Source: a virus (taxonomy: Duplodnaviria; Caudoviricetes). From it: 35,362 bases of DNA. The notes beneath the pieces were generated by a model. It worked only from the letters and a program-made list of their open reading frames with translations. It searched no databases and was not told the origin of the DNA. The DNA is taken from the IMG/VR virus record IMGVR_UViG_3300038466_000035, positions 1-35,362 of that record. One strand, 5' to 3'. Made by a program: the position numbers and the translations under genes. Position 1 is the first letter of the stretch, and each line of letters begins with the position of its first letter. This document shows positions 1-35,362 of the stretch, piece by piece.

Positions 1-2
1 CC

Positions 3-170
3 TTTTTAAAGGCTATGCTGAAATATCATCACCGGGAATATCTGCGATATTTAAGGCTGCTGCAGGAACCGGAAAAGCCGGTAACACCGGAGGAACGGGA
101 AAAGAGTTTAGAGCAGTGCCGGGGAATTGGACGGAATGTTACACACAGGACATGGCAGGAAAAGGGGTAA
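3..170 (+). CDS. 3' end of a hypothetical protein (5' end probably outside the window)
   Basis: Frame open from position 3 to TAA at 168-170 (FLKAMLKYHHREYLRYLRLLQEPEK...WQEKG*), ending 7 nt before the next ATG. No recognisable motif. Confidence 0.4.
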   Translation, partial: FLKAMLKYHHREYLRYLRLLQEPEKPVTPEEREKSLEQCRGIGRNVTHRTWQEKG

Positions 171-177
171 AATATAT

Positions 178-996
178 ATGGCAAAAGACAAGACGGATAT
201 CTGGTTGCCGATCTATGTCGGAGATTACCTTGCCGACACAATGCACCTGACAACCGAGCAACACGGAGCCTATTTTCTGCTCATACTGGCCTACTGGAAA
301 AACAGGGGTAAGTTGGCCGACGGGCGTGTGCAAGGTATTGTAAAGATGGATAAAGATAGTTGGACTATAAACAGAGGTATAGTTGAGGAGTTCTTCGACA
401 CAAAAACGTTTCCGGGATTTTGGTATCATAAGCGTATTGAAAAAGAGCTTCAAAATGCCCTAATACGCAAACAAGCTGCTGAAAACAGAGGCAAAAAAGG
501 CATGGAGGCACGCTGGGGCAATAAGGCTGATGATAGTTCAACTAATAGTTCAACTATAGTTGAAGGTATAGTTGAGGATATAGTTGGCGATAGCTCTTCA
601 CCTTCACCTTCACCTTCACCTTTATCTTTACAAAAAAGCATAACGCCGCAGAACATAAAAACCGAGGATTCCGACGATAAAAAAACGCCTGTTTTTGAAA
701 AGATAAGGGAACTGCAAATCAAGTTCCCGGACCTCAGATATCAACATCAGATTACTGAATTCGTAAAAGCGAACTGGAATTCAAATGACCAAGCGATAGA
801 ACACTGCCTTAATCAACTCCTGATCTGTAAAAAACAAATCACGAATCCGAAGTTTTATATGGAGAAGATTTTAAGCGTTGAGAACGGTAATTTTAATGAG
901 CGTGAATTTCAACAGGAACATGATGAGAGAAAGAAGCCGGTCCCGATCAACGAAATTGCAGGCCTGGGTGAGGTTTTAAAAACAATGGCAAAATAA
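178..996 (+). CDS. Phage replication initiator-like protein, DUF1376/YdaU family
   Basis: N-terminal WLPIYVGDYLADTMHLTTEQHGAYFLLILAYW and HKRIEKEL motifs, followed by a low-complexity S/P linker and a helical C-terminus. ATG 178 preferred over TTG 127 because it follows AAGGGG and the upstream stop. Confidence 0.85.
   Translation: MAKDKTDIWLPIYVGDYLADTMHLTTEQHGAYFLLILAYWKNRGKLADGRVQGIVKMDKDSWTINRGIVEEFFDTKTFPGFWYHKRIEKELQNALIRKQAAENRGKKGMEARWGNKADDSSTNSSTIVEGIVEDIVGDSSSPSPSPSPLSLQKSITPQNIKTEDSDDKKTPVFEKIRELQIKFPDLRYQHQITEFVKANWNSNDQAIEHCLNQLLICKKQITNPKFYMEKILSVENGNFNEREFQQEHDERKKPVPINEIAGLGEVLKTMAK
533..621. repeat. Iteron-like repeats and palindrome inside the initiator gene (candidate replication origin)
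   Basis: ATAGTT at 533, 545, 556, 568 and 580 (11-12 bp period); perfect palindrome TTCAACTATAGTTGAA at 549-564; (C/T)CTTCA x4 at 595-618. Confidence 0.65.
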
Positions 997-1015
997 AAAC
1001 AGAAAGGAGAATGAA

Positions 1016-1279
1016 ATGCCAGAACCAAAGAGAACAATACCGATGATGGTTCCGAACATAGGCGGGCAAACGGTGCCGTTTGATGTATCAGAAGCCGTAC
1101 CAAGGCACTGCGAAGCGTGCGGATGTCAGCACTTCATGATCGCTGTGCGCCTGGGCCAGATATCAGCTATGGCATCAAAGAACATAACGGGCAGAGATCA
1201 GCTAATAAAATTCGAGGTTTATCTTTGCATTAAATGCGGGCATGAGTACGGACAGGCGGTGCCGGGGATCAGGCATTGA
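1016..1279 (+). CDS. Small Zn-ribbon protein
   Basis: CEACGC and CIKCGH cysteine pairs; AAAGGAG SD upstream. Confidence 0.75.
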   Translation: MPEPKRTIPMMVPNIGGQTVPFDVSEAVPRHCEACGCQHFMIAVRLGQISAMASKNITGRDQLIKFEVYLCIKCGHEYGQAVPGIRH

Positions 1280-1342
1280 GTGCTGGATATGTCGTAGTGG
1301 GTTCCGCGGGCCGGAGATGGAATTCATCTATTTAAATTTTTC

Positions 1343-1371
1343 TTGACATCCTTGTGGTTATATTATATATG
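1343..1371 (+). promoter_or_regulatory. Candidate promoter for the packaging/structural operon
   Basis: Perfect TTGACA at 1343-1348, AT-rich tract upstream and TATTATATAT at 1361-1370. The -10 box at 17-bp spacing is imperfect (TATATG). Confidence 0.45.
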
Positions 1372-1412
1372 CCTCGCAACATATGGTATTTCATTAACCA
1401 AAAGGAAATGGG

Positions 1413-2093
1413 ATGTCAGTCAAAAAGAAAAAACCTACCAAGAAAGTTCCAAAAAAACCAAAGAATACCCCAAGGGCTCAGATTGACTGGGACGCAATAG
1501 AGAAAGAATATTGCCTCGGCCAAAAAACCACGAGAACAATTGGACATCAGTTCGGAGTATCTCATGTTTCAGTAATCAGGAAGGCCAAGAAGGAAGGATG
1601 GGTTCAGGATAAGACAAAAGAAATTCAGGCGAAAACAAATGCGGGACTTGCAAGTTACCAAGAAGGTGTTACCAAAAAAAGTACCACACTCACAAAAGAC
1701 GACATCGAAAAAGCCGTTCAAACCAATATTCAGGTCGTAACAAACCACAGGAAAGATATAAGACACAACCAGCAGTTGATCAGCCTTCTGTCGGAGCAGT
1801 TAAAAGACGCTGCGGAAAACAGGGAAGAGCTCGCCGAGGGCGTTGCCGATGAATGTAAAAAAGCCGACGGAACCACCGATTACCAGAAAAGAGCCCGCTT
1901 ATTAAGGGCTTTAGCCCTTCCTGCCCATTCAACAATCTTGTTGTCTTTAACCGCAGCCCAGAAGAACCTCGTAACCTTGGAAAGACAGGCATACAACATC
2001 GACAGGTCCGAAGATCCCGAAGATTCATTAACCGCACTTTTAAAAGTAATAACCCAGAAATCAAAACCGTTAATCCAGGAAGCTACTGAATGA
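1413..2093 (+). CDS. terS: Terminase small subunit
   Basis: N-terminal HTH (IDWDAIEKEY...TIGHQFGVSHVSVIRKAKKEGW), helical body, LERQAYNI near the C-terminus; ATGA overlap with terL. Confidence 0.8.
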   Translation: MSVKKKKPTKKVPKKPKNTPRAQIDWDAIEKEYCLGQKTTRTIGHQFGVSHVSVIRKAKKEGWVQDKTKEIQAKTNAGLASYQEGVTKKSTTLTKDDIEKAVQTNIQVVTNHRKDIRHNQQLISLLSEQLKDAAENREELAEGVADECKKADGTTDYQKRARLLRALALPAHSTILLSLTAAQKNLVTLERQAYNIDRSEDPEDSLTALLKVITQKSKPLIQEATE

Positions 2094-3628
2094 ACCAATC
2101 GCAGATAGAGGTTGTTGAGCATTTCTCAGATCCCCGTTGGCGGATGAATAATCTCTATTGGATCGTGGACGAATCCGGAAAGAAAATCCCCTTTAGGTTG
2201 AACGGCACACAGCTAAAGCTCATGGACGATCTTTGGTATTTCAATTTAATTTTGAAATCCAGACAGCATGGCATAACCACGGTCGTCGATATTATGGGTC
2301 TTGATCAAGCCCTGTTTAACGACAATTTTTCAGTAGGAATTTGCGCTCACACCCGGGAAGATGTTGAGAAAATCTTCCGCACCAAGGTAAAATTTCCCTA
2401 CGACAACCTGCCTGAAGGATTAAAGAATGCGCGTGGAGCGAACACAGACACCGCCAAAATGCTGGTATTTGCAAATCAGTCGTCAATTGAAGTTGCAACG
2501 TCATTAAGGTCAGGAACTTACCAGTTTGCACATGTGAGCGAATTTGGTAAAATCTGCGCTAAGTATCCGGAAAAGGCGAAAGAAATCGTCACCGGAACCT
2601 TTGAGACTATTCATCCCGGAAGCTATTTGTTTGTCGAAAGTACGGCAGAGGGCCGCGACGGGTATTTCTATCGCTATGTTACCGAGGCAATAAAGCGTCA
2701 GCAGATGGGCGATGCGCTCAATAAGCTGCAATTTAAACTACACTTTTTCGCATGGTTCGAAGATCCAAAAAACAAACTCGATGCCGCAACCAGAATCCCC
2801 CAAGAATACGAAAAATATTTTACAGCGCTTGAAAAAGAACACGGCATTATCCTGAACCAGGAACAAAAAATCTGGTATGCAACAAAAGCTCAAACGCTTG
2901 AAGATGATATCAAAAGAGAACATCCATCAACCGTTGACGAAGCGTTTGAGGCCGCAATCTCTGGAGCTATTCTGTCAAAACAAATGGCCTTTTTACGGAA
3001 AAACGGCAGGATTACAGAAGTCCCCCATGATCCGGCGCTCCCAGTTAACACAGGATGGGACTTTGGTCTCAGGGATAGGATGTGTATATGGTTCCATCAA
3101 TATGTTGGATTGCAACACCGGATTATTGATTACATGGTCGGAACCGACGACGATGTATTATATTATTGGCGTGAAATGCAACGAAAACCATATATTTGGG
3201 GACATCATTATCTGCCTCACGATGCAGGGGCACGCAGAATCGGTACGGCAAAAAGCGCGGATCAAAAACCTAAAACACTGGAACAAATTTTAAATGCTGC
3301 CGGAATGCGAAACACGCACATTGTTCCGGTTGTTCCTAATAAGTGGACCGCAATCCAAGAAGTCAAACTGTTCATGCCGGGCTGTTGGATCAGCATAAAC
3401 AACTGCGAAGATGGCATATTGGGGCTCGATAATTTTAAAAAGGAGTGGGATGAAACAGCCGGAGACTGGAAGAATCAACCGGTTCATGATTGGGCTATGC
3501 ATCCCTATGACGCTATAGAATCACTCGTAAGAGGGATCAGCGCGTTTGGCTGTGCCGTAACTGCGCCCAAGACAGAATATCAACCCGAAGCAACATATCA
3601 ACCTTCAGACGCTGAGATTGGAATGTAA
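2090..3628 (+). CDS. terL: Terminase large subunit
   Basis: ILKSRQHGITT Walker A-like, HVSE Walker B-like and ESTAEG motif III; nuclease motifs GWDFG, YLPHDA and HDWAMHPYDA. Confidence 0.95.
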   Translation: MNQSQIEVVEHFSDPRWRMNNLYWIVDESGKKIPFRLNGTQLKLMDDLWYFNLILKSRQHGITTVVDIMGLDQALFNDNFSVGICAHTREDVEKIFRTKVKFPYDNLPEGLKNARGANTDTAKMLVFANQSSIEVATSLRSGTYQFAHVSEFGKICAKYPEKAKEIVTGTFETIHPGSYLFVESTAEGRDGYFYRYVTEAIKRQQMGDALNKLQFKLHFFAWFEDPKNKLDAATRIPQEYEKYFTALEKEHGIILNQEQKIWYATKAQTLEDDIKREHPSTVDEAFEAAISGAILSKQMAFLRKNGRITEVPHDPALPVNTGWDFGLRDRMCIWFHQYVGLQHRIIDYMVGTDDDVLYYWREMQRKPYIWGHHYLPHDAGARRIGTAKSADQKPKTLEQILNAAGMRNTHIVPVVPNKWTAIQEVKLFMPGCWISINNCEDGILGLDNFKKEWDETAGDWKNQPVHDWAMHPYDAIESLVRGISAFGCAVTAPKTEYQPEATYQPSDAEIGM

Positions 3629-5862
3629 TGGAAACCGAAACCACAGATCAAAATACTGACGAACAAAACGCCAAGAAACGGGACAGGCTTCGTGCTCTTG
3701 CTGAGTCCCTGCTGAAAAAGCGTGACGATGCCGTGATATTTCGCGCGTCATCCGGGATCGAGAGGCAATGGCGAGAAGATGAGAAAACCTTCAACAGCTT
3801 AACGGAAGACCAGAAAACAGCCATGATGGATTATGCTACTGGACAAGCTCCGGTCAAAGCCGGTTCAGGGCCAGCTCGTTCAAAAGTGGTAGTGAATGTT
3901 CTGAGGGCGAGGTGTGAAACGGCTGAGGGAAGATTTTCGGATATTCTTTTGCCTGTTGATGATAAAAACTGGGGGATGAAGCCGACACCGGTCCCGATGC
4001 TCGTTAAAGGCATGAAGGATGACAGACCGGTTATAAACACCGAAACCGGTGAAACCATACCCGGAGAGAACGGACAGCCTATTAAGGCCTCGGATGTAGC
4101 CAGGGCTAAAATGGAGTCAGCAAAAGACGCCATGGGCGGCATGGAAAATGTGATTGACGACCAGTTGAATGAGTGTAGTTTCAACGGTGAATGCCGGAAG
4201 ATGGTTCATGATGCGGTTCCTATGGGATGCGGAGTCATAAAAGGGCCGAATGTCATTAAGCAAATCCGGAAGTCCTGGGTAAAACAAGAAGATCAGACCG
4301 GTACCACCTATGTCATGGAACGGTCAGAGGACCCGCGGCCAATGTCAAAGCGGGTTGATTACTGGAATGTTTATCCGGACCCGAATTGCGGAGAGGAAAT
4401 AAAAAGAGCCTCGTATATCTGGGACTATGACGAAATCTTGCCGCGTGAACTTCGGTCGCTGGATGGATTGCCTGGTTATTTCTCGGATGAGATTACCGCA
4501 ATTCTTGCCGAAGATCCTAAAAGAACACAGGCAGTTTACAATAAAAACGAGAAAAGGAACGAGGTAAAGGCTGGATATGCCACAAAGGGTTCATCGTATG
4601 AAAAATGGGAGTATCACGGCGATGTGGATAGAGACGACCTCGAAGCCCTGGGGTGTAGCTGTGAGGATTTACAGGGGCGATCTCTGTCGGCGTGCGTTGT
4701 TTTTGTCAATGATCGACCAATTAAGGTTCAGCTTAATGTTCTGGATTCCGGCGACCTGCCGTATGATTTTTTCCAGTGGTGTCAGATAAAAGGCAGTCCG
4801 TGGGGTATTGGTATAATCAGGATAGGGACATGGGCACAAAGAGTTATACAGGCAGCGTGGCGGGCAATGATGGATAATGGCCGCGACAGTTCGGGCGCGA
4901 ACATCATAATAGGAAAGGGTATTGAACCTGTTGACGGGCGGCTCGAGATTACCGGCAAGAAACTATGGCGGGCTACCGGGGACATCGATGATGTGAGGAA
5001 GGCATTTGTTCAGTTCCAGATAGAGAACAGGCAGGTCGAATTACAGGCAATTATTGATATGGCACTGAGGTTTCTGGATATGGAAACCTCGTTACCGATG
5101 ATGTTCCAGGGTGAGAAAGGCGAGATGCCCGAAACCCTCGGCGCAACAAATATCATGGTCGATTCAAATAATGTGGCCTTAAGGTCAAGGGTTAAGCGAT
5201 GGGATGATCAGATAACGAGGCCGCATATTTCACGTTATTATTACTGGAACATGCAGTATAATGAAAACTCGGACATTAAAGGCGATTACAGCGTGGACGC
5301 CAGAGGAACATCGGTTCTACTCGTCAGGGATCAGCAGGCAGTTGCGATAACCAACCTGATGGCTTTACGGGGAGATCCAAGAGTCGACAAAGAAGTTGAC
5401 TGGGGCAAAGCGGTAAGAGAATTGTTCACATCCCTGAAATTAAACGTCCTGAAATCAGAAGAGGATAAAAAGAAAGAAGAGGCTGACCGGGCGAACCAAC
5501 CACAGCAGCCGGGAGATCCGAGAATTCAGTCGGCACAAATCAGGGTGCAGGGTGAAATGCAGAAGGCTGAACTTGTACAGGCCAGCGATATCGCCGAGAT
5601 AAACGCAAAGATTGCCGATGCTCAGGCTGACAGACAGCATGAAATGGCCTTAAAGCAAATGGATTTACAAATAAAACAAATGGAATTTGCGCAACAGTCC
5701 GGCTTGTCATTACAGCAGATTAAGGCTGATCTGGCGAAAGAAGCCAGTAAGCAAAATCTTATGAGGGAGCTGACTGATAAGAAAATGGCAACCCCTCAAC
5801 TTACGAATCCACCTATCGAACCGGCGCAGAAAGCAGCTCCGGGGAGGGCGTTTCAAGAATAG
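3628..5862 (+). CDS. Portal protein (podovirus type, long coiled-coil C-terminal barrel)
   Basis: 744 aa directly after terL; WNVYPDP and SPWGIGI motifs, ETLGATNI segment, Q/E-rich coiled-coil tail. Confidence 0.88.
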   Translation: METETTDQNTDEQNAKKRDRLRALAESLLKKRDDAVIFRASSGIERQWREDEKTFNSLTEDQKTAMMDYATGQAPVKAGSGPARSKVVVNVLRARCETAEGRFSDILLPVDDKNWGMKPTPVPMLVKGMKDDRPVINTETGETIPGENGQPIKASDVARAKMESAKDAMGGMENVIDDQLNECSFNGECRKMVHDAVPMGCGVIKGPNVIKQIRKSWVKQEDQTGTTYVMERSEDPRPMSKRVDYWNVYPDPNCGEEIKRASYIWDYDEILPRELRSLDGLPGYFSDEITAILAEDPKRTQAVYNKNEKRNEVKAGYATKGSSYEKWEYHGDVDRDDLEALGCSCEDLQGRSLSACVVFVNDRPIKVQLNVLDSGDLPYDFFQWCQIKGSPWGIGIIRIGTWAQRVIQAAWRAMMDNGRDSSGANIIIGKGIEPVDGRLEITGKKLWRATGDIDDVRKAFVQFQIENRQVELQAIIDMALRFLDMETSLPMMFQGEKGEMPETLGATNIMVDSNNVALRSRVKRWDDQITRPHISRYYYWNMQYNENSDIKGDYSVDARGTSVLLVRDQQAVAITNLMALRGDPRVDKEVDWGKAVRELFTSLKLNVLKSEEDKKKEEADRANQPQQPGDPRIQSAQIRVQGEMQKAELVQASDIAEINAKIADAQADRQHEMALKQMDLQIKQMEFAQQSGLSLQQIKADLAKEASKQNLMRELTDKKMATPQLTNPPIEPAQKAAPGRAFQE

Positions 5863-5885
5863 TTATTTAACCAGGAGGATAAATC

Positions 5886-6143
5886 ATGGGCGAAGTAAAA
5901 GTTAAGTTTTCAGGCGCGGTTTTTGTGTGTTTCTTTGAAGTGCATAAAAGAATATTCGGCATAAGCAAGGGGCTACCGGAAGGCTCTGAACTTGTCGATA
6001 TCGCATACGACAAAAACACAAACAAGGGCGAGGCAACCTTCAGCCACGAGAGCTTTGCCGAAGTTCCGGACGGCGGCGATCCGCCTTATGTCAATGTTGA
6101 ATATGTGGCTTACGAGATAATTCCGGAGGGAACCAAACAATGA
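5886..6143 (+). CDS. Hypothetical protein
   Basis: Strong AGGAGG SD; ATGA-coupled to the next ORF. Confidence 0.75.
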   Translation: MGEVKVKFSGAVFVCFFEVHKRIFGISKGLPEGSELVDIAYDKNTNKGEATFSHESFAEVPDGGDPPYVNVEYVAYEIIPEGTKQ

Positions 6144-6409
6144 GAGAAAACTTCCATCTTTCTGGAACGGAAATTCAGGAAATATTAGAAGAGGTCTTTG
6201 GGCCGGGAGCGGTATCGACAGAAACCAGAGAAGAGATTGTACATGCGTGCGAAATTATGAAGAACGTAGCCACGAGATATGCCGCAGTCTGCGCTTCTTT
6301 ACAGGCAAGGTGCAATGCAGCTGAAGAAGGTCAGGTAAAGTTATTTTTAGAAAACAGAATGTTGATGAAAGCTGTTGATAGTTTATCTCTAAAGGAAACC
6401 AAGGAATGA
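6140..6409 (+). CDS. Hypothetical protein
   Basis: GGAGG SD; ATGA overlaps on both sides. Confidence 0.7.
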   Translation: MRENFHLSGTEIQEILEEVFGPGAVSTETREEIVHACEIMKNVATRYAAVCASLQARCNAAEEGQVKLFLENRMLMKAVDSLSLKETKE

Positions 6410-6618
6410 AAAAAATCAGAGTTATTTTCCCTTTATTGAAGCGGAAGGATGGAGCGCCAAGGAAACGACAGCCCGTGGTAAGTTGCGGTTTAAACGGGAG
6501 AACGCTGATTATCCCTCGCGGAGAAATCGCCATTGTTCCCGAATGGGTGCGGGATGTTTGCGATCATTCCGCTGGCCTTCTTGAGTGCTTTGTAAGCAGT
6601 CAGGCGGTGAAACAATGA
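6406..6618 (+). CDS. Hypothetical protein with an NG-x5-RG motif similar to 12424..12876
   Basis: ATGA-coupled on both sides; SCGLNGRTLIIPRGEIAIVPEWVRDV. Confidence 0.65.
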   Translation: MKKIRVIFPLLKRKDGAPRKRQPVVSCGLNGRTLIIPRGEIAIVPEWVRDVCDHSAGLLECFVSSQAVKQ

Positions 6619-6971
6619 ACTGGCCTTGGAATAGAAACAAAGAGCTCGATGCTTTGCCGGTGAATAAACCGCCGGACGGGTCTATTGGGATTAAGGATTC
6701 GGAAAGCATGGGCGTTCCTTTTCATGCAGAACTTGACGGGGGCAATGTTGCGGGTGCAGGCCGTCTCGATATATATTCCGAGACTTGGATTTACATCAGG
6801 GATTATTGCCTGACCAGGCTGGATGATATGAGGAAATCCAATGACAACCCGAACCTTGATGATTTATCAACAGCCATATTAAGGGGGCGGATACAATTTG
6901 CAAAGGAAATTTTTGAACTTCCGAACCCTAAACCGACAGCACCGGAGCCAGAACTTGACGAAGAAGACTGA
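6615..6971 (+). CDS. Post-portal phage protein (small helical, acidic tail)
   Basis: Start moved to ATG 6615 (ATGA overlap). SETWIYIRDY...TAILRGRIQFAKEIFELP resembles small proteins found between portal and scaffold genes in podoviruses. Confidence 0.7.
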   Translation: MNWPWNRNKELDALPVNKPPDGSIGIKDSESMGVPFHAELDGGNVAGAGRLDIYSETWIYIRDYCLTRLDDMRKSNDNPNLDDLSTAILRGRIQFAKEIFELPNPKPTAPEPELDEED

Positions 6972-6972
6972 C

Positions 6973-7116
6973 ATGAGCGAGCAGGAAGCCAGGGCAATTA
7001 TGGGCGATATAAAAAAACTCTTGCTTTCTAAGGGAATATGGTTTACGGTGAGTGAGGTCTTTGAAGAAGGTTTGAAGTTTGTTAAGATTGAAGCAAGTAT
7101 GAAGGTAAAACAATGA
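6973..7116 (+). CDS. Hypothetical protein (47 aa)
   Basis: ATG 6973 just after the previous stop; ATGA overlap with the next ORF. Confidence 0.6.
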   Translation: MSEQEARAIMGDIKKLLLSKGIWFTVSEVFEEGLKFVKIEASMKVKQ

Positions 7117-7331
7117 ACGTAGAGGAAAAAGAAAGCTATATGCAATATCTTCAAGACATCGGAACGCCCGGTAGGCTCTTTGATGGTTTTGACCCTCATT
7201 CTTTCAGGACATTCTGTTTGGGATTACAGGAGAAAATTTGCTACAAGGGCTGGTATTTTAAATGGTGGGTGTACGCCAGAATTAAAAACATAGACCGGAA
7301 TTGGCTCAACCTTAAAAAATGGAGAACGTGA
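7113..7331 (+). CDS. Hypothetical protein
   Basis: GAAGGT SD, ATGA coupling, aromatic-rich C-terminus. Confidence 0.55.
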   Translation: MNVEEKESYMQYLQDIGTPGRLFDGFDPHSFRTFCLGLQEKICYKGWYFKWWVYARIKNIDRNWLNLKKWRT

Positions 7332-7382
7332 ACAATGAAATAAAATAACCAAAATATAGAATAAAAAGCAACGACCACTAAT

Positions 7383-7429
7383 AAGGGCGGCTTTCGTTGG
7401 AATAAAATCCAATGAGACCGCCCTTTTTT
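7383..7429 (+). terminator. Long hairpin with T-tract (intrinsic terminator or processing stem)
   Basis: AAGGGCGG-C-TTTCGTTGGA / loop ATAAAA / TCCAATGAGA-CCGCCCTT running into TTTTTT. Confidence 0.7.
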
Positions 7430-7505
7430 ATTTTAAACACAGAGCCGGAGCAATCCGCCTCAATAAAATTTCCCGCCTGAATAAGCCGGGTAAGGAGAAA
7501 GACAG

Positions 7506-8378
7506 ATGGAAGCAAAAAACTTGACGGATGAAGAAGCGAAAGCAGTAAGGGACGAAATCAACGCAGAACTTTATGAAGGCAAGGAGCCGGTAAAAGAGAC
7601 CGACGACCAGAAGCCAAAGACCGAGGTTATCGTCGAAGAAGATCCTTGGGCTGGGGTAAATCCCACCCTGAAAAAGGAATTTGAAGACTTGAGAACCAAG
7701 GCAGGCGGAGTTGACGCTATGGCGGAACGGCTGAAACAAGCCGAGAGTCGAATCGGGTCCATCACAAACCAGCTCCACAGCGAAAAGAAGGCCGCAGAGA
7801 CCGTTACTCTTCAGAATCAGCCCGCGCCGACCAAAGAACAAATAGCCGCCGCCGCACAGTCTGACGAAGAATGGAACGCACTAAAAGAAGAATTCCCAAC
7901 ATGGGGATCAGCGGTCGAAAAGAAATTCGCATCCGAAAGAGCAGCGACTCTTGAAGAAATCAAAGCACTTAAAAGCGAGATAAGCGCCCTGAAGTCCGGA
8001 GTCCCATCTGAAGAGGTCGGTAAAAAAATCGAAGAGGTCAAGATAGATCTCGCAAAACAAATGGTGTCATTATCACATAAGAACTGGGAGCAAACAGTAA
8101 AGACTCCTGAATTCGGAGCATGGCTGAACTCTCAACCTGCTGAAATAAAGCAGAAGTGCGAGAGCTGGAACATTGCAGACGCCATTTCAGTATTGGATTT
8201 ATTCGACGGAAGCAAGAAAAAGAAAACTGCTGCTGAGATTGCAGCGGATCGGAAAGAGCGACTTAATAATTCACAAAATCCTTCATCCGGGCGTGTTCGT
8301 CAAACAGCGAAACTTCCCGACGACATGACCGACGATGAATACAGGAAAGAAGTGGCCCGCGAATTGTGGGCCTCATAA
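7506..8378 (+). CDS. Capsid scaffolding protein
   Basis: Acidic coiled-coil 290-aa protein immediately upstream of the capsid gene; TAAGGAG SD; C-terminal DMTDDEYRKEV helix. Confidence 0.75.
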   Translation: MEAKNLTDEEAKAVRDEINAELYEGKEPVKETDDQKPKTEVIVEEDPWAGVNPTLKKEFEDLRTKAGGVDAMAERLKQAESRIGSITNQLHSEKKAAETVTLQNQPAPTKEQIAAAAQSDEEWNALKEEFPTWGSAVEKKFASERAATLEEIKALKSEISALKSGVPSEEVGKKIEEVKIDLAKQMVSLSHKNWEQTVKTPEFGAWLNSQPAEIKQKCESWNIADAISVLDLFDGSKKKKTAAEIAADRKERLNNSQNPSSGRVRQTAKLPDDMTDDEYRKEVARELWAS

Positions 8379-8390
8379 GGAGACCATACC

Positions 8391-9428
8391 ATGGCAGTTC
8401 AAAATTACAGTACTCAAGCCAGCCGAAACCTTATCAGGGCAGAGGCCAAAATGTTAAAACATGCCGAGCCGATTCAGGTGCTTGGGATGTTCGGCGCGCA
8501 GAAAGAACAGCCGCTGAGAAAAACAGATACGGTTGTTTTTCGCAGACTTAAACCCTTTAACGCAACCGCCGCAGAAGTTCCCAATATCACAGCGGCCAAC
8601 TTCGTAACGGCTGAGGGCGTAACCCCGACAGCGAACACGATCAGCTACACCGACGTATCCGTTACCCTTCAACAGTACGCCGTACTGTTCAAGTTTTCCA
8701 GCAAGGCACAGCTCATGTATGAGGATGATATCCCCGATGACATGGCAACGTTGACCGGCGAAACCATGGCCGAAGTAGCTGAGCTGGTGGCATACGGACA
8801 GGTAAAGGCAGGAACCTCGCTTGTTTACGCGAACGGCACGACACTGATTGGTGTGGCGTCAGCGGTAAGCCTCGCAAGGTTGCGGCTCTGTGCCCGTACT
8901 CTCGAAACCAACAGGGCAAAAAGAGTCACATCGTCAATCAAGCCCGGCCCGGATTTCGGAACGTCCTCGGTTGAGGCAACTTATCTGGTTTTCCATCACA
9001 CGGATTGCAATTCCGACATCAGGGATCTTCCCGGATTCACCAAGGTCGAGGATTACGGATCAGCAATTAAAAAGGTTCATCCAAGAGAAATCGGAGCATG
9101 CGAGGAATTCCGGTTTATACCTTCGCCCTTATTTGCACCTACTCTTGCGGTCGGGGCCGCGGTTGGGGTAACCGGGATGAAAGCAGCGAATGCCGCCAAC
9201 ATCGACGTTTACCCGATGATTATCACCGCGCAGGACGCCTGGGGACATGTATCATTGAAGGGTAACGGTTATTCGTCAATCTCTCCGACGATCATCCCCT
9301 GCAATGTAAAGAATCATGCGAACCCGTCAGGTATGTTCGGTTTCGTCGGCGCTGACTTCTGGTATAACGCCGTCAGGCTGAATGAAAACTGGATGGTAAA
9401 TTATAAGGTGGCAGTTACAGATTTGTAA
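8391..9428 (+). CDS. Major capsid protein, N4-gp56 family
   Basis: TVVFRR, AEGVTP, V.LQQY, EIGACEEFRFI and NPSGMFGFVG...LNENWM motifs; TAAGGAG SD. Confidence 0.92.
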   Translation: MAVQNYSTQASRNLIRAEAKMLKHAEPIQVLGMFGAQKEQPLRKTDTVVFRRLKPFNATAAEVPNITAANFVTAEGVTPTANTISYTDVSVTLQQYAVLFKFSSKAQLMYEDDIPDDMATLTGETMAEVAELVAYGQVKAGTSLVYANGTTLIGVASAVSLARLRLCARTLETNRAKRVTSSIKPGPDFGTSSVEATYLVFHHTDCNSDIRDLPGFTKVEDYGSAIKKVHPREIGACEEFRFIPSPLFAPTLAVGAAVGVTGMKAANAANIDVYPMIITAQDAWGHVSLKGNGYSSISPTIIPCNVKNHANPSGMFGFVGADFWYNAVRLNENWMVNYKVAVTDL

Positions 9429-9475
9429 AAACCATTGGCAACATTGGAATAATTTAGATGATACAGACTTTTCCC

Positions 9476-9504
9476 TTGACCGAAACAAACGATTTTGGTA
9501 TAAA
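9476..9504 (+). promoter_or_regulatory. sigma70-type promoter of the HNH gene
   Basis: TTGACC (9476-9481), 17 bp, TATAAA (9499-9504), with an extended -10 TG at 9496-9497. Confidence 0.6.
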
Positions 9505-9541
9505 TTGGATAATACCAACCAATATACTAAAGGAGCTTGCT

Positions 9542-10237
9542 ATGCCAATTGAAAAAGTTTGTGTTGTCTGTGGTCAGAAATTCAAAGTTCCTCCGGTTCG
9601 AGAATTAACAGCGAAAACCTGCTCGAATAAATGCGCCATATCTGTACGGGCAAAATCGCGTGAGCGCAAAGTGCCCAAAATATGCCAGCTCTGTGGCAAG
9701 CGTTTTGAGGTGCCACAATCCCATACAGATAGGCATAATTATTGCTCATTAAAATGCAGGTATGAATCGCCTGAATATCGAAAATCGGTAAGCGAAAGAA
9801 TGAAGGGCGAAAACGGGCCAAACTGGAAGGGCGGTGAACCGGTTCATGCTGAAGGTTATATTTTAAAACATGTTCCGGAGCATCCGTTTGCAAGGAATGG
9901 CTATGTTTTTAAGCATCGCCTGATCATGGAAGCCTGGCTCCGCGAAGAAAATCCGGAAAGTGAATATTTGGTGTGGCTTGGCGAACAACTATATTTATCG
10001 CCAGAAGCAAGTATCCATCATCTGGATGAGATTAAGAAAAACAATCGTCGGAGAAACTTAATGGTTTGCTGGAGAAGCGTCCATATGGCACTCCATAATG
10101 GGAAAGAACCTAAGCCGGGAGCGTATTGGCCACCCAATGTGAAAATTAAACTTGGTGATAAGGCTAAACATTTACATAAGCCTAAAACCTTAACAAACTT
10201 ACCCGATTTTATGAAAGGAGTAAAATCACATGAGTAA
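9542..10237 (+). CDS. Free-standing HNH homing endonuclease with N-terminal Zn-finger repeats
   Basis: Two CxxC...CSxxC units, GENGPNWKGG, YVFKHRLIME and IHHLDEIKKNNRRRNL...HMALH HNH motif. Start moved to ATG 9542 (AAGGAG SD). Confidence 0.88.
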   Translation: MPIEKVCVVCGQKFKVPPVRELTAKTCSNKCAISVRAKSRERKVPKICQLCGKRFEVPQSHTDRHNYCSLKCRYESPEYRKSVSERMKGENGPNWKGGEPVHAEGYILKHVPEHPFARNGYVFKHRLIMEAWLREENPESEYLVWLGEQLYLSPEASIHHLDEIKKNNRRRNLMVCWRSVHMALHNGKEPKPGAYWPPNVKIKLGDKAKHLHKPKTLTNLPDFMKGVKSHE

Positions 10238-11300
10238 GATGCAGAATTATATCAATTATATCGCTGACCCCAGGGCGCGAAGGTCTATAAGGTCGTTGTT
10301 TTCACATTTTATGAACGATGATGCCACAATGACCTTTAAAGATTTCGTCTTTGGGAACGGCACGACAATACTGTCATTGGCAGGCACATTCACAACCGGT
10401 GTTTCAATATCAGGAGCTGGTGCGACTGGTGTCAAAATCACAGGAGTATGCTCAACCGCCGCTATTCAGGTCGGTGTTTCCGGAACCCCCGCTGGTGATT
10501 TCCTCTGGTATGGAACGACAGCTCTTTACAAGGTGCTGTTCGATGCCGACGGGGACACCAACGGGGCTGTTTATATTGGAGCCGATACCAAGGGGTTGCT
10601 GTTTAACCTTTATGGCGACGTAACAGGCTGCGGGGTATTCTGGAACCCGTCAACCGATACAAACGGTACTTTAAGCATCGGAGCTACCGGCGGAAGCAAG
10701 GGCGTTGATCTCGTAATGTATGGAGCCACAAACGGTTGTTATGCAAAATGGGACCAGAGCGCCGACTCCCTGGAAGTTGTGAAAACATCAGCCATTGCGA
10801 CAGCAACGAACCTGTATTCTGTCAATATCGGCCAAACACTCACAGGCGCATCTGCGGTCAATACTGCGGAAGTTCTGAGAGCCGTCCTTACTTCAAATGT
10901 CCAGGTCGGAAACTGGGCGAACGCTATTCTTGGCAAAATAGACTTTTCATCGGCAGGATACATTACAGGTCTTGCCGGGGCTATTTGCGCTGAAGTTGAT
11001 ATGGCAAACGCTACAATCGGGGCCGGTTCTTATTGTTGTTTTGAGGGCGAACTTAATATCCCGACCAGCGGTGCAGGATACGCCGCGAGTGTTCCGGTTG
11101 CTTTCCTTACCGGTAATGCCTGGGGCGCTGGAGTCGCAGCGTGGCGGACCGGTGGGTATATTTTCAACTTTACCGGGCTCGGAACTGCTGCATCCGGTAA
11201 AATCTTCCAGGCCAACACAGCGGCAGCAGCCAGCCATGCTTTGCGTATCCTGATTGATGGAGTTCCTTACTTTATCATGCTGACGGATACCAACGCATAA
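10230..11300 (+). CDS. Putative virion structural protein (head fibre/decoration-like, beta-rich)
   Basis: G/A/T-rich 356 aa with three ~32-aa internal repeats; located in the head module; AAAGGAG SD. Confidence 0.65.
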   Translation: MSKMQNYINYIADPRARRSIRSLFSHFMNDDATMTFKDFVFGNGTTILSLAGTFTTGVSISGAGATGVKITGVCSTAAIQVGVSGTPAGDFLWYGTTALYKVLFDADGDTNGAVYIGADTKGLLFNLYGDVTGCGVFWNPSTDTNGTLSIGATGGSKGVDLVMYGATNGCYAKWDQSADSLEVVKTSAIATATNLYSVNIGQTLTGASAVNTAEVLRAVLTSNVQVGNWANAILGKIDFSSAGYITGLAGAICAEVDMANATIGAGSYCCFEGELNIPTSGAGYAASVPVAFLTGNAWGAGVAAWRTGGYIFNFTGLGTAASGKIFQANTAAAASHALRILIDGVPYFIMLTDTNA

Positions 11301-11309
11301 GGGGGTTTT

Positions 11310-11405
11310 ATGGCTAATACGAAACTCGAAATGATTAAGGAATTGGCCGAAAAGAAGCCCGAACCTGTGAAGGAAAAACCCAAAAGGGCTCCGAAGAAAA
11401 AATAA
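11310..11405 (+). CDS. Small Lys-rich protein (31 aa), below the ORF-track cutoff
   Basis: AAGGGGG SD, then MANTKLEMIKELAEKKPEPVKEKPKRAPKKK*; fills the gap after the previous stop. Confidence 0.6.
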   Translation: MANTKLEMIKELAEKKPEPVKEKPKRAPKKK

Positions 11406-11409
11406 CCAA

Positions 11410-11503
11410 TTTGCGGGATAGGGCTTCTCCCGAAAAGCTGAGACTCCTGGCCCAGCCTTCCCGCAAAAACTCAATAGCCAGGAAACTAACAACCAGGAGG
11501 AGG
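11410..11503 (+). promoter_or_regulatory. Structured cis-RNA element (three-way junction with possible pseudoknot onto the SD)
   Basis: TTTGCGGGA (11410-11418) pairs with TCCCGCAAA (11459-11467); inner stems GGG/CCC and GCTG/CAGC; loop CTCCTGG is complementary to CCAGGAG at 11493-11499. Confidence 0.55.
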
Positions 11504-11507
11504 TATT

Positions 11508-11816
11508 ATGGAACTAAGTGTAATGGATCGGATAGTGTTACAAAATCTTTTGCCGAAAGAAGGAAATTTTGCGAACCTGAAACTCTTAAGAAAAGCGAGA
11601 GAGTCCCTTTCTTTCACGGAAGACGAAAACAAAGCACTTGCCTTCAGGCAGGAAGGCGACAAGCTCTTCTGGGAGGATGGGTTTGTCGGAACAAAAGAGA
11701 TTGTAATCGGCGAAGTCGTAACTCAATTGATAGTCAAAGAACTTAAACGACTCGACGAAAGCGGTAAGCTGCAGAACGAACACTTATCCGTATTTGAAAA
11801 ATTCATGTCTCAATAA
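11508..11816 (+). CDS. Hypothetical phage protein
   Basis: GGAGGAGG SD; 102-aa globular-looking ORF. Confidence 0.8.
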   Translation: MELSVMDRIVLQNLLPKEGNFANLKLLRKARESLSFTEDENKALAFRQEGDKLFWEDGFVGTKEIVIGEVVTQLIVKELKRLDESGKLQNEHLSVFEKFMSQ

Positions 11817-11852
11817 CCCCTTAATAAAAGGGCAAAAAGAAGGAGATCAATC

Positions 11853-12317
11853 ATGTTAAATTTAAGCGAACAAGTACGAGGCGGAACAGTCTGCCTGACC
11901 AAAGCTGGCCTTGCGGTCGGTGGAACCACCACCAAAATGAGGACAAACGACCCTTCCGGCGCAGGGTATTTTAACTTTGCTATAAAGGGCATTATGTATA
12001 GCTGCGCCGATGCCGATGATAACGTTTTATTTACGGCAGCGACACAGGCAGCTCTCACGACCTGTCTATATCTGGCCACAATCAACGCCTCGAACACAAT
12101 CCTTGTCATAAAAGGAACTGAAGTCGTGACTGCGGATCTGACGGCAGGCAAAGTTTCTTTGACATGGCCTACCCCTACCGATGGATATTGTCCGTTCGGT
12201 GCGGTTAAAGTCGTGGCAACGGAAGTTTTCACGCCAGGCACAACAGCTCTCGGAACCGGAAACGCAGCGACATATTATGATCTATTTGCGGTGCCGGATA
12301 CTCCGATCACATCGTAA
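11853..12317 (+). CDS. Putative capsid decoration/cement protein
   Basis: T/A/G-rich beta protein in the head module; AAGGAG SD; followed by a terminator. Confidence 0.6.
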   Translation: MLNLSEQVRGGTVCLTKAGLAVGGTTTKMRTNDPSGAGYFNFAIKGIMYSCADADDNVLFTAATQAALTTCLYLATINASNTILVIKGTEVVTADLTAGKVSLTWPTPTDGYCPFGAVKVVATEVFTPGTTALGTGNAATYYDLFAVPDTPITS

Positions 12318-12352
12318 GCAGATAATAATTTAAAAACCAGAGCACTATTTAA

Positions 12353-12396
12353 GGCCGGTTTTTTGGGGGACAACCCTCGAAGAACCGGCTTTTTTT
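12353..12396 (+). terminator. Rho-independent terminator ending the head-gene block
   Basis: GCCGGTTTTTTGGGGG-ACAA-CCCTCGAAGAACCGGC followed by T7. Confidence 0.8.
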
Positions 12397-12423
12397 ATTC
12401 ACTGACAACAAGGAGGTTTTAAT

Positions 12424-12876
12424 ATGTCCAGGAAAAAAACAGACGCAACCACCGAATCCCTCGGAAAGAGCAAGTCTCTTGATTTGGGGGAAATAGGGCA
12501 TCCGGAACCGATTGAAAAGGTAGCCGATACAGATTTCGTAAAAGCCGTCGAACTCGAAGCTTTCATGAACGAAGTCCTGACGGTAATTGTTCATCAGGAC
12601 GCAAGCGACAACGCTGTTGAGAATCCATGCCCTTCTGTTAATGGGATAAATCAGCCGTTTATCCGCGGGATTGAACAGAAGGTAAAAAGAAAATATGTTG
12701 AAGCTCTTGCGCGAGGACGAGTCACGAAATACGCTCAGCGTGTTACGGACGCATCACGACCTGAAAACATTCAGATGGTAGAAACCACAGCCCTTGTGTA
12801 TCCGTTCTCAGTTCTCCATGATCCGAATCCAGTAGGGAAAGCATGGTTGAAAGGAATCCTGAGTCAACCGTCTTGA
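12424..12876 (+). CDS. Conserved-type phage hypothetical protein (VNG...RG motif)
   Basis: AAGGAGG SD; ELEAFMNE, SVNGINQPFIRG...KRKYVEALAR and YPFSVLHDPNP.G.AWL. I recall similar genes beside N4-gp56-type capsid genes. Confidence 0.75.
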   Translation: MSRKKTDATTESLGKSKSLDLGEIGHPEPIEKVADTDFVKAVELEAFMNEVLTVIVHQDASDNAVENPCPSVNGINQPFIRGIEQKVKRKYVEALARGRVTKYAQRVTDASRPENIQMVETTALVYPFSVLHDPNPVGKAWLKGILSQPS

Positions 12877-12891
12877 TAGGGGGTTATAAAC

Positions 12892-13581
12892 ATGACTTTT
12901 CTGCAATTAGTTCAAAGGGCTCATGTTGAATCAGGCAGGCAGGGGGCAGCTCCAACAACGGTAATCGGCCAAACAGGTATGAATCAGCGTTTTGTCAACT
13001 GGGTGCTTACGGCGTATGAGTTTATTCAGGGAATGCACGAAACTTGGCTCTTTCGACAAAAAGAATTCAGCTTTCCTACGGTAAACGCAAAACAGAACTA
13101 TGCGCCGGTTGCCGATCTCGCCTATACCGATCTGGGTGCATGGAAATTTAATCCCGATAACAACAATCTGTCCGGGATAAAACTATATTCTTCCGTAGCA
13201 GATGAGCAGCATCTTGAATGTTTCGCATGGGATGATTACCGGGACACCTACAAGCTCGGATCAAACAGAACCCAATCAGGCCGACCTACAATATTCACAA
13301 TCAAACCAGATATGTCCATGGATTTATGGCCTATCCCTGACGCCATTTACACCGTAAGCGGCGAGTACGTCAGAGACCTTCAGACCATGGCCGCCGATGG
13401 CGATGTCCCTATTTTGCCCGATCATCATATGTTAATTGTCTGGAAAGCTCTTGAGTATTATGGGGCCTACGAAGGAGCCGGGGATGTATATGCGCATGGC
13501 CAGAACGAATTTGATATACTTATTCCAAAACTGGAACTGAATCAACTTCAAAAGATTTGTTGGGGGAGTCCGTTGGCATGA
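12892..13581 (+). CDS. Head-tail adaptor (tail tubular protein A-like)
   Basis: MTFLQLVQR start, WLFR, GRPTIF...LWPIPDAIYTV and HMLIVWKAL pattern; gene position. Confidence 0.75.
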   Translation: MTFLQLVQRAHVESGRQGAAPTTVIGQTGMNQRFVNWVLTAYEFIQGMHETWLFRQKEFSFPTVNAKQNYAPVADLAYTDLGAWKFNPDNNNLSGIKLYSSVADEQHLECFAWDDYRDTYKLGSNRTQSGRPTIFTIKPDMSMDLWPIPDAIYTVSGEYVRDLQTMAADGDVPILPDHHMLIVWKALEYYGAYEGAGDVYAHGQNEFDILIPKLELNQLQKICWGSPLA

Positions 13582-15698
13582 GGAAGTTGCCAAATACAAA
13601 TTTTAGAATGGCGTATGCGCCGATGATAGGTGGGGAAGACTTGGTATCGTCGGCATTAGCTGTTCCTCCAGGCACCGCACAATTAACATATAATTATGAA
13701 CAGGATGTAGGGGGTCGGTTTCGCAGAATCGACGGATATGAGGCTTTTGACGGCAGACCCAAACCATCAGAAGCCAGTTATTGGTTACTTAATTTCGATG
13801 CGGGGACAGCGGCAATTGCCGTGGGTAATACTATAACTGGATTTTCAAGCACCAAAACTGGAGAGGTCCTTTCAATAACCCTGACTTCCGGGTCATGGGC
13901 GGGCGGTAATGCAGCCGGTCAAATGGTACTATTTAATGTAACCGGTGTCGGAACATTTACAAACAACGAGGAATTAAAAGTAGGCGGAGTTACTAAAGCA
14001 CTGGCGAATGGCGTTGAAACCGAGCAAGGATACTCTGACGAAACTACTGGCGAAATCGCCCTTTTAGCTGCAATGGCCGCAACAAGAGCTGACATTTTGG
14101 CAGTTCCCGGATCGGGGAATATCCTCGGAGTTTGGCAATATAAAGGGGTTAAATACGCTTTCAGGAACAACGCGGGCGGCACAGCAGTCGCTATGTATAA
14201 ATCGTCAACAACAGGATGGACGCTCTGTGATCTTGGCGAAAGACTCGGATTCAATACCGGAACAGTTGCTTTTGTTGAGGGAGAAACTATTACAAAAGGA
14301 GCAGCCTCGGCTGTTATCCGTAGGGTTGTCCTGACTTCAGGAACATGGGCAGGAGGAAATGCGGCAGGATATTTTTCAATAAGTGGGCGTGCCGGAGGCG
14401 ATTTTGGAGCAGGAGCCGCAACAGGAAGTATCCTCGGAGCGGCATCAGTGACGGGAATACAAACAGCATATTCTTTTGCTGTACCCGGAGGAAGATTCAG
14501 TTTTGTTAATTCAAATTTCGGCGGGCATTCAAGCACCCAAAGAATGTATGGATGTGACGGTAAGAATAAGGCGTTTGAATGGGATGGCACATATTTCACA
14601 ACCATAACAACCGGGATGACCACCGATACTCCTATTAAAATTATTGAACACAAAAAGCATTTATTCTTGATGTTCTCGGGCGGCTCTTTACAGCATTCAT
14701 CAATTGGTGTTCCGTTTACATGGTCGGCGATAACTGGCGCCACAGAACTTGGCCTGGGCGATGAAGGCATAGATTTTTTATCTATGCCGGACGCACTCGT
14801 TGTATTTACCAGAAACACAACAAAGGTTTTATACGGTAAAAGCAGCGCAGATTGGGAGTTAAAACCATATGCCGATGATTCCGGATGTATTGAATGGACA
14901 TTGCAGGGACTCGGTTCAGGAATATACCTGGATGATCGGGGACTGACATCACTTTCAACGACACAGGTATATGGTGATTTTAAAACAAATACTATATCAA
15001 AGCTTATCGAACCCTATCTTAGGACACGGTTATCTTTAGCGCAAAGCTCCATCAGGGTGAAAGAAAAAAATCAATACCGATTATTTTTCACCAACCTGGA
15101 GGTTTTAGCTTTAACCGCGGAAGGCAATAAAATACTGGGATTTACAAGACAACGATATAATCATTTACCTGTATGCACCTGCTCCTCCGAAAATCTTGCC
15201 GGAGAAGAAGAACTTTTTTTCGGTTCGACCGATGGGTTTGTTTATCAGTTAGATTCCGGATACACATTTAATGGCTCCGCAATAGACTCATTGGTAAAAC
15301 TTAATTATAACCATCTAAAATCTCCGAGTGTAAAAAAGAGAATTCGGCGTATTATTGTTGACTCCGACGTGAAAAAAAACACATACTTACAGGTCTCGGC
15401 AGAGTTTGACCATGGTGAGTCTGCTATCCCGCTGACCATATTACCCAATTTAAGTGCCGCTGGCGGGATATGGGACGAAGGTATTTGGGATGATTTTGAT
15501 TGGGATGGTACGGCATCAGGAATCTCCCAGATTGACGTAGACGGTACGGCTTCGAGCTTTTCATTAACAATATTTAATTCCGGAGTGTTTGAGCTTCAGG
15601 AAGCCGAAGCCGTACCGCGAACCGGAATTACAAACGTAGAACCGCATACTCTCCAGGGCTACACGGTTCATTATGATATCAGAGGAGTACAGCGATGA
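13578..15698 (+). CDS. Tail nozzle / packaged-DNA stabilisation protein (tubular protein B / P22 gp10-like)
   Basis: About 706-aa beta-propeller-like sequence (RRIDGYE, HKKHLFL, KNQYRLFF, WDEGIWDDFDWDG). Start moved to ATG 13578 (ATGA overlap). Confidence 0.75.
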   Translation: MRKLPNTNFRMAYAPMIGGEDLVSSALAVPPGTAQLTYNYEQDVGGRFRRIDGYEAFDGRPKPSEASYWLLNFDAGTAAIAVGNTITGFSSTKTGEVLSITLTSGSWAGGNAAGQMVLFNVTGVGTFTNNEELKVGGVTKALANGVETEQGYSDETTGEIALLAAMAATRADILAVPGSGNILGVWQYKGVKYAFRNNAGGTAVAMYKSSTTGWTLCDLGERLGFNTGTVAFVEGETITKGAASAVIRRVVLTSGTWAGGNAAGYFSISGRAGGDFGAGAATGSILGAASVTGIQTAYSFAVPGGRFSFVNSNFGGHSSTQRMYGCDGKNKAFEWDGTYFTTITTGMTTDTPIKIIEHKKHLFLMFSGGSLQHSSIGVPFTWSAITGATELGLGDEGIDFLSMPDALVVFTRNTTKVLYGKSSADWELKPYADDSGCIEWTLQGLGSGIYLDDRGLTSLSTTQVYGDFKTNTISKLIEPYLRTRLSLAQSSIRVKEKNQYRLFFTNLEVLALTAEGNKILGFTRQRYNHLPVCTCSSENLAGEEELFFGSTDGFVYQLDSGYTFNGSAIDSLVKLNYNHLKSPSVKKRIRRIIVDSDVKKNTYLQVSAEFDHGESAIPLTILPNLSAAGGIWDEGIWDDFDWDGTASGISQIDVDGTASSFSLTIFNSGVFELQEAEAVPRTGITNVEPHTLQGYTVHYDIRGVQR

Positions 15699-16573
15699 GT
15701 AGTTATTTTGATCCGACAGGCTATGCTGTTGTATCGGGAACAAGGGCAAGAGCAAGCGCTTTTAATAATGCCGTTAATGCTATTTCGGCCGGATTTGATA
15801 ATGTAGAAACGGCCATGAATTTAAAGGCACCATTAATCTCTCCTGCACTTGTAACCCCAAATCTTGGTACTCCATCCGCAGGAGTGCTAACCAATTGCAC
15901 CGGCCTGCCGATTGCGGGATGTGGCACGGGAGAAACAACCGCACAGGCAGCTATTGATGCTTTAACCGCAGTTGCCGGGGCAACTAACGAGCATGCATTG
16001 ATGAAGGACACTGCAACCGGAAACGCAATATTTAAGGCGCTTCCGGTGCAAATATTTGCTACTGCTGCCGAAATTCTTGCAGGTACGGAAGCGGCTAAAG
16101 CGATTGCGCCGGATCAACTGCGACTTGCGCAGGTGGGCGATGTAAAAGCTGTTGCTTACGAGACTGTTCCGGCAGGATGGTTGGAATGCAACGGAGCATC
16201 CCTCCTTCGCGCTGATTATGCAGCTCTGTTCGCTGCTATCAGCACCAACTTCGGAACAGCTGACGCAACCCATTTCAACATCCCTGATCTCCGGGGTAAG
16301 TTCCCCCGTGGTTGGGATCACGCAGCGGCGAACGATCCAGACAGAGCAGCAAGAACTGCACAGGCAACAGGAGGACAGACCGGGGATCATGTAGGCACGG
16401 TTCAGGCAGATGGGTTTGAGGCACATACCCATACCATTACCAGGAGCAATACGGGTTCAGCTACAGGATACACAGCGGGGGGGAACCCTCTTGATGGAGG
16501 GGATTCCGGTTCAGCCGGCGGTAGCGAAACCCGACCTATCAACGTGGGTGTGATGTACATCATCAAATATTAA
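15695..16573 (+). CDS. Tail fibre protein with phage tail collar domain
   Basis: VPAGWLECNGASLLRADYAALFAAI...FNIPDLRGKFPRGWD collar motif and C-terminal ETRPINVGVMYIIKY. Confidence 0.88.
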   Translation: MSSYFDPTGYAVVSGTRARASAFNNAVNAISAGFDNVETAMNLKAPLISPALVTPNLGTPSAGVLTNCTGLPIAGCGTGETTAQAAIDALTAVAGATNEHALMKDTATGNAIFKALPVQIFATAAEILAGTEAAKAIAPDQLRLAQVGDVKAVAYETVPAGWLECNGASLLRADYAALFAAISTNFGTADATHFNIPDLRGKFPRGWDHAAANDPDRAARTAQATGGQTGDHVGTVQADGFEAHTHTITRSNTGSATGYTAGGNPLDGGDSGSAGGSETRPINVGVMYIIKY

Positions 16574-16582
16574 GGAGATATT

Positions 16583-17068
16583 ATGAAAATCTACAACTAT
16601 CATCCTGTCACGAGGGAATATATCGGCGAGGAAGATGCAAGGTCGAACCCGGTAACGATAGGAGCATGTCTGGTTCCGGCTTATGCGACATCCGAAAAGC
16701 CCCCAATCCCAGAAGCGGGTAAGGTACGGGTATTTGATGGTGCGTGGTCGCAGGTAGACGATAATCGTGGCAAGATAATATGGAATAAAGACGGATCGGG
16801 AATCTCGTATGCTGTGACTGCATTAGGGCCAATCCCTACCGGATGGACGGACGCACAAATGCCCGACGCCGAAAGTAAGCATGACGGGCAGAAGTGGGTG
16901 CCGGATGAAGATGCTATAAAGGCAAAGCTTGCAGCCAAGGATGAGGCTGAAAAGGAAACTCTCATTCAGGCGAAACTCCGGGAGATAGCAATTGAGGCAT
17001 TGAAGATAGAAGGTAAACTCACAACAGATGGGATGCTGGTTAACGTTTCAGTAAAAGAAAAAAAATAA
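16583..17068 (+). CDS. Tail fibre assembly (Tfa-like) protein
   Basis: MKIYNYHPVTREYIG...LVPAYATSEKPP...WSQVDDNRG...LGPIP pattern directly after the fibre gene. Confidence 0.85.
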   Translation: MKIYNYHPVTREYIGEEDARSNPVTIGACLVPAYATSEKPPIPEAGKVRVFDGAWSQVDDNRGKIIWNKDGSGISYAVTALGPIPTGWTDAQMPDAESKHDGQKWVPDEDAIKAKLAAKDEAEKETLIQAKLREIAIEALKIEGKLTTDGMLVNVSVKEKK

Positions 17069-17093
17069 TCTTAAATAATTTCAAGAGGATAGT

Positions 17094-18026
17094 ATGGCTG
17101 GCTTAATTCAAACAACACAAACAAGTGGTGCGAATACAATTAATCCGATAACCGGGCTCGCGGATGGCGAACTGAAACTTGATCCTACCGGTGCCTACTA
17201 TACCCCCAAAGGCGGAATGACCGTAGAAGATAGAGTGACCGGCTTGCTGGCCAAGGATAATCCATACACGCAGGTAGCCAGAACAGGTGCCGCACAGACG
17301 GCAAATTCAAGGGGGTTGTTGAATTCGTCTATTGCGGCAGGTGCGGGGGAAGAAGCGGCAATTAAATCGGTATTGCCCATTGCACAGCAAGATGCCGCTT
17401 ATTATCAGAACCTGGGTCAACAGAAAAATCAGGGAGCCGTAACATCTATTCTTAATAAAGAGCAGGGTGATACGCAGTCGAAACTACAGAAAGAACAAGG
17501 GGACATCCAGAAAGGTCTTTACGAAACTCAAGGCAATGTTTCATCAAAGCTTTCTGCCCAGACCGCTGCCCAAGATCAAGCCTTAAAGCAAATGGATATA
17601 GAATGGAATAAAATCCAACTCGCAGCGCAAACAACGGTTGAAGCGGCGAGACTGTCCGGAGCCAATAAGGAGATGTTTAATAATAGTGTTAATAAAATTT
17701 CAGACGACTTCATGAACGATTATTTGGAAATTGCGATAAATCCTAACTTTAAGACCCCGGAAGATCGGCAGAAAGCGCTTGATGTTTTAGGGGAAAATGC
17801 TCAGGCAAATTATAAAATATCAGCGGATATAGCCGGATATGAGCTTTCATGGACACCTCCGGCCAACTCTGCTGCCGCCACCGAGACCGCCGCTAACCCT
17901 GCTACCGCCACCGAAAAATATAGAAGCTTTGATGATATTTATCGATACGGTATATACGATGTTCCGGGTCTGCCTCCAGTTGACCCGGCATATCTATCCG
18001 CCGCAGGCGGGGAGCATACGCCATGA
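17094..18026 (+). CDS. Putative ejection / internal virion protein
   Basis: ANSRGLLNSSIAAGAG...LPIAQQDA motif, Q/A-rich coiled coil, position after the tail genes. Confidence 0.6.
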   Translation: MAGLIQTTQTSGANTINPITGLADGELKLDPTGAYYTPKGGMTVEDRVTGLLAKDNPYTQVARTGAAQTANSRGLLNSSIAAGAGEEAAIKSVLPIAQQDAAYYQNLGQQKNQGAVTSILNKEQGDTQSKLQKEQGDIQKGLYETQGNVSSKLSAQTAAQDQALKQMDIEWNKIQLAAQTTVEAARLSGANKEMFNNSVNKISDDFMNDYLEIAINPNFKTPEDRQKALDVLGENAQANYKISADIAGYELSWTPPANSAAATETAANPATATEKYRSFDDIYRYGIYDVPGLPPVDPAYLSAAGGEHTP

Positions 18027-18472
18027 TGTTAAAACCTATTGATAACCCGTATGCAGTATGGGGTGCAACAAGAAAGAAAGAAGCTCCGGGAATCGGGGAG
18101 ACCAACGCGAAAGGTGTTTTTATCGGCGTGTATGAAGACGAAAAGATAGCCGGGGCTTTTCTCGTAAAAGCATGGAATGAACACTGTTTTGAAATACACG
18201 GCGGTGTGCATCCTGACTTTTGGGGCAGAGGGGTTGAGGTCTGTGAATTTATGGGCTGGCAACTGTTTTTAAATACACCTTGTTTAAAAATAGTTGCAGT
18301 TATCCCTGAATTCAATCGCCTGATGATCAGGTGTGTTAAAAAAATAGGCATGGAACAAGAAGGGGTGTTAAAAAAGGCTTGTTTGAAGGATATGAAATTA
18401 TATGATTTATTTGTATACGGAATGACAAAAACACAATATCGAGAAGGAGGCAGGTTATGCCAGCAGCAATAG
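18023..18472 (+). CDS. GNAT-fold protein (DUF2824 / P22 gp14-like position)
   Basis: EIHGGVHPDFWGRG acetyl-CoA loop and N...KKIGMEQEGVLK motif; lies among the ejection genes. Confidence 0.8.
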   Translation: MMLKPIDNPYAVWGATRKKEAPGIGETNAKGVFIGVYEDEKIAGAFLVKAWNEHCFEIHGGVHPDFWGRGVEVCEFMGWQLFLNTPCLKIVAVIPEFNRLMIRCVKKIGMEQEGVLKKACLKDMKLYDLFVYGMTKTQYREGGRLCQQQ

Positions 18473-19173
18473 CAGCAGCAGCAGCATGGGTAGGCGGCAC
18501 TCTTTTTACAGCAGGGACAGCGGCAGCGGCAACCACGGCAACAATAGTCTCGAGTGCTTGTTATGGAGCTATTGCCGGTGCCGTGGTTGGCGGCGTAACC
18601 GCCGCCGTAAAAGGCGGCGACATTGTTAAGGGTGCTTTAACCGGCGCTGTTTATGGTGCCATCGGCGGCGCGGTGGCGGGAGCGGCCAGCAGCCTCTTTG
18701 GTTCTGCGGCAGGCGCGACGGGCGGAACCGCCGGAGGCGCAGTGCCGGGAGAGACTGCGGGTTTAATAACGAGCGCCGACCCTTCAGGCATGGCGGGAAT
18801 ATTCGGTATTGAGGCCGGAATTCCACCAAGCACCGGAATATCGATTGGAACCCAAACTGTCGGCAATGTAGCGGGCGGTTTGATTCAGAATGCAGCAACA
18901 CCCCCTCCGGCAGCGCCTCCCTCATCGCCGCAACCCTCTTGGATTGAAAGAAATCCTGCGGGTGCCACTATGTTGGGCAATACAATAGGGCAGGGAGCAA
19001 TTGCAATGTTAGGAGCTGATCCGGCAGAAGAAAACGAAAAAAACCGTTTAGCGACAGCAATGGAAGCAGATAAACTAAGAGCTTCTAAAATAATTGATCT
19101 CAGCAGGAATACCCTTATGTCTCCACTCCCATCGATTTACAATGCCGATCAATTTGCACAGAAACTTTTTTGA
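18457..19173 (+). CDS. Putative ejection (DNA transfer) protein, Gly/Ala-rich
   Basis: Hydrophobic Gly-zipper N-half (GAIAGAVVGG, GAIGGAVAG); AGGAGG SD; follows the GNAT as P22 gp7 does. Confidence 0.65.
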   Translation: MPAAIAAAAAWVGGTLFTAGTAAAATTATIVSSACYGAIAGAVVGGVTAAVKGGDIVKGALTGAVYGAIGGAVAGAASSLFGSAAGATGGTAGGAVPGETAGLITSADPSGMAGIFGIEAGIPPSTGISIGTQTVGNVAGGLIQNAATPPPAAPPSSPQPSWIERNPAGATMLGNTIGQGAIAMLGADPAEENEKNRLATAMEADKLRASKIIDLSRNTLMSPLPSIYNADQFAQKLF

Positions 19174-19192
19174 TTATTAAGGAGGGTTTTTA

Positions 19193-19750
19193 ATGCTTAA
19201 GACCGAGATGAATAAGAAGCCTGACCCAGCAGAGACAAAAAATTCCGACAAGAACCAGGCGGGTGATAAAAATCAACCCGGCCCGGAACAAGATCTTCTG
19301 GATATCTTTGTTGCACAGGGAATGAAGATTGTAATGAAGATAGCCCCTACCCTTAAAGACAAAGGCTCTGTCGACGCTTTGGGCAATGCTTTGTTTAACA
19401 TCGTGAATAAAATAGAAACCGAAGGAACGAGTAACGGAGTTAATTTTCCTCAATGGGTATTGATCCGGGGGGCAAGAGATATTTTGATATACCTGATAGA
19501 CACCGTTCAGATAAAAGTTACCGAGGATCAGGTCAAGGCTATTGTCGGAATAGCTGTCGGCAAGTATCTGAAAAATGCTTTAGATACTGGCAAAATGACA
19601 AAGGAGCAAGCCGTTGAGCTCGCAAAGCAACTTTCCCAAAAACCAATACAGGAAATGGCTCAGGGGCCGCGGACAGAGAAGCCTGCAATTCCGCCGAATA
19701 ACCCACAAATGCCAATGCAATCCGGGGCAGGAGGTATGATAAATGGGTAA
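19193..19750 (+). CDS. Hypothetical protein in the ejection module
   Basis: TAAGGAGG SD; helical core with a P/Q/M-rich tail. Confidence 0.75.
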   Translation: MLKTEMNKKPDPAETKNSDKNQAGDKNQPGPEQDLLDIFVAQGMKIVMKIAPTLKDKGSVDALGNALFNIVNKIETEGTSNGVNFPQWVLIRGARDILIYLIDTVQIKVTEDQVKAIVGIAVGKYLKNALDTGKMTKEQAVELAKQLSQKPIQEMAQGPRTEKPAIPPNNPQMPMQSGAGGMING

Positions 19751-20987
19751 ATTAAGCAGAGGTCTTATAGGTGCAGTAGCCGGACTTGGCGAGGGCATGG
19801 CTGCGGTTGGAACGGATCAGCTTAAAAAAAACGCTGAACTCGCAAAGGCTTTAAGGGAAGAAGCTATGCAGTTAAGGTCTTTCACTCATACTGAATCGGA
19901 AAACAAAAAAACAAGAGAGTTGACGGCAAGCGAAGGGGTTGCAAGTAGAACAGCAAAAACCGAAGACCTTAAAAAAGAAATTGAGTCAAAAGAAAAAATC
20001 GCATCAGAGCTTAGAGACTTAAAGTCGGATCTTGCCGCAGCGTCTGAGGAAGGAAAACGGGAGAGACTTAGAAACGAAATAATGATTAAGGAAGGACAGT
20101 TGGTTGTTGCGCAACAGATTGCGGATATGAAGGTATCGCAGGCCCAAGGATTGATTGCGATTGCACAGCAAAATGCCAATACAAAAGAAAAACAAGTAGA
20201 TACCGGGAAAACGTCTTCGCCCACAGAGCAAGCCAAGGCTCGCGCCGAAGCGATTGAAAAAGCACAGGTTTATTTAGATGGCGGCGATACCAAAACAGCC
20301 CAAACTCTTTTAAGTCCATTCGGGCTCACATTGCAAGAAGAGACGGTTCCTGGCGAAAAAAACTGGGTATTCCCCAACGAGAAAGATACCAAAAAATATC
20401 ATATTGTGGATACAGGCCAAACCGGAAGCTCGGTTTCTCCAAAAGCCGGTGTTTCTTCGGGGGCCGTACCGACAACCGAGGCTCCGCCTGCAGGATCTTC
20501 AGGGAAGAGCGAATTAGACTCCCTGCTTGAAATGGGTAAGTCCGTTTCTGGGAAAACAGCAGCGCGGGCGGAGACCAGTACGCTTCAAGGCACGGGGGGA
20601 ATAATAAAGAGCGAAAAGCCTCTATCCATTCCCCAAAAACTCCCGGCAAGCATGGAAGAGCTCGATTCCATGGCAAACAGTCTTCCGGTGGAAATGGACG
20701 GAATATATAAAAAATCTCCTTCATGGGAAAGAGGCCGGAACATATCAGAGGGTGTCAGTTCCATTACCGGGCAGTCCCAAACAACGCAGAACCCATCCAT
20801 ATTACGAAAGGGTGAAGACAATCTCACAAAAGCGCTCCGGATAGCAACGGGCAAGACGGATATATATGAACTGAACATTATAGCCGACAAACTCAAGACA
20901 ATCTACAAGGGCAAACTTTCTGACGCGCAATTGGCAACTCTGATTAATGAGGGCAAGATTTTAGGTGGCAACAAAACCGGAGTTTAA
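19743..20987 (+). CDS. Putative ejection (DNA transfer) protein
   Basis: N-terminal GLIGAVAGLGEG, then a coiled coil and a low-complexity region; immediately precedes the giant gene. Confidence 0.65.
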   Translation: MGKLSRGLIGAVAGLGEGMAAVGTDQLKKNAELAKALREEAMQLRSFTHTESENKKTRELTASEGVASRTAKTEDLKKEIESKEKIASELRDLKSDLAAASEEGKRERLRNEIMIKEGQLVVAQQIADMKVSQAQGLIAIAQQNANTKEKQVDTGKTSSPTEQAKARAEAIEKAQVYLDGGDTKTAQTLLSPFGLTLQEETVPGEKNWVFPNEKDTKKYHIVDTGQTGSSVSPKAGVSSGAVPTTEAPPAGSSGKSELDSLLEMGKSVSGKTAARAETSTLQGTGGIIKSEKPLSIPQKLPASMEELDSMANSLPVEMDGIYKKSPSWERGRNISEGVSSITGQSQTTQNPSILRKGEDNLTKALRIATGKTDIYELNIIADKLKTIYKGKLSDAQLATLINEGKILGGNKTGV

Positions 20988-20992
20988 ATACA

Positions 20993-23900
20993 ATGCCATT
21001 ATCCGACTGGAATGCAATACAGCAAGATCCAAAATACTGGGAATATTCTCCTGAAGACAGGGCTTTAATTAAGGCCGGATGGTTTACTAAAAACATAACG
21101 CCTACTCCTGAATTCCAGAAATATAGTCCGGAAGATCAGGAATTTATACTGAAGGGATTTACGCACCAAACAGACATAAACCCTCTTGAGGAAAATCGCG
21201 AAAAAGACGGCTTGTTTGTGTCGGGGGTTAAAAGAGGCATTGAACAAACGCAGGCGGTGGGATACGGTGCGCTTGGGTTAGTAGGCTCTGCCGTTGGCTC
21301 TGAAGATTTAAAGAAGTATGGATATGAAGGATATTTAAGGAATACGGAGGAAGCGAAACAATACCCTAAAGAGACGAACTTTCTCGACATAAGAGGCCCT
21401 GCTACGGCTGGGAAATGGGCGGTAGAGACCGCAGGGGAAATGATTCCATCGTTGGTAGAGGCTGGCGTTACGTCAGCAGCGGGGGCGGTTATTGGTGGGA
21501 TGGCGGCTCCCGGTCCCGGCGTTGTTGCTGGTGGACTTGCTGGATTCTTTGGTAAAAGAGCTATCAAAAAAACAATTGAGGAAACAGCGAAGCAGTTTAT
21601 CAAAAAAGGCATGGCTGTTGAATTAGCAGAAAAAGCTGCTATTGAGCATGTTGAAAAGATCGGGATAAGCGCGATCCAAAAGTCTGCACTGCGAATCGCA
21701 GGAGCTAAGGCTGGCGTTGTTGCTGGTGTAACCCCCCTTGAGGCGGGCGGCAATTGGGGCGAAAACATGGAGAAGGGTGTAGATAATCCGTGGTCAGCCC
21801 TTGCAACAGGAACAGCAGCAGGATTTTTAGAGCTTGCGGGCGGGAATATTAAGATAATAGAAAGGATTCTTGGGCCAAAGAAAGCAGCGATTTTCGGAAA
21901 AGCGATTGGGGATAAAGCAATAGATGTTGTCTCCAATTTTATCCGTAAGGCTGCGGTTGAAGCGCCGAGCGAGTTCGCGCAAGAGGCTGGTCAGGAGCTT
22001 TTGTCTCTTGCTAACACAGCTTATAACGATCCAACCTTTAAAGTTTTTACGTTAGATAATTTAAATCGTGTGGTTGAATCAGGAGCCGCAGGTGGACTGA
22101 TGGGGGCTGCCGGAGCAACCACAACGGTTTTTGATGGCTCGCAAAAACCACAATCACCCCCGACCATCAAGGAAAACCTCAATAAAATATCCTCCGCCAC
22201 AAACATTGACGAAGCCGTCGGAGCTTTTAACGAAGCCGTAAAACCGAACGCAACTCCCGAAACAGGTATCCTTGGTACAGCCATGAAGTCGGCGGATCAG
22301 CTTTTAAGGGAACAAAACCAATCTGCAATAGACGCGACTTTCGCTCCAATACAAAAGGCCGAGGCTCAAGATAAATACGGTTTTCAGCCTGCAACGGTTG
22401 AGGCGACTCCGGCACCACAAACAATTGCTGATCGCAAAGCCCGACTTGCAGCCGAAATTGAAAAAGCACGCAACCCGCTTGGTCGGGAGTCCGGCCTTAC
22501 TTCAATAGCTCCCGACACCTCCTACGGGGCTCCTGTCGAAACAGCTCCCGGCCAAGCATCTCTTGAACAGCAAGTTAAGCCTGTTGTTGAGGATGTCAAG
22601 GCCGAAGCGAAAGAGCAGCCTGTTCACGATTACAGCAGTACGCAGGTGAACCTCCCCGAACCAGAGGCCGCGCCTATAAAACAATTCGGGCAAACAATAC
22701 CGGAAGATGAAATTTATACCGACCCGAAAGACCCCTCTTATGGCAGGGAAGAAAATCCTCACGTCACGGTCAAATATGGATTGCATACGACAAACGCAGA
22801 AGAAGTAAGGCCGCTTCTTAAAGACGTTGGAGCCATTACCGGAAAATTAGGAAAGGTCTCCATTTTTGAATCTGATGATTACGATGTCGTGAAGGTTGAT
22901 ATTGAAAGCCCCGAACTTCACGACCTTAATAAGAAAATCGCAAAAGGAACAAAAGTTACTGACACCCATCCTGATTACAAACCGCATGTGACAATTGCAT
23001 ATGTGAAGAAGGGTCAGGGCAAGAAATATGTTGGAAACAATTCCTTTGAAGGCAAAGAGGTAACATTTAACGAGCTGACTTTTAGCGGAAAAGATGGAAA
23101 GGAAACCGTTATTCCTCTTCTTAAGCCGGAGCTGAAAGCCGAAAGCCCGAAGCCTGCCCCCAGAAAGTTAATGGGAGTTCCGGTTTCAAGGGTGAACTCA
23201 AAAACCGAGGAAGGGGTCACATACGAATTATATCACGCGACTGATCCGAAAGATGCAAGAGGGCTTATCAGGATAGTTGACGATTCCGGAAATGTTGTCA
23301 GCGTGAAAGGGTTCCCCTCAAAAGAATCTGCCTTAAAAGGTTTTGAGGATGCAACAAAACTAATTAAAACAGAGACGCCCGCTAAGGCTGCTAAGACGGA
23401 AACCAAAACCAGTATTGGCAAAAACTCCGAAGGCCAAGACATCTTTGAAGACGATAACGGAATACGGCATATTGTTCGCAACGGGATCAGAATATCTGAA
23501 AAAGTTATTATGGTGCCGACAAGGGCAGGGGTTGAAAAGCGTTCGGTAACTCCAAAGGATCAGGAATTTGAGGTATCTGAAAGACCCAAAGGCCCGAAGT
23601 TCATTCCTCACGACGGATGGCAGAAAAATCTTATTAAGGCCAGGATGTACGCAAACGAGCTCAAGATAGACCATAAGGGCAAGAGCCTTGAACAGATAGT
23701 TGCGGAAATTGAAGGGGAAATAGCCAACCAGTCCGAAGCCGGTCCCGCTAAAAAAGAAGGCATAGACTGGTATTTGGTAAACCAATCAGTCGAACTGTTT
23801 TACAAGAACAGGGAAAACATAGCAGATTCAAGAGCCATAGACAGATTGAAAAATATTGTGGCCATGATGAATCCTGAAACGAAAAAGCAGTATGATTTTG

Positions 23901-26900
23901 AGACAAGTGAAGCGACACCTGCCCTAGAGGAAAAGGCTAAATCTGAAAAATCAGCCTATACAGCAGCCGTTGGCATATTGTCCGGCGGCGTAGCAGATAG
24001 AGCAAAAACCAACCGCTATGAATTTGTATATGGCGAGACAAAGAATTACTCTGACTTATATTACGAAATGGTCGGTCTGTTTACAGGCTTAAAAGCCGAT
24101 AAGTTGGTAGCTGCCGGAATTACCATCAAAAGGATAAAAGAAGAAGTACCGCTTTCCAGCGAGATTGCCCCTGTCGATCTTTCCGCAAAAAGCACGAAAG
24201 ACCTGGTGGGCGATATATTCAACATTATCAACGATCATCTTGGGGAACGCGGCTCGATCGGGGACATGCCTTCTCTCGATGAAGGCCTGTATCAGAAACT
24301 AAAACCTTATTTGTCCGAGATCGTAAATAGAGCAAAAGCGAAAGCCCTTGATATTAAATCTTATTTATTCGGTGCCGTTGATTCTATGCCAGAAGGAAAG
24401 GCCAAAGACGTATATGAGCAGGCCGCGAATAAATATATTCTTGACATTTCAAAAGAAAAGGATATATTAGAATCACCGGGAGGTAAAAAAGATGAATATT
24501 CCACAGATGGCAGCACAGGCACGAGACCACTGGCGGAAGACCAACCCCAAGACCTACAAGAAGATGGTAGCGGACGGGGCGCTGGAGAGGGAGAGCGTGG
24601 CAGCGGCGAAACTGACCTTGGCGGAGATGGATACCTTGATGAAGGGGGGGCTGCCGGAACAGGAAGCTTGGCAGGAAAGCCGTCACTTATTCATATTCCA
24701 GACAGCGAAACAGATCGAGGCGGGTTATCAACCGGGGAGATAGAAGAGGACCAGACTCCGGCACCAAGCGAACCCAGGCAACTTAAACTTACCGGAACCA
24801 ACCCAGGAAACTACCGCATTACCGAAGCCGACAACATCGGAAGCGGAACTCGCGGGCAGAAAATAGACCGCAATCTCGCGGCAATTCGCCTTATCAAGCA
24901 ATTAACAGCGGAAGGCAGATATCCTACCAGAGCGGAACAGTCAACCCTTGCAAAATACGTTGGATGGGGCGGACTGAAAAAAGTCTTTGATAAAGACAGT
25001 AAATCGCCCCAAGATATTCAGGCCAGAGAGGAACTCGAAAAACTCCTCACCAAAGATGAATATAACAGCATGTTCTTGTCCATTACGGACGCACACTATA
25101 CCAGTCCGGAAATAATCAGTTCTATATATGACGTATTAAAACATATAGGATTCCAGGGCGGAAATGTTCTTGAGCCTACATACGGCGCTGGAAATTTTAT
25201 CGGTCTTATGCCTGAAGATCTGTCCGCGTCTTCTAAGTGGTACGGGTCCGAACTGGACTCAGTTACCGCAAAAATAGGTCAATTCTTATACCCCGATTCT
25301 CAACTTATAGAATCTGGATTTCAAGTAGCTGAATTCCCTTATGGTAAATTTGATCTTGCTGTCGGCAATCCACCTTTTGGTGATACCCGAATTACAGATA
25401 CCAAGAAAAACAGATCCGCAATAAATAGATTCAAGATTCATAACTATGTAATATCGAAAGAGGCGATGCACCTTCGACCCGGCGGTATTGTTGCGAATGT
25501 CATAACCACAAGATTTCTCGATACGCAAGACCCAGAAGCCAGGGACTTCCTGTCTAAAAACTTCCGATTTCTCGGAGCAATCAGACTCCCGAATGATGCT
25601 TTTGCAAAGAACGCGGGGACTACTGTTTCAACCGACATCGTTTTCTTTCAAAGACTCATGCCTGGGGAAAAGCCAGATATGAAAGCTGACTGGTTGACAA
25701 CTGGCGCGACTATGACGAATTCAACCGGGGAGACGATTATCCTCAACAAATACTTTGCGAATAACCCTCAAATGATGCTCGGCGAACCGTCAATGAAGGG
25801 TACGATGTATGGCGGAGCATGGAAAGAGGGCGGAAAAGGCGAATTTACATTAGACAAAAGAGAAGGCGAAAATACTCCGGATCTGTTCAAGAAAGTTATT
25901 GCCGAACATATGGCGGACTTGAAAAACATTGCACAGAAGACAGACGACAAAGCTGAAGCTGCCGCGATATCCCTTACAATAAACAAAGAAGATGTTGGAA
26001 TTGGTGGTTTTTATCGGGATAACAATAAGATATATATGCGCGGGGATGATGATTCGTATGGTAATCCGACTTTTGCGCTTCTTTCTCCTGAAATGAAATG
26101 GACTGAAAAAGAGCCTCTTGGAGAAAGACGATATGATCGAATAAAGGGCATGCTCAGTTTGCGTGAAAAGACCTATAAACTTATTGAGTCTGAAAGATTT
26201 GATCTGCCCGAAATGGAGTCTTTACGAAAAGACCTTAATAAAACATACGACGCTTTTGTAAAAGAGCATGGATATTTAAGCACTCCGGCAAACTTCCGGC
26301 TAATGTCGGATGATATCAAAATAGAATTCGGCCTTGAATCCGGATATAAAAAAGAAATAACAGCGTCCAGGGCGAAGACCTTGGGGATAAAACCTTCTCC
26401 CGCGGTTGCAGTAAAATCAGCTATTTTAAATCAGAGAGTATTCTATCCTGCAAAAGAAATCATTTTTGCGAAGGATGTCCGCGATGGATACGGAATATCC
26501 CTTTCACAGAGAGGCAAGCTGGACGTTAATTATATTGCTGATCTCACAAATAAGACTCCTGATGATGTAGCCAAGGAATTATCTGATCTTGACCTTATTT
26601 TCAAAGACCCCGAAACAGACGGATGGGTGCAGGAAGACGAATATCTTTCCGGAAATGTTAAGGCAAAATATAAAGAAGCCGTAAAGGCTGGACTCAATAA
26701 AAACGTTGCTGCTTTAAAGGCGGTGTTTCCTGCCGACAAGACCTCTGAAAATATCTATGCGGGGATAGGCGCAACATGGATACCAAAACAGGTTTATGAA
26801 TCCTTTGCGGAATTCATAGGGATAAGCGGTTCCCATGTAACGATATCCCATGATACTGGTAAAGTGTATTTAAGCGGCGGCGATTCCACTCAAAACGACA

Positions 26901-29900
26901 TCAGCGTAGCATGGCAGAATGAAGACTATGGCGTGACAGCTCTTTATAATGCTGCCCTTCAAAAGAAAACCCTTATTGCTTACGATGGAACCGGAGACGA
27001 TAGGGCCGTAAACAGGGAAAGAACGAAAGGGCTTGCAACTATTACAAAGGCAATAAATAATACTTTTGCAGATTGGTTGTTCGCTGACACCGGAAGATCT
27101 GTTGAGGTTGTTAAGGTTTTCAACGAGACGCAGAACACTCATGCAAGCAGGAAATACGACGGCAAACATCTTAAAACCGTGGGAAACTCGCCTTCTATCG
27201 CTTTACGGAAAACACAAAGCGATGCGGCATGGAGAATGATTCAGTCTCCGGTTGTCCTGTTGGATCATGCCGTCGGCGCCGGAAAGACCTTTACTATAAT
27301 AACGGGTATCATGGAAAAAGTTAGGATGGGGCTGACAAACAAAGCCCTGATAATAGTCCCGAATCATCTTGTAGGGCAATGGGCATCTGACTGGCTCAAG
27401 TTATATCCCGGAGCGAATATTCTGGCTGCATCAAATAAAGACTTTTCGAAACCGAACAGAAGACGGCTTTTCTCAAGAATAACAACAGGTAAATATGATG
27501 CCGTTATTATCGGGCATTCATCCTTGGGGTTTATTCCTATAGAGAGAGATACTTTCTTAAACCTGATGAACGAGGAAATAGAGCATCTTGAAAGAGCCGA
27601 AAAAGAGGCCAAAGCCGCAGGCGAAAAAAGAACCGCGCGTGGACTTGCAAAAAGAATACAGAAAAAACGTGAGAAAATTACAGAGCTTTTAAACAAGCCG
27701 AAAGATAATGTTACTCATTTTGAGCAGATGGGGATTGACCATATTGTTATTGACGAATCGCAAGAGTTTAAAAACCTTGAATATTCAAGTTCGATGCAGA
27801 ACATAACCGGTATGGGTAATCCCGCCGGATCGAAGAGAGCTTTTGACCTGTACTCAAAAATAAGATGGCTGAACACCCAGAAGAACTTTGGAGTCACCTT
27901 AGCAACAGGAACACCGATAAGCAACTCTCTTGTGGAGATGTACTCAATATTAAGATATCTCAATAGGCAGGGGCTTATTGATAGGCAACTTGAGGCTTTC
28001 GATGCCTGGGCGAACACATACGCAATCACGGAGAATGTAATAGAATATACGGCGTCGCAGAGACTTAAAGACCGAAAGGTAATGACAACCTTTAAAAACG
28101 CCAACCAGCTTTTGCAGCTATATGATGAGTTTTCTGATTCTATAACAATGGATGATGTAAAACGAATATACGCTGAACAAACAAGGAAATCCAATAAGCT
28201 GACTGGCAAAAACGAAAGGATAGAATTCCCCATTCCTAAAGTAGAGACCGGGGGAAGGCAGCTCGATACGGGGGAGCCGGATAAATCTCAAGCAGAATTC
28301 AATAACTACCTTGTAGCCAGAGCACAGAGACTTGAAAAACTCGGCAGACAAAATGATCCGAAGGTTGATAACCATTTATGGGTAATGTCTGATGCCAGAA
28401 AAATGGCACTCGATGTGAGACTTGTCGATCCAACCGCGAAAGCCGGTAAAAACAACAAGGTCAACCGGTCAGCTAAAAAGATAAAAGAAATTTACGACCG
28501 GACAAAAAAGGACAGAGGAACACAGCTTGTATTTTGCGATCTGTCAACTCCTGTAAAAACAGCCATTACAGATGCCAGGAAATTTATAAAGGCTGCTTCG
28601 AAGATTGCGAAAGTCGATAAAGACGAGGCAATCCAGAACGCGCTCGCCGGAATGTCTCTATATTGGGACAAGTGGAAATATATACATCATCTTATTGAAT
28701 TAGAGATTGAGCAGATATCTGAGCACGATAAGGCCGAAACAGATACTTACCGAGCCCGCCGTGAGGCACTTGAAGAATTCCTTAACGAAAAGGCTATTGA
28801 CGATGAACTCGCTGTTTTAACAACGGCAGATACGAAGTTTTCAGTATATGATGATCTTAAAAGCGTTCTCATATCAAAAGGAATTCCAGCCGGCGAAATC
28901 AGGTTTATTCACGAAGCGAACACGAAAGACCAAAAAGCAGAGTTATTCGGACTGGTGAATTCCGGGGCCGTCAGAGTGCTTATCGGATCTACCGCGAAAA
29001 TGGGTGCGGGAACAAACGCCCAAGAGCGTATGGTAGCGCTTCACCATCTTGATGCACCCTGGAGACCGTCTGATGTCGAGCAGAGAGAGGGACGCCTTGT
29101 GCGACAGGGAAATGCCCTTTACGACAAAGACCCTGACGGCTTTAAGGTTGAGATCCATGCGTATTCCACAAGCAAGACCTTTGATGCTGTTATGTGGCAG
29201 ATTCTTTCAAGAAAACAGGGGATGCTTGACGATTTCAGGAATGGCAAAGATGTCATAGAAGACAAAACCAATGATGCTGCCAGCTATGCAAATTTCATGG
29301 CTGAGACCACAGGGAATCCTGCTTTCAAGGAAAAACACCAGCTCGAAGGCGATGTTGAGGAATTAACCGCGTCGAAAAGAAGGATAACGACAAGACGGAG
29401 ATCCGCGGAACAGAGCCTTGTTTCAAACGAAGCCCGCAGGGAAGAAGCCAAGTCGGATGTTGAAAGATGGACAAAGACCCTCGATAAAGTCAAGCAGCTT
29501 AAAGAGGACAGGTTCACCTATGAAGGCAAAGAATATGTAAACGATATCGCGGAAGTCGAGGCCGCCGAGCGAAACAAGATAACGGAAGAGAATGCAAAAA
29601 CCAAGGAGGATCACGACAAGGTAATATCCCCTATTTTCGATAAGGTGGGACTGAAATATCCAGAGTTTGATAAAAATGCGTATTTGTTTAAATCTAAAAG
29701 AAATCAATCGCAAATCGAGGCGGACGAATACTTAGAAAAGTTGTTGGAAGATGCAGGCATTGAAAGACATCCTAAATCCATTCAGTTTGACCGCGACAAA
29801 CTATCAAAGAAAAATCCGGCAATCGCAGCGGCAATTAAAATCAGGAAGGATATAAACAAGATCGCTGTTGATGGTGGCGGTAGTCTGGACTTTTATCTCG

Positions 29901-32900
29901 GAGATGCAAAGATTACCGTAAAAGTATCTCAGGTTTCCGGAACCGAAGGCAAAGACGAAAGATACGACTTCAAGTATTTTATTGACGGATCTTATGTAGA
30001 ATCAGATTGGAATGTCGCAAGCGCTACCTTTAACGATGTCGCAAATTATCTGTCTGCTAAAACCGTCAGCAATAAACTTGGCGGACGGATAGACCGGGCG
30101 AGAGGCGCTATAGAGGCTTATAATAAGTCGGATATAGATGCCAGAAGAACCCTCGAAAAATTGCAGTTCAAGGACGATGACAAATTAACCGAAAAGAAGC
30201 GGAGATATGATCAGGTCGTACAAGAGGTTAATGAGCTTGAAGCGCGTATGACAGAACAAAGGGAATCGGAGCACAACAAGTATATTACGAAAGATAAGGC
30301 CCGGTTTGGAGATGAATCGTTTGGAGGGGCTACCGCTACTGGCCCCGCAACTCCCGTCCGAAGAGAGATACAGGTAGGGGCAAGGGCAAAGGGCGGGCAG
30401 ACTTTTTATATTCAAATAGCCGATCCCGCCGGAAAGCCCAAGTTTGAAGCCGTAGAAGGTAAAAAGGTCGAAATAGTGCCTTTTGCAGAGTTCTTTATCA
30501 GAAAAGATAATGAAAAGAACCAGCCATGGATCATCACAGAAAGAAGATCTGGCTTATCCGTTGCGTCAGACATGACTCAAGAAAAGGCCATAGACAGGGC
30601 CAAGAACCTTCTGGGAAAGTATGATGAAAAAACATTCGGAACCCTTATAGACGAGCGTGTCGCTGAACATGGCGAAGCGCCTAAGTACTCGGTCGGAACT
30701 GAAACAAAAGGCCAACCCCTATCCCTTGCCAATGTCCAGAACATCTTCAAAAACCAGGACGTAAAACAGGATGGCGACAATTTCACAGTTACCTTGAAGA
30801 ATGGTACTGTTATTCCTGTTCAGGGAGTGACTTCAATTACACCGAATAGTATGGCTTTAAAATTAGGGCATGGGAGAGGTCAGCTTAAGGCAGGACAGAC
30901 CATAACCGGCAGATACGACGGGAAGTCTATCCAGATTGTAAGAGACAGCGAGAAGGCCCCATGGACGCTTACACACGAAGCCGTACATCTTCTTGAGGAT
31001 ATGGATATTATTGACTCAAGCGACCGGGCGACAATCGAAGCGCAGTCTAAAAAAGAAGGTGCTTGGAATAATAAATTAAACGCCGCCGAAAACCGGGCTA
31101 ACTGGCTGGCTGATTTTGTAACCGGCAACAGACCAGAACGCACGGCACTTCAAAAGATATGGGATAAGATCAGGGAATTTGTAAACAGCATAGCAGGTAT
31201 CAGGACGGCTGAACGGATAGGAAAAGAGTTGAAATCCGGGGAGATATTCGGGAAGCAGGCGGGAACAGAAAGTTTTGCACAGCCTACAAGATATTCTCTA
31301 AAGGAAGCCGTTAAGAACATACTAGATAACTCGAATTTCGTTAAGTGGTTTGGTGATTCAAAGGTTGTGGATTCGGACGGGATACCGCTGGTGGTTTATC
31401 ATGGAACGGATCAAGAGATAGATGCTTTTTCAAAAGAAAAATTAGGATTTAACACATTGGCAAAAAGCGCCAAGGGCGGCTTTTTTTTCACAAACAATTC
31501 AAGGGCGGCGGGTCTTTATCCTGTTTATCCTAAACATGAATTGCTGGAATACGGTGGGTTTATACCAAAATATCCAGAAAGATATTTTGAATCTACGCCA
31601 GAATGGAGCGAGCTTCGTAATATTCAAAAACAAATAAGTAATGCGATTGAGAAAAGGGATAAGCGTATTGCCGATGAAAGCTTCTTCTCGGAAGAATATC
31701 AATCGCGCCGAGATAAAATTCAAGCAGAAACGGTGTCTCCATTAATTGAAAAAGAAAAAGAGATAAGCGCAAAACTACATAAAACCCCAGAATATCAAAA
31801 GTATAAAGCTGAGAGAGAATCGGCAAGAAATAAAGCTGAAAGCAACAATCTTATCGCGCGTTCGATCAACGCACAAAAAAACTTCAAATCTATCAATGAT
31901 GAATTTAGGAAATATATACGGGAAAATAAGCCGGATGATGCAGACTTATATTCTCTGGCGGAAGTAATTGGAAGAAGTTTCCCCAAGCAAAATTTAGGGT
32001 GGGGAGATTATGGTTTCAATAAATTTGTTGAAGAAAAATATAATATTCCCCATCAGAATGACACCGTTGAAGATACCGCAAAAAACGAAGAGAAATATCA
32101 GTCAGCATTAAAAAAAATGGGCGAAGCTGGAGAGGCTATTATCAACTCTGGATCTCCCTTGGGGGCAACGGCTAAAAAAATTAAAGAAGCTGGGCTCGTT
32201 GCATATGCGGCGGAGAAGGATGCTACCGAATGGAATTATATATATAAGTTTTCCGAACAGGCATGGGAAGGTGGAGATGCAGCAAGCGGGGAGGACTGGG
32301 AAGCCAAAAAAGAAACACTTCAACCCAATATTATTCCTGCCTATCTTTCTCTGCAAAATCCCTTGATTCATGATCAGGCAACGCCATACAGGGACATAAC
32401 TTATGCGAAATTAATTGATAGCGCACGTAAAGCTGGTCATGACGGGTTGATTATAAAAAACACAAAAGACCCACTTCCTATGGATGTTTATGTCGCCTTT
32501 GAACCCACCCAAATAAAGTCCATCTTCAACAGAGGAACCTTCAGCGAAACCAATCCTGATATACGGTATTCCCTTGCCGAAAGATTAAAGCCCTTCTTCT
32601 CACAGCTTGAAAAAGCGGTAGCCTTGAAAATGGGCGGTAAAATGCCTGTTGACCAGCTCAAGAAGATGCTGAAAGCCCAGAACGTAACAGATGCCGAGAT
32701 TGAAAACCTGATAGGCGGTCTTGAAGGTACGGTTACGAAACAGCAGGTCATGGATGAGATTTCAGCGAATACTGCGGAGTTTGAGGATGTGGTGTTGGGC
32801 GGCAAAAACGAAATCCTTGATTACGAAGGTATGCCGTCAACGGAACTCCAGGATGTTGTAGATGAATATGGACAGGGCGATCTGTCTTTAGAAGAATTTC

Positions 32901-35362
32901 AAGAACAACTCAAAGAGAAAGGATATGAGGCAAGGTTAGATGGTAACTTAGAAGTGCAGGGGATATATAAAATCGGAGAGCCGGAGTTTGATGCTCCTAC
33001 CCACTTCTCCCAATACCAAGAACCCGGAGCCGAACCCGGAAGCTACGGGGAGATGTTTGTAACTGCACCGAAAGAGTATTTAGAGATGTCTCAATTAAAG
33101 GGTGGGCGATATTCGCACGTTTGGAATGATGGACATCATCAATATAATTCAATAATGAACCCGATAGTCCGAATCCGCTTTAATGAAAGAAATGTTGATG
33201 GAAAGAAGGTTCTCTTCGTTGAGGAGCTTCAAGGCCCGAATCCAGCGAATCAGGCCAAAATGCCGGAATGGTTACGCAAGAGGATATACGATATTGGCGT
33301 AAAGCGTGTTCTGGCTTATGCGAAAGAGAACGGATTTGACGGGGTGGGCTGGACATCTGGTGATATGCAGGCGGGGAGATATGATTTAAGTAAACATATC
33401 ACACGTCTTGATTATATTAAGCAAAACAACGGAACCTATACGCTGGTAGCATGGAAAAACGGTAGGCCGATAGAAGAATTAAACCACAAAATGGCATACC
33501 TAAAAGAAAACGAAATAGAAACCTATGTTGGAAAAGATATTGCACAAAAAATTATAGAAGGGGCCGGAGTCGATAACGAAAGCGATTCTTTTGCGGCTCA
33601 ATATTCCAGAACTCTTTCCGGTCTCGACCTCAAGGTAGGTGGCGAAGGACTGAAACGCCTGTATGACGTAACTATCCCTGCCCTGTTTAAGAAGTACGGG
33701 AAGGAAGGGGTGGGGGCTATTAATATAACCTATAAAACTCACGAGGCCGAAATCTCGGCAAGAGATGAGTTTGGAAATGCTATGCCAACTGTTGCAGCAC
33801 AAAAGAGGACAGTGAGCACTCCCGTTCCCTTCATCCCCATATCAGACAAGACTCCGGCAAGCTATCCGATGTATTCCATCGCTGATAAGCCAGTTACCGA
33901 AGCCGATATCCGGGCAGCGGTAGAAAAATATAACGGAACATACGATGGAGAATGGAAGGACTTTGGTGCATGGTCGGTTACGGATAATGTTACGAAGTCA
34001 TCTTTCATGGTACGGAATCCAAAGACTATCGCTATAAGATTTGCGGAAGCAAGGGGGGAGAAGGTTGAGCAGTATTCGGTGGAAACTGCCAAGGAAGAAA
34101 ACACTGACAAAAACTTAGTCCAAGACCTAAACAATAAACTTGCAGAACAATTCAATAATAAGGAATGGAAAAATGCGTACACAGCAACAGAAAATGTCCC
34201 CAAATCTATCCAAGGAATCATCAGAGCCTTTGAAGCCACTTTCAAAACAAGAGTTGTTGCTATTAGCCCAACAGAAGAAAGATTTGCGAGCATCGGTGGA
34301 CAGACGTTCAAGGGAACTTTGTTTGTTGATACATATGCCACCAAGGGTTTTCTCCAGCTTGCGGGACATGAACTCTTGCATAAAATTAAGAAAGAACGCC
34401 CGGAGATCTATAAGACGCTCCTACCTGCGGCTCGAAATGCTTTTCGCAACATTGAAGAATACGAAGAGGCCGTATCCCGAATCATGCTCCCAGGAGAAAG
34501 TGCTTTATCACGTGATCAAATAAAAGAGGAGCTTATTGCAGATTTTACCGGCGATGCTTTAGCCGATCAGGACTTTTTAAAATACATGGCAGGAGAAGAC
34601 GCCTCGATTTTTAAGAAATTCCTCAGATTTGTAACGGACTGGCTTAAAGACGTGTCTTCCAAGCTGTCAAAAGAAGGTTTCGGCTCTTCACAATATTTTG
34701 CAGACGTGGATGGTCTCCGTAAGTATTTAGATGTTGTTTTACATGATTTTGCAGAGAGGGATAATGTTGATGCCATAGACAATGTATCGCCTCCGGCATT
34801 TTCAAGGACGCGCGTTACAAAAGCCGATGACATTGACGGGCTCTCTCTTTTTCCTGAAGTCAATGAACGATTAAGGGCTTCCAAGGGAATTCAATACGCA
34901 TCCTTAAAAGATAAGGCAAAGGATGTAATTATTACAGGCTGGGAGCATTTAACCAGGCATTTCCAGCATCTTGATCCTGAAACCGACGGTGCCGCAATTG
35001 ATGTTTTCCGCAGATTCCAGGACGTTCCTTCATGGGCAAAAGACGAAACAGTCCAGAAGCTTTCAGGTTTTGTAGGGAAACTTTCCCTCCGCAACCGAGA
35101 AGTTTTTACCATGAACATTCTGCTCCCAGACATGATACGCGATATCGAAAACGGGACATTGTTCGCTGACGATGAGGCTGGTCTTCCGTTTGGATACAGG
35201 GACAGAGGGCAGGTCCATCAGGACTACGAACACTTTAAGGCTATTTCTGAAGAAAATCCCGAAATAAAAGAAGCTCTTAAAAAACGTAACGATTTTATGT
35301 CTTCATTAACGGATCAATTAATTAAAAACAAACTGTTAAAAAAAGATGTTTCAAAAAATCCA
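20993..35362 (+). CDS. Giant polyvalent ejection-type protein with a DarB-like methyltransferase-helicase core (at least 4790 aa, runs off the window end)
   Basis: ATG 20993 (MPLSDWNAIQQDPKYWEYSPEDRALIKAGWF). The same frame reads as sensible protein at every point I translated, through ...KDVSKNP at 35362. The ORF track lists no terminated ORF in this frame, consistent with no internal stop. Confidence 0.92.
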   Translation, partial: MPLSDWNAIQQDPKYWEYSPEDRALIKAGWFTKNITPTPEFQKYSPEDQEFILKGFTHQTDINPLEENREKDGLFVSGVKRGIEQTQAVGYGALGLVGSAVGSEDLKKYGYEGYLRNTEEAKQYPKETNFLDIRGPATAGKWAVETAGEMIPSLVEAGVTSAAGAVIGGMAAPGPGVVAGGLAGFFGKRAIKKTIEETAKQFIKKGMAVELAEKAAIEHVEKIGISAIQKSALRIAGAKAGVVAGVTPLEAGGNWGENMEKGVDNPWSALATGTAAGFLELAGGNIKIIERILGPKKAAIFGKAIGDKAIDVVSNFIRKAAVEAPSEFAQEAGQELLSLANTAYNDPTFKVFTLDNLNRVVESGAAGGLMGAAGATTTVFDGSQKPQSPPTIKENLNKISSATNIDEAVGAFNEAVKPNATPETGILGTAMKSADQLLREQNQSAIDATFAPIQKAEAQDKYGFQPATVEATPAPQTIADRKARLAAEIEKARNPLGRESGLTSIAPDTSYGAPVETAPGQASLEQQVKPVVEDVKAEAKEQPVHDYSSTQVNLPEPEAAPIKQFGQTIPEDEIYTDPKDPSYGREENPHVTVKYGLHTTNAEEVRPLLKDVGAITGKLGKVSIFESDDYDVVKVDIESPELHDLNKKIAKGTKVTDTHPDYKPHVTIAYVKKGQGKKYVGNNSFEGKEVTFNELTFSGKDGKETVIPLLKPELKAESPKPAPRKLMGVPVSRVNSKTEEGVTYELYHATDPKDARGLIRIVDDSGNVVSVKGFPSKESALKGFEDATKLIKTETPAKAAKTETKTSIGKNSEGQDIFEDDNGIRHIVRNGIRISEKVIMVPTRAGVEKRSVTPKDQEFEVSERPKGPKFIPHDGWQKNLIKARMYANELKIDHKGKSLEQIVAEIEGEIANQSEAGPAKKEGIDWYLVNQSVELFYKNRENIADSRAIDRLKNIVAMMNPETKKQYDFETSEATPALEEKAKSEKSAYTAAVGILSGGVADRAKTNRYEFVYGETKNYSDLYYEMVGLFTGLKADKLVAAGITIKRIKEEVPLSSEIAPVDLSAKSTKDLVGDIFNIINDHLGERGSIGDMPSLDEGLYQKLKPYLSEIVNRAKAKALDIKSYLFGAVDSMPEGKAKDVYEQAANKYILDISKEKDILESPGGKKDEYSTDGSTGTRPLAEDQPQDLQEDGSGRGAGEGERGSGETDLGGDGYLDEGGAAGTGSLAGKPSLIHIPDSETDRGGLSTGEIEEDQTPAPSEPRQLKLTGTNPGNYRITEADNIGSGTRGQKIDRNLAAIRLIKQLTAEGRYPTRAEQSTLAKYVGWGGLKKVFDKDSKSPQDIQAREELEKLLTKDEYNSMFLSITDAHYTSPEIISSIYDVLKHIGFQGGNVLEPTYGAGNFIGLMPEDLSASSKWYGSELDSVTAKIGQFLYPDSQLIESGFQVAEFPYGKFDLAVGNPPFGDTRITDTKKNRSAINRFKIHNYVISKEAMHLRPGGIVANVITTRFLDTQDPEARDFLSKNFRFLGAIRLPNDAFAKNAGTTVSTDIVFFQRLMPGEKPDMKADWLTTGATMTNSTGETIILNKYFANNPQMMLGEPSMKGTMYGGAWKEGGKGEFTLDKREGENTPDLFKKVIAEHMADLKNIAQKTDDKAEAAAISLTINKEDVGIGGFYRDNNKIYMRGDDDSYGNPTFALLSPEMKWTEKEPLGERRYDRIKGMLSLREKTYKLIESERFDLPEMESLRKDLNKTYDAFVKEHGYLSTPANFRLMSDDIKIEFGLESGYKKEITASRAKTLGIKPSPAVAVKSAILNQRVFYPAKEIIFAKDVRDGYGISLSQRGKLDVNYIADLTNKTPDDVAKELSDLDLIFKDPETDGWVQEDEYLSGNVKAKYKEAVKAGLNKNVAALKAVFPADKTSENIYAGIGATWIPKQVYESFAEFIGISGSHVTISHDTGKVYLSGGDSTQNDISVAWQNEDYGVTALYNAALQKKTLIAYDGTGDDRAVNRERTKGLATITKAINNTFADWLFADTGRSVEVVKVFNETQNTHASRKYDGKHLKTVGNSPSIALRKTQSDAAWRMIQSPVVLLDHAVGAGKTFTIITGIMEKVRMGLTNKALIIVPNHLVGQWASDWLKLYPGANILAASNKDFSKPNRRRLFSRITTGKYDAVIIGHSSLGFIPIERDTFLNLMNEEIEHLERAEKEAKAAGEKRTARGLAKRIQKKREKITELLNKPKDNVTHFEQMGIDHIVIDESQEFKNLEYSSSMQNITGMGNPAGSKRAFDLYSKIRWLNTQKNFGVTLATGTPISNSLVEMYSILRYLNRQGLIDRQLEAFDAWANTYAITENVIEYTASQRLKDRKVMTTFKNANQLLQLYDEFSDSITMDDVKRIYAEQTRKSNKLTGKNERIEFPIPKVETGGRQLDTGEPDKSQAEFNNYLVARAQRLEKLGRQNDPKVDNHLWVMSDARKMALDVRLVDPTAKAGKNNKVNRSAKKIKEIYDRTKKDRGTQLVFCDLSTPVKTAITDARKFIKAASKIAKVDKDEAIQNALAGMSLYWDKWKYIHHLIELEIEQISEHDKAETDTYRARREALEEFLNEKAIDDELAVLTTADTKFSVYDDLKSVLISKGIPAGEIRFIHEANTKDQKAELFGLVNSGAVRVLIGSTAKMGAGTNAQERMVALHHLDAPWRPSDVEQREGRLVRQGNALYDKDPDGFKVEIHAYSTSKTFDAVMWQILSRKQGMLDDFRNGKDVIEDKTNDAASYANFMAETTGNPAFKEKHQLEGDVEELTASKRRITTRRRSAEQSLVSNEARREEAKSDVERWTKTLDKVKQLKEDRFTYEGKEYVNDIAEVEAAERNKITEENAKTKEDHDKVISPIFDKVGLKYPEFDKNAYLFKSKRNQSQIEADEYLEKLLEDAGIERHPKSIQFDRDKLSKKNPAIAAAIKIRKDINKIAVDGGGSLDFYLGDAKITVKVSQVSGTEGKDERYDFKYFIDGSYVESDWNVASATFNDVANYLSAKTVSNKLGGRIDRARGAIEAYNKSDIDARRTLEKLQFKDDDKLTEKKRRYDQVVQEVNELEARMTEQRESEHNKYITKDKARFGDESFGGATATGPATPVRREIQVGARAKGGQTFYIQIADPAGKPKFEAVEGKKVEIVPFAEFFIRKDNEKNQPWIITERRSGLSVASDMTQEKAIDRAKNLLGKYDEKTFGTLIDERVAEHGEAPKYSVGTETKGQPLSLANVQNIFKNQDVKQDGDNFTVTLKNGTVIPVQGVTSITPNSMALKLGHGRGQLKAGQTITGRYDGKSIQIVRDSEKAPWTLTHEAVHLLEDMDIIDSSDRATIEAQSKKEGAWNNKLNAAENRANWLADFVTGNRPERTALQKIWDKIREFVNSIAGIRTAERIGKELKSGEIFGKQAGTESFAQPTRYSLKEAVKNILDNSNFVKWFGDSKVVDSDGIPLVVYHGTDQEIDAFSKEKLGFNTLAKSAKGGFFFTNNSRAAGLYPVYPKHELLEYGGFIPKYPERYFESTPEWSELRNIQKQISNAIEKRDKRIADESFFSEEYQSRRDKIQAETVSPLIEKEKEISAKLHKTPEYQKYKAERESARNKAESNNLIARSINAQKNFKSINDEFRKYIRENKPDDADLYSLAEVIGRSFPKQNLGWGDYGFNKFVEEKYNIPHQNDTVEDTAKNEEKYQSALKKMGEAGEAIINSGSPLGATAKKIKEAGLVAYAAEKDATEWNYIYKFSEQAWEGGDAASGEDWEAKKETLQPNIIPAYLSLQNPLIHDQATPYRDITYAKLIDSARKAGHDGLIIKNTKDPLPMDVYVAFEPTQIKSIFNRGTFSETNPDIRYSLAERLKPFFSQLEKAVALKMGGKMPVDQLKKMLKAQNVTDAEIENLIGGLEGTVTKQQVMDEISANTAEFEDVVLGGKNEILDYEGMPSTELQDVVDEYGQGDLSLEEFQEQLKEKGYEARLDGNLEVQGIYKIGEPEFDAPTHFSQYQEPGAEPGSYGEMFVTAPKEYLEMSQLKGGRYSHVWNDGHHQYNSIMNPIVRIRFNERNVDGKKVLFVEELQGPNPANQAKMPEWLRKRIYDIGVKRVLAYAKENGFDGVGWTSGDMQAGRYDLSKHITRLDYIKQNNGTYTLVAWKNGRPIEELNHKMAYLKENEIETYVGKDIAQKIIEGAGVDNESDSFAAQYSRTLSGLDLKVGGEGLKRLYDVTIPALFKKYGKEGVGAINITYKTHEAEISARDEFGNAMPTVAAQKRTVSTPVPFIPISDKTPASYPMYSIADKPVTEADIRAAVEKYNGTYDGEWKDFGAWSVTDNVTKSSFMVRNPKTIAIRFAEARGEKVEQYSVETAKEENTDKNLVQDLNNKLAEQFNNKEWKNAYTATENVPKSIQGIIRAFEATFKTRVVAISPTEERFASIGGQTFKGTLFVDTYATKGFLQLAGHELLHKIKKERPEIYKTLLPAARNAFRNIEEYEEAVSRIMLPGESALSRDQIKEELIADFTGDALADQDFLKYMAGEDASIFKKFLRFVTDWLKDVSSKLSKEGFGSSQYFADVDGLRKYLDVVLHDFAERDNVDAIDNVSPPAFSRTRVTKADDIDGLSLFPEVNERLRASKGIQYASLKDKAKDVIITGWEHLTRHFQHLDPETDGAAIDVFRRFQDVPSWAKDETVQKLSGFVGKLSLRNREVFTMNILLPDMIRDIENGTLFADDEAGLPFGYRDRGQVHQDYEHFKAISEENPEIKEALKKRNDFMSSLTDQLIKNKLLKKDVSKNP
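22625..23120 (+). other. 2H phosphoesterase domain (Acb1 / T4 gp57B-like) within the giant protein
   Basis: Two HxT motifs 75 aa apart: GREENPHVTVKYG (His codon at 22760) and HPDYKPHVTIAY (His codon at 22985). Confidence 0.82.
24441..24484 (+). promoter_or_regulatory. Internal sigma70-type promoter and SD inside the giant gene
   Basis: TTGACA (24441-24446), 16 bp, TATATT (24463-24468); GGAGGT at 24479-24484, 7 nt before ATG 24492. Confidence 0.68.
24492..24743 (+). CDS. Nested 83-aa gene in the +1 frame of the giant gene (possibly TnpV-like)
   Basis: Own promoter and SD; protein-like amphipathic helices (AAQARDHWRKTNPKTYKKMVADGAL...GLPEQEAWQESR), while the host frame here is a G/E/D-rich linker. 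Confidence 0.7.
   Translation: MNIPQMAAQARDHWRKTNPKTYKKMVADGALERESVAAAKLTLAEMDTLMKGGLPEQEAWQESRHLFIFQTAKQIEAGYQPGR
24809..25900 (+). other. N6-adenine DNA methyltransferase domain (DarB-type) within the giant protein
   Basis: NLAAIRLIK...YVGWGGL lead-in, AHYTS, motif I VLEPTYGAGNF (25166-25198) and motif IV NPPF (25367-25378). Confidence 0.9.
27200..29330 (+). other. SF2/SNF2-type helicase domains (DarB-type) within the giant protein
   Basis: HAVGAGKT (27266-27289), IDESQEFKN (27749), ATGTPISNS (27902), QLVFCD, MGAGTNAQ and WRPSDVEQREGRLVRQGN. Confidence 0.92.
30700..31260 (+). other. Zincin-like metallopeptidase domain 1 (MPTase-PolyVal-like)
   Basis: TLTHEAVH (HExxH at 30974-30988), downstream AENRA and LQKIWDKIREFV helix. 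Confidence 0.7.
31330..32560 (+). other. ADP-ribosyltransferase-like domain (ART-PolyVal-like) with a large insertion
   Basis: FVKWFGDSKVVDSDGIPLVVYHGT (YHGT at 31397), GFFFT (31478), then PAYLSLQNP (32336), GHDGLII and VAFEPTQIKSIFNRGTFS. Confidence 0.78.
34200..34700 (+). other. Zincin-like metallopeptidase domain 2 (MPTase-PolyVal-like)
   Basis: LAGHELLH (HExxH at 34367-34381), EELIADFTGD (about 34526) and IFKKFLRFVTDWL helix. Confidence 0.78.

What the first reader, a model, noticed from the sequence alone, without database searches (positions are those of the whole stretch)
24441..24743. Complete gene (promoter, SD, 83-aa ORF) nested out of frame inside the giant gene, just before the DarB-like core
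Seen: TTGACA-N16-TATATT, GGAGGT-N7-ATG and an 83-codon ORF in the +1 frame that reads like a folded helical protein. Over the same span the giant frame becomes a G/E/D linker (DGSGRGAGEGERGSGETDLGGDG), and the MTase lead-in begins about 65 nt after the nested stop. From memory, unverified: the sequence resembles TnpV-like small proteins. Inferred: the ejection gene captured a small-gene-plus-MTase/helicase unit by reading through it and kept the small gene functional. It would be expressed independently of the late operon, perhaps as a partner, inhibitor or antitoxin of the injected enzymes. Standard annotation would miss it.
Basis: partly seen in the sequence, partly recalled or inferred. Interest (0 to 1): 0.85.

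Follow-up and report, generated by a model that had tools for sequence, protein, structure and literature searches.

The report
Hidden TnpV-like gene inside antirestriction giant
A conserved gene for a small helical protein lies in a second reading frame inside this phage's giant methylase-helicase gene and inside its relatives, other mobile elements have repeatedly carried off just this small gene, and it likely acts as an off-switch for the giant injected enzyme.

Summary
Observation confirmed: TTGACA-16-TATATT, GGAGGT-N7-ATG and an 83-codon +1-frame ORF (24492-24743) inside the >4790-codon DarB-like gene. It is a real gene: nested in the same frame at 62 distinct loci including named phages (Pavtok, VvAW1, Atu_ph08, Itty13), purifying selection acts on the small frame and not the giant frame, and it folds confidently (pLDDT 97). 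It is a remote TnpV relative. Full TnpV genes are nested the same way in Firmicutes ICE-type methylase-SNF2 genes, and its best structural match is PG0816/DUF1896, the free gene just upstream of Bacteroides methylase-helicases (weak, Z 7.4). In the window's clade, 18 distinct free-standing copies carry relics of the giant frame, 8 of them near restriction-modification genes, so the small gene was captured more than once. The promoter is conserved only in part of this clade; expression and binding are untested. Best guess: a separately expressed inhibitor of the methylase-helicase (0.4). The scan reported the nesting before on other DNA (8 notes). I found no paper describing it.

The parts
24441..24468 (+). 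sigma-70-like promoter TTGACA-N16-TATATT (predicted)
   Evidence: best site, 11/12; same motif 20-26 nt before the start in L001, L109, L116, L106, L097, L127
24479..24484 (+). Shine-Dalgarno GGAGGT, 7 nt before ATG
   Evidence: SD-like motif in 59 of 62 distinct nested loci by a loose pattern without a null
24492..24743 (+). nested 83-aa gene in the +1 frame; five-helix TnpV/DUF1896-like protein
24491..24808 (+). low-complexity G/E/D/S/R linker of the giant protein read over and just after the nested gene
   Evidence: 14% hydrophobic against 29%; 1 near-invariant position against 13 in the small frame
24809..25700 (+). LPD36 (GWGG motif) and N6-adenine methyltransferase (NPPF) of the DarB-like core
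   Evidence: (phrog_10089 DarB-like, E 1.8e-271); domain description in PMC5512222 section 14
20993..35362 (+). giant polyvalent virion-type protein, open at the window end: 2H-phosphoesterase/Acb1-like, MTase, SNF2 helicase, ART-PolyVal

Best explanation
The 83-residue protein is a conserved gene product encoded out of frame inside the DarB-like gene, and it likely binds the giant protein's methylase-SNF2 module and keeps it switched off in cells that already carry the element. Shown: the gene is real, is tied to this enzyme module in phages and ICE-type elements, and has been carried off alone by other elements. Inferred: because it is out of frame and has its own SD (and here its own promoter), it is not part of the injected polypeptide. 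The giant enzyme would therefore reach a new cell uninhibited and protect the incoming DNA, and would be shut off once the small gene is expressed. In a lysogen or donor cell it would restrain newly made enzyme and blunt the enzyme of superinfecting kin. Satellites, IMEs and restriction islands would capture it to disarm the helper's antirestriction machine. Inferred origin: a small-gene + methylase-helicase operon (as in Bacteroides DUF1896 + N6-methylase) was fused to upstream domains by read-through, with the small gene's -1 frame serving as a disordered linker.
For: Nested in the +1 frame at 62 distinct loci (77 of 106 loci analysed), including 10 of 10 named phage records fetched out of 11 phages hit. 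12 of 12 loci found with the methylase as query carry a nested ORF upstream of LPD36: 10 by profile score above 48 bits, 2 by TnpV hits. Selection is on the small frame: its identity exceeds the giant frame's in all pairs under 90% nucleotide identity, and changes fall on giant codon position 1 in the overlap but position 3 in the methylase in 7 of 7 relatives. TnpV over Pfam's cut-off is nested in the same frame in ICE-type SNF2 genes: 11 of 20 distinct TnpV loci lie in a long -1 frame, 8 with the methylase-SNF2 core in that frame. The small gene persists without the giant: 18 distinct free copies, with nucleotide homology to nested loci mostly limited to SD-to-stop, interleaved with nested copies on a tree (at least 2, most simply 5 changes). 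8 of these 18 have restriction-modification genes in the fetched flank. TnpV-bearing IMEs insert into ICE snf2 genes (PMC9815147 passages); L163 and L177 show TnpV right after an interrupted SNF2 core.
Against: No experiment and no RNA evidence. Linkage and capture do not give the sign of the effect: an activator or loader would also be captured. A promoter of 10/12 or better is found in only 5 of 62 nested loci, so constitutive expression is not general by this scan. Some methylase-SNF2 genes have no detectable partner: L130, L138, and the SNF2 gene of L129. 4 of the 18 free copies are truncated or rearranged (L101, L104, L112, L115 groups), so some may be decaying relics. No background rate was computed for restriction genes near satellite cargo. 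The DUF1896 link is structural only: Z 7.4, within the range the tool calls common, and profile comparison found nothing.
Confidence: 0.4

Rival explanations
1. The small protein is a positive partner (chaperone, loading or packaging factor, or a detached N-terminal subunit like HsdM-N) that the methylase-helicase needs; satellites and IMEs capture it to recruit the helper's enzyme to their own DNA.
For: Same linkage data. DUF1896 overlaps the methylase start by 11 nt, the layout of translational coupling typical of subunits. P1 DarB needs accessory proteins such as Ulx, of which no homologues were found in Bcep22-like JC1 (PMC9144972 passage).
Against: A promoter separate from the late operon (window clade) and an out-of-frame position are not needed for a stoichiometric subunit. 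Free copies sit beside restriction systems and lack the enzyme.
Confidence: 0.27
2. It is an independent early regulator or anti-defence protein acting on a host target (for example a restriction enzyme or other defence protein), or a recombination accessory as once postulated for TnpV; its position in the giant gene is historical linkage.
For: Works in free form in many elements. The family is mostly acidic (86% of 122 net negative), as DNA-mimic antirestriction proteins are (recalled). DUF1896 is common around AcrIIA9 and ArdA genes (PMC6739104 passage). TnpV was postulated to be Xis-like (PMC3158075 passage).
Against: Persistent linkage to one enzyme module across phages and ICE-type elements. 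The window protein is net +2. Tn4451 excises without an accessory factor (PMC5704250 passage). An anti-restriction protein would be an odd neighbour for restriction genes.
Confidence: 0.25
3. The +1 frame is reached by programmed frameshifting, making a truncated giant that ends in this domain, or the ORF is a chance by-product of the linker.
For: The PBC5 record has exactly such a fusion (gp22), and a few database proteins look like giant-fragment fusions. An open +1 frame alone has a 13% chance.
Against: A +1-frame stop lies 7 codons before the ATG here and 2 codons before it in Pavtok, Stean, PEp14 and SopranoGao. Start codon and SD are conserved (55 and 59 of 62). No shared slippery site was seen. 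Selection acts on the small frame. PBC5 looks like a single-record frame break.
Confidence: 0.04

Closest known systems
TnpV (Pfam PF14198; Tn4451/Tn4453-type IMEs)
   Same: Remote sequence similarity over helices 1-3 (hhalign probability 38, E 3e-4). Both models have 2APL as top-ranked structure. Both occur nested +1 in methylase-SNF2 giant genes with a G/E/D/R linker over them, and both also occur free.
   Different: The window protein scores below Pfam's cut-off, lacks TnpV's N-terminal beta hairpin and has a shorter region after helix 3. It sits just before LPD36, whereas TnpV sits 2-4 kb upstream.
DUF1896 / PG0816 (PDB 2APL, Pfam PF08989) of Bacteroidota conjugative elements
   Same: Best of 48,161 solved chains (Z 7.4, rmsd 2.7, 67 residues, N-terminal domain). 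The gene lies directly before an LPD36-methylase-helicase gene.
   Different: Free gene of 150 aa with an extra C-terminal domain; no sequence-profile match (two-sequence profile); Z is in the range that may reflect a common helical arrangement.
DarB of phage P1 and the LPD36-MTase-SNF2 dyad of polyvalent proteins (Iyer et al. 2017, PMC5512222)
   Same: The host gene is such a protein.
   Different: The paper's main text has no mention of an overlapping or nested gene or of TnpV ('nested' occurs only for a hairpin). P1 darB itself was not examined here.
Embedded phage genes, Rz1 inside Rz
   Same: A complete gene in a shifted frame inside another, found in Bcep22-like phages too (PMC9144972 passage).
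   Different: Different proteins and function; here the host is a 3,600-5,000-residue enzyme gene, the overlap is a linker, and the nested gene also exists as a free, captured gene.

Membership tests
TnpV (PF14198) | Pfam score at or above the gathering cut-off (27 bits) | tested here: not met
   No hit for the window protein; best nested phage relative 25.2 bits (L126)
TnpV (PF14198) | Remote profile similarity | tested here: met
   37 of 122 members hit at E<0.1, best 8e-5; hhalign E 3e-4, probability 38
TnpV (PF14198) | N-terminal beta hairpin (YxRxGDYLxP region) | tested here: not met
   Present in the TnpV model, absent from the all-helical window model
TnpV (PF14198) | Xis-like role in excision (postulated only) | tested here: inconclusive
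   Postulated per PMC3158075; function cannot be assayed here
DUF1896 / PG0816 | Pfam PF08989 or profile match | tested here: not met
DUF1896 / PG0816 | Shared fold of the N-terminal domain | tested here: inconclusive
   Top hit for both models, Z 7.4 and Z 5.6 (the latter tied with unrelated rows); below 8
DUF1896 / PG0816 | Position directly upstream of LPD36-methylase-helicase | tested here: met
DarB-like polyvalent protein (host gene) | LPD36 GXGG motif, NPP(Y/F) methylase and SNF2 helicase in one frame | tested here: met
DarB-like polyvalent protein (host gene) | Packaged in the virion and protects DNA from restriction | not testable with these tools
   The JC1 homologue is virion-associated by mass spectrometry (PMC9144972 passage); not shown for this phage
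Functional nested (embedded) gene | Purifying selection in the shifted frame; conserved start and SD | tested here: met
Functional nested (embedded) gene | Transcribed and translated | not testable with these tools
   needs TSS mapping, Ribo-seq or mass spectrometry
Type II antitoxin / immunity protein | Binds and neutralises a cognate enzyme | not testable with these tools
   needs a binding and activity assay

The most novel reading that the evidence does not exclude
TnpV, DUF1896 and this hidden phage gene are one superfamily of dedicated inhibitors of the DarB-type methylase-SNF2 machine. The gene stays out of frame so that the enzyme is delivered without its brake, and satellites, IMEs and restriction islands have repeatedly stolen it as an anti-antirestriction weapon. 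This would give TnpV and DUF1896 a function and reveal a hidden layer of conflict between phages or ICEs and their parasites.
Probability: 0.27. Interest if true: 0.9.

Novelty: new variant of a known kind. Interest (0 to 1): 0.76.

Why it matters
DarB-like giants are among the largest phage and ICE genes, and how they are controlled is unknown. A conserved, unannotated nested partner gives a direct handle, testable in cultured phages. It links two orphan families (TnpV, DUF1896) to one enzyme module. It suggests why TnpV travels on mobilizable elements that insert into snf2 genes, and it shows how polyvalent proteins can grow by reading through small operons while keeping the small gene alive.

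Tried and rejected
Complex prediction of the small protein with giant residues 1260-2159 (LPD36, methylase, middle region): no answer, score 0.20 against a mark of 0.32; the helicase and ART parts were not tried. Sequencing runs: none was listed. PDB by sequence profile and by Foldseek: nothing significant. No Xis-type structure among the listed VIA rows for either model, which does not exclude it. BFVD gave only Q8W6J4 (I identify it as the PBC5 fusion from recall). A search for longer proteins gave 2 hits without Pfam domains (not examined further); Pfam on 21 longer forms gave one HD-domain fusion and no pointer to a partner. No + strand terminator-like site after the nested stop and no in-frame Met for a separate methylase start before LPD36. 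A second +1 ORF (34140-34523) has no SD and was not pursued. The A3-versus-DUF1896 profile comparison was negative. The L127 protein found nothing in plasmids. Eight literature searches gave no paper on a gene nested in darB/snf2; subscription papers (Gill 2011, Bannam 1995, Piya 2017) and all supplements were not seen.

Full report
Observation. The sequence shows TTGACA (24441), 16 nt, TATATT (to 24468), GGAGGT (24479-24484), 7 nt and ATG 24492, then 83 codons to 24743. This lies in the +1 frame of a giant ORF that runs from 20993 off the window end. The window is a 35 kb, about 60% complete virus record with terminase, portal, capsid and tail genes. The giant carries a 2H-phosphoesterase/Acb1-like domain, the LPD36-methylase-SNF2 core (phrog_10089 DarB-like, E 1.8e-271) and ART-PolyVal domains. 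On its own the ORF is not unusual: 12.7% of 20,000 synonymous recodings keep it open. The combination with SD and promoter arose in 4 of 300 recodings of the whole giant.

It is a real gene. The protein has 22 close homologues at 60-72% identity and 243 clusters at 50% identity. tblastn of phage records hit 20 records of 11 phages. I fetched 10 of the 11; in all 10 the homologue lies in the +1 frame of the giant frame, and none lists it as a gene. In PBC5 a frame break makes annotated gp22 end in it, and in Itty13 the annotation is on the opposite strand. Of 106 loci analysed, 77 (62 distinct) have the small ORF inside a -1 frame of 1000 codons or more; the other 29 are free copies, remnants or short contigs. 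Among 55 loci in register (1481 pairs), small-frame identity exceeds giant-frame identity in every pair under 90% nucleotide identity, with 13 near-invariant residues against 1. In 7 of 7 close relatives, changes concentrate on giant codon position 1 (the small gene's third position) in the overlap, but on position 3 in the methylase control. A start codon sits at the aligned position in 55 of 62 and an SD-like motif in 59 of 62 (loose pattern, no null). AlphaFold2 gives five helices at pLDDT 96.7.

How general. Searching with the methylase instead, 12 of 12 viral loci had a nested +1 ORF upstream of LPD36: 10 by profile, 2 only by TnpV hits; two of the 12 contigs had been seen before. Of 86 phage-collection records with the methylase I hand-picked 12. 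All six phage giants have a +1 ORF of 98 aa or more at the same place. Homology is clear for Mwe-JY07, moderate for USP_18, weak for Bcep22, and undetectable for Y7, Dfl-JY45 and a Helicobacter prophage. Four Firmicutes ICE-type genes (label inferred from context) have none next to LPD36, but two of them hold full TnpV genes nested in the same frame 2-2.7 kb upstream, with SD and the same kind of linker over them. One record has a free DUF1896 gene there, and one (L138) has nothing comparable. The promoter is less general: 10/12 or better in 5 of 62 nested loci, mainly the window's clade, including perfect TTGACA-N16/17-TATAAT in L001 and L109 (and in the truncated contig L106), but not in L012, L079 or L086. 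The closest named relatives are in Smithella and deltaproteobacterial MAGs; L142 has the whole arrangement at 65% identity, so a Syntrophales host is likely (inference).

Family. 37 of 122 members hit Pfam TnpV at E<0.1, with a best E of 8e-5; profile comparison gives probability 38, E 3e-4; the window protein itself has no TnpV hit. Of 41 TnpV loci (20 distinct), 11 lie in a long -1 frame, 8 with the methylase-SNF2 core in that frame, and 9 are free, two of them directly after an interrupted SNF2 core. The model's best solved match is PG0816 (2APL; Z 7.4, rmsd 2.7, 67 residues). A TnpV model ranks the same entry first but tied (Z 5.6, rmsd 2.2, 60 residues). PG0816 is a DUF1896 protein, and DUF1896 overlaps the start of an N6-methylase-helicase gene in Bacteroides elements. 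These Z values are weak for helical proteins and the sequence profiles do not match, so this link rests on fold plus position.

Captured copies. 32 metagenome and MAG loci (18 distinct) hold the window-type gene without the giant. Their -1 frame still resembles the giant's linker (38-51% identity) but is short or broken. Nucleotide homology to nested loci usually starts 3-40 nt before the ATG and ends near the stop, and a few extend into the LPD36 lead-in, so they derive from nested copies. They are interleaved with nested copies on a tree (at least 2 changes forced, 5 by parsimony; 23 rows, poorly resolved). Neighbours include primase-polymerase, resolvase and small-terminase-like HTH genes (satellite-like; my reading) and, in 8 of 18, type I, type III or other restriction-modification genes; five of the others are on contigs of about 3 kb or less. 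Four of the 18 are truncated or rearranged. This parallels TnpV on IMEs, which insert into ICE snf2 genes (PMC9815147, passages; PMC5704250, passages).

Mechanism. Shown: a selected, separately initiated gene tied to the methylase-SNF2 module and able to persist alone. Inferred: it acts on that module. I commit to inhibition (0.4), because an out-of-frame gene with its own signals is made in the resident cell but is not part of the injected chain, and because elements carrying restriction systems would gain from an inhibitor of antirestriction. A positive partner (0.27) or an independent regulator or anti-defence protein (0.25) remain open. A frameshift product or chance ORF is unlikely (0.04).

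Literature. Seen: PMC5512222 (passages and section 14), and passages only of PMC9144972, PMC6630229, PMC9815147, PMC3158075, PMC6739104, PMC10782964, PMC12942858 and PMC5704250. None mentions a gene nested in darB or snf2, nor did the listings of eight searches. TnpV is described only as postulated Xis-like. Supplements and subscription papers were not seen. Earlier notes of this scan report the same nesting on other genomes; a word search for the DUF1896 link and free satellite copies returned none.

Verdict. Real, widespread and apparently unpublished nested gene; function untested. New variant of a known kind; interest 0.76.

Noticed in passing
L011 (PBC5, NC_003324.1) about 8733-9309: A frame break in the record makes annotated gp22 end in the nested protein and splits the giant into two annotated genes; probably the source of the PHROG 938 and BFVD matches.
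   Followed up: partly
L002 (Pseudomonas phage Itty13, NC_070969.1): The DarB-like giant (open frame of more than 4100 codons) is not annotated; three hypothetical CDS are called on the opposite strand instead.
   Followed up: partly
window 22700-23020 (giant aa about 576-674): 2H-phosphoesterase / Acb1-like domain (anti-CBASS family, E 2e-6) inside the giant protein, upstream of the nested gene.
   Followed up: no
window 34140-34523 (+1 frame); promoter-like sites 33121 and 34738: A second long +1 open frame (127 aa, no SD seen) and two 10/12 promoter-like sites inside the giant; probably chance.
   Followed up: partly
L146 (MN270259.1 44296-47628): Free TnpV between a large serine recombinase and an EF-G-like gene (Tet(O)-type from recall), an IME layout inside a streptococcal prophage record.
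   Followed up: partly
L085, L088, L096, L112, L141: Small satellite-like elements in anaerobic-digester-type Deltaproteobacteria/Smithella with primase, HTH and DUF4124 genes and a cargo site next to restriction-modification genes.
   Followed up: partly
L086 about 2850-3000: The DNA just upstream of the nested gene resembles the 3' extension of the 137-aa free copies, suggesting exchange between nested and free copies.
   Followed up: no
window 9458-10237: HNH endonuclease gene inserted right after the major capsid gene.
   Followed up: no
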